Position numbers and translations under genes: made by a program
From: an uncultured Planctomycetota bacterium
Lineage (GTDB): Bacteria; Planctomycetota; Planctomycetia; Isosphaerales; Isosphaeraceae
NCBI GenBank assembly: GCA_963823665.1
Contig: CAWGMQ010000007.1
Span: forward strand, 896,001 to 960,000
Reading direction: 5' to 3'
DNA: 64,000 nucleotides
The notes under the pieces: generated by a model
Database searches by the model: none
What the model was told of the DNA's origin: nothing
Seen by the model: only the letters and a program-made list of their open reading frames with translations
Part shown: positions 1-64,000 of the stretch, piece by piece
Position numbering within the stretch: the stretch's first letter is position 1
Layout of the letters: the number at the start of each line of letters is the position of its first letter

Positions 1-314
1 ACCTGTCGGCACGGCCCGTAATCGATTTCGGTCGTGTCTGCGATGATCAATTGACGCTCACCTGCTGTCTTCTTGGTAAGCTCCCAATGGTGACTGGCGA
101 TCGCTTGAAAGGTGACGTCCCCACAATCGAAGAAATTGTATGCGGCCCTCAGATCATTCCAGGATTCGGTTTGCTGAGGAAAACTCCCGGACGGATCTGC
201 GGCGATCTGCGTTGCCAACAGAACGAGTCGTTTGGTACGGCGTTCGTCATGAAGATCAGTGGTGGCGAATTGGGTCATGGCCCAAGTCTGCGCATCTGAA
301 AGAAAGGCGTCCAT
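1..314 (-). CDS. IS4-family (IS50/Tn5-like) transposase, N-terminal part; runs off window start
   Basis: Not in the ORF track. Manual translation from ATG 314 gives MDAFLSDAQTWAMTQFATTDLHDERRTKRLVLLATQIAADPSGSFPQQTESWNDLRAAYNFF...LIIADTTEIDY. This matches the Tn5-type DNA-binding domain plus the first catalytic D (DTT). Confidence 0.85.
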   Translation of the reverse strand, partial: MDAFLSDAQTWAMTQFATTDLHDERRTKRLVLLATQIAADPSGSFPQQTESWNDLRAAYNFFDCGDVTFQAIASHHWELTKKTAGERQLIIADTTEIDYGPCRQ

Positions 315-460
315 CCGAGGCTCCGGCGGTTGAAACGCGATCCCTCCCCCCCACCTCAGCGTGTGGCTTGGCTTGATATTACCAGGTGCGAAGCGAGAAA
401 AGCCGGGAAAAGGCCGGGGAAGCGCACCTATGACCACCAGAAAATGATGGTAAGGACAAA
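1..460 (-). mobile_element. IS4-family element, left part; end probably near 445-460
   Basis: The transposase lies upstream, and similarity to the 6482-6521 repeat begins abruptly at 461. The terminal IR cannot be confirmed because the other end is outside the window. Confidence 0.55.
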
Positions 461-500
461 GGCTGAAGCCCGTGGCTATTGACCGGCGCCCCGTTGGGGC
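461..500 (+). repeat. REP-like 40-bp repeat, copy 1
   Basis: ggctgaagcccgtggctattgaccggcgccccgttggggc is 39/40 identical to 6482-6521 and contains a gcccc-gtt-ggggc hairpin. Confidence 0.85.
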
Positions 501-664
501 GGGGATTCGGGTCGCGCACGGGTTCGGATCAAGGATTGTCTCGGACCGACTGGCACCGCGAGGATCTCCGCAGGTTCTTGCAGCCGGTGCTCGATCCATT
601 CGTGGCGAAGCGTTGGCAGCGACTTGCTGGAGCATTGACTTGCTGGAGCATTCTCGAAAGGCTA

Positions 665-681
665 ATATTGGAGTTCGATAT
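665..681. promoter_or_regulatory. Imperfect palindrome, possible PadR operator
   Basis: atattgga-g-ttcgatat (6/8 arm match) lies just before the RBS of the PadR gene. Confidence 0.3.
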
Positions 682-696
682 CGGAGGCCGAAAGTT

Positions 697-1071
697 GTGA
701 GCGAGTTGCTGACCAAGATGTTCTTCGGCGGGTTCGTGCGAATGCACGTGCTTTACCACGCCGTGAAGGAGCCTATTTTCGGCGTGGAGATGATGGAGGA
801 GCTTGGGCGGCATGGTTATGACGTCGGTGCGGGGACACTTTACCCGATGCTCCACGGGCTCGAAGAGGCCGGCTACCTGTCCGTGCACACAGAAGTTGTG
901 GCCGGCAAGCAGCGGAAGTACTACCGGGCCACGCCCCTCGGGGAGGCCGCCCTTCGAGAGACCAAGGTCAAGCTGCGGGAGCTTGTTTCCGAGGTGCTTC
1001 ACGACAAGCCGCCCAAACCTTCAATCCAGCTCGACCAAGCGACGGGGAATCGGCGCAAAACGAAACCTTGA
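697..1071 (+). CDS. PadR-family transcriptional regulator
   Basis: Motifs G.EMMEEL.RHGY..GAGTLYPMLH.LE..GYL and RKYY..T..G. GTG start follows GGAGG (683-687). Confidence 0.9.
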   Translation: MSELLTKMFFGGFVRMHVLYHAVKEPIFGVEMMEELGRHGYDVGAGTLYPMLHGLEEAGYLSVHTEVVAGKQRKYYRATPLGEAALRETKVKLRELVSEVLHDKPPKPSIQLDQATGNRRKTKP

Positions 1072-1094
1072 TCGTAACCGAGGAGAGTCCGAAT

Positions 1095-1643
1095 ATGATC
1101 CAGGCTCGCGTGGCGTCGGTCGTGCTGTCTTTCCTCTTGGTGATGTTCTCAAGCGGTTGCGAGCGATCGTCGCCCGCGGCATCTTCGCAGACCCCGCCCG
1201 AGGACTTGGCCGCTCGCGTCAAGGCGGTCGAGGATCTGATCCCCTCCCAGTCGCACATGATGGCGGACGTCGGCGATCACTTTACGAACCTCTGGTTCGC
1301 CGGAGAGGCCGAGAACTGGCCGCTGGCTGACTTCTACCTCGGCGAGACCAAGGCGCACCTACGGTGGGCAGTGCGCCGCATCCCGATCCGCAAGGACAAT
1401 AAGGGTCGCGACATCAACCTGGGGAACATCCTCGCTGCCTTCGAGAACAGCCAGCTCACGCAATTAAAAGGCAGGATCGACGGCAAGGACAAGGCCGGCT
1501 TCGAGAAGGTCTACAAGGAGAGCCTTGCGACGTGCTATTCGTGCCACAAGGCGGTTGATAAGCCATACCTTCGGCCTCAGGTGCCAACCGAACCCGCGTC
1601 GCGTATTATCAATTTCGACCCCAAGGCCACCTGGCCTCTCTGA
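1095..1643 (+). CDS. Lipoprotein with C-terminal c-type heme motif (helical cytochrome c'-like)
   Basis: Lipobox FSSGC after a hydrophobic stretch, CYSCH (CxxCH) near the C-terminus, and RBS AGGAG. Confidence 0.7.
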   Translation: MIQARVASVVLSFLLVMFSSGCERSSPAASSQTPPEDLAARVKAVEDLIPSQSHMMADVGDHFTNLWFAGEAENWPLADFYLGETKAHLRWAVRRIPIRKDNKGRDINLGNILAAFENSQLTQLKGRIDGKDKAGFEKVYKESLATCYSCHKAVDKPYLRPQVPTEPASRIINFDPKATWPL

Positions 1644-1712
1644 AGTGACGGACCAGCACCCACCAGCCGGACATGACACGGCCGCAATTTAGCGCCGGAA
1701 TGGATCGAGCCC

Positions 1713-4700
1713 ATGAACCCGATCGTCTTCGCCCTGCGGCGGCCAATGACCGTCATGGTGCTCGTGGTTGCCGTGGCGCTGGGAAGCATCCTGGCGGTGA
1801 CGCGGATGCCGATCGACATCTTCCCTAATTTGAATCTGCCCGTCGTCTATGTCGCCCAGCCGTTTGGCGGCATGGACCCGGCCCAGATGGAGGGACTCCT
1901 GACCAACTACTACGAGTACCACTTCCTTTATATCAACGGCATCCACCACGTCGAGAGCCGGAACATCCAGGGCATGGCGCTGATGAAGCTCTACTTCCAC
2001 CCGGGCACGAACATGGCCCAGGCCATGGCCGAGGTGATCGGTTACGTGACCCGGTCGCGGGCCTTCATGCCGCCGGGGACAGTGTCTCCGTTCATCACCC
2101 GGTTCGACGCCGGCAGCGTGCCGGTCGGCTACCTGGTGCTTTCCAGCGAGACGAGGTCGATCGGCGAGATTCAAGATCAGGCGATCTTCAAGGTCCGGCC
2201 CATGTTCGCCAGTTTGGCGGGCGTCTCCGCGCCGCCCCCGTTCGGCGGCAGTCAGCGGACGGTGGTCGTGCGCGTGGATCCCGATCGGCTGAGGGCCTAC
2301 CGGATGTCGCCCGACGAGGTGATCGGCGCACTCAACGCCGGAAACACGATCAGCCCCTCGGGTACGGTCCGCATCGGCAAGATGATGCCCATCGTGCCGA
2401 TCAACGCCCTGGCCCGAAGGGTTCAGGAGCTGGAGACGATCCCGATCCGCCCGGGGCAAGACCCGACCGTCTACATCCGTGACGTTGCGACGGTGAAGGA
2501 CGCCAGTGATATCCCGACGGGCTATGCCCTGGTGAACGGTCGACGCGCCGTTTACATCCTCGTGACCAAGCGGGCCGACGCCTCCACGCTCTCGGTCGTC
2601 AACAACGTCAAGAAAGCTCTGCCGGGCATGCAGGCGGTGCTGCCCGACGACATCAAGGTCAGTTTCGAGTTCGACCAGTCGCCTACAGTCACCAACGCCG
2701 TTCGCAGCCTGGTGACCGAGGGCGCGCTGGGGGCCGTGCTGACCGGGTTGATGGTCCTGCTTTTCCTGCGGGACTGGCGGAGCGTGATCGTCGTCGTCCT
2801 CAACATCCCCTTTGCACTGTGCGGCGCGCTCGTAGCGATGTGGCTGAGCGGGCAGACGATCAACCTGATGACGCTGGGCGGACTGGCGCTGGCCATCGGC
2901 ATCCTGGTCGATGAATCCACCGTCGAGGTTGAGAACATCCACCACCAGATGGAGGGGACATCCTCGGTCGCCCGCGCGGTCCGGCGCGGCAACCAGCAGA
3001 CTGCAATCCCCCGGCTGCTGGCGATGCTTTGTGTGCTGGCGGTGTTTATTCCATCGTTCTTCATGCAAGGAGCGGCCCAGGCGCTCTTCGTCCCGCTGTC
3101 ACTGGCCGTCGGCTTCGCCATGGTGACTTCGTATCTCCTCTCCAGCACCTTCGTGCCGGTCCTGTCCACGTGGCTGCTGCGTCATCATCACCATCTCGGG
3201 GCCAAGGGAGAACGGCGCGGTAGCTCCCTGTTCGAGCGCGGACGCGACGCCTATGGCCGGGCCGTCGGCGCCCTGGTGCGCGGGCGGTGGGTGATCGTGC
3301 CGGCATACCTGGCCGGTAGCCTCGCGGTGATCGTGCTCGTAGGCCGGTCACTCGGCCTGGAGATCTTCCCCAAGGTCGACGCCGGCCGGTTCCAGCTCCG
3401 GATGCGGGCGCCGGACGGCACGCGATATGAGGAGACCGAGCGACTGGCGATCGCGGCCTTGGACTCAATCCGCAATGAGGTCGGGCGCGACAAGGTGGCG
3501 ATCTCGATCGGCTATGTGGGGCTGATCCCATCGAGTTATCCGATCAATGCCATCTACCAGTGGACCGGCGGCCCGGAGGAGGCCATTCTGCGGGTGGCCA
3601 TGAAGGAGGGGGCGAGGGTCGACATCGAACGGCTCAAGGAGCGGTTGCGCCGGGAGCTTTCGGTGCAATTGCCAGGCGTGCGGCTCTCGTTCGAGCCTGC
3701 GGACATCGTCAGCGAGGTGATGAGCTTTGGCTCGCCGACACCGGTCGACGTCGCTGTCACCGGGCCGAACCTCGCCGATGACCGTGCGTTCGCCGAGAAA
3801 CTGCGGAACGAGCTGGGCCAGATCGCCTCGCTGCGCGACCTCCACTACGGCCAGTCACTCGACTACCCCACGATCAGCATCGACGTGGACCGCGAGCGCG
3901 CCGGCCTCTCTGGCGTGACCGCCTCGGACATCGCCCGCTCGGTCGTGGCGGCCACGTCCTCCAGTCGGTTCATGGTTCCGAATTACTGGCCCGACCCGAA
4001 GACCGGCATCGGCTACCAGGTGCAAGTCGAGATTCCCTATCAGGTCATGGACAGCATCGAGAGCATCGAGACGGTACCCATTCAGAGGCCCGGCCTGGAC
4101 CGGCAGATCCTGCTCCGCGATGTCGCGCAGGTCCGCCCGGGGACGATGCCGGGCGAATACGACCGCTATAACATGAAGCGGTCGGTGAGCTTGACCGCCA
4201 ACATTTTCGGCGAGGATCTGGGGAGGATCGCGGGCCACGTCGAGCGGGCGATCGCCCGGGCGGGAGCGCCTCCCAAGGGGGCGGTTGTCGACGTGCGGGG
4301 GCAGATCCGGCCGATGCAGGAGATCCTCCAGGGCCTGGCGATCGGCCTGGGGATGTCAATCGTCGTGATCCTGTTGCTGCTCTCGGCAAACTTCCAATCG
4401 GTCAAGCTCGCCCTGATCGTGGTCTCGACCACGCCGGCGGTCATCGCCGGAGTCGTGCTCATGCTGTGGCTCACGGCGACAACGGTGAACCTCCAGTCGT
4501 TCATGGGGTCGATCATGGCCATCGGCGTGGCGGTCGCCAACGCGATCTTGCTGGTGACGTTTGCCGAGCAGCACCGCCGCGACCTTGGTGCGGAGGCAGG
4601 GCAGGCGGCTACGGAAGGCGCGAAGGGCCGGCTCCGTCCCATTCTGATGACCAGTTGCGCGATGACCGCCGGCATGGCTCCGATGGCGCTGGGATGGAGC

Positions 4701-4985
4701 GAGGGGAGCGAGCAGACCGCCCCGCTGGCTCGCGCCGTCATCGGCGGATTGGTCGCCGCGACGATCGCGACCCTGACCGTGCTCCCGACCGTCTTCGCGC
4801 TGGTCCAGGGCTGGGCGGGCCGGGAGTCGGCATCGCTGGATCCCGACGATCCCGCGAGCACGCATTACCACGAAGAGGAAGCCGAGGCGAGCGAGATGGC
4901 TCGGGCGTCGGCCAACGGCGAGCCGCAGGTTCACCAACTTCAAAGTCGAGCTGCCGACCCGTCGCCCGCGAGCCACAAACCATGA
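1713..4985 (+). CDS. RND efflux permease (AcrB/CusA family)
   Basis: 1090 aa; [26 protein letters not shown] and RLRPILMT motifs. Confidence 0.97.
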
Positions 4986-6355
4986 GGTTAAACCCCCGGG
5001 TAATGAACATCATGCCCCGCGCCCAGCTTTGTCCACTGACCGCCTTGGCGACCGGTTTTCTGCTCGCGATTGCCACCGGATGTGAGGGCACCTCGGAGGG
5101 CAAGGCCGGACCTTCGGCGCAGCCCGCGAGATCGGTCGAGATCGTCAGGCCCGAGAGACACACCATCCGCCGTAGTGTGAGCGAACCGGGCGAGCTCGAG
5201 GCGTTCGAGACCACGGCCATTCACGCCAAGATCGCCGGCTACGTCACAAACTGGTCGGTCAACATCGGCACTGCGGTCAAGAAGGGCCAGGTCCTGGCGG
5301 AGCTTTCAGTCCCTGAGCTAGACGCTGAACTGAAGCAGGAGGAGGCTGCGGTCGAACACGCAATTGCCAAGCACAAGCAGGCCGCGGCTGCGGTCAAGGT
5401 GGCCGAGGCCAACGTGGCGGGAGCCCAGGCGAGACTCGTCGACGTCCGGGCCGGCAAGGGGAGAGTCGAGGCCGACCTCGCCCGCTGGCAATCCGAGTTT
5501 CACCGCATCGAGCAACTGTATGCGGCCCGAGCACAGACAGGAAGCCTGCTCGACGAAACTCGGAGCAAGGTCCGCTCCTCGGAGGCCGCCTGCGACGAAA
5601 TCTCGGCGCAGATCAAGACAGCGGAAGTGGCCATAACCCAGAGTCAAGCCGCACTCGAAGCGACCCATTCGGACGTCGTCGCCGCGGCTGCCGGCATCGA
5701 TGTCGCCAAGGCGGACGTCGGGACTGCCCTTGCAAACCTCGCCTACACGAAGATCAAAGCGCCCTTCGACGGAATCGTCACGCAGCGAAACGTCAACACC
5801 GGCGACCTGACTCAGCCCGGGGCCGACAAGCCCCCGCTGTTCATTGTCGCCCGGTCCGACATCATGACGATCAGGGTGAATGTGCCCGAAGCGTTCGCGG
5901 CGGAGGTCAACACCGGCGACCGCGCCACGGTGAGGCTACAGGAGCTGAAGGGCAAGACCGTCGTTGGGAAGGTCACGCGGGTCTCGTGGGCGATTGATCC
6001 CAAGGTGCGGACGCTTCGCGTCGAGATCGATATTCCTAACCCGGGTGCGAAGCTTCAGCCGGGGCTCTACGCGTACGCGACGGTCATCGCCGAGGAGCAC
6101 CCTGATGTTCTCACCCTGCCCGTGACCGCCATTGTGAGTGAACAGGGGAAGGATTACTGCGTTGCGATCGTTGCTGGCAAGGCGGCTCGGCGCGCGATCC
6201 AGGTCGGGCTCAGCGACGGCACGCGGACCGAAGTCGTCTCGGGACTGGACGGGCGCGAAGCGGTCGTGACGGCCAACGCGGCCTCGCTCGCGGACGGACA
6301 ACCCGTGGAAGTTGTTGATCCGGCGAATCCGCCGCCGAAAAGCGCGAAAGGTTGA
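4982..6355 (+). CDS. RND periplasmic adaptor (membrane fusion protein)
   Basis: ATG overlaps the RND stop; lipobox [21 protein letters not shown], coiled coil, IKAPFDGIV. Confidence 0.95.
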
Positions 6356-6481
6356 GCGGCAGGCGGATTATGTTGCGCAAGTTTCCGGGTCCGGTGGTGC
6401 GGCCGGTATCTGGTCATAGGCCATTGGAATGATGATATGAAGTTGTCAGTCAACCAGCGCACCGTAATGCGGAGGGCCAAG

Positions 6482-6521
6482 GGCTGAAGCCCGTGGCTAC
6501 TGACCGGCGCCCCGTTGGGGC
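6482..6521 (+). repeat. REP-like 40-bp repeat, copy 2
   Basis: Direct repeat of 461-500. Confidence 0.85.
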
Positions 6522-6611
6522 AGGGTGATGGCGCCCTTGGTGTCGTTGGCAGTGTTTACGCGAACGCCATGCATGAATCACAGGCCGTTTGATCAAGCGC
6601 GCGGGCTGGCG

Positions 6612-7307
6612 TTATGGCTCGCGGATCTGGACTTTTCGGAATTGGACGCGGCCGCTGTGGCTCTGTAGTGCGATGTAGCCGTTGCGCGGCTTGTCCTTGG
6701 GGGCAGGCGCTGCGGCCGGCTTGCTCTTCACATCGGGGAGTTCGGACTGATCGGCCTCCAGGATCAAACGGCTATTGAGCCGGACGGTGATCCGGGGGCC
6801 GGCGCACACCAACTCGATCGTGTTCCACTCGGGGGCCGGCCGGGCGGGGTTGGCACTGGGGCTCTTGTAGCGATAGAGCGAGCCAGTGCCGTGCGCCGAG
6901 GGCGAACTGCCCGCGTCATCGAGCAACTGCACCTCGAAGGCGGCGTACGACGGGCGGGTCTCGCGCGATTGCGCGGGGTCGAACCGGCACGTCCGGATGC
7001 CGATCCCGCTGTTGGCTTGCGTTTTCGCGCCTGAAGCCGGGATGAACCGGTACTCAACCCGGAGGGTGAAGTCGCTGAACTGGCGGCGATCGTATCTGAG
7101 AAAGCCGAAGCCTTCGCCAAGGCAGGCGATTCGCCCGTCGATGACGGACCACATCATCTGGCCCGCCTTGTTCTTCGCCGGCCCTTCCACGAGCCAGCCT
7201 TCAAGGCTCTTGCCGTCGAAGAGGTCGCGGAATTCGTCGTCGGGCCCGGCGGCCGAGGAGACCAGGGTCAGCAACGCGGTGAGGGAGGCAAACATGGCTT
7301 GCATCAC
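6612..7307 (-). CDS. DUF1080 (3-keto-disaccharide hydrolase-like) secreted protein
   Basis: Signal peptide; LFDGKSLEGW, NSGIGIR, EVQLLD, WNTIEL and GYIALQSH...FRKV motifs. Confidence 0.9.
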   Translation of the reverse strand: MMQAMFASLTALLTLVSSAAGPDDEFRDLFDGKSLEGWLVEGPAKNKAGQMMWSVIDGRIACLGEGFGFLRYDRRQFSDFTLRVEYRFIPASGAKTQANSGIGIRTCRFDPAQSRETRPSYAAFEVQLLDDAGSSPSAHGTGSLYRYKSPSANPARPAPEWNTIELVCAGPRITVRLNSRLILEADQSELPDVKSKPAAAPAPKDKPRNGYIALQSHSGRVQFRKVQIREP

Positions 7308-7330
7308 TGAGTTACTCCGATCAATTCAAT

Positions 7331-7714
7331 TCAATCGAACCACTCATCCGCCGGGTCGAACGGCGGGATGACGACATTCAGGATGGTCATCCGCCCGACC
7401 GCCCGGTGCCTGACTCCCGGCGGAATCATCACCGCGAGACCTGACGTCACGGGCACTCGTTGGCTGTCGAGCTCGATCGCTGCGCCTGGGGAGCACTCGA
7501 GAATGTAGTAGATCTCGGTGTGCTCGCGGTGATAGTGGGTGAGGGCGTCGACCTCGATCTGGACGCGGTGGACACTGGCCGGAGCATTGGGGACGTCTGC
7601 GAACGCGCGACGGGCCCAGCCGCAGGGGCAGCGAACCGGATCGATCGTTGAGTAATCGGCGACGACGGCTGCGGCTGGATCTTCGGGTTTTACCTCGATC
7701 GTGTCGCGACTCAC
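7331..7714 (-). CDS. Cupin-domain protein
   Basis: CPCG, HYH...TEIYYILE and IPPGVRHRA cupin motifs. Confidence 0.9.
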   Translation of the reverse strand: MSRDTIEVKPEDPAAAVVADYSTIDPVRCPCGWARRAFADVPNAPASVHRVQIEVDALTHYHREHTEIYYILECSPGAAIELDSQRVPVTSGLAVMIPPGVRHRAVGRMTILNVVIPPFDPADEWFD

Positions 7715-7905
7715 GGCTCACCTCTGACTCGATGTCGTGTCGACGTTTCTGGTGCGGTAGCCTGGTGCGCTCCATGTAAAACAGCGGAGGCTAACGCCCG
7801 ACCGCGAGATACCAGTATATACGTTTGGGCTGTGGGATGGGCCCGCGATGGGGCAGGGCTGACAACGCGTGCGGGAAATGTTGTTTCTCGGTCTGTTCCT
7901 CCAAC

Positions 7906-8724
7906 TTAAAAGCTCTCTATCTCCTCCGGGCGAACATCGAGCCGAGCGGCGAGCACGGCCAGTGTCTTTGGGTGTGGCTTGCCCACTTCATTTCGTTCGA
8001 GGCGGGCGATTTCCTTGAGGGAAATCGGTGCGAAGTCACTGCGCTTCAGTCGACGTTGTTTCCGCAGCCTCATCAGCGATGCGCCAAAAGTGCGTTCGCT
8101 TTGCTGCCGGTGTTTTCTGAGCTTGCGCCGATAGTCAGGGTCAAGCTCGTAGAGGATCGCATCCGCCGACGCTTCGTAATCGCCCAAGGCAATGGTGCGG
8201 CCATAGTCGATCAGCATGAGCCGCGTGAAGTCAGGGGATGTTCCATCTCCTGATCGCGGGAAGATCGAGAACGGCGCGACCACCGCCGTCATGTCGCCGC
8301 GCAACAGCGTCAGCGCCTTCGACTTGAGATCAACACTTCCGCCGATAAACCGGTCGGCTACGTCCGCCATCACAATCGTTTCGACGAACTCATTTTTGGA
8401 AAGCCAATGGAATCCCTCGACCAGGCCGAATACCGGATGAAACAGGCCAAGCAATGCCGGAATGCTCTCCGGGCGCGGTGGTGTCAGCGTTATTAAATGC
8501 GACCCTCGAAGGTCGGCGCGGGAATCGACCGCTTCCTTCAGAAGGATGTCGGTGAAATCACTGGTAAAGGATATCCATGTTGCTTTTTTCGTCGGGTTGC
8601 TCATCGCCGCCTCTACCTCGGAGCGGTCGCGGCAGATAAGGATGCGATGGGGAACGTGCTTTTTTTTGAAAAGGCCTTTCTGAGATCCCAGGAGAATAAA
8701 CTTCTGCTCGAAACCAAGCATCAT
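7906..8724 (-). CDS. XRE HTH protein with DUF2442-like region, putative antitoxin
   Basis: C-terminal HTH (LMRLRKQRRL...IARLERNEVGKPHPKTL); DFTRLMLIDYGRTIAL resembles DUF2442; overlaps the upstream gene by 4 nt. Confidence 0.6.
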   Translation of the reverse strand: MMLGFEQKFILLGSQKGLFKKKHVPHRILICRDRSEVEAAMSNPTKKATWISFTSDFTDILLKEAVDSRADLRGSHLITLTPPRPESIPALLGLFHPVFGLVEGFHWLSKNEFVETIVMADVADRFIGGSVDLKSKALTLLRGDMTAVVAPFSIFPRSGDGTSPDFTRLMLIDYGRTIALGDYEASADAILYELDPDYRRKLRKHRQQSERTFGASLMRLRKQRRLKRSDFAPISLKEIARLERNEVGKPHPKTLAVLAARLDVRPEEIESF

Positions 8725-9023
8725 TCTTCATCTCCATCGTCTTCATCCTCGGCGCTAGATACCGGATTCTCCGGATACTTGGCGTCCCAGGCTGCTATCA
8801 AGCTGTCCCACTGGTCCTCGACGATCCGCATCACTTCCTCGTCGATATCCTTGATGCGTCCGCCCGGCGGCACGAGCAACGCCTTATTGCGGAGACCGAG
8901 TCGCCATTCGCGTGCCTTGTGCATGACCGTGACGTGCGGCGGCTCCACGCGCTCTTTCTCCCGACTCTTTGCCTTCCAGCCTTCGGCCTTGAGCTTTTTC
9001 GGGAGTGGCAGTTCAAACGGCAT
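8721..9023 (-). CDS. DUF4160-like small protein, putative toxin
   Basis: 100 aa with EPPHVTV and a late LIAAW motif; translationally coupled to the HTH gene. Confidence 0.55.
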   Translation of the reverse strand: MPFELPLPKKLKAEGWKAKSREKERVEPPHVTVMHKAREWRLGLRNKALLVPPGGRIKDIDEEVMRIVEDQWDSLIAAWDAKYPENPVSSAEDEDDGDEE

Positions 9024-9041
9024 CCATGCTCTCCGTGCATT

Positions 9042-9075
9042 ATGTCCCTTTATTCGGAGAATGTAAAGGGGACAT
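9042..9075. repeat. Inverted repeat atgtcccttt-N13-aaaggggacat upstream of the TA-like pair
   Basis: Visible palindrome; either an operator or a REP-like site. Confidence 0.55.
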
Positions 9076-9186
9076 TTCTATCAGTGACGTACCGCTGATG
9101 CGAGGCATAGTGCCCCGATTGCGCTGCCAGTGCAAGCTTCCTCTGCCGTTTCGTGGAAATGAACATCAGACGGATCGCGCAGTTGA

Positions 9187-11769
9187 TTAACGCCCGTCGA
9201 GTGCCTTGCGGAACGCCTGGTCGTCGCCTAGAGGCAAAAGGTCGGCGTCATGGCGTGCCGAATCGCGAAGGCGGGGCTCTTTGGCGAGGGCCGCGACGAT
9301 CGCCTTGCTGGCCAGGTGCCGCAGTCGCGACCGCTCAGGAGAATCCGCAGGACCGGCCGCCGACGCTAGCGCGAGCGAACAGGAGAGGTTGTACTGGTCG
9401 ATGGGTGATAGGTCGGCCCGCGCTTCCAACGGGAGGGCCTCGGTCGCGACCGCGCGATGGTCGCCTGCGCGAGCCAGGCAGAGGAGGCGACTGATGGTGT
9501 GGCCGGTGACTACCGGCCCGGGTTCGTCCAGGGCGATCACGCGGCGCCAATCGTCGGCGGCCTCGCGAAAGCGGCCGGCCTTCTCGAGCGCAAGCGCGCG
9601 CGCCCCGTGCAGGTTGAGCGCGGTCGCCTTCAGACGGAGCACGTTCGGCTCGGCATTCAAAATCGGGTCGAGCTCACGGAGGCCGTGGCCGAACCGGGCA
9701 ATCCCCGCGTCGAGGCGGCCAAGTTCCACGTCCAGGTTGCCCCAGTTGACGAGCAGGTCGCTCCGGCTGGCCACGTATTCGGCCACATTGGGCCGGGCGG
9801 CCAGGGCCTTCTCCAGCATCCCTTCGGCATCGCGATAGTTAACCTCGGCCGAGGCGGCGTCCTTCATCGTCGCGTGGACCAGTCCCAGATTGACGAGGCT
9901 CTGCGCCAGTTCCACGCGCAGGGAGACGTCGTCGGGGGCTTGGTGCAGCGCCTCCTTATAAATGGCGACGGCCCGGGCGTAATGCGGGACCGATCGCTCG
10001 GGGCTGTTGGCGAGCTGCCAGGCAGTTCCCAGGTTATGCTCGCACCAGGCCAGATCCTTCTCAGGATGGTCGTCGTCGACCGGCGCCAGGTCCACGCGAC
10101 GCCGGGCCAACGCGAGCGCCTTTTCGAGAGCAGAGACCGATCGCTCGGTATCTCGTCTCAAGAGGAAGACACCCTGCTTGATGTAGGCGACCATTTGCTC
10201 GCGCAGAAGGCCCTTATCGCTGGGGCTCTCAGCCAGCAGGGCCTCGTAGAGCCATTGGGCGCGGAGGAGGTTCGCCTCGGCGGGCTCGGGTCGTCCAAGC
10301 GTGAACTGGAGATTGGCGGCCTCGACGGCGGCCTTGGCCGTGTCGCGCCGGATCAGGGGGTGCGAATCGGTCTGCGCCAGGACCCGGTCGTAGAAGGCCA
10401 GCGCGGCCTCGGCCTGGGCGCGATGGGCCTCGGCGAGGCGCGGGCTGCCGCCAAACCTCGGGTCGGAGAGGACGCCCAATATCCTTGTGATGGCATCGCG
10501 GGCATCCCGGTAGTTGGACTCGGCAATGCCGCGCTGGCGGCGGGCGTCGGCGGCCGACTCAGCTTCCCGGGCGAGGGCCGCGCTGAGCCGCCACTGGTGG
10601 GCGAGCAGCCCGGCAATCGTTGCGACCAAGGAAAGGGCAAGGAGAGCGGCGAAGGCGGCCTCGGCGGGCCGGCGGCGGGCCCACTTGATGGCCCGGTCGC
10701 GGGCGCCGGTGGGCCGGGCCAGGATGGTTTCGCCCCGCGCGAAACGTCCGAGGTCGTCGGCCAGCGAGGCGGCCGATCCAAAGCGGCGCGCGGGTTCCTT
10801 CTCCAGGCAAGTGAGGCAGATCGTTCGCAGGTCGGCCGGAAGGTCCGGCCGGAATCGACTGGGGTTGGGGGGCTCGGCGGTCCGGATCAGCTCCAGCGTT
10901 TCGAGCGGGCTGGACGCCACGAACGGGGGCCGGCCGGCCAGGCATTCGAACAGGATGGCGCCCAGGGCGTAAACGTCGACGGCCGCGCCGACGGCCTCGC
11001 TTCCCCCTGCGGCCTGCTCGGGCGCCATGTACGAGGGCGTGCCGAGGATCAGGCTGGTGCGGGTGGCCGCGGCGGCGGGGTAAGCATCGAGCCGCTTGGC
11101 CAGTCCGAAGTCGGCGACCTTGGCCGCGCCGTCGGCGTCGAACAGGATGTTCGAGGGCTTCAGGTCGCGGTGGATGATCCCCCGGCCGTGGGCGTAATGC
11201 ACGGCCCGGGCGAGGCGCTCGACCAGCGCGATTACGTCCGGGATCGAGAGCGGGCCGGCGGCGAGGCGGTCGGCAAGCGAGCCTCCTTCGAGCAGCTCCA
11301 TCGCATAGAACGGGACCCCCTCGCGGACGCCCACGTCAAAGATCGGAACGATTGCGGGATGATTCAGACTGGCGACGGCCTCGAACTCGCGCCGGAACCG
11401 CTCGAGCACATGCGGGCTGGCGTCGCGGCCGGCGGCGACTGTTTTGAGCGCCACCCGACGGTCGAGGCCGAGCTGGCGGGCCCTGTGGACGACCCCCATG
11501 CCGCCCTGGCCGATGAGAGCCTCGAGCTCATATCCCAGCGCGAGAGCCGGGCCGCCGGCACCCTGAGAATCGGGCGCGCCGGCTCCGCGCAGCAAGGCGA
11601 TCCAGGGGTCGTCAGAGCGCGCGACTTCCAGCTTTCCCAGGCAGACAGCGCAATCGGTGAGGTGGCGCTCGATGTCGTCGGCCAGAGTTTCGTCGATCGC
11701 GCCGCGGCCGAAGTCGGCGAGCTGATCGGGAGTTGGATGGGCGTCGGTCGTGAAGGAGGTCTGCGGCAT
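9187..11769 (-). CDS. Ser/Thr protein kinase with N-terminal anti-sigma Zn finger and C-terminal TPRs
   Basis: HLTDCAVC; IGQGGMGVV, VALK, HRDLKPSN, DFGLAK, GTPSYMAPEQ; one TM segment followed by TPR-like helices. Confidence 0.95.
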   Translation of the reverse strand: MPQTSFTTDAHPTPDQLADFGRGAIDETLADDIERHLTDCAVCLGKLEVARSDDPWIALLRGAGAPDSQGAGGPALALGYELEALIGQGGMGVVHRARQLGLDRRVALKTVAAGRDASPHVLERFRREFEAVASLNHPAIVPIFDVGVREGVPFYAMELLEGGSLADRLAAGPLSIPDVIALVERLARAVHYAHGRGIIHRDLKPSNILFDADGAAKVADFGLAKRLDAYPAAAATRTSLILGTPSYMAPEQAAGGSEAVGAAVDVYALGAILFECLAGRPPFVASSPLETLELIRTAEPPNPSRFRPDLPADLRTICLTCLEKEPARRFGSAASLADDLGRFARGETILARPTGARDRAIKWARRRPAEAAFAALLALSLVATIAGLLAHQWRLSAALAREAESAADARRQRGIAESNYRDARDAITRILGVLSDPRFGGSPRLAEAHRAQAEAALAFYDRVLAQTDSHPLIRRDTAKAAVEAANLQFTLGRPEPAEANLLRAQWLYEALLAESPSDKGLLREQMVAYIKQGVFLLRRDTERSVSALEKALALARRRVDLAPVDDDHPEKDLAWCEHNLGTAWQLANSPERSVPHYARAVAIYKEALHQAPDDVSLRVELAQSLVNLGLVHATMKDAASAEVNYRDAEGMLEKALAARPNVAEYVASRSDLLVNWGNLDVELGRLDAGIARFGHGLRELDPILNAEPNVLRLKATALNLHGARALALEKAGRFREAADDWRRVIALDEPGPVVTGHTISRLLCLARAGDHRAVATEALPLEARADLSPIDQYNLSCSLALASAAGPADSPERSRLRHLASKAIVAALAKEPRLRDSARHDADLLPLGDDQAFRKALDGR

Positions 11770-11969
11770 TCGTGGGAACCTCGCCCCGATGGGGGAAAAC
11801 CTCTCGGCGGGGCGACCGGAGGACCGCGGGAAGAACCGCCGCGGCGCGGTCAGGCGGCGTCTGGCCCGGCCGAATCACGAAGACGACCGAGCCTAAGGTA
11901 GCAGCCAACCAAGCCGGCGCCCACGGCGGGGGACAACATCACGCCGGGCTCGGGGGCTGCTCGGTTCCG

Positions 11970-12258
11970 CCTGACGGTCCTGACGCGAGACGACTTGCTT
12001 CGCATGGCGCTCTACTCCAGGTAGGACGACCCGCGGCATGGGCCGGCTTACAGAGAGTGCATCAACCCCGTCGATCCTTTCACGGCGAGCTAGGTGTCAC
12101 GAAAATTTAACGCGCTCCACCGGCTGCTCATCCGATCAAACCCTGTCCTTCTTGCCGCAAACGCATGAGAACGCGCGACTTGGCGACCAGGACGGCGTTT
12201 ACCGACAGGCCCAGGGTCTCGGCGCGGGGCCGGCCGCTCCGCAAAGACCAGGAGGCGG
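11970..12258 (-). repeat. Diverged direct repeat of 24704-24997: ECF sigma 3' remnant (12128-12258), intergenic region and first codons of the RHS gene
   Basis: Shared blocks gacgcgagacgacttgcttcgcatggcg, ggccggcttacagagagtgca, ccgatcaaaccctg and gcgtttaccgacaggcccaggg. Confidence 0.9.
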
Positions 12259-12434
12259 TTCACTCCTGGTCGTTCGCTCATGCGGCAACGGCCTCACGCA
12301 TCGCGCGGGCGCCCCGTTCTCTCATGATCCGACGCCGCCGGACCGTGTGGCCTCTCTGCGTAGAAGCTATGATTGATGGAGCCGTAGAATGAATCTGAGG
12401 GCGTTCCCCTCTTCCGCGGATAACCGTTCCCACC

Positions 12435-14609
12435 ATGCGTAGTGCCCTGAGAACCGCCATTGCACTGCACCGTTCCGGGCACGTGGATCGGGCCGCGTCG
12501 TCGTATCAGGAGCTCCTGGCGAGCGAGCCCCGGAATGCCGACGCGCTCCACTGGTTCGGCATGTTGCTTCTTCAGCAGGGCGACCATGCGCGCAGCTTGG
12601 ATTTGATGACGCAAGCTGTCGCTCTCAAGCCGGATGCTTATCTCTTTCATGGCAACCTCGCCGAAGTGTATCGAGCCGCCGGAGATTTCGTTCGGGCCGA
12701 GGAGAGTTGCCGAGCGGCAATCCGGATCTGGCCGGATTACCCAGAGGCCCTGCTTGGACTCGGCACTTCCTTGACTTCGCTCAAACGGCCCGCCGAGGCC
12801 GTTGTACCTCTGCGGCGCACCGTAGAGCTACAGCCGAGCTTCGTCGTCGCGATCAACAACCTGGGGATTGCTCTCCGAGAGCTGGGCCAGACCCAGGAAG
12901 CCTTGGTGCAGTTTCGACGCGCCGTCGACGTCGAGCCATTGTACGCGCCGGCCCAGACGAATCTGGGCCAGGCCCTCCTCATTCTCGATAAGAAAGAAGA
13001 AGCTCTCGCACACTGCCAGGAAGCCGTTCGGCTCGACCCGAGCTCCGCCGAGATCCACGATAACCTGGGCAACGTCCTCCAGGCGCTCGACCGTCTCGAT
13101 GAGGCCTGGACCGCCTACTGGGAGGCGCTGCGGCTCAACCCCGACCTGCCGCTGGCCAACGCCCACGTCGGGCTGTTGCTCCAGAAGAAGGGCCACTTCT
13201 CCGAAGCCCTTCCCTGGCTGAGAAAGGCTGTGGCTCTCGAGCCGACAACCGCAGGGATCTGGGAATGGCTCGCCGACCTCCACGGGGAAATGGACGAGCC
13301 GGCCGCGGCAATTCCCTGCTGGGAGCGGGTACTGGCCCTGGAACCGGATCGCTCCACGGCCCGGCTCTCGCTGGGGCGAGCTTTACAGGACGAGGGACGG
13401 CTCGCAGAGGCCCGCGAGCAGTATCGGATTGCCGACCTACGCATGCCTCACTCGGGCGCTCCGCAGTTGAACCTGGGCTGGCTCCATGAGCTCCTGGGCG
13501 AGATGGACGAGGCCGAGTCGGCCTTCCGGCAGGCACTCATTCGACAGCCAAACTTCCCCGCGCCTCACGGAAGGCTGGCGACCTTGCTGCGCGGCAAGCT
13601 ATCCCAGGAAGACTTAGCTGCGCTCGAAGCCCGTCTGGCCGACGAGCAACTCGCCGAGAGCCCTCGGGCCCGGTTGCTGTTCGGCTTGGCCCATGTCCTG
13701 GACGCGCAGGGCGAATATGCACGCGCCGCCGTTTGTTTGACCCAGGCCAACGGCATCGCGCTCGAGCTCGCACGCGTCGGCCACAATTACTCTCTTGCCG
13801 AGCACGAACAATATGTTGATGGACTGATGCAATCGTTCAGCCGAGCGCTTTTTGACCGGCTGGTAGACTCAGGCTTGACCACCCGCCGCCCCATTTTCGT
13901 CTTTGGCTTGCCCCGCTCGGGCACAACCTTGATCGAGCAAGTCCTGGCCAGTCACTCTCAGATCCACGGAGCCGGAGAGCTGCGCCTCGCCCGGCAGTCG
14001 TTCGAATCGATCCCGGCGATGATGGGGCACGTCGTCTCGCCGAGGGACTGCATGCCCTTGGTCGGAACGGAGACGATCCGCCGGCTTGCCGAAGCGCATC
14101 TCGACCGCCTGGCCGCGACGGGCGCCGGAAAATCTCTCCGAGTCGTCGACAAGATGCCCGAGAATTACCTGTTCATCGGCCTGCTTTCCATCCTCTTTCC
14201 CCGGGCCACGTTCATCCACTGCCGGCGCGACCTGCGCGACGTGGCCGTGTCATGCTGGATGACCGATTTCAGCAGCATCCGCTGGGCGAATGACCCGTCG
14301 CATATCGCTGACCGGTTCCGGCAGTACTTCCGGATCATGAACTACTGGCGCACCGTTTTGCCGGTGGAGATCCACGAAATCGACTACGAAGACACGGTCA
14401 ACGACCTCGAAGCGGTGGCGCGGCGATTGATCACGGCGGCCGGGCTAGAGTGGGAGCCGGCGTGCCTGGAATTCCACCGCACCGAGCGGCCGGTGCGCAC
14501 CGCGAGTGTCAGCCAGGTACGCCAGCCCGTCTACAAGGGGTCGCTCAATCGCTGGAAGAACTACGAGCCGGCGCTCGCAGAGCTGTTCGCCGCGTTGCCC
14601 GGATTCTAG
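12435..14609 (+). CDS. TPR-repeat sulfotransferase
   Basis: Many TPRs; PAPS-binding motifs GLPRSGTTL and RDLRDVAVSCW; DKMPEN and TASVSQVRQP. Confidence 0.95.
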   Translation: MRSALRTAIALHRSGHVDRAASSYQELLASEPRNADALHWFGMLLLQQGDHARSLDLMTQAVALKPDAYLFHGNLAEVYRAAGDFVRAEESCRAAIRIWPDYPEALLGLGTSLTSLKRPAEAVVPLRRTVELQPSFVVAINNLGIALRELGQTQEALVQFRRAVDVEPLYAPAQTNLGQALLILDKKEEALAHCQEAVRLDPSSAEIHDNLGNVLQALDRLDEAWTAYWEALRLNPDLPLANAHVGLLLQKKGHFSEALPWLRKAVALEPTTAGIWEWLADLHGEMDEPAAAIPCWERVLALEPDRSTARLSLGRALQDEGRLAEAREQYRIADLRMPHSGAPQLNLGWLHELLGEMDEAESAFRQALIRQPNFPAPHGRLATLLRGKLSQEDLAALEARLADEQLAESPRARLLFGLAHVLDAQGEYARAAVCLTQANGIALELARVGHNYSLAEHEQYVDGLMQSFSRALFDRLVDSGLTTRRPIFVFGLPRSGTTLIEQVLASHSQIHGAGELRLARQSFESIPAMMGHVVSPRDCMPLVGTETIRRLAEAHLDRLAATGAGKSLRVVDKMPENYLFIGLLSILFPRATFIHCRRDLRDVAVSCWMTDFSSIRWANDPSHIADRFRQYFRIMNYWRTVLPVEIHEIDYEDTVNDLEAVARRLITAAGLEWEPACLEFHRTERPVRTASVSQVRQPVYKGSLNRWKNYEPALAELFAALPGF

Positions 14610-14669
14610 TCGAGCAGGCCGCAACGTGCTTCAATCCGTCGATCGATGCGACCGCGGCCATGAACGCAA

Positions 14670-17600
14670 TCAGCGCGTGACCCGCTTGCCTCCCGTGGTG
14701 ATCGTGAAGACGCCGTTATCGCCCGCAACACCCTTGTTGTTTCCGTCCAGGAACACGCCCGTGGCACTCTCTACCCCATTGGGCGCCCCGGCAGTGACCG
14801 TGATCTGGCCCCCCTTCGCGAAAGCCTGTTTCGTGCCGAGCGTCAGCATCACAGAGTGATCGCTATCACTGTACTGCACGCGGATCGGGACCGGATGATA
14901 GATCTTCTTGGTCGTCTTCTTGACGCGTACGGTCGACACCCAATCCACCTCGAAGTTCTTGGCGTTGCCCGCCGTGGTCGCATTCATCGCCTCGTTGAAC
15001 TCGAGCTTGAATCCGGTCAGCACCGCCTTGCCCACCGGCTTCTTATGGCTGTTCAACTTGCGTGTGAACACAGCTTGCTCGCCGATGATGACAGGCGGTG
15101 CAGGTGGCGGCGGCGGGGGAGGGGGCGGAAGCGTCTCCAACGAAACGGTGGTCGTGGCCTGAGCGCCGATCGGCGTCGGTTGCGTGAAGCCGGTCTTGCT
15201 GACAGCCACGCTGTAGAAACGGTACGAGTTGCCGTCCGCGCCGTCAAAGGTCGTCGACGTCTTGCTGGTATTGACCAACAGCGTCTGGTAGGGCCCGAAG
15301 GTGCTCGAGCCCTTGGCTTCGGTGCTGTAGAACACCGTGTACCCGGCGATGCCGGGACCCGCCCCATCGCTGCCCGACCAGCTCACGTTGAAGCTCGCAC
15401 TCGTTTCCGTGGCCGGTAGCGCGGTGACGCTCGAGGAGGGCGTTGTGTTGTCAATCGTGACCAGCGCCTGCTTGGCCGTCGAGATTCCCTGGCTGGGATC
15501 GGTCTCGCTGACCTGATCGGTGGCGATCGGTTGATTGCTGTCGAAAATGATGTTGGCGACGCTCGCGATCTTCGTACCGGTCGGCAGACCGGCCTTGGGG
15601 GCAACCATGTAGCTGATGAATCCCTGCCCACGGCCGGTGCCATTCTCGGGTGGCAGGAACCCGGCCAGAAGGTCGGGAGGCAACTGCGTTTTTTGATCGA
15701 TCGACCGGAATGTCACCGTCAATAGGCGCGTCGCATAGTCCAGGCTCGCGTTCACGACCACGCCGAAGCTGACTCCATTGTCGGTCATCGGTACGGTCGT
15801 CTGGTAATTCTGACTGCCCGGAGGAATCAAGAGCACGGTGTCGCCGAAGGCGATCTCGGTCAACTGGAATGTGCTCAAATCGAGATTGGGATCGAGCACG
15901 CTGGTGATCAATACCTGCTGCGCAGGAGCGGTTGCGGAAGGTGAATTCTCGAATTCGATCTCGTAGGGGAAGCGTGCATTCGCCGCGCCCGAGACAAAGT
16001 TTGACGGACCGTAGCCCGAAGGGCCAAGCAGTGAATTGGGGTCGATGCTGCCCGCCGTGCTCGCGCTCGACCCACCACTGCTGCTGCTGCTCGGGCTGCA
16101 CGGGCTGCTCGTGAACGTGTTGGTGGTCCAGTGCACGGTCACCGAGACGGGGGGCGGTGGCACATACCCGGGGTTAGACCCAACCGGCGACAGCCGCGAA
16201 TAAATATTGCGCACCGCACCGGTCAGAATCGTCGAGATGATCGAGTGACCTGTGACGATATGATTGATCGCATCGCCCAGGCCGATCCCGAGCCCAATCT
16301 GATTGGCCGGGTTTCCGGGGATCAGCGGGTGCAACGGGCTCCCCGTGTACGGTCCCGAAACGGTTGGGACCACGAACTGGAGATTGGCAACCGACGACCA
16401 GCCCGGTGTGACGTTACCCCACGAGCCCGTGATCGATGCCCCGGCGCCGTTCGCGCCGGCATACCCGCCGTAATACGGATAGATTCCGAAATTCCCATTC
16501 GCGTCGGTGCCGACCTGGATGCCGGCACTACCGCCGATGCCTGGAACGCCAGTGGGCACGTTCAAGGTAAGATAGTAGAGCCCGATCGGGTCGCCATTTT
16601 CGACCGGGTCGTTGCCGGCATACGCCCGCAGGTTGGTGCCGCTGGCGGACTGGCCGAGCGGATCGCCGGTTGTGAACTGCCCGATCGCCGGGTTGTAGCT
16701 GCGGGCCCGCATGTCGAAGAGACCGTTGCCGTCGCTCGAGACGCCGAACTGACCGAGATACGTGAATGGGTTGGCTGCCGTTCCCGAGCTCGATAGTAGA
16801 CTGCCCGACGGCAGATAGCTGTAGCTATTCACGAGCCCGCTGCCTGCGTTCGTGAGCCCGACTGTCGACCCGTCACCGTCAAATTGGTAATAGTTCGTGC
16901 TGCTCGCAGTCGTCTGGCTCAAAAGACCCAGCCCGTAGGTGTAGCTCGCGATCAGATTGCCGGCACCGTTGTACTGGCCGATCACATCCCCCACGCTGTT
17001 GGGATCGACGAGGTTGGTGGTCGTCTGACCGTTGTGAATGGTGGCGGTCCGGTTACCCAGCGAGTCGTACTCATAGACCCAGCTATCCGTCGGTGATGTC
17101 ACGCTGAGCAGGCGATTGAGCGAGTCGTAAGTATAAGTCGTCGTACCCGACCCGTTCGTCGTCGACACCAGGTCGCCATTGGCGTTATACCCGTAGGTCG
17201 TGCCTCCGACTGTCGTGTACTCGTCGACGCTGTTGCTCGTGTAGGACGTCGTCGTCCCGTTCACAATCGTCTGGGTGAGATCGCCGGCTGCGTTATAGGT
17301 ATAACTGAGGTTCTGGCTGGGAATACCGGGATTGGTCGAGCTGAGGGCCGCGTGCACCAGCTCGCCCGCATTGTCATAGCTGTACGTCCAGGTTCCGTCT
17401 TTCGTCGCCAGGGTCATTACCTGGCCAAGTGCGTTGTAAGTGTAGGTGAAGCTGCTGTCGATCGAGCCGTTCGCGGCATAATTGACCAGGTCAAGCAGAT
17501 GCCCGTCCGGGTCGTACGCATCCGTCGAGTAGGTGCCGTCGGCGTTGTCTTCACGAGCCAGCTCGCCGACATTGTTATAGGTATAGGAAGCGATCAGGTT

Positions 17601-20600
17601 GTTGCTGCCGTCGGTGAGCTTGGTCAACTGGCCGAGCGTGTTGTAGGTGTAGTTCACTGTCTGGGTCACGCTCGAACTCTTCACCACCATCTGGCTGCGC
17701 CTGCCGACGGTGTCGTAGGTGTAAGTGAGCGACTGTCCATTCGGGTAGGTCACGCTGAGCAGACGGTCTCCCGTATCGTAGGTGAGCGTGGTGACGCCCG
17801 TGCCATCGGTCGCCGTGATCAAGTTGCCCTGCGTGTCGTACGTGTAGGTCATCGCCGAACCGCCCTGGAGCATGATCCCGCTCACCTGGCCTGCGGCGTT
17901 GTAGGAATAGCTCGTGACCTGCCCATTCGGGTCGGTGAGGGAGAGCTCGTCCCCCAGCGCGTCGTACGCCATGTTCTCGGATGTGCCGTCGGGCGCGAGT
18001 ACGGACGTCAGGTTTCCGTTCCCGTCGTAGTTGTAGCTGGTGGAATCCGCCTGGGGATCGGTGGCGCTTGTGATCAAGTTGTCAGAGCCGCCGTACGTGT
18101 ATGTGGTGGTCTGGCCGAGTGCGTTCGTCACACTCGTCAGCTCGCCCGTGTTCGAATAGGCGTAACTGGTCGTCAAGCCGGTCGGGCCGGTGGCGCTTAC
18201 CAGGTTGAAGCTCGAGTCGTACGTCGCCACGGAAACGTTGCCGAGCGCGTCAACGATCCGGATCAACTCCCCATTGCCGTTGTAGTCGTATAGCGTGGCG
18301 GCGCCCGAGGCGTCGGTAAGCGTCACGCCGCCAACCTGGTACGCGTAGGTCACCGCACTCGCGCCGCCGGCTTGCGACGTCGCCGAAAGCCGGCCCGCCG
18401 AATCGTAGCTGAAGTTGTTCTGCGAGCCATCGGCGTACTTGATCGAGACCAGCGCGTCCTTGGTGGCCGCATTGGAGCCTCCCTGATATCCGTACTGGGT
18501 CACTTCACCGTCAAAGCTCGTCACGCCGATCAGGTGATTGCCGAGGTCGTAGTGGTACGCGACTGTGCGGCCGTCGGAACTCTGGACCGAGGCGATTAGC
18601 CCGGCCGCGTTGTAACCAATTGTGAGTGACGCGACCACGGGATTCGTTGCTGGATCACCGTTCGATGCCTTCAGGCTGCTCAGCCGTCCGGACGTATACA
18701 CGGCAGTGATCCGATTACCGTTGGAATCCTGAATATAGTTGAGGGTGCCGTCGGCGTTGAATGTCTCGGCCTGACCGTTCGTCTCCTGCAGGACGAACGT
18801 GCCGCCGCTCCCCTTGATGAGGATGCCGTGGTCGCCGGGGGTGGCGAAGTAATCGCTGCCGCGGCTGTCAGGCTGGAAGATGCGCTGCTGTCCGGTCGGG
18901 AGGGTGACAGTCACCGTCCCGTCCGCCGCCGCGGTCAATGAATACTGCCAGTTGTCGGTCCAGCCATAGCCGAGTGGTCCAAGCTGCTCGCGAGAGCTTG
19001 TCGGCTCGGCATAACTCCGCACGAAATCCAGCCCGATTTGCCCGGGAACGGCCATGTGAAGATCGTCGACGTTCGACAGGACAGGGCTCGGCGTCAGACC
19101 GTCGACCTGCATGACGGCCAGCGACCAGAGCTGACCGACGTTCGTCACGTTCTGCCCGATCTGGCCCAGATAGGTGGCCTCGTTATCGAGCGCGGTCACG
19201 TAATCGCCGATCGTGGGACCGATCTCGCTTTGAACACCCGCGAAGATGGCCGACCAGGCCTGGGACGAAACGCCTGGCGGCTGCAAGCCGGATTCGACAC
19301 TGCTCCAATCGTTGAGCTTCTGATCCTTCTGGGTGTAGCTGAGCAGTTTGAACTGGAAGTTTGTCTCGGCCAGGTTCCACGGCCGTTGCATGCCGGCATA
19401 GTAGACCGGCACCGTGACCGATTCACCGGGCTCGATCCAGCCCGGAACCTGATTGCCGCTCGCCAGGATCTCGACCGAGGGCGAGTAGCCCACCGGCGCC
19501 GCTGATGTCCAGAAGCCCGAAACGACCAGCGACGAGTCGAGCGTGAGCAACGGCACATCCTGCGGACGGGCCGACTCGAGCACCAGGAGCGGGGCCGCGA
19601 TCGCTGCCGTTCCCACATTCGAGTATTCGACTTCGATCGTCGAGGAGATGTGCCGCCCCATCTTGGCTGGAAGCATCAGATGGGTTTCGAGCATCCCCAT
19701 TCCGCCCTTGGCCGTCACCGTGAACCTGGCCGAAAGCTCCGAGCCAGAGCCGCCAGGATTGCTCGCGACAATCGAGTAGACCCCCTGCGGAACACCGGTC
19801 AGATCGAACGTCGCCGTCAGTTGGGTGAACGTCTCGAGCGCCACTGAGCTGGCCGCATGCGGCGAACCCGCCATCGGCAACAGCGAGACGGTGGTGCCAC
19901 TGTTGAAACCCGAGCCCGTCAAGACAAGCGTGGCTGTGGTGCCGGCGGGCGCCTGCGCGGCGCTACCGCCGTTAACTGGATCGGCGTGCCGGTGGCCGCG
20001 ATCGTGAAGCTGCTGACGGCGGGAACCGACGCCCCGTACGCCAGGATGAACCAGGTGCCCGGCGCGGCGGCCGGGACGAGCAACTGCGGATTGGCCGAGC
20101 CGGTGGACGAGCTGGCACTGTAGTCGACCAGGGTCGGAGGCGATCCCAGCTTGGCATAGAGCTGGTCGACGTCCGTCGACGCGGCGTCATGGAGCGTGAT
20201 CTCTAGCGACTGCGTCGACGGTACCGTGACGGCATAGAGCAGAGCCTGTCCGCTTGCGGTCAACGTCTGGCCCGACAGCGGCGCTCCCAGTGTCAATGGG
20301 CTCACCGATGTCTGCACGACATTGAAGGCATAAGATCCGCCCGGTGATCCGTTGCCGTGAGCCGTCAAGACATACGGGCCGCTGGATGGGAGCGTGATCG
20401 GACTGGAATTTGTCTGCTGGTTGGTGAACGCGGTGTAGCTTCCGGGCCCGGTCAAGTCAAACTCGCTGCCGCCGGACGTGCCGATCACCTGGAGCTCTAT
20501 CTGCTGGCCGGCCGCACCCGTGAACTGATATCGATAGACACTGAATGGGTTGCTGATCGTCCCGGTGTATTCCTGGTTGACGCTCAACAAGGTGACGCTG

Positions 20601-23600
20601 GGCGTGACATCGTAGGCCGAGAGCACGTAGTTGCCGGTGCTCGTACTCTGGGCAGCGGGGGCCGCAACCTGGATCGTGTAGCTGCCGCTGGCCGGCAGCG
20701 TGAATCCCGCGATCGTCGCGAACGCACCCGAGCTGGCGCTCGAGGCCGTCGCCAGTGTGTTGCCTCCCGCGTTGCGCAGCGAGACCTGACCCCAGTTGAG
20801 ATACGGCGCGATCGCCGGGTTGATGCCGCCGGCACCGGGATTGAGCTGAACCGTGATCGATTCTCCGGCCGTCCCGTAGAACGTCCAGTTCTGGGTGGCG
20901 CCCGCGGGCGTCAACGTACCCGGCGTGGGCGTATCAAGCGCGATCGATCCTCCCGACGAGACCACCGTGACCGTCCCGCGAAGAATCGTGCCGCTGATCT
21001 GGTCGCCGCGAACGTAAAGGTGCAAGTTGTTCAGGTCGAGGGTCGCGCCTGCCGGCACGATTAGCTCGCTCGCATACACGGCCTCGGGTTTCCCCGTGGC
21101 CGTGTTCGCCGACTGGTCGACCAGCTCAACGGATGTATTGGCCGTCAGGCTGATCGTACCGTAAGCGAAATTCTTCACGAATCCGGCCTGAACGCCTCCC
21201 AGGTCGGCCGACATTGCCTCCAGAAGCTGCGGAGGATTTGCGGTTCCCGTGCCACTGTCGAATGAGGCGCTCCCCTGCCAGCTATAAGCGTCCGCGTTCG
21301 TGGTATTGCCCAGGAGGTTGCCGCTGATTGCGACAATGCTTCCCACCGCTGTTGTCAGAATGCCCGGGCTGTTGACCGTCAACCCGCCCTGGATGTTCAG
21401 CGTGCCCGTGCTCTGAACACCCAGGTTTCCCTGATCCAGCAGAGTTCCGACCGAAACGGTGCTTGTCCCGCCGGCGATCGACAGCCCGAGACTCGCGGCG
21501 ATCGGGAACGTGCCGCTCGCATCGCCGACGAGGTTGACCGAATTGATCGAGGCCAGGTCCGGATCCTCGAGAATGCCCCCGCCCGTCTCCTGGAGCGACG
21601 AAATGTACCGCTGGCCGGTATGACCCTGAAAGGTCGTCAAGGCAGGCGCGATCAACTGGCTTCCGGATCCGTCGCTCTCGAGCTGGACCGGCCCGCTGAT
21701 GATCTGGGTCAAAAGCGGCAGCGAGACCGCACCTCCGGCGAGGGCCTCGATCTGAACCCCCGAGCTGTAATTCGTCGTGTCCGACGTGAGCGTCGCGAGC
21801 TTTGGAAATAACAATGTGCTGCCGCTTCCCGAGGCCTCGAGAGTCGACAGGTAAGTCACGCCGCCCGCATAGCTCGCCAGCGACGGAAAGCTCAAGTTGG
21901 CGCCCCCGGTCGCTTCCAGGCTGGAGCCATCAGCATCAATAAGCCCCGTGTAGGTCTCGGTCCCCGCGCCCAGGCTCAACGTGCCTACCGTGAACGTCTC
22001 GATCTGATTGATCGACAGTGTGCCGGTGCCGTCGAGCGTCAGATTCGTTTTGTTGATCGTGACGAGCGCCGCGTCGCTGACCGTGCCGTGGTTGGTCGCC
22101 TGCAGGCCGGAGTAATACCGCTGGCCGGCGTTGCCTTGAATCGACGTGAGCACGTTGATGTCGAGTGTGCTACCCGATCCGTCGCTCTCCAGTTGCACGG
22201 GGCCACCGCTGATCGTTGTCAGCTCGGGCAGCTCGACGTCTCCGCCGGCGAGCGCCTGCACCTGAGTCAGCGAACTGTACGAGCCGGTGTCCTCGGTGAT
22301 CGTGGTCAGCTTGGGCATCGACAGCAAGCTGCCCGCGCCCGTGGCCTGCCAGGTCGCCGTGCTATTGACTGCACCGGCGTAATTCACAAGGGACGAAAGC
22401 GTCAGCTTGCTCGCGCCGCTCACAATGAAGCTGGAATTGTCGGCGTCGGTCAGGCCGCTCAGATTGGCGGTGCCACCGCTCAGGCTCACCGTGGCGACGT
22501 TGAACGTCGCGATCTGACCGACTGAGATCGTGCCCGTGCCGTCCAGCGTCAGGTTCGCTTTCTGGAGCGTGATGAGAGCCGCATCGGTGACGGCCCCCTG
22601 ATTGGTCGCCTGGAGGCCGGAGTAAAACTCCTGGCCGCTGTTACCCTGAAAGGTCGTCAGCACATTGATATTGAGCGTGCTGGCGGACCCGTCGCTCTCC
22701 AGTTCAACGGGGCCGCCGGTGATTGTCGCCAGCTTGGGCAGCTCGACATCGCCGCCGGAGACCGCCTGCACTTGCAAGAGCGAAATGTAAGCGCTCGTGT
22801 CTCCCGTCACCTTCGTGAGGGCGGGCAGCGAGAGCCGGCTTCCCGTTCCGGTTGACTGAAGCGTATCCGTGTAGTTCGCTCCGCCGCTGAAAGTCAAGAG
22901 CGCCGGCAGCGAGAGCTGAGATCCCGATGAGACCAGAACACTCGATCCGTCAATCTTGCCGAGCGCGGGGAGACTGAGCGTCGCCCCCTGGTCGACGATC
23001 GTTCCCGCGTCGAACGTCGCCACTTCCGGCACGAGCAGACTACCGCTGTTCGATGCCTGCAGCGTCGATGACGACTGCTGGCCGACGTTGCCGGTTACAC
23101 TTGTCAGTAAAGGAGCATTCAGCTTGCTGCCGCTCCCGTCGCTTTCCAGTTGTACGGGGCCGCCGGTGATTGTCGTCAGCGAGGGCAGCTCGACGTCGCC
23201 GCCGGAAACTGCCTGCACTTGCGTCAGCGAGTCGTAAGCGCTCGTGTCTTCCGTCACCTTCGTGAGGGCGGGCAGCGAGAGCCGGCTTCCCGTTCCGGTT
23301 GCCTGAAGAATATCCGTGTAGTTCACTCGGCCGCTGAAACTCAAGAGCGCCGGCAGCGCGAGCTGAGATCCCGATGAGACCAGAACACTCGATCCGTCAA
23401 TGTTGCCGAGCGCGGGAAGATTGAGCGTTGCCCCCTGGTCGACGATCGTTCCCGCGTCGAACGTCGCCACTTCCGGCACGAGCAGACTTCCGCTGTTAGA
23501 CGCCTGCAGCGTCGATGAATACTGCTGGCCGACATTGCCGGTTACAGTCGTCAGTAAAGGAGCATTCAGCTTGCTGCCGCTCCCGTCGCTCTCCAGTGCG

Positions 23601-24739
23601 ACCGGGCCGCCGCTGATCGTCGCGAGCTTGGCGAGCTCGACGTCGCCAGCCGAGAGCGCCTCGATCAGGGTGTGCGAGTCGTACGAGCCGGTGTCCTCGG
23701 TGATCGCGGCCAGGTTGGTGAACGACAGCAAGCTGTTCGTACCCGTGGCCTCCCACGTCGCGGTGGTGTTGATCGGTCCGGCGTAGCTGGAGAGCGCCGG
23801 AAGCGCGAACGACGCGCCGCTTGTGACCGCAAAACTGGACCCGTCGGCGGCGGTCAAGCCGCTCAAGGTGGTCGTGCCACCGCTGACGGTCACGGTACCG
23901 CCGGAGAGCGTCGCGATCTGGCCGAGCGAAATTGTGCCGGTGCCATCCAGGGTCAGGTTGGCTTGTTTGAGTGTGGCCAGAACGGCGTCGCTGACCGACC
24001 CGTGGTTGGTCGCCTGTACACTGGAGTAGTTGCCTTGGCCGGCGTTGCCCTGGAGGGTTGTCAATGCGTTGATGTTCAGGGTGCTACCGGTGCCGTCGCT
24101 TTCGAGTTGCACCGGCCCGCCGGTGATTGACGTGAGCAAAGGTAGCCCCACGCTGCCGCCGGCGAGCGCTTCGATCTGAATGCGCGAGACGTAGGCGGTC
24201 GTATCTTCTGTGATGGTCGCCAGCTTCGGCAGAGTGAGGACGCTGCCGGCCCCGGTCGCCTCGAGCGTGTCGGTCGAGTTGACCTCGCCACTGTAGCTCG
24301 TCAATGTCGACAGACTTAACGTGGCCCCGCCCTCAGCGAGCAAGCTGCCACCGGAGATGGTCGTCGTTCCCGCGACGGTGGCTGTGAAACTCGAGCCGTT
24401 CGCGACCAGCGCACCGCCCGTCATCGTGAGACCGCCGCTCAGAGTCGAAGCGGCGGCGAGCGTCAACGACCCACCGCTGATCGAGATCGGGTCGCTTGCG
24501 GTCAGCGAGTGGACGGATTGACTTCCCGTCGTGATCTGGATTGTCGGATTTCCGGCGACGTTGATTGTGACGTCGTCACCGGGCGTGGGCACCGCATTGT
24601 TAGACCAGTTGCCCGCGACCGCCCAGCTCTTGCCGTCGGTCGTGCCGGTCCAGCTCACATTGGAAAGGAGGGTTCGTGGCTCGAGCGAGTCGAGTACCAG
24701 TCTCCTGACGGTCGTGACGCGAGACGACTTGCTTCGCAT
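14670..24739 (-). CDS. Giant secreted RHS/YD-repeat protein (~3350 aa), one frameshift near 19960
   Basis: N-terminal LDSLEPRTLLS; Leu-rich solenoid repeats; PPC-like modules; LGYGW, YD repeats and core end RSYNPAIGQF...DPIGL; then an SIDPN domain and a poly-Pro linker. Adding one base near 19960 joins the two ORFs (AVAPAQAPAGTTATLVLTGSGF). Confidence 0.9.
22740..23597 (-). repeat. Near-identical 447-bp (149-aa) tandem duplication inside the RHS gene
   Basis: cttcgtgagg at 22811 and 23258; gcattcagcttgctgccg at 23115 and 23562; both offsets are 447. Confidence 0.9.
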
Positions 24740-24861
24740 GGCGTTGTGCTCCAGGTAAGACGACCCGCACGATTGGCCGGCTTACAGAGAGTGCACCAAC
24801 CCCTGCGATCCTTTCACGGCACGGCAGATGTCGCGAAAATTCAACGCGCACCATCGGCTGC

Positions 24862-25437
24862 TCAGCCGATCAAACCCTGGCCTTCTTGCCGCAAACGCCT
24901 GAGAACGCGAGACTTGGCGATCAGGACCGCGTTTACCGACAGGCCCAGGGTTTCGGCCACTTCGGAGGCCGGCCGCTCCTCGAAAACCAGGAGGCGGAAA
25001 CTATTCCAGGTGGATGGGGCGAATTCAGGCTGTATCAATTCCGTGAGGCGCCGGACGATGAATTCGTCGTGCTCGCGGTCGCAGAGCCGGCCAAGCTCGC
25101 TTTCGGGGTCTTCGAGCTGGGCGAGGCGGTCGTCAAGACCGTCGATGGGCCTCGATCGGCGCGCCCGCCAGTAGTCGCGGAGCCGGTTGGCGGTGATCGA
25201 GCGGACCCAGAGCCGGAAGGCCCCCGTTCGACCATTGTGATCGAAATTGCCCAGATCCCGGGCCAGCACGAGCAAAACCTCCTGCGCCAGGTCGTCGGCG
25301 TCGGCCTCCGGCGTGTCGTGCTGTTGCAACCAGCGGCGGATCAACGGGCCGTAAAGCATCGTGAGCCGTCGCCACGAAAGTTGATCGTGCGGCTGACGAC
25401 GCAGCCGATCGAGCAGGCTGAGCGGCGTCTCGTTCAA
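24862..25437 (-). CDS. ECF sigma-70 factor (planctomycete kinase-associated type)
   Basis: TPLSLLDRLR, DADDLAQEV, GAFRLWVRSI and VAETLGLSVNAVLIAKSRVLRRLR. Confidence 0.93.
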   Translation of the reverse strand: MNETPLSLLDRLRRQPHDQLSWRRLTMLYGPLIRRWLQQHDTPEADADDLAQEVLLVLARDLGNFDHNGRTGAFRLWVRSITANRLRDYWRARRSRPIDGLDDRLAQLEDPESELGRLCDREHDEFIVRRLTELIQPEFAPSTWNSFRLLVFEERPASEVAETLGLSVNAVLIAKSRVLRRLRQEGQGLIG

Positions 25438-25510
25438 GCTTCACACCGTGCGGAGGGCTCGGGATCACGTGCTGCGAATCTCCATCCAGCCTAGCGGCCG
25501 TGGCGCGACT

Positions 25511-25786
25511 TCACAATCTCGGCGGCCGTGACAGCGACGCTGACTCTGGCATCGACGGGTTCGGGCGGAACTGGGCGAGCGTCTGGATATCGGTCAGGAG
25601 CTGAACGAGTGTCGCGCGATCGGGTTTGACCGCGTCGACCCATGACTTGACGACCTGGGGACAGGAGATCACGGCCAGGCCTGCTTGCTTGGCGACACGA
25701 ATGGCCTTGCGGTCGTCGGTGGCGACCGGCCATCCGCGGGATTCGGCGAGAGCCAGGCACATCGCCTCGCCGTCGGATCGGAACAT
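25511..25786 (-). pseudogene. C-terminal fragment of a PIN-domain protein
   Basis: DGEAMCLALA..RGW.VATDDRKA; no recognisable PIN N-terminus upstream. Confidence 0.65.
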
Positions 25787-26086
25787 GACCTGGCGAAAGA
25801 ACGGAGTCGCCGCCTCCCCCGCTTCGTCTTCGAGAGGAGCTTGGAGCGAAGTTTCTCACGGAGCTGCTCGGACCGGGCAGTGAGGAGGAGGAAATTGTCG
25901 AGTCGCCGTGGAGCCAGTATTTCGTGGGGGGCTTGGGCAAATGGTGCCAACGAGACCATAGGCGTGCGGAGTGAACGGACCACCTGGATACGGGAATCGA
26001 GTGGGGCGTTCTTGCCGAGTTTTTAGCAACATCACTTTTTGCATGTGCTTGCCCCATTGAAGTGGGGGGATGCGACGCGCGTCTGG

Positions 26087-26690
26087 TGGCATTATGGCAT
26101 GCGGATCTGGACTTTCTGGGATTCGACGCGGCCGCTCTGGCTCTTTCCCCGATCAATCGAACCACTCAGCCGCCGGGTCGAATGGCGGCACGACGACGTT
26201 CGGGATGGTCATCCGGCCGATGGCCCGGTGCCGGACTCCCGGCGGAATCATCACGGCGAGACTCGAAGTCACGGGCACTCGTTGGCCGTCCAGCTCGATC
26301 GCTGCGCCTGCGGAGCACTCGAGAATGTAGTAGATCTCGGCGTGCTCGCGGTGATAGTGGGTGAGGGCGTCGACCTCGATCTGGACGCGGTGGACACTGG
26401 CCGGAGCATTGGGGACGTCTGCGAACTCGCGACGGGCTCAACCGCACGGGCAGCGAACCGGATCGATCGTTGAGTAATCGGCGACGACGGCTGCGGGTGG
26501 ATGTTCGGGTTTGACCAAGATCGTGCGGCGACTCACGGCTCACCTCTGACTCGATGTCGTGTCGACGATTCTGGTGCGGTAGGGTGGTGCGCTCCATGTC
26601 AAACAGCCGAGGCTAGCGACCGAGAGCGAGATTCCAGTATACCCGTTCGGGCCGGGGGACGGGCCCGCGGTGCGGCAGGGCTGACAACGC
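26087..26690 (-). repeat. Diverged direct copy of 6607-6664 joined to 7331-7868 (DUF1080 3' tip, cupin gene and upstream DNA)
   Basis: ttatggc..gcggatctggactt.. joins directly to tcaatcgaaccactca; homology ends at gcagggctgacaacgc in both copies. Confidence 0.92.
26153..26536 (-). pseudogene. Cupin paralog with a nonsense codon
   Basis: Same 384-nt length as 7331-7714; the W codon of CPCGW is TGA at 26438-26440. Confidence 0.88.
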
Positions 26691-26840
26691 ACTTCGCCGG
26701 TACGTACCGCGAGGGCGTCCCCGCGGCCGGCCGGAGTGGGCTATTAATGCCCAACCGCTCGAAAAGGTAAAAGTAGCTCTGAACGGAACCCCTACTCAGC
26801 AGGTCCATCATCACTTTCCTGCATAGGGGCGGGGAAGCTC

Positions 26841-27155
26841 GTGTTCGGCATCTTCGCTTCGCTCGCGGAATTCGAACGCGACCTGATTTCCGAGCGAACC
26901 AAAGCGGGGCTGGCATTGGCACGTGCCCGTGGACGAAAGGGTGGCGCCCCCTTCAAAATGACGGCGGCCAAAGTGCGCCTGGCGATGGCCGCCATGGGGC
27001 AAAAGGAAACGAAGGTGGCCGATCTGTGCAGCGAACTGGGTGTTACGCGGCAGACGCTCTATCGGCACATCGCGCCGAATGGCAGGCTACGCAAGGACGG
27101 TTCAAGGGTCGTCGAGGGTGGCAAGAATCGAAAGCCGCAAGGAAAGAAACCGTGA
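26841..27155 (+). pseudogene. Serine resolvase/invertase, C-terminal fragment
   Basis: FGIFASLAEFERDLISERTKAGL..ARARGRKGG and HTH ELGVTRQTLYRH; the catalytic N-terminus is absent. Confidence 0.85.
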
Positions 27156-27392
27156 CCGCTCCTTTGTGAAGGCCACGACTTTATCTTTCAGCGGAACGTG
27201 GTCCAATCAGGTAAAATTGTGAATGACCGCAATGCTTGCTCCGGACCAGTCGTTCGATTTCACTCCCGGCCACAAGCGGACCCCTGGTTATTGGTCACAC
27301 CGACAATGCGGCGCGCGGATCGTGTCCAATCTCATTTCTGCGGAACGTCGGCTCAAGCTATTCTGAAGAACCTGGGGTGGAGATTTTGTACC

Positions 27393-27923
27393 ATGGCAAA
27401 GCTCGTCTATGGAATGAACCAGTCCCTGGATGGCTACGTCGACCATCTGGAATTCAGGCCAAGCCCGGCGCTCTTTCGTCACTTCATAGAGCAAGTGCGC
27501 GACTTGACGGGCAGTGTGTACGGTCGCCGCATGTACGAGGTAATGCGTTATTGGGACGAAGACCGTCCGGAGTGGGATGCGGAGGAACACGACTTCGCGG
27601 CGGCGTGGCGGAACCAACCGAAGTGGGTCGTGTCGCGCTCGTTGAAGTCGGTCGGGCCCAACGCCACACTTGTCGAGGATGACATCGAGGCGGTGATACG
27701 TGGGCTGAAGGCTCAGCTCGTTGGGGAGATTGAAGTTGCCGGACCAGACTTGGCAGGAAGCCTAACCGACCTTGGTCTTATTGATGAGTATCGACTCTAC
27801 CTCCACCCCGTCGTGCTTGGTCGCGGCAAGCCATTCTTCGCCGGCCCCCGGCCGCCGCTCCGCCTTGTGACCAGCGATCTAATTGGCGAGGACGTGATCA
27901 GGTTGACGTACGTTCCCGCTTAA
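27393..27923 (+). CDS. Dihydrofolate reductase / RibD-C family protein
   Basis: MNQSLDGY, GRRMYE, KWVVSRSL and LIDEYRLYLHPVVLGRGKPFF. Confidence 0.9.
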   Translation: MAKLVYGMNQSLDGYVDHLEFRPSPALFRHFIEQVRDLTGSVYGRRMYEVMRYWDEDRPEWDAEEHDFAAAWRNQPKWVVSRSLKSVGPNATLVEDDIEAVIRGLKAQLVGEIEVAGPDLAGSLTDLGLIDEYRLYLHPVVLGRGKPFFAGPRPPLRLVTSDLIGEDVIRLTYVPA

Positions 27924-28511
27924 TCGCGCGACTCGCTCGACGGACTGCGCCGACGCGTCAGGTCCGCTTTGGGTCATCAACGTAGAAGCGCCTCGGTGGG
28001 GCGGCCGCGGAGGGTGGGGAACGATTCGAGTGAGGCGCGAGAAGAATAGACTTGTTGCCTAGATTGCCATGAACGGATCTGTCCCCGTTTCGCTCCTAAC
28101 AAATTCGGCATCCGGCACCATAACAACGAGGTTAGAGGGGCTCGGACTGAATGGACCAACTGGATGCGGGAAGTGCGCGGGACGTTTTTGCCGACTTTTT
28201 AGCTGCATCAGTTTCGATTCGGGGGTTGCGATCGCGTTGATCGTTGCGTCCGTTGCAACCGGAATAAAAATTCCAGGTTTTCTGGTCGGCGAAATGGCCA
28301 AATCGCGAAAGTTGGTACATATTATACATAGCTCAATCTCGATCGCCGACACCGGAGTCGGCGCGAGGGAGCAACCATCTTTCTGGAACTGGGAATGACT
28401 GTTTCGTTCGCTCGAGCGCGTGCTCGAGGGTCTCAGCGCGGCCTAATCACCACGCCTATGCAGTGGGAAAAACGGGGCGGGACTGCGCTTGCAAAGGGGG
28501 ATCGGTACGCG

Positions 28512-29257
28512 GCGAAATGCCGCGGAGAATTGAGCTGTGCTGAGCGTGGGAGGGGTTTGGGCCACGGGGAGCGTGAGTTTTCACCCGTTGGGCCGAGGGA
28601 TCGGGGCGCGGGACGGGTGGCGTTATCCTCTTAGGAATTCAGTATTTCCGTACGGCTTCAAGGCGTTCCGGCCGGCCATCGGACGGGGTTCGAGACAGCA
28701 AGCAGAATGAGACTTTTTCGGGGTCAAGAGTCCCATTTCGTCCCATTTTGTCCCATCCACTTTTACTTAGTTGGAGCGTGTGAAACATGTCTCGAGAGCC
28801 GGAGCGCGGAATGCAGGAGGGGAGATCATGCACCGGGGAGAAACTGCTCGGAACAGACTGGGGGCCGGAGGGGGCGAGCACGATGATCAACCGCGTTGTC
28901 GGGCCTGTGTGCGTGGCGGCAGGCCGCGGACGGACCATGGAGCACCGGAGCAAGGCGGAGATCTACGGGCAACCGAGGTGGTGGATGGATCGAGAATTCG
29001 GCAGATTTTCAGGTTCGACCTCGGCCTAGGAATCGCCTTCTCGACCGAACGGTTGCGTTCCCGTAATCCTTGTGGCGTAAGGGCGCACGACAAATATACA
29101 AAACGAAATCGTTGATGAGGGTGGAGGGTTGAAAGTGGGTGGGTCGGAACAGGAATAAGATTGGGATTACGATTAGGATTAAGACTAAAAGCTCCGGGTC
29201 GCCGTTCCCGTAAGCCTTGTGGCGTAAGGGTGCGCGACGAATGTACAAAACGAAATC
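28512..29257 (+). repeat. Non-coding dispersed element, copy A
   Basis: Colinear homology with the reverse complement of 58682-59133; includes 55-bp motifs at 29056-29110 and 29203-29257. Confidence 0.85.
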
Positions 29258-29287
29258 ACCGTTGTGTGTGGAGGGTGGGCCGAGAAT

Positions 29288-29476
29288 TCAAGCAGCCTCG
29301 CTCTCAAGCGCGTAGGTTCCCGGGAGCTCAAAGACGATCTCCTCGCGCTGGATGGGTACCTCGCCGGGGGCTTCAATTCCGATGCGGACCGAATTGCGGT
29401 CTATCTTGACGATCGTCACACGAACGTCGGGGCCCAGACGAAAACTCTGGCCGAGCTTCCTGCTCAGGACAAGCAT
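29288..29476 (-). CDS. csrA: Carbon storage regulator CsrA paralog
   Basis: MLVLSRKLGQS...VRIGIEAP..VPIQREEI; RBS GGAGGAG. Confidence 0.92.
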   Translation of the reverse strand: MLVLSRKLGQSFRLGPDVRVTIVKIDRNSVRIGIEAPGEVPIQREEIVFELPGTYALESEAA

Positions 29477-29779
29477 GACACGCTCCTCCGTGAACCTCAC
29501 CCGATCGAATGGACCGGGCCGGCATGCAACAGGGTTTGAAATCACAGTTTCTCGTGCGTCGGCATGCTATAGCAGCTTCCGTGCCAATGGCGATGTGCCG
29601 ATGGAGTGAGCCGCGGTCGCGGGGGCTGACCCGCTCTACACCGCCTGAACGGGACTGGTCGTGAAGATCGCAATGTGCCGATCTTGCCGGTTGACGTGTA
29701 AAATCGAACGCGGCTTTGAAAGAATTTCCTTGAGTTACGCGGCCGTCCGCTCTGATTCACGACGGATGCAGCCAAGACG

Positions 29780-32452
29780 TTGTGCATGCAGTTAGATCAA
29801 ATCCGATCATCATCTTTTGGCGGAGTGAGGCGTTTGAAGCGGATTCGGTTAGAGACACTGAGGCTTGGATTTGAGACCCGTCTGGTTGGGCCGGCGGTTC
29901 TTGTGGGCGGGTTGTTGGTCTGGCTCTGGCCGATTGGGATCGGCGGGAGGATGCCGGTCGGGGGCGATGTCACGCAGTTTTTCCTGGGCTTGATGGCGTT
30001 CTACGGGAACTCGCTCGCGGAGGGACGGCTGCCGGTTTGGAACGACCTTTGGGGATATGGCTTTCCGGGATTGGCGGAGAGTCAGATGGGTGTGTTCTAT
30101 CCGGTGCACTTCATTCTGTACCGCTGGCTGAACACCGAAGCCGCGTATGTTGTCAGCTTGATGGTTCATACGCTTTGGGGTGGGGCCGGTGCCTACTGGG
30201 CGGCGCGGCGGATTGGAACGTCTCGAATGGGCTCAACGCTCGCGGCGTTCTGCTGGACTACATGCGGGTTTTTCCTGGTGCACCTGGCTCACCCCTGGGG
30301 ATACACGACCGGATGCTGGATGCCTTGGGCCTGGGGGCTGGGGTTTAGCCTGGTCGCGGCTGCGGGCTCGGACCGGCGCGTCAGGCCGGTTTATCCGATT
30401 CTGCTGGCGCTCGTGCTGGCTCTCCAGCTCTTGCCGGGGCATTTTCAACTGGCATTTATCACTCAACTCGGGCTGGCGCTCATGGTGGGCTGGGTGGTGA
30501 TTGAACGGTGCGTCGCGCGTGTGTTTTCGAAAGAGAGGGAGCGGGAATCACCGAACGAGATGTGGAGTCTGCGTGGAGCGATCGTCGTTCTTTTCGCGCT
30601 TTTGTGTGCGTTTCCGCTGGCGGCCGTGCAGCTCGTGCCGACGGCGCGGCTGGCTCTGCTTGCCGGGCCGCAGGGCGAATTCAAGTACCTATCCGACTTT
30701 GCGTCACCGCCGTTCCACCTTGTGAACTACGTGGCCCCGGGGTTGTTTCATCGTTCGCCGCTCTGGCGGCCGCTCGTCTGGGACCCATTTCACGCGATGC
30801 CCGAAGAACATCTGACGTACGTGGGCTTGGTTCCCTTCTTCCTGGCGTGCATGACGGTGGTTCGGGAGTGGCGCCGGAACGCTAGCGTGCGACTTCTGAC
30901 GGTTCTGGCCGTTGTGACGCTGGTGCTTGGCCTTGGACCTTACGTTCCCGGATTCCGCTACTTGATCAAGGTGCCGGGGTTTTCCTTCTTCCGTGCACCG
31001 TCGCGCTACAGCGTGGCCGCTGCTCTGGCCGTGGCACTGCTGGCGGGGAAGGGGATCGATCGCTGGGGCGAATGGGCACGGCCCGGCCGCTCGCTGCGAC
31101 GATTGATCGTGTGTGCGGTCTGCTGGGTGGGAGTGACTCTGGGGCTCATCGAGCTGGCGATCTTTTGCACGGACAAGCCGGGGTGGCCCGCAGTTGCGGG
31201 CGGCTTCCAGAGAGTGTTTTCTGCGCTGCCGTGGCGCGGAGAGCCGAGCTTCGCGACGGTGCTTTTGCAGGCGCGACGACCGCAAGTGGACCAGCGCATC
31301 GGCTCGGCGCTTGCGCAGACAATCCTCTTGCGACAACCAGCAAATGAGCGTATCTTCACGGAACAGCGATTTCATATCTATTTTCGAGAGCTTGGCGAGG
31401 CGGTGCCGCTCTTGGTGCTGGTGCTGCTTCTGGCCGTGATGAGTGATAAGGGGGGGCTTAATCCACTGCGGGCGCGGCGAGGGCTCTTCTTGCTCACGTT
31501 TCTGGACCTGTTGCTGCTGGGCCGCCATCGGCTGGTTGACGTGGCACCCTGGAAGCCGCTGGTGGAGCAGAGCCCGGTGCTCGAGAGCCTGGCGCACGAG
31601 CCGCGCGGGACGCGCGTTGCCGACCGCCGGACGAGGAACCTGCCCATGCGGGTGGGATTGGCGCCGATCTCGGCTTATCACACGCTCGATTTGCCGGTGG
31701 TCGGATCGCTGACGGCGCTGGCGATGGGGTCGCCCTCTGACCCGCGGATTGGCAGGGAAGTTCAGGCTGCTCTGCGTGCCACGGGCAGTGGAGTGCGGCT
31801 GTTCGATCCGATCGAGAACCGGGAGGACGAGTTGGTCAAGAGGCCGGAGAATGATCGGGAGGTGATGGACGACGAGGCGATGGCGAGCTTGTTGTTCGGG
31901 GCGTCGTGGGTGGCGGAGCAGGGGCCGTGGGCGCGGAGGTTCTCAATCTGGCGGCCGGAGGTGCCGGCCGTGCGCGCCTGGTTCGTGCCGGGGCTCGACG
32001 CAAGTGAAGCGGCGATCGTGCACGACTGGCCGGGTGATCCACGGCATATTCTGCGGGTCCTTCAAGCTGCCATACCGCTTCCGGCCGAGTCGCGGACGCC
32101 GGAGGAGTGGACGATTCTGATCGAGGCGGCGGAGCCGGGCTGGGTGATCGTCAGCCAGGTTGGCGACCCGCAGTGGAAAGTACAAGCCATCGATGAGGAT
32201 GGCTCCTCAAAGACGGACAGCGAAATCTTGCCGGCGTTTCGTCGAGCGGGTGAGCCCTTGGGCTGGCAATGCGTGGCGATTCCTGGCGCGGGCCGCTGGA
32301 CCTTGCGGCTGGAGTACGAAGCGAATGACGTGCTGGTTGGCTTGACGATCTCGTTGATCGCGTGGACCGGGTGGCTCGTCGTCGTGCTGCGCGCGGGTTA
32401 TGACATGTGGCGCAGTACGGTCAGGACGATGGCCAACACGACGGAGGCTTGA
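29780..32452 (+). CDS. YfhO-like polytopic membrane protein (GT-C-like); start uncertain
   Basis: [30 protein letters not shown] and FFRAPSRY motifs; many TM segments. Confidence 0.75.
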
Positions 32453-32453
32453 A

Positions 32454-33482
32454 GTGACGACCAAGATCGGTGTGGCGCTCGTGGGCGCTTCGGGATATGC
32501 GGCGCGCGAGTTGATTCGAATCATGGCGGGCCATCCGCATGCGGAGCTCACCGTTGCGACTTCGCGCAGCGAAGAGGACCGCCTCGAGGCACTGCATCCG
32601 AGCCTGGCCCGGCGAACGAATCTGCGGTGCGAGCCGTTTGATGCCGCGCGGCTGGCTGCGCGGGCGGCTTACGCTTTTCTGGCGCTGCCGCATACGGCGA
32701 GCATGACCATCGTTCCGGAACTTCGCGGGCGCGGGGTGCGCGTGATCGACCTGAGTGCGGACTATCGCCTCGCCGATGCTCAGGTCTACGAGGACTGGTA
32801 TGGTCATGCGCACACGGATGCAGGCAGGCTTAGTGAGGCGGTGTACGGTCTTCCCGAGCTCTATCGGGAGCAGATTCCCTCGGCCGGCCTGATCGCCAAC
32901 CCGGGATGCTACACTTCGGCGAGCATTCTGGCGCTGGCACCGCTGGTGGAGGAGGACCGGATCGAGCGGGCGGGGATCATCATTGACGCCAAGAGCGGGG
33001 TTTCCGGCGCAGGGCGTTCGCCCAAGCTGACGACGCATTTCCCCGAATGCAACGAGAGTCTCTCGGCGTACAGCGTGGGCCGGCACCGGCATACGCCGGA
33101 GATCGACCAGGTCTTGACCGAGGTGGCACACGGCCGCGGCGAGAAGGTGGAGGTCATCTTCACGCCTCACCTGGTTCCGATGGACCGGGGAATCCTGGCG
33201 ACGATCTACGCCGTGCCGAAAGGCCACGTGCCGGTCGAGCACGAGCTGATCGAGCTTTATCGGAAGTACTATGTGCAAAGCCCGTTTGTGCGGATCGTCG
33301 AGCATTTGCCGGCGACCAAGGATTCGGCGTGGACGAATTACTGCGACATCACCGTGCGGGTTGTACGGGGCCGGATTCTCGTTCTGTCGTGTCTCGACAA
33401 TCTCGTCAAGGGGGCGGCCGGCGTGGCGGTGCAGAACCTGAACTTGATGATCGGGTGCGCGGAGGAGACGGGGCTGATCTGA
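32454..33482 (+). CDS. argC: N-acetyl-gamma-glutamyl-phosphate reductase
   Basis: [40 protein letters not shown] and [14 protein letters not shown]. Confidence 0.97.
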
Positions 33483-33678
33483 ATGGGGCGGAGGACGGAG
33501 GACGGAGAGGCCGCGTGGATCGCTTCTGCGTGCCGTCTCAGTCGATCCATAATAAATGACGCGACGGAACGAACAGCTTTGCGAATCGCCAAGGTGCAAG
33601 CGCCGCGACCTCTGGCGAAGTCGATCGCCTGCACGTGTTTCAACCCGCCAACCAGAGCCAGAAACGGGAGCTCTTGCC

Positions 33679-35343
33679 GTGTCTGATGGCCTCAAGCGCG
33701 TTTACGGGATCGACCTGGGTACGACTTACTCGGCGATCGCGTATGTTGACGAGCATGGGAAGCCCGTCATCGTTCCGAATCAAGAAAGTGAGCGGATCAC
33801 TCCTTCCGTCGTTCTATTCGATGGTGAGAACGTGATCGTGGGAAACACCGCCAAGGAGTCGGCCAAGGTTGAGCCCGATCGCGTCGTTTCGCGGATCAAA
33901 CAGAGTATGGGCGATCCCAATTTTGTGTTCCACCACGACGGGCAGTCGTACAGCCCCGAAGACATCTCCTCGTTCATCCTGCGCAAGGTGGTCGGGGATG
34001 CTGAGATTGCCCTTGGCGACAAGATCAGTGATGTTGTGATCACTTGTCCGGCCTACTTCGGGACTTCCGAGCGTGAGGCGACGGCGAACGCCGGCCGGCT
34101 TGCCGGGTTAAACGTCCGGGCCATCTTGAACGAGCCGACGGCGGCCGCGATTGCTTACGGGCTCGAGCAGGGTGAGGACCAGATCGTGCTGGTGTACGAC
34201 CTGGGCGGCGGCACATTTGACATCACGATGATCGAGATCAAGGACCGGTTGATCCGGGTTATCTGCACCGGCGGCGATCATCGCCTGGGGGGTGTGCTGT
34301 GGGACGAGGCGATCGTCTTGTACCTGGCGGAGCAGTTCAAGACCCAGACGGGCGAGGAAGGGGACCCGCTCGACGATTCCGAGGTCCTGAATGATCTGTT
34401 CCTTCAGGCCGAGCGAGGCAAGAAGACGCTTTCGCAGCGCGAGAAAGCGCCGTTCCGGGTGACGCACGCGGGGCATCAGGCACGGGTGGAGCTCGATCGC
34501 GCCAAGTTCGAGGAAATCACGAAGCACTTGCTCGACCGCACGATCGAGCTGACCCGCGAAATGCTGGCCGATGCCCGCGGCAAGGGATACGCGCAGTTCG
34601 ACAAAGTGATCCTGGTGGGGGGCGCGACGCGGATGCCGCAGGTTCGCGACCGGCTGGTTGCGGAGCTGAACATCGAGCCGGAGATTTACGACCCTGACGA
34701 GGCTATTGCCAAGGGGGCCGCACTGTACGCGCTCAAGGAATCGCTGCTGGACCACGTGGAGGATTTCCTGGCGACGCGGACCACCGCCGCCGGTAAACCT
34801 GCCGGGCCGGTCGACATGAGCGAGATTTCCGAGGAAGAGGTTGCGCAGGCGCTCGATCACCTCGAGAAATCGCTGGGCCTGACGTTGACCGGGCCGGTGC
34901 GCGAGCTGGTGAGCACGCGGATTGTGAACGTGCTGTCCAAGAGCCTGGGGGTGATCGCGCGGAACGAGCAGAGCCTCGACGTCGTGTGTTACCTGCTGCC
35001 GAGGAACTCGGAGGTGCCGCTGGAGCGGATGACGGATTTCGGCACCGATTCGGAGAACCAGTCGGCTGTTGATATCCGGGTGATGTCGGGCGAGCGCGAC
35101 AGCCCGGACCCGCTCGACTGCCAGGAAGTCGGTGTGGCGTCGCTCTCGCTTCCTGACCGGCTGCCGGCGCACAGCCCGATTCGCGTCAAGTTCGCGATCA
35201 GCAAGGACGGACGGCTGGGCGTTTCAGCCACCGACTTGACGGGCGGGGGCTCGATCGACGTCGAGTTCCAGACCGAGGCCGTGATGAACGCGGAGGAGGT
35301 TGCGGAGAGGTCGACGGCGCTGCGATTATTGAATGTGTCGTGA
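33679..35343 (+). CDS. Hsp70-family protein (non-canonical DnaK, no helical lid)
   Basis: [31 protein letters not shown] and LVGGATRMP; ends right after the beta substrate-binding subdomain. Confidence 0.93.
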
Positions 35344-35351
35344 GAGACCTG

Positions 35352-37478
<2,127 letters not shown>

Positions 37479-37482
<4 letters not shown>

Positions 37483-38425
37483 GCCGAGCGACCTTACCAG
37501 GCCCGGTCACGCCGCCGCCGGTGCCGCCGCCATTACCGGCGGCTCCATCGGTTGCGGCGCGACCGAAGGTTCGAACCGCCCGGGCCAATTTGCGGCAAGC
37601 GTATGACCTGGCGATCATGGGGGGAGCCGGCGCGCTCGTCGGGCTGTTCCTTTACGTCGAGATGGTTGGCGCCGGATCGGTGTATGTGCGCGATGTGTGG
37701 GCCGGGCTCTTGATTGGTGGGTCGCTGGGAGTTTTTTTGAACGCATACGGCCCGGCTCGGGACGGGGCCTGGCTCAAGATGGCGCGTGCGATCGCGTGGG
37801 GGGCACCTGCGGCGGCCGTGGGTGGTGCGCTCGGGCTACTGGCGGGCGAGGTGGTCATCGGCCTCTTGCGCGGGGGGCTGCTGGGCGCACACTCTCCTGG
37901 GCTGTGCTGGGGCTGGGGATCGGGCTAGGGCAGGGGCTGGCAGACCGATCTCGAGAGCGCCTGGTGTACGGACTCTACGGCGGTGGCATCGGCGGCTTTG
38001 CCGGCGGCTTCCTGTTCGAGTCGCTGCGGAGCACGTTTTCGAACCGCACGGAGATCAGCCAGGCCGTGGGGATCGTGCTTCTGGGGGCAGGGTTGGGTTT
38101 GTGCCTGGCGCTTGTTGAGCAGGTGTTGAGGCGAGCATGGGTTCAAGTTCAGAGCGGACGGCAGGAGGGTCGCATCTATCTGCTGGCTCACCCGCGCTGC
38201 CGGCTGGGATTGGACGAGCGAGCGGAGATCGGCATTTTCGGTGACCCGGCGGTTGCTCGCCGGCACGCCGAGATCGAGTCGACGCCGCGGGGCTATGTCT
38301 TGCGCCACCTGGCGGGGCAGGGCAATACCCGCGTCAACGGCGGTGCGGTCGCCGCGGAGCGGCTGCTGCAGGATGGGGACCGCATCGAGCTGGGACATAC
38401 GCTCCTGGTCTTCCGGCATCGCTGA
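37479..38425 (+). CDS. Gly-rich multi-TM protein with C-terminal FHA domain (frameshift near 37890)
   Basis: Gly-rich TM helices; D..VARRHAEI, NTRVNG and LQDGDRIELG. Confidence 0.8.
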
Positions 38426-38441
38426 GACCACAAAGGGAGAG

Positions 38442-39998
38442 ATGGCACGCCTCATGAACTCGTCGCCCGTAAGTCCGGCACGCCAGCCGCTCGTTCAAAC
38501 GGGCCGCTGGCTAGTTGAAATCGTGCGCAGGCGCGAAGTCGGCCGCGCTTTGCGCTAGAGTCTGGCGAGACGGTGGTCGGCAATGCCCTGAACGGCCAGG
38601 CCGGCCTTGATCTTCGCGAGCAGGAGGGAACCTCAACGCGTCGCATGGCCGGCCGCCATGCCTCGTTCGCATGCTCGGGACATGATATCTCGATTCGCGA
38701 TCTGGAAAGCCCCGGCGGCACATTTGTGAACCAGCAGAGGTTGTTATCCGGGCAGCCGAGAAAACTATCGGCGGGTGATGTGATTCAGCTTGGCGGCGTG
38801 CAGCTCAAGGTGAAAGAGTCGAGCCCGACAAGAGTGTCGGACGCACGGGTGGTGGCGGGGAATCCGGCGGGAGTGTCGGACCCACGGGTGGTGGCGGAGA
38901 CACGGGGTCAGCCGGCGGGGTCCGTGTCGGGCGGGCGGCTACTCTCTTCGTTTTCCATGGCGAATGGAGCGCAGTGCCGGACGTGGGAGGACTTCCTCAT
39001 CCTTTCCGCCCAGAGCTGGGCGAACGTACGCGATGAACTGGTCTCGGGCAGGCTGGCTGAATACCTTCGCCGGATCGGGCGGACGGAGCTGATTCCGCTC
39101 CCGGCGCCAGGTCATCCGCCGGATGAGCGGCTTGACGAGTGGCTGGCGCGCATTCCGGCCAATCAGTCGAGCGCTCCGGAGCTCGACGTGCATCCCGAAA
39201 CGCTTCTGGTGCAGGCGAAAATGGGGGGCGGCGTTGCGAGGCTTTCGCTGCGAATCACCAACGTCGGCTTTCGGCTGTTGCGGAGCAGCTTGCGGATCGA
39301 GCCGGCGGACGCGCGGTGGGTGCGGCTGCTCGCAGGGGGAGACGGCAAGGCGTTTCCGACGATCGACCAGACCGAGATCCCGGTCGAGCTCGAGCTTCCG
39401 GAAACCATCGATCGGGTGTTACGCGCAGCGATCGTCATCGAGAGCAACGGCGGCACGCGCCGGGTCGAGGTTCGGATCGAGCGGCCGGCTGACACGCTGG
39501 CTGAGGCCGAGCCGGCGGTGGGGTCGGCGGTTCAGGAAATGCCGATGCTAGCCAGGCAGCTCAGAGAGCGGCTGGCGCGGGTGAGTCTGATTGCGCGGGT
39601 GGTCGTTTGTGGAGGAGGCGCGGCTGGGGTTCGGCTGCTCGTCGCGCTCTTCGAGCGCACTACCGATCGGCGGCGCAGGCAGCAGTGTCGCGGAGCCGCG
39701 GATCGCGGCCGTTGCGCTTTTGACCGTGGGTCTCGGCGTGCTGTGGGGCTTGATCCTGGCCAAACGCCGCGGCGAGGCGCGTGACCTTGTGACCGGAGGA
39801 GTGGCGGGGGGCTTGCTCGGCTTGCTGTCGTCCGCGCCGTTATTCTCGCTGCTCCAGAGTGCGGAGCGCGTTCTGGGCTCGTGGTCGACATCGGTCGCTG
39901 CCGTTTGTCTCTTTTAGGGCGCAGCCGGTGCGGTCGTTGCGCTGCTCTCGAAGTTCCTTGTTCCACACCGCCAGGAAGATCGGCAGGAGAGCCGCTGA
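38442..39998 (+). CDS. N-terminal FHA, Ig-like beta region and C-terminal TM segments (frameshifts near 38545, 39655, 39910)
   Basis: RHASF, DLESPGGTFVN, LSAGDVIQLG; ITNVG..LL and IESNGG; reconstructed stop overlaps the next ATG. Confidence 0.7.
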
Positions 39999-42154
39999 TG
40001 GCCAGGTACTTGGCGATCGTGCTTGCTGTTCTCTGTCTGGCCGCTGGGGCTCGTGGCCAGACCCAGGCGCCGCGCGACGAGGAGATCGCGCGGGCGATCG
40101 CCAGGGGCGTTATATTCCTCAAAGCGGCGCAGGGCGATAACGGTGAATGGCGGTACGGCGAGCAGCCTCAGCACAGCCTTGGCATGACGGCACTGGCCGG
40201 GCTTGCGCTGCTGGAGAACGGCATTGCCCGCGACGCGCGCGAGATCAGCAAGGCGCGCGAGATCGTGGCGACCCAGGCTCGCGAGTCGAATCAAACGTAT
40301 GATCTGGCGCTGGCGATTCTCTTTCTGGCGCGATGCCAGCAGACGCGAACGAGGCAGGACGATTCGTTGATTCAGTTGCTCGGGCGGCGGTTGGCGCACG
40401 GCGATCACGGGGGGATCTGGGACTACTCGGTTCCGATCAGCGAGGAGGAGGCGACGCCGGAGTCACCGGGCTCGCGGCGCGGCGGACGCGGGCGGGCGGC
40501 ACGGATCAATCGCAATTCTGGCGGCGCGGGCGACAACTCGAACACGCAGTTTGCGCTGCTGGGTCTCTGGGCGGCCGGCCGGCATGGATTTGATTCGGAC
40601 GAAACGCTTGAATCGATCGACGGGCACTTTCGTTCGAGCCAGCTTCGCGACGGACGTTGGGGTTACCGGAACAACATGCAAGGGTCGGAGGCCATGTCGT
40701 GCGCGGGGCTGATGGGCCTGGCGATCGCCGCTTCGCGGCCGAGCCTGGCGGAGCGGCAGACCGCGCGGCGCGGGGAGCGGCACTGGCTGCGGATCCCGCA
40801 TTCCAGGCGGCCTTGCGCGCCGTGGGCCAGGACGCCCGGCGGGCCGGGGAGCATTCGGACATCTACTATCTCTGGTCGCTCGAGCGTGTGTGCGTGGCGC
40901 TTGGACTGCGGTCGCTCGATGGATTTGACTGGTACGCCCACGGCGCAGCGGATCTTGCTCGAGCGACAGGAGAGCGACGGGGGCTGGCCGAGCGATCGTT
41001 GGGGCAGACTGCCGAGCACCGCACTCGCCTTGCTCTTCCTGCGAAAGGCCAACCTCGCCTTCGAGATCGATCGGGTGCTGCGGTTGCCCGGACGGAGCAT
41101 CGAGGTGGCCGCGGTGGCAACGCGTACGCGGGAGCCCGAGCCGCTGGGCCCGTCGACCGAGGCTCAGGCGGCCTCGAGCACGCGGCCGGACGACTCGGGC
41201 AGCACTGCGGGTGCTGATCAAGTGAAGGTGATCGTCACCGGCGCCAGTCAGCAGGCGTTTCCGCGGATCGCGGTTCAGTTCGAAGTGAAGCGATCAGACG
41301 GCTCTTTCTTGCTCGACGCCGGGCGCGACGACTTTCGCGTGACCGAAGAGGGACGCGACGTCCCAGTGGTCGAGTTTCAGGCGCCGCAGAACAAGGAGGC
41401 GATTGCCACGACGGTCGTTCTGGTCGTTGACCGTAGCCTGAGCATGGAGGAGGAAGACCGGATCGGCGGATTGAAAACGGCGGTGCGCTCGTTTCTCGAA
41501 AAACTGCCGGAGGGCTCCAAGGTTGCCTTGATTGCGTTCGGGAGTGATGTCGACCGGCTGACTGATTTCACGACTGACCGCGCCAGTTGCAGCAAGCTGT
41601 CGATGCGCTCAAGCCGGACGGCGCGACGCGGTTCTACGACGCGGTTGCGGAGGGGCTCAAGCTGCTCGACCGCGAATCAGGCCGGCGGGTTGTACTGGCG
41701 CTCACGGACGGCGAGGACACGTTCAGCCAGGACGCAACGCTCGAATCCGTGATCGCGTCGGGACAGCGGCTGGGCCTACCGGTTTACACGCTCGGGCTGG
41801 GAACGGAAGAGGAGATCGAGAGCGGCGACCTGCGCCGGCTAGCCACGTCGACGCGAGGACAGTACTATCCCGCACGGAACGCCGGCGAGCTGCGCGATCT
41901 ATGAACAGATTGCCGAGCGGATACGGTCGAGCTACTCGATGGTCTATCAGAGTGACCGGAAACTCGCCGACGGCACGCTTCGGCCGGTTCGCATTTTTTA
42001 CCGCGGCAGCAAGACGGCGGCCGGAGAGACGGCGATCTTCATTCCGGGCATGGTGGTGCCGGCCGGCGGGTGGGCGCTGCTTTTTCTCGGGCTGCTGTGC
42101 GTGCTGGGGGCGTTGATTGTGCTGCCCTCACGGATGGCGCGCCGGGCGGGTTAA
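39998..42154 (+). CDS. Secreted prenyltransferase-like alpha/alpha barrel plus vWA with C-terminal TM anchor (about 4 frameshifts)
   Basis: Signal peptide; Q..NGEW, DNSNTQFALLGL, Q..DGRWGY, YYLWSLER, QE.DGGW; vWA residues DRSLSM, T.FYDA and LTDGED. Confidence 0.78.
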
Positions 42155-42188
42155 GTGGTTTTGCGAATTGTGCACCCTGGCGCGAGGA

Positions 42189-42222
42189 CCCTCACCCCGG
42201 CCCTCTCCCGGAGGGAGAGGGA
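42189..42222. repeat. REP-like hairpin between convergent genes, possible terminator
   Basis: ccctcaccccgg-ccctctccc-gga-gggagaggg. Confidence 0.7.
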
Positions 42223-42300
42223 GCGATAAGTCGGCGTGTTGGCTTTCGCAACGCGTGACGCTCCGTGTCGCGTTTGGAATTCGCAGACGCCTTCTTCGCA

Positions 42301-43743
42301 TCAGGGCGCGCTACTCAGGAGCCAGGGGATGCCGACGGCCAGCAGGGTGAGCAGATAGATCAGGCCGAAGGTCAATCCGAGAACCCAGAAATCCTTGCGT
42401 GGGATGAAGCCGCTGCCGAAGTAGACCGGAGCCGGGCCGGTGGCGTAGGGCGTGATGACGCCCATCAGACCGATCGAATAAACCAACAGCAGTGCGAGGA
42501 CGCGGACAGGCATTCCGGGAAATGCGGCCCCGGCGGCCAGGATTGCGGGGAGGACAGCCATCGTGTGGGCGGTGAGGCTCGCGAACATGTAGTGGACGAG
42601 GTAGAAGAAAGACACCAGCACGAGGATCGCCATGACCGGGCTTGCGCCGACGATCAATCCGGATATTCCTTGAGACGCCCAGGCCACGATCCCCACGCGC
42701 TCCAATCCCTCGGCGAGAGCCAGCAGCGTTGCGAAGTAGATCAGGGTGTCCCAGGCGGCGCGGTTGCCGATCACATCATCCCATTCGAGCACCCGAGTGA
42801 CGATGAGGAGTGCGATCACGGCGAGGATCACCGTCGTTGGACTGATCCAGTCCCCGCCGAAGAGCCACATCGAGAACGCGACGAGGATCAGAAGACACAT
42901 CACGACCTCCTTGCGCGACGGCCGGCCCATGCGGGCCAGCTCTTCGCTCGCCCAGGTGGATACCTCGTGACTCGCTCGGATTTCCGGCGGATAGATCAGG
43001 TAGATGAGCAAGGGCAGCGGCAGGATGAGCAGAAGACCGATGGGCAGAAAGCCGGTCGTCCACTGGGACCAGGTGAGGTCAATTCCGGTCGTCTTGCGGA
43101 CGATTCCGAGCGCGAGGAGATTCGGCCCCAGCGCCGTCAGGAACATCGAGCTCGTGACCGCGGTTGAGGCGAAGGCTGTCCACATCAGGTAAGCGCCGAT
43201 CCGCCGGGCGGTCGGGCCCGGCGCAGAGTCGTAGAGCGCGGGAATGCCGCGGATGATCGGGAAGATCACGCCGGCGCTTCGGCCTGTGTTGGAGGGCGTG
43301 AATGGTGCGATCGCGAGGTCGGCCAGCATCACCGCGTAGCCGAGGCCGAGCGTTCGCTTGCCCATCGAGGCGACGAGCGAGAGGGCAATCCGTCGTCCGA
43401 GGCCGGTTTTGTCGTAACCTCTTGCGAACACGAGCGCGCCGAAGATGAGCCAGACGGTGACGTCCGAGAAACCTCCCAATCCCCACTGGATCGCCTCGGC
43501 GGGCTTGGGCGAGATATAGCCGAACGCGGTGGCGAGCGTCATGCCGAGTAAACCGACGGCTGCGGGAGGGATCGGCTCGAGAACCAGTGCGACGATCACG
43601 GCCGTGAACAGACCTAGATAGCTCCAAGCGTTTTGCGAGAGGGCGGTGGGATGAGGGAGCAGGGCGATCACGGGCCATACCACGAGAGGCGCTGCGGATC
43701 GCCAGACGCGTGTCATCGTGTGTTTGGTCACCGGGGAAGTCAT
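42301..43743 (-). CDS. DASS-family anion transporter (CitT/TtdT-like)
   Basis: TGLGRRIAL, PSNTGRSAG, SSMFLTA..PN, HYMFASLTAH and TPYATGPAP. Confidence 0.93.
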   Translation of the reverse strand: MTSPVTKHTMTRVWRSAAPLVVWPVIALLPHPTALSQNAWSYLGLFTAVIVALVLEPIPPAAVGLLGMTLATAFGYISPKPAEAIQWGLGGFSDVTVWLIFGALVFARGYDKTGLGRRIALSLVASMGKRTLGLGYAVMLADLAIAPFTPSNTGRSAGVIFPIIRGIPALYDSAPGPTARRIGAYLMWTAFASTAVTSSMFLTALGPNLLALGIVRKTTGIDLTWSQWTTGFLPIGLLLILPLPLLIYLIYPPEIRASHEVSTWASEELARMGRPSRKEVVMCLLILVAFSMWLFGGDWISPTTVILAVIALLIVTRVLEWDDVIGNRAAWDTLIYFATLLALAEGLERVGIVAWASQGISGLIVGASPVMAILVLVSFFYLVHYMFASLTAHTMAVLPAILAAGAAFPGMPVRVLALLLVYSIGLMGVITPYATGPAPVYFGSGFIPRKDFWVLGLTFGLIYLLTLLAVGIPWLLSSAP

Positions 43744-43767
43744 CTCGCGGGCATTTCGCTTTGTGGC

Positions 43768-45105
43768 TTACTCGCTGCGCTTTGAACCGCTTCGTTCCGA
43801 GAGGTAATCTCGACCTTGAAACTGCTCGGGAAGGCAGGGCATTTCGCGCCCGGCGGCGGGGTCGTCGTGAATGTAGCGGTAGCCTTGGCCGTAGCCGACT
43901 CCCTTCATGAGCGAGGTGACTGCGTTGCGGAGGTGGAGAGGCACCGGTTCGCGCGCCGAGGCGGTGGCATCGGCGGCGGCGGCCGTGTAGGCCTTCATCA
44001 CGAGGTTCGACTTGGGCGCGCGGGCCAGGTAGATGGTTGCCTGGGCCAGTGGAAAGAGTGCCTCGGGGAGACCGATCAGGTGGGTGATCTCTGCTGCTGC
44101 TGCGGCCTGCACTATGGCGTTCGCGTCGGCCAGGCCGACGTCTTCGGACGCGAGGATACATAGCCGTCGCGCGATGAAGACGGGGTCAGCGCCGCCTTCG
44201 ATCATTCTTGCTAGCCAGTACAAGGCGGCGCTCGAATCGGAGTTTCGCACGGATTTGATGAGGGCCGAGATCAAGTTGTAATGGTCTTCGCCCTGGCGAT
44301 CGTAGGCGAAGCGAGCGCGGCCGAGCGCCTCGACCAGGGTTGCTTCCGTGATGTGACGAGTGCCGTCTGGCGCCGGTGCGGTTGCTTCGACGGCATCCTC
44401 GAGCGCGGAAAGTGCGACGCGGGCGTCGCCGCCGGCCCAGCGAGCGAGCTTATCGATGAGATCAGGATCGACGCGTGGCTTCGCTTGCGCGAGGCCGCGG
44501 TCTTTGTCTTCGAGGGAGCGATTGAGGATCTTGGCGAGTTCTTCCGGCGCGAGTGGTTCGAGAACGACCACGCGGCAGCGAGAAAGCAGCGCGGAGTTTA
44601 CCTCGAATGATGGGTTCTCTGTGGTGGCGCCGATGAGCGTGATTGTGCCGTCTTCGACGGCACCCAAGAGCGCGTCTTGCTGCGCCTTGTTGAAGCGATG
44701 GATCTCGTCGATGAACAGGATGGTCGGGCGCGAGCGGCGCTGGCTTTTGCGGGCCTCTTCGATTGCGGCTCGAATGTCTTTCACGCCGGCGAGCACGGCG
44801 GAAATCGCGATGAATTCGGCGTTTTGATGTGCGGCGACCAGGCGGGCGAGCGTGGTCTTGCCGGAGCCGGGCGGGCCCCAGAGAATGAGCGATGACAGCT
44901 TGCCTTCGCGGCGAATGGCCGATCCGAGCAGGGATTTCTCGCCGACCACTGCCGATTGACCGACGAATTCGTCGAGGCGGCGAGGGCGCATGCGTTCGGC
45001 GAGCGGGGCGTCGGGGGCGGCCGGTGGCGGTTCGTCGGGCTCTTCGAACAGGCTGGCTGGGGCTTCCCGGGGCATGCGTGGGGTCTCGTGGGGGTTCGGC
45101 GGCAT
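43768..45105 (-). CDS. rarA: Replication-associated recombination protein A
   Basis: [47 protein letters not shown] and VPLHLRNA. Confidence 0.96.
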
Positions 45106-45194
45106 CTGCGTGCGGGGTGGGTGGATCGCGGTGATAGTATACCAGGATGGGCGTGGGACGGATTAATCACTCACAGCGCGCATGGAGTACTTCC

Positions 45195-45584
45195 ATGGAT
45201 CAAGGCCCGTTGGTAGCTGAACAGATCGAGGCTGGGGCGAAGTTTCTCGCCGAATTTGAAAAGAAAACGCGCGTGTCGACGGCTTTCTGGCTGAGGACCG
45301 GCGAAGAAGACTCGTGGTATCTCTACATCGCATCTGATGAATGGAATGATACCAACCGTGACGTGTCCTATCGGGAGGTTCTGCGGATCGGTCGAGAACT
45401 TCGCGACTCCAATTTCGACCCGTTCCAGATGAAAGTCATCACGCTCAGCCATCCGCTTGCGAAGGGCGCGCTCGATTTTCAGCAACAGTTTTCCAGCAAG
45501 ACGGCGATGCGGCTGCGTGGACGGAATTTTGGCGGGTTTCCTGTCGATGAGTCTTATATTTGCCCGACTCCGATCGCGGTATAG
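45195..45584 (+). CDS. Hypothetical protein
   Basis: RBS GGAG and protein-like composition (AFWL..EEDSWYLYIAS). Confidence 0.7.
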   Translation: MDQGPLVAEQIEAGAKFLAEFEKKTRVSTAFWLRTGEEDSWYLYIASDEWNDTNRDVSYREVLRIGRELRDSNFDPFQMKVITLSHPLAKGALDFQQQFSSKTAMRLRGRNFGGFPVDESYICPTPIAV

Positions 45585-45675
45585 GATATCGGTGGGAGGA
45601 GAATTTCGCGGTCTGAGACCTCTTCCACGTTGGAACGGCGTCTCGCTACGTGAACCAGATTGAAGGATTCCGCTG

Positions 45676-46035
45676 ATGGGAAGCGAGTTCATCGACTTGA
45701 ATGCCCCGTCCTTACAGCGGACGCTGCCGGCGCTCCCCGCGGACTTGCCCCACGGCTTGCTTGCACCGCCCAAAGAGGTACGGGATTATGTTACGGCGCT
45801 GGACGAAAAGCTACTGAAGGAGCACTGGTTCAGGATGAACGAGGAGGCTAGGGTGCGGGAGCTGAATCTCCACACGCTGAACTACTACTTCGACTACTTG
45901 GGGCATGAGGTTAGCTACCGCGAGACACCGCAGGGACCGGAAGTGCTGGCGGTTGGTGATGAGGAGATCTTGGCGTTGACGATGGGCATGGGTTTGGAAG
46001 AGCAGTCGCGGCTACGGAGCTGGCTTCCCGGATGA
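45676..46035 (+). CDS. Hypothetical protein
   Basis: RBS AAGGA; 119 aa with plausible composition. Confidence 0.65.
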   Translation: MGSEFIDLNAPSLQRTLPALPADLPHGLLAPPKEVRDYVTALDEKLLKEHWFRMNEEARVRELNLHTLNYYFDYLGHEVSYRETPQGPEVLAVGDEEILALTMGMGLEEQSRLRSWLPG

Positions 46036-46045
46036 GTCGACTTCC

Positions 46046-46504
46046 CTACACAATTGTGGTCCATAGACGGGCATCGCAGTAGCGGGCGAGGTGGCCGACG
46101 TTCTGGGTTGCGACGATGATTTGATCACCCGGCTGGCCGATTGTTGCTGCGCAAGCTGCCAGGATAACGTCGGCATCGAGGGAGTCAGGCGAGGCAGTCG
46201 GTAAGCCGCGCTGGCGAGCGTCAGCCCAGAAAAGAGCGGCCAAGCGCCATTCCGCAGTCGTGATGGGAGCATACGTCATCTCGCCGGTGACGACCAAAGA
46301 ATCAAGTCGGTGAAGCGAACCGGCCGCCCCGATGCGGGGCAACTCGCGACGGACTTCGTAGTCGGCAATCTCCGGAACAATAATGTCGATTCCCCGCGCG
46401 AGCAAATTGTCAAGCCAGCGGCGGCACTGGTCACCCAGGAGGGTTCCACGGCGCCGACATGCTTGACCTAGTGGGCCGGAATCGAGAAGTACAAACTCCC
46501 TCAT
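46046..46504 (-). CDS. PIN-domain (VapC-like) toxin
   Basis: LLDSGPLG, PEIADYEVRRE, DADVILAA and VATQNVGHL. Confidence 0.88.
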   Translation of the reverse strand: MREFVLLDSGPLGQACRRRGTLLGDQCRRWLDNLLARGIDIIVPEIADYEVRRELPRIGAAGSLHRLDSLVVTGEMTYAPITTAEWRLAALFWADARQRGLPTASPDSLDADVILAACAATIGQPGDQIIVATQNVGHLARYCDARLWTTIV

Positions 46505-46507
46505 GAG

Positions 46508-46760
46508 TCAGTAACACCCCTTGAAGACGGGCCGATGAGGACGAAGTTCGTCGATCGCCCGGATCCTCCTCGTCGGGTGGATCATCGGGATCGTTGGGGA
46601 TCTCAGCGATCTCGCGGAGTCGCCGCCGCGCTGATTCGAGTCGCTGCCGGCGCTCCTCCTCAGTCTCAAGCTTGAGCTTGCCGTCGGGCCCCAAGCCCGA
46701 AGGACGAAGACCGTGATCGTGCCGAGCTACGGGGTGGGAATAGCTTCCCGGTACGTCATT
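46508..46760 (-). pseudogene. Putative antitoxin of the PIN gene (frameshift near 46560; start uncertain)
   Basis: EEERRQR...DDPPDEE continues in another frame as RAIDELRPHRPVFKGCY*, ending just before the PIN start. Confidence 0.55.
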
Positions 46761-46800
46761 GTTGGGGAGTGGTCGATGCGCCTCGCTGTACAAAGAGCGG

Positions 46801-46825
46801 ACGGCACACGGAGTGTGCCTGCTAC
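46801..46825 (-). repeat. GTAG-type REP
   Basis: Minus strand reads gtagca-ggcacac-tcc-gtgtgcc. Confidence 0.75.
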
Positions 46826-46871
46826 GGGTTAGGGCCCTGCCGGGGGCACGCCAGGCTTGGCTTGGTTCTGG

Positions 46872-47405
46872 TCATGATTCGTCCAGGCTTACCCGGAGCG
46901 CTCGGAGGCCGCGCTGAAGCAGGCCGCCGATCGCGGGGATGCTGCGATTCATTTGCTTGGCGATCTCGGCCGTTGGCAGGCCCTGGAAATGTCGTAGCTC
47001 GACGGCCTGGCGCTGGTCGCCGGGAAGCTGGGCTATTGAATCGGCCAGGCGGATCAACTGTTCGTGGCGAATGACGCGCTGGCTTGGGGACGTTTGATCG
47101 GCCGCCAGGATTGCTTCCAAGCGTTTCGACGACTGTTCGATGCTCGCGGCCAGGGAACGCTCGCGCAGGCCGGCTTTGGGTGCGAACTTGCGGACCGCGT
47201 CGGTGAGCGTGTTGGCAAGGATCGTTCGCAGCCAGGCGACTTGTTCCGCATCGGACGTGCCGCGGAATTGGTGACCGTTTTGATGGGCCTTCAACAGCGT
47301 TTGCTGGACGAGGTCCGAAGGATCGAGCTTGGCCTGAATCTCGTGTACGAGCTGCTAGCGAGCCAGGAGCAGCAAGTAGGTTCGATAGGATTCCACAGGA
47401 CGCAC
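46872..47405 (-). pseudogene. ECF sigma factor with an in-frame TAG at 47355-47357
   Basis: YRTYLLLLAR*QL..IQAKLDPSDLVQQTLLKAH...WLRTIL...LP.DQRQAVELRH...; GTG start follows GAGGAG. Confidence 0.8.
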
Positions 47406-47709
47406 GGGAACGACCTCCTCGTGGTGCGTGCAGGGCTGACCTATGGATTGTTGACCGATGAACGGGTGGAACTCAGCGCGAGGGGCAGGATTTTGAGAAT
47501 AGGGGTTTCACGGCGTGCAAACATTTCGTCTTTCGCTCGGCTCGATTGTCCTCGGCGGGTGAGAGCGAAGCAACGGCGCGGTCGTGGGCGAAACGGTCGT
47601 GGATGATAGGAGCCGTCCCGAGGCGCGGTTCGGCGGATCGCAATTTGGCCAGGGCTGCGGCAATCTTCGAGTGGCGTGTCGAGCGTCTGGAGACCTTCGG
47701 TCGGTGAGG

Positions 47710-47835
47710 AGGGCGGGGTCGGGAGAACCCGCGCCCAACAGGGAGGGCGGGGTCGGGAGAGCTGCGCCGGACGAGGGGGACCCTTCCCGGAGCGAAGGCC
47801 GACACTGGGGCGGGGTGGGGACGCCCGAGCCCAAC
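47710..47835 (+). repeat. Cluster of three REP-like units gggcggggtcgggaga...cgcccaac
   Basis: Units begin near 47711, 47745 and 47807. Confidence 0.7.
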
Positions 47836-47913
47836 TGCGAGGAGACGCGTCCACCACGCGTTGTCCGATCGCTTCGGCCTGGAATCGGCGTTCCCTGATC
47901 GACCCGGCCGCGG

Positions 47914-52781
<4,868 letters not shown>

Positions 52782-52800
52782 CGGACTGGTTCCCATGAGG

Positions 52801-53676
52801 CTAGTGATGCACGGTCCGCTTGAGCACGCCGCCGGAGGCTTCGGCAAGCGGGTGGACGGTGACGAATGCGGTGGAGTCGATCTCGTTCACGATGTCGAAG
52901 ATCTTGCCGATTTCGAGCCGGGTGACGACGCAGAAGAGGATCTCCAGATCGTGGCCGCTGCGGCCGCCCCGGCCTTTGAAGACGGTGACACCGCGCTCGA
53001 GGCGGCAGTTGATCGCGTCGCGAATCAGTTCGCTCTTCTCGGAGACGATGTTGATCGCCGTGTATTCCTCGATGCCATGCAGCAGGAAGTCGAGCGTCTT
53101 GGACGCAGAGACATACGTCAGAATCGAGTAAAGGCTCTTCTCGACGCCCAGGAAGAACGCCGCGCTCAAGAAAATGATGACGTTCAGCCCGAGGATCACG
53201 TCGCCGACGTGAAAGACGTGGCTGCGCTTGCTGATCAGGAGCGCGGCGATGTCGGTTCCGTCCAGGACCGCACCGCCGCGCATGGCCAGGCCCATGCCCG
53301 CTCCGAGGAAGAAGCCGCCGAAGACGGCGGTCAGCAGCTTGTCGGAGGTGACGTCCGGAAAAGGGACGGTTGCGAGGCAGAGGGAGAGTCCGACGATGCT
53401 CACCGCGCTTCGGATCGCGAACGCCGGGCCGACCTGGCGGTAGCCCAAGGCGACGAAGGGCAGGTTGATGACCAGCAGCAGAATGGGCAGCGGAATATAC
53501 GCGGACCCTCCGGGCAGCGGAATGCGCAAGGTCTGGGCGAGGAGCATCGAAACGCCGGTCACGCCGCCGTCGATGAACCCGCTGGACATGAGGAAACCGT
53601 GCAGCCCCATGCCGGCCGAGAGTATTCCGAACACAATGAAAAGTGCATTGCCGATCTCACGTGGTAGCCATTTCAT
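52801..53676 (-). CDS. YitT-family membrane protein
   Basis: DGGVTG, INLPF, DGTDIAA, RGVT...GRG and ID..AFV. Confidence 0.92.
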   Translation of the reverse strand: MKWLPREIGNALFIVFGILSAGMGLHGFLMSSGFIDGGVTGVSMLLAQTLRIPLPGGSAYIPLPILLLVINLPFVALGYRQVGPAFAIRSAVSIVGLSLCLATVPFPDVTSDKLLTAVFGGFFLGAGMGLAMRGGAVLDGTDIAALLISKRSHVFHVGDVILGLNVIIFLSAAFFLGVEKSLYSILTYVSASKTLDFLLHGIEEYTAINIVSEKSELIRDAINCRLERGVTVFKGRGGRSGHDLEILFCVVTRLEIGKIFDIVNEIDSTAFVTVHPLAEASGGVLKRTVHH

Positions 53677-54010
53677 GGGATTGAGGATACTCGGCGGCAC
53701 TCCGGGTGGCAACTTCCCGGGTGTGGGGAGGCACGGGAGCGGGAAACGGGGCGGGTCGCGATCCCAACGGTCGGCTCCTCCGAGATTACAGCCGCGTGAA
53801 TCGCGGGCTTCGCCGTGCCTTCGCCGCCTACGGCTTGTGGCTTGACGACGATCGTCTCGACATCGAGACTGATTGGGTGTTCGCGATTCTGGGACAAAGC
53901 GGCCGGCGGTGAGGCGAGCGACAGTGCGCCTCGGCGGGAGCCTCGTGCTCCCGAAATCGCGAAACGCCGTTCCGGCGCTTTACCCGGACGAACACCGCGG
54001 GAGAGAGACC

Positions 54011-55225
54011 ATGACGCGGCTGGCGGTCGTGATTGTCGCGATGACACTTCCCGTGTGCGCTTTTACGCAGACGAAGGACTCGTCTCCCGAAGAGCAATAC
54101 GCGACGCTGATGCGCGGGTACCAGGAATCGCTCAAGCGAGCGACCGCGGGAATTCAGGCCGCGAAGTCGAAAGAGGAGCGGCAGAGGGCGGTTGCTACTT
54201 ATCCGACGATCGACCGAATCGGACCGCGGTTCCTGGAACTGGCGAGAAAATACCCGCGTACTTCGGCGGCGTGTGATGCTCTCGTTTGGATCGTCGGGCA
54301 GGGTCGAGTGGGACCGGATTACTTTCCATCGTCGCGAAGCGAGCTGGCCGGCGAGGCCATGGATCGGCTGGTACAAGACCACGTCGAGGAGAGGCGAGTG
54401 GGCGTGCTGTGCCGCTCGCTTGTTGTTTATCCCTCGCCATTGCGCGACACATTTTTGCGCAAGGTTTACGAGAAGGCAACCAACCGCGAAGTGCGGGGCT
54501 ATGCGTGCCTTTCGCTTGCCGAGTATCTCGCCGCGAAGTCCAAGGCGGTGGCGGGGGCCCGGAGCCGCGGTCAGGCCAATCGTCCCGAGAATGTCGATCC
54601 CGCGTTCACCGCATATGCCGAGCACATTCGCACGGCCGACGCCGTGGCGCTCAGTCGCGAAGCGGAGACGCTGTTCGAGAGGACGATCCGCGAATATGGC
54701 GATTTTTCGATCTCGAGAGGCGGTCAGAAAATCACGTTTGCTCAGCTTGCCGAATCAGGTTTGAGGGGACTGCGGCAGATCGGGGTGGGGAAAGCGGCGC
54801 CGGAGATCGAGGGAGAGGATGTCGACGGCAAGCCTCTCCGGTTGAGCGATTACCGGGGGAAGGTCGTGATGCTCGTTATTATGGGAGAGTGGTGCGGGCC
54901 GTGCCGGGCGATGTATCCCCAGGAGCGCGAGCTGGTTTCCCGGCTGATGAACAAGCCCTTCGCGCTTCTGGCCATTGATACCGATACCGACAAGGCAACG
55001 CTGCGGAAGGCGATCTCGGCCGGGGAGGTTACCTGGCGGTGCTGGTGGGACGGCGCGATGGACGGGCCAATCTGCAAGGTGTGGGACATCCGTGGTTTTC
55101 CGACCGTTTATCTCATCGACGCACACGGCATCATCAGGGATTCTATGATGGGAGGTGGCAAAGTGCTCGATGAGTCGGTCGAGAGGCTGCTCAAGGAAAT
55201 GGAGAATTCCTCGACCTCGAAGTAG
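54011..55225 (+). CDS. Secreted TlpA/redoxin-domain thioredoxin-like protein
   Basis: Signal peptide; APEIEGEDVDGKPLRLSDYRGKVV, WCGPC and FPTVYLID. Confidence 0.92.
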   Translation: MTRLAVVIVAMTLPVCAFTQTKDSSPEEQYATLMRGYQESLKRATAGIQAAKSKEERQRAVATYPTIDRIGPRFLELARKYPRTSAACDALVWIVGQGRVGPDYFPSSRSELAGEAMDRLVQDHVEERRVGVLCRSLVVYPSPLRDTFLRKVYEKATNREVRGYACLSLAEYLAAKSKAVAGARSRGQANRPENVDPAFTAYAEHIRTADAVALSREAETLFERTIREYGDFSISRGGQKITFAQLAESGLRGLRQIGVGKAAPEIEGEDVDGKPLRLSDYRGKVVMLVIMGEWCGPCRAMYPQERELVSRLMNKPFALLAIDTDTDKATLRKAISAGEVTWRCWWDGAMDGPICKVWDIRGFPTVYLIDAHGIIRDSMMGGGKVLDESVERLLKEMENSSTSK

Positions 55226-55340
55226 CGGTCATTCCGGTCCCTTTTTCTCAGGGATCTGGTATGTTGGGGGCGGGTCGCGGCCGCGCTCGATGGCGCAGGA
55301 CGCGAGCGGACGGATCGACATCGCGTGCAAGGAGGTCAAC

Positions 55341-58200
55341 ATGCGCATGGCGTCATTTACATCATTGGTTGTCCTGGTGGCGTCGTCGTCGGATCTTCCG
55401 CGATTCGCGGTCAGGCATGCGGCGCTGGAGCAAGCTCGGTCGTCACGGCTTTCGGCTCGCTGGATCGGGCAGGACGGGCATGATTACGTGGGCCCGCATG
55501 AGAGGCTTGCGCCCAGCGATATTCAGGATATTCATATTGCGATTGCGGGACTGGATCCGCGCCGCGAGGTGGTCTTTGTCGAGGTCAGGTCAACCAACGG
55601 GAACTTCTGGCGATTTGCGGAGAAGCCGGAAGGGTATCGGGCCGAATTCAAACGTGCCAAGGGAGCACGGACGGGGGATGTGTTTTTCGAGCCGGCGGCG
55701 GTCGAGACGGGGCGGCCGTTTCATGTGCTGGTTCGCTACGAAGATGGATCGACAGCCGAGGCCGATCTGCCCGGCGGCAAGGCGGATGACAAGCTGCCAG
55801 TGAAGACCGTGGCACTTGCGGCGCGGTGGATCGGCCAGGACCGGCAAGACCGCACCGGAGCGGGGCCGTCGGTGGGCGGCGACGGGTTTCAAGACGTGCG
55901 GATCCATGTCAGCCGGCTTTCGACCAGGTTGACCCTCAAAGGAATCCGGGTTGTGGGGACGAGCGGCGCGACGTGGGAATCGGGGCCGAACCCCAAGCTG
56001 TTGCCGAGCGCCGAGCTGGTGCGCGACGCGAAGGATCCGTCTCAGGGCGACCTGTACTTCCAGCCGAATCGTGACTTGACGGGCCAACGACTGAAGCTGA
56101 CGGCCCTGTACGACAACGACCAGGTCGACACGACCACTGTGAACGCTGGGCGGTGCGATCCCGCGCTGCGGATGCCGCAAGTGGCGCTGCCGAAGTTTTC
56201 GGAAGTGGCGGCGGACGTCCGATGGCTGGGGCAGGATGGCTTGAGCGCGACCGCGCCGGGCGACGTACACCTGGCCATTTCGGGACTGCCGGGTTCGCAG
56301 GGGATCGCCGCCGCGGTTCTGAGCAACTCGCAACGAGGCGTGTGGATCTACCGCAAGAATGACCGCGCCAATGTGGCTGTCGATCCGTCAGCCGAATCGC
56401 TCACGATCAAGGCGAACGCGCAGAGCAGGTCACTCGACGTGTTCTTCCCTCCATATCGGGATGAGAGCAAGGGCACGATGACGCTGCGGTTGATTGCAGC
56501 CGACGGCCGGAGCTCGATCCTCCGGTTCGCCGGAGGCGTCTGCGACCCGGCCAAGCGCTCGGGCGAGCCGGTGCGGGAGAGCGCGACCGCGAAGCCGGGC
56601 GACGACCTTCAAAGCGTGGCCGATCGATTCGGGTCGATGACGCTTGGGGCCGGGACTTACCGGCTGAATAGGCCGCTCGTGCTCAACCGTCCGGTGGCGA
56701 TCGTCGCGGAGAACGGGGCTACGCTCGTCTTCTCACAGCCGGCGAGTGATGCGCCCTGGTCAGCGGCGATCAAGATTCATTGCGGCAACACGACGCTTTC
56801 CGGCTTCAGCGTGCGCATCGAAGGGCCGATCCGATGGAGGAACGACGTCGAGTATGGGCCGGCCTTGATCGGGATGACGGACAATTTCGATCAGGGTCAC
56901 GACGATCCCAAGTTCAACGTCGTCTTCAAGCGTTTAGACCTGGAGATTCCGGCGAGCAGCAAACTCCGCGGGCTGGGTGGACTCGCTCGGGCTCATGAGG
57001 CTGAAACGGGCCAGGAGCGGCGTGATCGAGGGGAACATCCTGCGCGGGGGCATGATCGAGTTTTTCGACGGGCCGTGGCGGATTGTCAGCAATGAATTTC
57101 GGGGCACGCCGCCCGGCAGCTATTCTCACGCGGTTTTCGCCGGTCACGGTGTTCACGACGTGCTCGTGCAGAATAACGTCACCAAGAGCGTGGGGCCCAG
57201 CGGCAAGACGTGGCGGTTTCTGGTCTTGACCTGGTTCGGCGCCGGAGACGTGGTCGAGGGAAACACGATCGAGCAGGTGGGGGCCCGGGATGACGACACG
57301 ATTCCGTGGAGCAATGAGCCGGAGATCATGCTGACGGAAGCCTATCACCTGAAGTACGAGGGTAAGGTCATGGCCCTGTCGACCGACGGACGAGTGCTGC
57401 GAACCGGGCAGCCGCAGGGTGACTGGGTGCGGACGGGTGATGTCGTCTCGCTGTTGAACGGGCCGGCGGCGGGCCAGTGGCGCCAGGTTGTACAGGCGCT
57501 CGAATCGACGGCCTATCTGGTTGATGCCGCGATTCCCGCGGGAACCGAGGTTGTGTCGATTTCGACGGCGTTTGTGGGTGAGACGTTTCAGAAGAACCGG
57601 GTGGATGTGCGGGGCGGCCGGCGGTCGTCGCCTCTTGTTCTCGCGGGCAACAACTTCGGAACGAGGGTTATCAAGAATCACTTCCTGGGAGGGGAGTTTG
57701 CGGTGCGGCTGACTGCCTTTCCCACGGAGTCGCCGGTGATCTGGGGCTGGTCGCACGCGCCGTTCCTGGGGGGTGTGATCGAAGGGAACGTTCTGGAGGA
57801 TGCGGAGAAGGGGGGGCTCGTCGGCGTCGAGCACGACGGGCGTTTCATCAAGACGAACCAGGGGCGGGTTTACATGACGGCCGCGCTCAATGACAACGAA
57901 GTGCGGTGGAGCGAGGGCTTTTTGAGCAGAGCAGCCGGAACGGGCTCGAGAGACACGCCGCCGGGGCTCACGCTGGGGTACGCGCCGTCGCACGACGCCG
58001 GTGAGCTTGTGGTGACGGTGCGCGGCAACCGGCTGGTGGCACCGGCGGGGCGGGAATCGGCGAAGGCGCTGGTGATTCCCGCGGCTGATTACAACGGGGG
58101 GCGGGTGCAAAACCGCAGGCTGCCGCTTTCGGATAACGGTGCGGGTGCGCGCCCGACCTCGCGCGCGGCAAGCACGAAGGCCGGCGCTCGTTCGCGATAA
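55341..58200 (+). CDS. Secreted protein with three N-terminal repeats and a right-handed beta-helix (frameshift near 56965)
   Basis: RW[IL]GQD repeated 3 times; LGAGTYRL..PLVL; IEGN, IVSNEF and VEGNTI beta-helix rungs. Confidence 0.75.
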
Positions 58201-58394
58201 ACGACGCGGATCCCTTATTTCTTCGGCCTGGTTCAAAGGAAGAAAGGGTAGACTCACTCGGGACGGTTCGCAGCACGTGGGGTGGGTACAACCCATCCAG
58301 CCCAGAAGCGCATCGTCCCAACAACCCGCCCAGCCCGCTCCCCCCATCACGCGGCGAGCCGCTTCGTCCAACCCCGCGCCAGAGCGGCACCGGG

Positions 58395-58598
58395 ACTTCT
58401 CTGCCGCCAAAACCACGGATTGGCGTCACATCCTTACCACCATTGGGTTTAGGTGTGACGATGGAATAATCGGAACTCCGGGGTTTTTCGCCGTAAATAC
58501 TTGTTCGGCTAACATTTAGGGCGTGACGATCGAATATTCGGAACCGTGCTTTTCTTGGATGTAAAGTCGTGTGGTGACTAATGTTATGGCGTGACGAT
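58395..58598 (+). repeat. Degenerate 68-bp tandem repeat
   Basis: gtgacgat at 58455, 58523 and 58591; ggaataatcggaac and cgaatattcggaac follow the first two. Confidence 0.65.
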
Positions 58599-58681
58599 CG
58601 AGAATTCAAGGCTCTGGCTTCTAAACATCGGCACTGAATCCGACTGCGGGTGAGTCCATTTTTCGGGCTCCGTCCAGACAG

Positions 58682-59133
58682 GATTTCGTTTTGTAGATTT
58701 GTCGCGCGTCCTTACGCCACAAGGCTTACGGGAACGGACGTGCGCACTTTTGACCGCGAGCCAGGGGCCAAACTCGATCCATTCCTCGCTCGCACCATGC
58801 CAGCCTAAACACCTCGCTCCTCCCCAGTCATGCATTCCTGCGCTCCGGCTCTCGAGACACGGTTTCGCATGTTTCATATAAGTAGTAGTAAGTGGAACTA
58901 AATGGGACTATATGGGACTCTAACCCTAAAAAAGTCTCATTTTCCTTGCTGTCTTGATCCCCGTCCGGCGCCTCGCCGGAACGCCATGGAACCGTACGGA
59001 AATCCTGAGAGCCAAAGGGGATAACGCCAAGAGTCCCGCTCATGATCGCCCCGCCCACGAGGAGAAAACTCACCCTCACCGTGGTCCACCCCCCGTCCCA
59101 CGCCCGGTCCGGTCCAAACTCGAGAGCATTTCA
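58682..59133 (-). repeat. Non-coding dispersed element, copy B (inverted relative to copy A)
   Basis: Shares tggcgttatcc, atttccgtacgg, agacagcaag, aatgagacttttt, gagtcccat, tgtctcgagagccggagcgc and the 55-bp motif with 28512-29257. Confidence 0.85.
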
Positions 59134-59354
59134 CAGTAAAAAGTCCGTGATGCGGCCTGAAAGGCGGGATCGAATGACGCTCATCGAGAATGACGTTGAG
59201 AAGAAGACAACTCGCGATGTGGTGATGGATCGGATGAAATGAAATTCGAGCCCCGGACCAACCCGCATGGTTGCCTGCCCAGGGTTACGTTAAGGAACAG
59301 GCCGGAAATAACTTCCCGATTTCGGTTCTCAATCCTACCACGACGGAAAGCCCT

Positions 59355-59379
59355 CGTTCCGACGCTCTGCGTCGGAACG
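59355..59379. repeat. REP-like perfect 11-bp-stem hairpin
   Basis: cgttccgacgc-tct-gcgtcggaacg. Confidence 0.75.
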
Positions 59380-59692
59380 GTCTTTGTGCCGCTCCGCGGC
59401 GCACTTCACGTAAATCGACGGAATTTGGTTCCGGCCCGTTCCTAAGCGTCGCGACGCCCGGTCATCCGCGACGAGTGTATCCGTCCCCCGGCGTGGGGAC
59501 GTGCAGGCGCAGCCGGCGGTGGGGGGCGTGCATGCGAACGACAGCAAAGCCCGGACAGTGACGCCCTACCGGCCACCCGCACCGATCACGGAACTTCCCC
59601 TACTAATATTATGTGCGGGTTTTCGAAATTGGCCATTTCTCAATCGCATTTTCGATTTGCGTGAAAAGCGCAAGTTCAATAGCGATGGGTAA

Positions 59693-60703
59693 TTAACTGC
59701 TGAGAAAACTCGTTCTGAGATGCCCGTTCAATACAGTTTGAAAACTGCCAGGGTGCAACCCACCATCCGACCCCAAACCCGCCCGCTCCCCGCCAACGGC
59801 CCCCGCCGGATCCGCGTGGGTTGCGCTCCGCTCCACCCACCCTACGGAAACCACATTCTTCGCCAGCGCCTCCTCCGCCCGCCGCAGAATCGCCTCCATT
59901 CGATGCGCATACGTGTGCTTCGCAATAGCCTCGGCTAGCCCCGCGGCCGCAATCCGCTCGCGCAGCGATTGGCGCCCGAGATAGAACGCCAGCTTATCGA
60001 GCAAGTCATCGCCATCGCGGTAAGTTGCCAGGTGCACGCCATCGCGGAAAAGGTCGGCGAGGCCGTTGTCGCTCAGGTCGTTGGTGAGTAGCATCGACCC
60101 GCAGGCAACCGCCTCGAAGACGCGCATATTCACGTCATTGCGGATACTCCGATTGAACGCGATGCGGGCAGCCGAATAGGTGCGTGCCATGTCGTCGAAA
60201 TAGCATTGGCCGATGAATGAGTTCCGATATCGCCGCTGAATCAGCCCCAGCAATTCGCCTCGTGGCCCCGGAAAAACGTTTCCGACGAACGCAACGTCGT
60301 ACTGCTTGGCCACATCGTCGTGCTTGCGATGAATACCGGGGTCACAAGCCAGCGGCAGCCACGAAGCCGAGCGAACACCGATGCCGCGGAGTAGATCGAC
60401 CCCGTCGCGCTGCGCGGCAAACACCAGGTCGAACCGCGGCGCCTTCTCGCGGCAACGGTCGAAATCAAGGTGCGTATCAATCGCCCAGAAAGCGCTCGGC
60501 CGGCAATCCGGCGGCAGGTGATAGCGCAGTCCGTCATCGATATTGAGGTATAGATCGAAGCCGGTGCGCGGCATACGGTCGAGCTCGAAAGGCTGAAAGT
60601 GCTGAACTTCAACGAGCCGCTCGAGAGCGCGGTGGCAATAAACCCCAGCCGTCTCCGGCCGCAGGGTGGTGTCAAAGACGACGGCGACGCGTTGGATTTC
60701 CAT
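59693..60703 (-). CDS. CgeB-like glycosyltransferase (GT-B)
   Basis: FWAIDTH, WLPLACDP, YDVAFVG, NMRVFEA.ACG..LLT and HTY.HR. Confidence 0.9.
   Translation of the reverse strand: MEIQRVAVVFDTTLRPETAGVYCHRALERLVEVQHFQPFELDRMPRTGFDLYLNIDDGLRYHLPPDCRPSAFWAIDTHLDFDRCREKAPRFDLVFAAQRDGVDLLRGIGVRSASWLPLACDPGIHRKHDDVAKQYDVAFVGNVFPGPRGELLGLIQRRYRNSFIGQCYFDDMARTYSAARIAFNRSIRNDVNMRVFEAVACGSMLLTNDLSDNGLADLFRDGVHLATYRDGDDLLDKLAFYLGRQSLRERIAAAGLAEAIAKHTYAHRMEAILRRAEEALAKNVVSVGWVERSATHADPAGAVGGERAGLGSDGGLHPGSFQTVLNGHLRTSFLSS
59816..59845 (-). repeat. GTAG-type REP inside the 3' tail of the glycosyltransferase ORF
   Basis: Minus strand reads gtagggtgggtggagcggagcgcaacccac. Confidence 0.7.
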
Positions 60704-60969
60704 GGCTCGTTGTCCGCAGAGTGGGGTGATCAAGGGAGAAGACGTCGGTCCGCAAGTGGACGGTCAGCAATTCAGCTCATCTTCGGGTGAAGGCGAAATT
60801 GGAGAATTCGGAGTTTGGTCCGCAGATGACGCAGAGGAACGCAGATAAATCAGATGGAAGACAAACGGAACGGGCCCGCGCCGGAACTGCCGTTGGGTGC
60901 GGGCGGCCGGACTTTATTGGGTCCCTTTTGGTGGGTGAAGCGCCGATGGTGTCTGCGCCCGTGCCGCGA

Positions 60970-61278
60970 GGGAAGCCAGGGAAGCCAGACATCCACTCTG
61001 GCGAGTGGGTTCCGGAGAAGCCACGCGGGGAAGCCAGACATCCACTCTCTCGAGGGGAAGCCAGGGAAGCCAGACATCCGCTCTGTCGAGGAGTGGGGAA
61101 GCCAGACATCCACTCTGTCGAGGAGGGGAAGCCAGACATCCACTCTGTCGAGGAGTGGGGAAGCCAGGAAGCCAGACATCCACTCTGTCGAGTGGGTTCC
61201 GGAGAAGCCACGCGGGGAAGCCAGACATCGGGAAGCCAGACATCCACTCTCTCGAGTGGGTTCCGGAGAAGCCACGCG
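60970..61278 (+). repeat. Nested tandem array of gggaagccagacatccactct units
   Basis: 7 full cores (60979, 61028, 61064, 61096, 61126, 61167, 61230) and 4 truncated starts (60970, 61055, 61158, 61215). Confidence 0.95.
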
Positions 61279-61545
61279 AAGGTGGCTCGCACCGGTTCGC
61301 GTGCCGCGAATGCTGGGTGCCTCGCGGCCGATGCGACGCACAGCAGATACTATACCACGCGCGGTAAGCAACCGGGTGCGCTCTGGTGCCTCGCCGGCGC
61401 TCGCACGCATCGGTTGCTGGGAACCGTTAGAGATGGACGGCGGTGCTTTGTCGCGCCGGCGAAACGGAACGACGCTTGCCGGCCTTGAATCCAATCGAAT
61501 TCCGCACCTACCGCTACCACCAAGGCTCACAAGCGAGCCGCTTAC

Positions 61546-62270
61546 TTACAGAAACGCGACCTGCGCGGCCGCCTTGCCCTGAAACCAGCACCGTGAACAA
61601 CGCGGTGCGGCACGCACAAGCGAGCTCGCTCGACCTGCCGCTTGCTTGAACATGCGACCGAAGTCGCGCACCGTGTCCACCCAATTCGTTCGATCCACTC
61701 CCAGCCGGTCCAGGATGGGAGCCAGGTCTTCCGGGATTGCCCCACGCTTGTCCCGCCCCCCCGGCCCGTCCAATCGAGCAGCATGACGTACTTTCTGGTC
61801 TCGATCGGCAGAAATCCTTGATCCGACGCCGGCGCAGGGAGCGGCCGTTTTGACGCCGCCTGGAGCGGCACGGCCGAGACCGTGGCTGAGGAGCCAGCGT
61901 CGGCCATCAGCATCGCCAGGTCGTTGTCGTCGGGCTCCGCCGGCTCGCCCGTAACATCGTCGCGTTGCGGAAAGAGCTTGTGCCAGCGCAGAGCGACTTC
62001 GGTGTCGGACCACAGTTCGACGCGGTCGGGTCGATTGCGGAGCACAAGATGCAGATGGTTGCTCATAATGGCGTAACTACACACATCAATTCCGAAGAGT
62101 CCGGCGAGGTGGCGTAGGCGATCGATAATCCACGCCTTACGGTGAGAGTAATCACGACCGGAGTAGGAGTCGGTGCCGCGAAGGAAGGCTCTGCGGACGC
62201 ACCGAGCAATGCAGTCATACACACCGACGAACGCCTCTTGCACGATGTGGCGGCGTGCAGAGGCAGGCAC
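61546..62270 (-). pseudogene. Y1 HUH transposase (RAYT / IS200-like), internally deleted and frameshifted
   Basis: CIARCVRRAFL, YAIMSNHLHLVL (HUH) and YVMLLDWTGR...KRGAIP are present. The central FWxxRF / YVDLNP catalytic-Tyr block is missing. Confidence 0.85.
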
Positions 62271-62513
62271 GTAAGGCTCCATTACCATGCAGGTGCAGCA
62301 CGTTAGCGAGAGTATTCATAAGGTCAGTAATGGACAAAATAGCAACAGTGGCGCGGGTGTCAAGAGTCTTGAGAAAAAATTTGACAGACAGCGAAGAGGG
62401 TTCGCTCGGAGCGACCAAGACTTGCGACGACCGCCGCCACGGCTGCGCGGGGACGACCCTGGCGCGACATCTGGATGAGGGATGCCATCTTCACATCAGA
62501 TAGGTGGGTGTCT

Positions 62514-64000
62514 TTGCGTCAGGAAAAGCTCGAGAAAGGAGGAAGTGCCTCGAAACACAGAAACCTTTCATCGCGACCCTGCGGGTTAACGAATCCCGCC
62601 CGGCAGAGCCTGGCCGGCAGCCGGAAGCAAGTCTTGCGTGGGGAGGGGTGACCCTCACTGCGAAGCGTAGACAGCGAGTCTCCATGCCATGCTATCGAGC
62701 CCCGAAATACTCATCGTGGGAGCCTCCGTTGTAGACACAAGCGGGGGCCGTGTCGACACGCCGCAATGGCCTGGCGTGTTCGGTCCTGCCGGGGTCCAAG
62801 AACATGGCGCAGGGACGCGAGGGTTGCTCGGGAACCTGAGAGCCCCATCCGTCTCCACTGACATTTCCGGCTCGGGATCCGGAATACCAACTCCCCGGCC
62901 CACGACCTCGCGTCGGGTCGCTGGGAGCGAACAGGACGCAAGGGTGGTATCGCCACACGAAGGCAACGAAGTGCGGCGAAAGGGGCGGATGGGAGTCGGA
63001 GCGTCTCGTAGTACCGTTGAAGCCGGGGAACCACTCCGAGGGACCCGGTGGAGGGAAGGAGACGCCATGTCACACAACCGTTGGAGGGAAACATGGCGGG
63101 TGCATCGGAACCCGTGGACGTGTCCACGAAACAACAACGGATAGCGGAACTCGCTCGGCGAAGCCCGGAGATGGGATTCACATCCCTGGGGCACTTCATC
63201 GACCTCGATTGGCTGCTCACAGCTTACTACCGGACCCGCCAAGACGGGGCGGTGGGCGTAGACGGACAAGATGGCGAGGCCTACGCAGCGAACCTGGTCC
63301 CGAACCTACGGTCGCTGCTGGAACGAGCCAAGTCCGGTACGTACCACGCACCGCCTGTGCGGCGAGTGCATATCCCCAAGGCAGGCTCAGCGACCGAAAC
63401 CCGGCCACTGGGAATCCCGACCTTCGAGGATAAAGTGCTCCAGCGTGCTGTCGTGATGGTTCTGGAGGCGATATACGAGCAGGACTTCAAGAACTGCTCG
63501 CATGGCTTCCGGCCCGAGCGATCGGCACACACTGCGTTAGAGAGCCTGTGGCAACAGACGATGAACATGAAGGGCGGATGGGTAGTGGATGTGGACATTC
63601 GTAAGTTCTTTGACACGATTGACCACGGCCATCTACGCGACTTCCTCAAGCGTCGGGTGCGAGACGGAGTGCTGCTCCGGCTCATCGGCAAATGGCTCAA
63701 TGCGGGCGTCTTCGAGAACGGGTGCGTTACGCACCCCGAAATGGGGTCGCCACAAGGGGGTGTGATCAGCCCGATCCTTTCGAATATCTTCCTGCACTAC
63801 GTGCTGGACGAGTGGTTCGAGCGGGAGGTTCAGCCTCGGATGATGGGCAGATCGTTCTTGATCCGCTATGCGGACGACTTCGTCATGGTCTTCTCATGCG
63901 AGTCCGACGCACGGCGTGTGATGAATGTGTTGCCCAAACGCTTTGAGAAGTACGGCTTGACCATCCACCCGGACAAGACGCGGCTGGTGCCGTTCGAGCG
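62514..64000 (+). mobile_element. Group II intron (probably bacterial class D); runs off window end
   Basis: 5' TTGCG at 62514. Loop AGACAC (62733-62738) in the stem gcctccgtt/agcgggggc is complementary to exon GTGTCT (62508-62513). Conserved gcgaagcgtagacag block; RT ORF downstream. Confidence 0.88.
63093..64000 (+). CDS. ltrA: Group II intron reverse transcriptase/maturase (partial)
   Basis: Not in the ORF track. Manual translation gives [63 protein letters not shown] and IRYADDF. Confidence 0.97.

Follow-up and report, generated by a model that had tools for sequence, protein, structure and literature searches.

A group II intron at the right edge of the window (the whole 64,000-nucleotide stretch of DNA analysed here, G000:C7:896001-960000 of a 16.5 Mb planctomycete genome in 12 contigs) occupies one fixed base in the terminal repeat that bounds both a TnpA-Y1 subclass 2.3 element and a 150-bp MITE, and on sequence grounds it likely spreads by retrohoming into that repeat. 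The boundaries of the intron are sharp, all 21 of its copies in the genome share one site, the two strands are used unequally, and young introns are found in older MITEs. A sequence-only reading of the window had proposed an intron whose EBS1, AGACAC, targets a multicopy HUH end motif, and in this central point it is upheld. The features in the window, by position and strand, are as follows.

60979..61278, minus strand: tandem duplications of the HUH element's left end, with six copies of TGGATGTCTGGCTTCC, all empty
61230..61247, minus strand: innermost of the HUH element's left terminal motifs, where homology to sister elements begins
61542..62288, minus strand: broken TnpA-Y1 subclass 2.3 transposase gene; NHLH kept, YVDLNP tyrosine motif lost
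62501..62507, plus strand: IBS2 candidate (-13 to -7), partially paired in the window copy and without covariation in relatives
62508..62513, plus strand: IBS1 GTGTCT, within the right terminal motif of the HUH element
62514..64000, plus strand: 5' part of the group II intron, the rest lying beyond the window
62590..62804, plus strand: match to Rfam RF02005, group-II-D1D4-6 (domain I), 138 bits
62711..62717, plus strand: EBS2 candidate TCATCGT, weakly supported
62733..62738, plus strand: EBS1 AGACAC, pairing 6/6 with GTGTCT
62797, plus strand: EBS3 (C), pairing with the G at +1 of the 3' exon
63093..64000 (part in window), plus strand: intron-encoded RT/maturase with YADD and without an HNH domain

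The 5' exon ends in GTGGGTGTCT (62504-62513) and the intron begins with TTGCG at 62514, just as first read. The intron is 2,011 nt long, and its end, CCCGGC, lies at G000:C7:960524, 524 nt past the window edge. The 3' exon had been predicted to resume the motif with ggctt; the sequence beyond the window reads GCCTTCCC, which finishes the terminal motif GRTGGGTGTCT|GNNWYCCC of the HUH element. The prediction thus holds in substance, with gcctt in place of ggctt; to the array's GGCTTCCC the 3' exon matches at 7/8. At the same junction, intron-free sister elements have GTGGGTGTCT followed by GCCATCCC, GCCTCCC or GCGTCCC, and the boundary cannot slide, as T/C and T/G differ on the two sides. The loop proposed as EBS1 is likewise confirmed, as folding puts AGACAC in the apical loop of a hairpin in domain I, inside the RF02005 match. 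A DV catalytic hairpin and a DVI with a bulged A are also present, the fold leaving an A unpaired seven nucleotides from the end. The termini, TTGCG...GC, depart from the GUGYG...AY of group IIB introns.

The host element can be assigned from its intact sister copies, which encode a 408-aa protein with NHLH (HuH) and YVDLNP; Table 1 of PMC6006769 gives the latter as the signature of subclass 2.3. By its HuH motif, YVDLNP, long protein and multicopy state, the element is a member of TnpA-Y1 subclass 2.3, with 67 matching segments across the genome. Against a profile library the transposase has a weak match below cut-off (NF047646, E 3e-8), and neither Pfam nor a PDB sequence search gave a match. 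In the window copy of the gene, about 485 nt are deleted near 61896, including the YVDLNP seen in intact copies.

Both ends of the element carry the same motif, inverted (AGACAYCCAC inward) and often tandemly duplicated. The motif had initially been called REP-like; it is the multicopy end motif of an HUH element as claimed, but the REP/RAYT comparison (a palindromic REP with a GTAG foot) was rejected, as the ends are single non-palindromic motifs that are mutually inverted. It is instead a terminal inverted repeat of the kind that flanks TIRtrons (PMC3733652). Like a TIRtron, the window element has a Y1 gene flanked by terminal inverted repeats; it has neither the GGGGWSAS consensus nor a subclass 2.1 protein with an HTH tail.

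The reported 9/10 match of the exon end to the array core is borne out by six such copies (GTGGATGTCT) on the minus strand of the array at 60987-61247, alongside a single exact GTGGGTGTCT in the window. Within the window the excess of the motif is modest: 8 copies with at most one mismatch, against 3.06 expected, a count reached by 1 of 100 shuffles. Across the genome it is far beyond chance, with 220 copies of GRTGGRTGTCY against 15 of the reversed control and 110 empty sites (TGGRTGTCYGVNDYCC) against 1 control. At least 40 MITEs are present (40 of 98 candidates scored). In a genome of the same genus (84% complete), 89 empty motifs were counted and the junction of this intron was not found; the repeat is therefore independent of the intron.

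The 5' end of the intron is found at 21 places, comprising 6 ORF-bearing copies, 14 ORF-less copies of some 732 nt, one of which contains an inner intron, and 1 stub. When the insertion sites of all copies are compared, 21/21 lie after TGGGTGTCY, the 5' stub likewise following TGGGTGTCT, and of the 20 complete copies 18 have G at +1 and the other 2 have A. Sorted by flank, 14/21 are in the MITE, 3 are at ends continuous with transposase-element sequence and 4 are at other copies of the motif. The ORF is intact in 2/6 ORF-bearing copies, at C6:911026 and in the outer intron at C6:1319464, and frameshifted in 4/6, the window copy included, either by decay or by long-read error. A second intron family, family B, has 10 copies, of which 6 lie after CAGACA, that is, in the same motif on the opposite strand and five bases away; EBS1 is TGTCTG in the three family B copies, out of four, whose loop could be located. 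Family B has no strand bias (5/10).

It might be supposed that few insertions took place and that the copies were then carried by the HUH transposase, with MITE and intron moving as a unit, or by recombination. Copies do cluster in element-rich regions, a MITE family with an apparent 8-nt intron scar did spread (at least four copies), and the family B remnants are without strand bias. However, in six MITE-borne copies the introns are 0.986-1.000 alike and the MITEs around them 0.73-0.93, introns occupy both MITE ends as well as transposase-element ends, and their 3' exons differ. Introns more alike than their host MITEs point to homing, and this contrast largely refutes hitch-hiking with the MITE; carriage as the source of the copies is highly improbable.

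The scar-bearing family is small, with members at G000:C3:130168, C3:131450, C3:198247 and C3:200624 that contain GGGTGTCT-TTGCGTCA-CCCATC, and it looks like an 8-nt scar of this intron, fixed in a MITE that then spread. Of five extra junction-like matches, the four inspected were rejected as intron copies, being a MITE with an 8-nt stretch that resembles the intron.

Several copies have a composite structure. The ORF-less copies (for example L062:5453-6184) look chimeric: their first ~440 nt match the full intron, whereas the sequence after that resembles family B. A 2,420-nt HNH-bearing group II intron (TCGCG...CCCGGC) at L065:6444-8863 (G000:C6:1321443-1323862) recurs at six other places. 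Its seven identical copies occupy the DV/DVI junction in 4/6 full copies, in one copy without an ORF and in two members of family B. All 13 plain ORF-less copies are without it, and the two examined have TCAGTGGGAG rather than TCTGTGGGAG at its site. In L071 and L073, ORF-less outer introns with an inner intron, the 33 nt past the inner intron are the full intron's DVI, unlike the uninterrupted ORF-less copies, and this identity suggests recombination or co-conversion between twintrons. At L078:6091-6344, 182 nt from the 3' part of the HNH intron run directly into a duplicated HUH end, hinting that HUH ends may join unrelated DNA.

Of 10 regions, 9 have the intron on the strand that is locally G-rich; the remaining one (C3:130 kb) is ambiguous, and several of the skews are weak. 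A sign test at the level of regions gives p 0.02 (two-sided). In ten fetched stretches with an assigned strand, 20/30 sites with a perfect IBS1 are filled on the G-rich strand and 0/35 on the other; these stretches were chosen around introns and the sites are clustered, so that a site-level Fisher p overstates the bias and the sign test is the fair figure. In general, G-rich sequence is leading-strand sequence, a rule applied here to an assembly of 12 contigs without an origin. The bias matches that reported for RmInt1 and RmInt2 (PMC4615759).

In the proposed mechanism, a spliced RNA-protein particle would recognise its target by pairing of EBS1 (AGACAC) with GTGTCT and of EBS3 (C) with the G that follows. 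At a replication fork, the intron would then reverse splice into the lagging-strand template where this is single-stranded, and the nascent lagging strand would act as primer, as for RmInt1 and RmInt2. The two ends of each element are inverted, so that one of them would always be on the usable strand. The 14 ORF-less copies have the same guides, and the protein encoded by the intact copies likely mobilises them in trans. As the site is non-coding, the host gene set would be spared; the element would likely bear the cost, since the insertion interrupts its end 8-9 nt short of the tip.

The strand and the base at -6 bear on the suggestion that amplified arrays supply landing sites. As a landing pad the window array was rejected: all six of its copies are empty. 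They have A at -6, which mismatches EBS1, and their strand is the disfavoured one; strand and mismatch together would explain why the array is empty. Genome-wide, A at -6 is found in 0/21 filled sites and 17/100 listed empty sites (Fisher p 0.04, the sites not being independent). The suggestion survives elsewhere, at two loci (L066, L068) where adjacent duplicated ends hold two introns.

The HUH transposase may itself aid homing, by binding and nicking the tip 8-9 nt past the insertion and so giving single-stranded DNA or the primer that an intron without endonuclease lacks. Such a role fits the convergence of two intron families, and of several relatives, on the ends of HUH elements. Y1 transposases cut the exposed lagging-template strand. 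The strand cut by Y1 is, however, the strand into which the intron inserts and not the primer strand, and fork priming alone explains the strand bias. Further points in favour are that the tip, at +8/+9, lies near the +9/+10 cut of the En domain (PMC4424553) and that a relaxase stimulates Ll.LtrB retrotransposition (cited in PMC7306698). On balance, help from the transposase is quite unlikely, and homing by fork priming is preferred.

The guides were compared across 59 introns, consisting of the window intron, 2 of family B and 56/80 relatives with both boundaries and enough flank (24 dropped). EBS3 pairs with exon position +1 in 53/59, against 30.1 +/- 2.4 in 300 shuffles (maximum 39), and the mean best EBS1 score is 4.91, against 3.70 +/- 0.08 when shuffled, with 9 rows lacking a located loop scored 0 in both. 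A metagenome set (51/79 loci) agrees, as EBS3 pairs in 32/38 and EBS1 reaches at least 5.5 of 6 in 26/36. EBS1/IBS1 and EBS3/IBS3 are thus complementary and covary. For EBS2 the 59 introns give no covariation signal (3.50 against 3.47), the EBS2-IBS2 pairing being plausible within its own genome and without signal among relatives. Without EBS2, the 7 nt read by EBS1 and EBS3 cannot alone explain a shared target of 9-12 nt, and the remainder is assumed to reflect protein contacts or selection. Four RNA runs (X6, X7, X8, X11) cover only the interior of related introns, and no exon joint is seen in them.

These data bear on another alternative, in which specificity is limited to EBS1 and EBS3, insertion is wide, and copies survive only in non-coding repeats through selection and abundance, not specialisation. 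It is consistent with the unsupported EBS2, with in vitro splicing of IIE introns without need for EBS2 (PMC3753933), and with the many unrelated targets of relatives (40/58 and 49/51 miss the TIR pattern described below). Against it, TGG upstream of IBS1, beyond the reach of EBS1, is common to 21/21 copies; no copy was found at another GTGTCT|G, a 7-mer expected to be common in the intergenic DNA of 16 Mb; and local filling is 20/30 on the usable strand. This alternative is quite unlikely.

The first and penultimate bases are T..G in 45 and G..A in 14 of the 59 introns, with no mixed case, although kin are not independent; the metagenome rows with both ends give T..G in 34 and G..A in 5 of 39. 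PMC4238363 cites a non-Watson-Crick contact of the first with the penultimate position, and on the tree the swap may represent very few events.

The intron-encoded protein is 419 aa in the window, with a frameshift near the C-terminus, and 450 aa in the two intact copies. It is encoded in DIV, scores 330 bits against TIGR04416 (cut-off 300) and has YADD; a search for an HNH domain found none. Kinship with class D introns such as RmInt1, which the first reading cited as a precedent, is not sustained. The class references, taken from the supplementary tables of PMC3552965, covered three class D introns other than RmInt1, one g3/F intron, one g1 intron and the A. marina pREB3 intron. Identity to three class D references (Toro Table S1) is 31.5-38.4%, and on a quick tree class D forms a separate 100% branch. 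Ni.ha.I1 (g3/F) and Sr.me.I2 (g1), at 34.7% and 32.5%, fall on another branch, and class F / g3 and g1 were rejected along with class D. The protein is 44.4% identical over 426 aa to that of the A. marina pREB3 intron, labelled E in the supplement of PMC8919778, and groups with it at SH-aLRT 99 (quick tree, long branch). Grouped with this one class E reference and without an En domain, the intron is best described as class E-like.

Relatives in other genomes use the terminal-repeat target to varying degrees. In a genome of the same family, a sister intron whose EBS1 is identical is inserted at TGGGTGTCT|GAGATCCCC; among 60 relatives, 1 has such an intron at this site. Compared with the reverse complement of the TIRtron motif, 18/58 relatives' sites fit with one variant allowed (12 genomes) and 13/58 fit strictly, sitting exactly in GGGGWSAS, the motif of the inverted repeats that flank TIRtrons/TIRYT, subclass 2.1 (PMC3733652); among metagenome relatives the fit is 2/51. 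A Y1_Tnp gene lies alongside five relatives, with an inverted partner across the gene in L131 and L146 and none found in L118, L130 and L157. In L118, Y1_Tnp is combined with Bac_DnaA_C, as in a subclass 2.1 protein with an HTH tail and unlike the window element. The four nearest relatives on the tree are at GACA|C sites, from which it appears that the target is shifted in register within a similar TCTGAC core. The narrow target pattern occurs in 8 and 2 copies in two of five relatives' genomes and in none in the other three. Specialisation of the whole clade on TIRs is not supported, since 40/58 and 49/51 are off the pattern (A7G runs, unrelated sites), although some resemble it or have no 3' flank.

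Tentatively, and with rather more doubt than confidence, this planctomycete-centred class E branch (U1/G(n-1)) may be seen as a hyperparasite of HUH-Y1 elements. EBS1 and EBS3 would have been re-aimed repeatedly at subclass 2.1/2.3 terminal repeats, on either strand and in shifted register, with MITE spread and end duplication renewing the targets while insertions disable ends, in a predator-prey relation.

Two further habits occur among the relatives. In L137, L139, L142, L143, L145, L315, L317 and L325, a sub-branch is inserted right after an A6-7G run and has EBS1 CTTTTT, a target reminiscent of IS frameshift motifs. L153, L287 and L345 contain head-to-tail tandem introns, the end of one directly abutting the start of the next, and such tandems have been reported for RmInt2.

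RmInt2 of S. meliloti GR4 (PMC4615759) is, like the present intron, an endonuclease-less IIB intron with all copies in mobile-element inverted repeats, two sites per element of which one is on the lagging-template strand, and relaxed EBS2 pairing. However, RmInt2 is a class D intron in ISRm17, and here a class E-like intron is found at the ends of a TnpA-Y1 subclass 2.3 element, mostly in its MITE, with U1...G(n-1) termini and more ORF-less than full copies; mobility has been shown for RmInt2 and is inferred here. TeI3/TeI4 of Thermosynechococcus elongatus (PMC2882425) likewise have ORF-less copies moved in trans, EBS divergence and twintrons, and family F4 uses a conserved site in ISEL1, an IS200-family element. 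En cleavage and heat-assisted strand opening are discussed for that system, and the available text does not put the ISEL1 site in a terminal repeat, whereas here there is no En and one shared terminal target. Class E (IIE) introns (PMC3753933) share the RT-maturase without En, the EBS1-centred recognition and the weak EBS2, but not the non-canonical TTGCG start and GC end, and the target habit is not described in the available text. Class C introns, which insert at terminators and at attC sites (PMC4424553), resemble the present case in using a dispersed non-coding repeat and lagging-strand priming; they read a DNA hairpin with a short EBS1, whereas here a 6-nt EBS1 and EBS3 are reprogrammed in step with the repeat.

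The host element agrees with subclass 2.3 (PMC6006769) in YVDLNP, a long protein, multicopy state and the lack of REP hairpins, its protein being 408 aa against a subclass median of 325 aa. The available portions of PMC6006769 and PMC3733652 describe no end repeats, MITEs or end duplications of subclass 2.3, nor introns in them, and the part of PMC5581495 at hand contains nothing on the host element. In open-access PMC/bioRxiv, with few subscription papers, group II introns in TIRtron or subclass 2.3 ends or MITEs were not found. Introns hiding in mobile elements are a general trend (PMC7306698), and the principle, introns in IS repeats with ORF-less satellites, is already published; what appears new, in that it was not found in the literature, is the presence of class E introns in non-coding Y1 2.1/2.3 ends and MITEs. 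An endonuclease-less intron can, it would seem, reach high copy number while sparing genes by way of a non-coding repeat that is renewable and has two ends. A genome with both filled and empty sites offers a natural read-out of homing rules (strand, the -6 mismatch), the insertion sites mark ends and MITEs of TnpA-Y1 subclass 2.3 elements that are otherwise undescribed in the available sources, and the U1/G(n-1) swap constitutes a natural test of the contact between first and penultimate nucleotides.

Two minor observations concern the rest of the window. At 58448-58607, a 24-nt repeat (GYGTGACGAT core) occurs three times at an exact spacing of 68 nt, in non-coding DNA that is AT-richer. At 56926-57000, the ORFs 55155-57095 and 56977-58200 overlap in different frames, as if they were one gene with a frameshift or an assembly indel.
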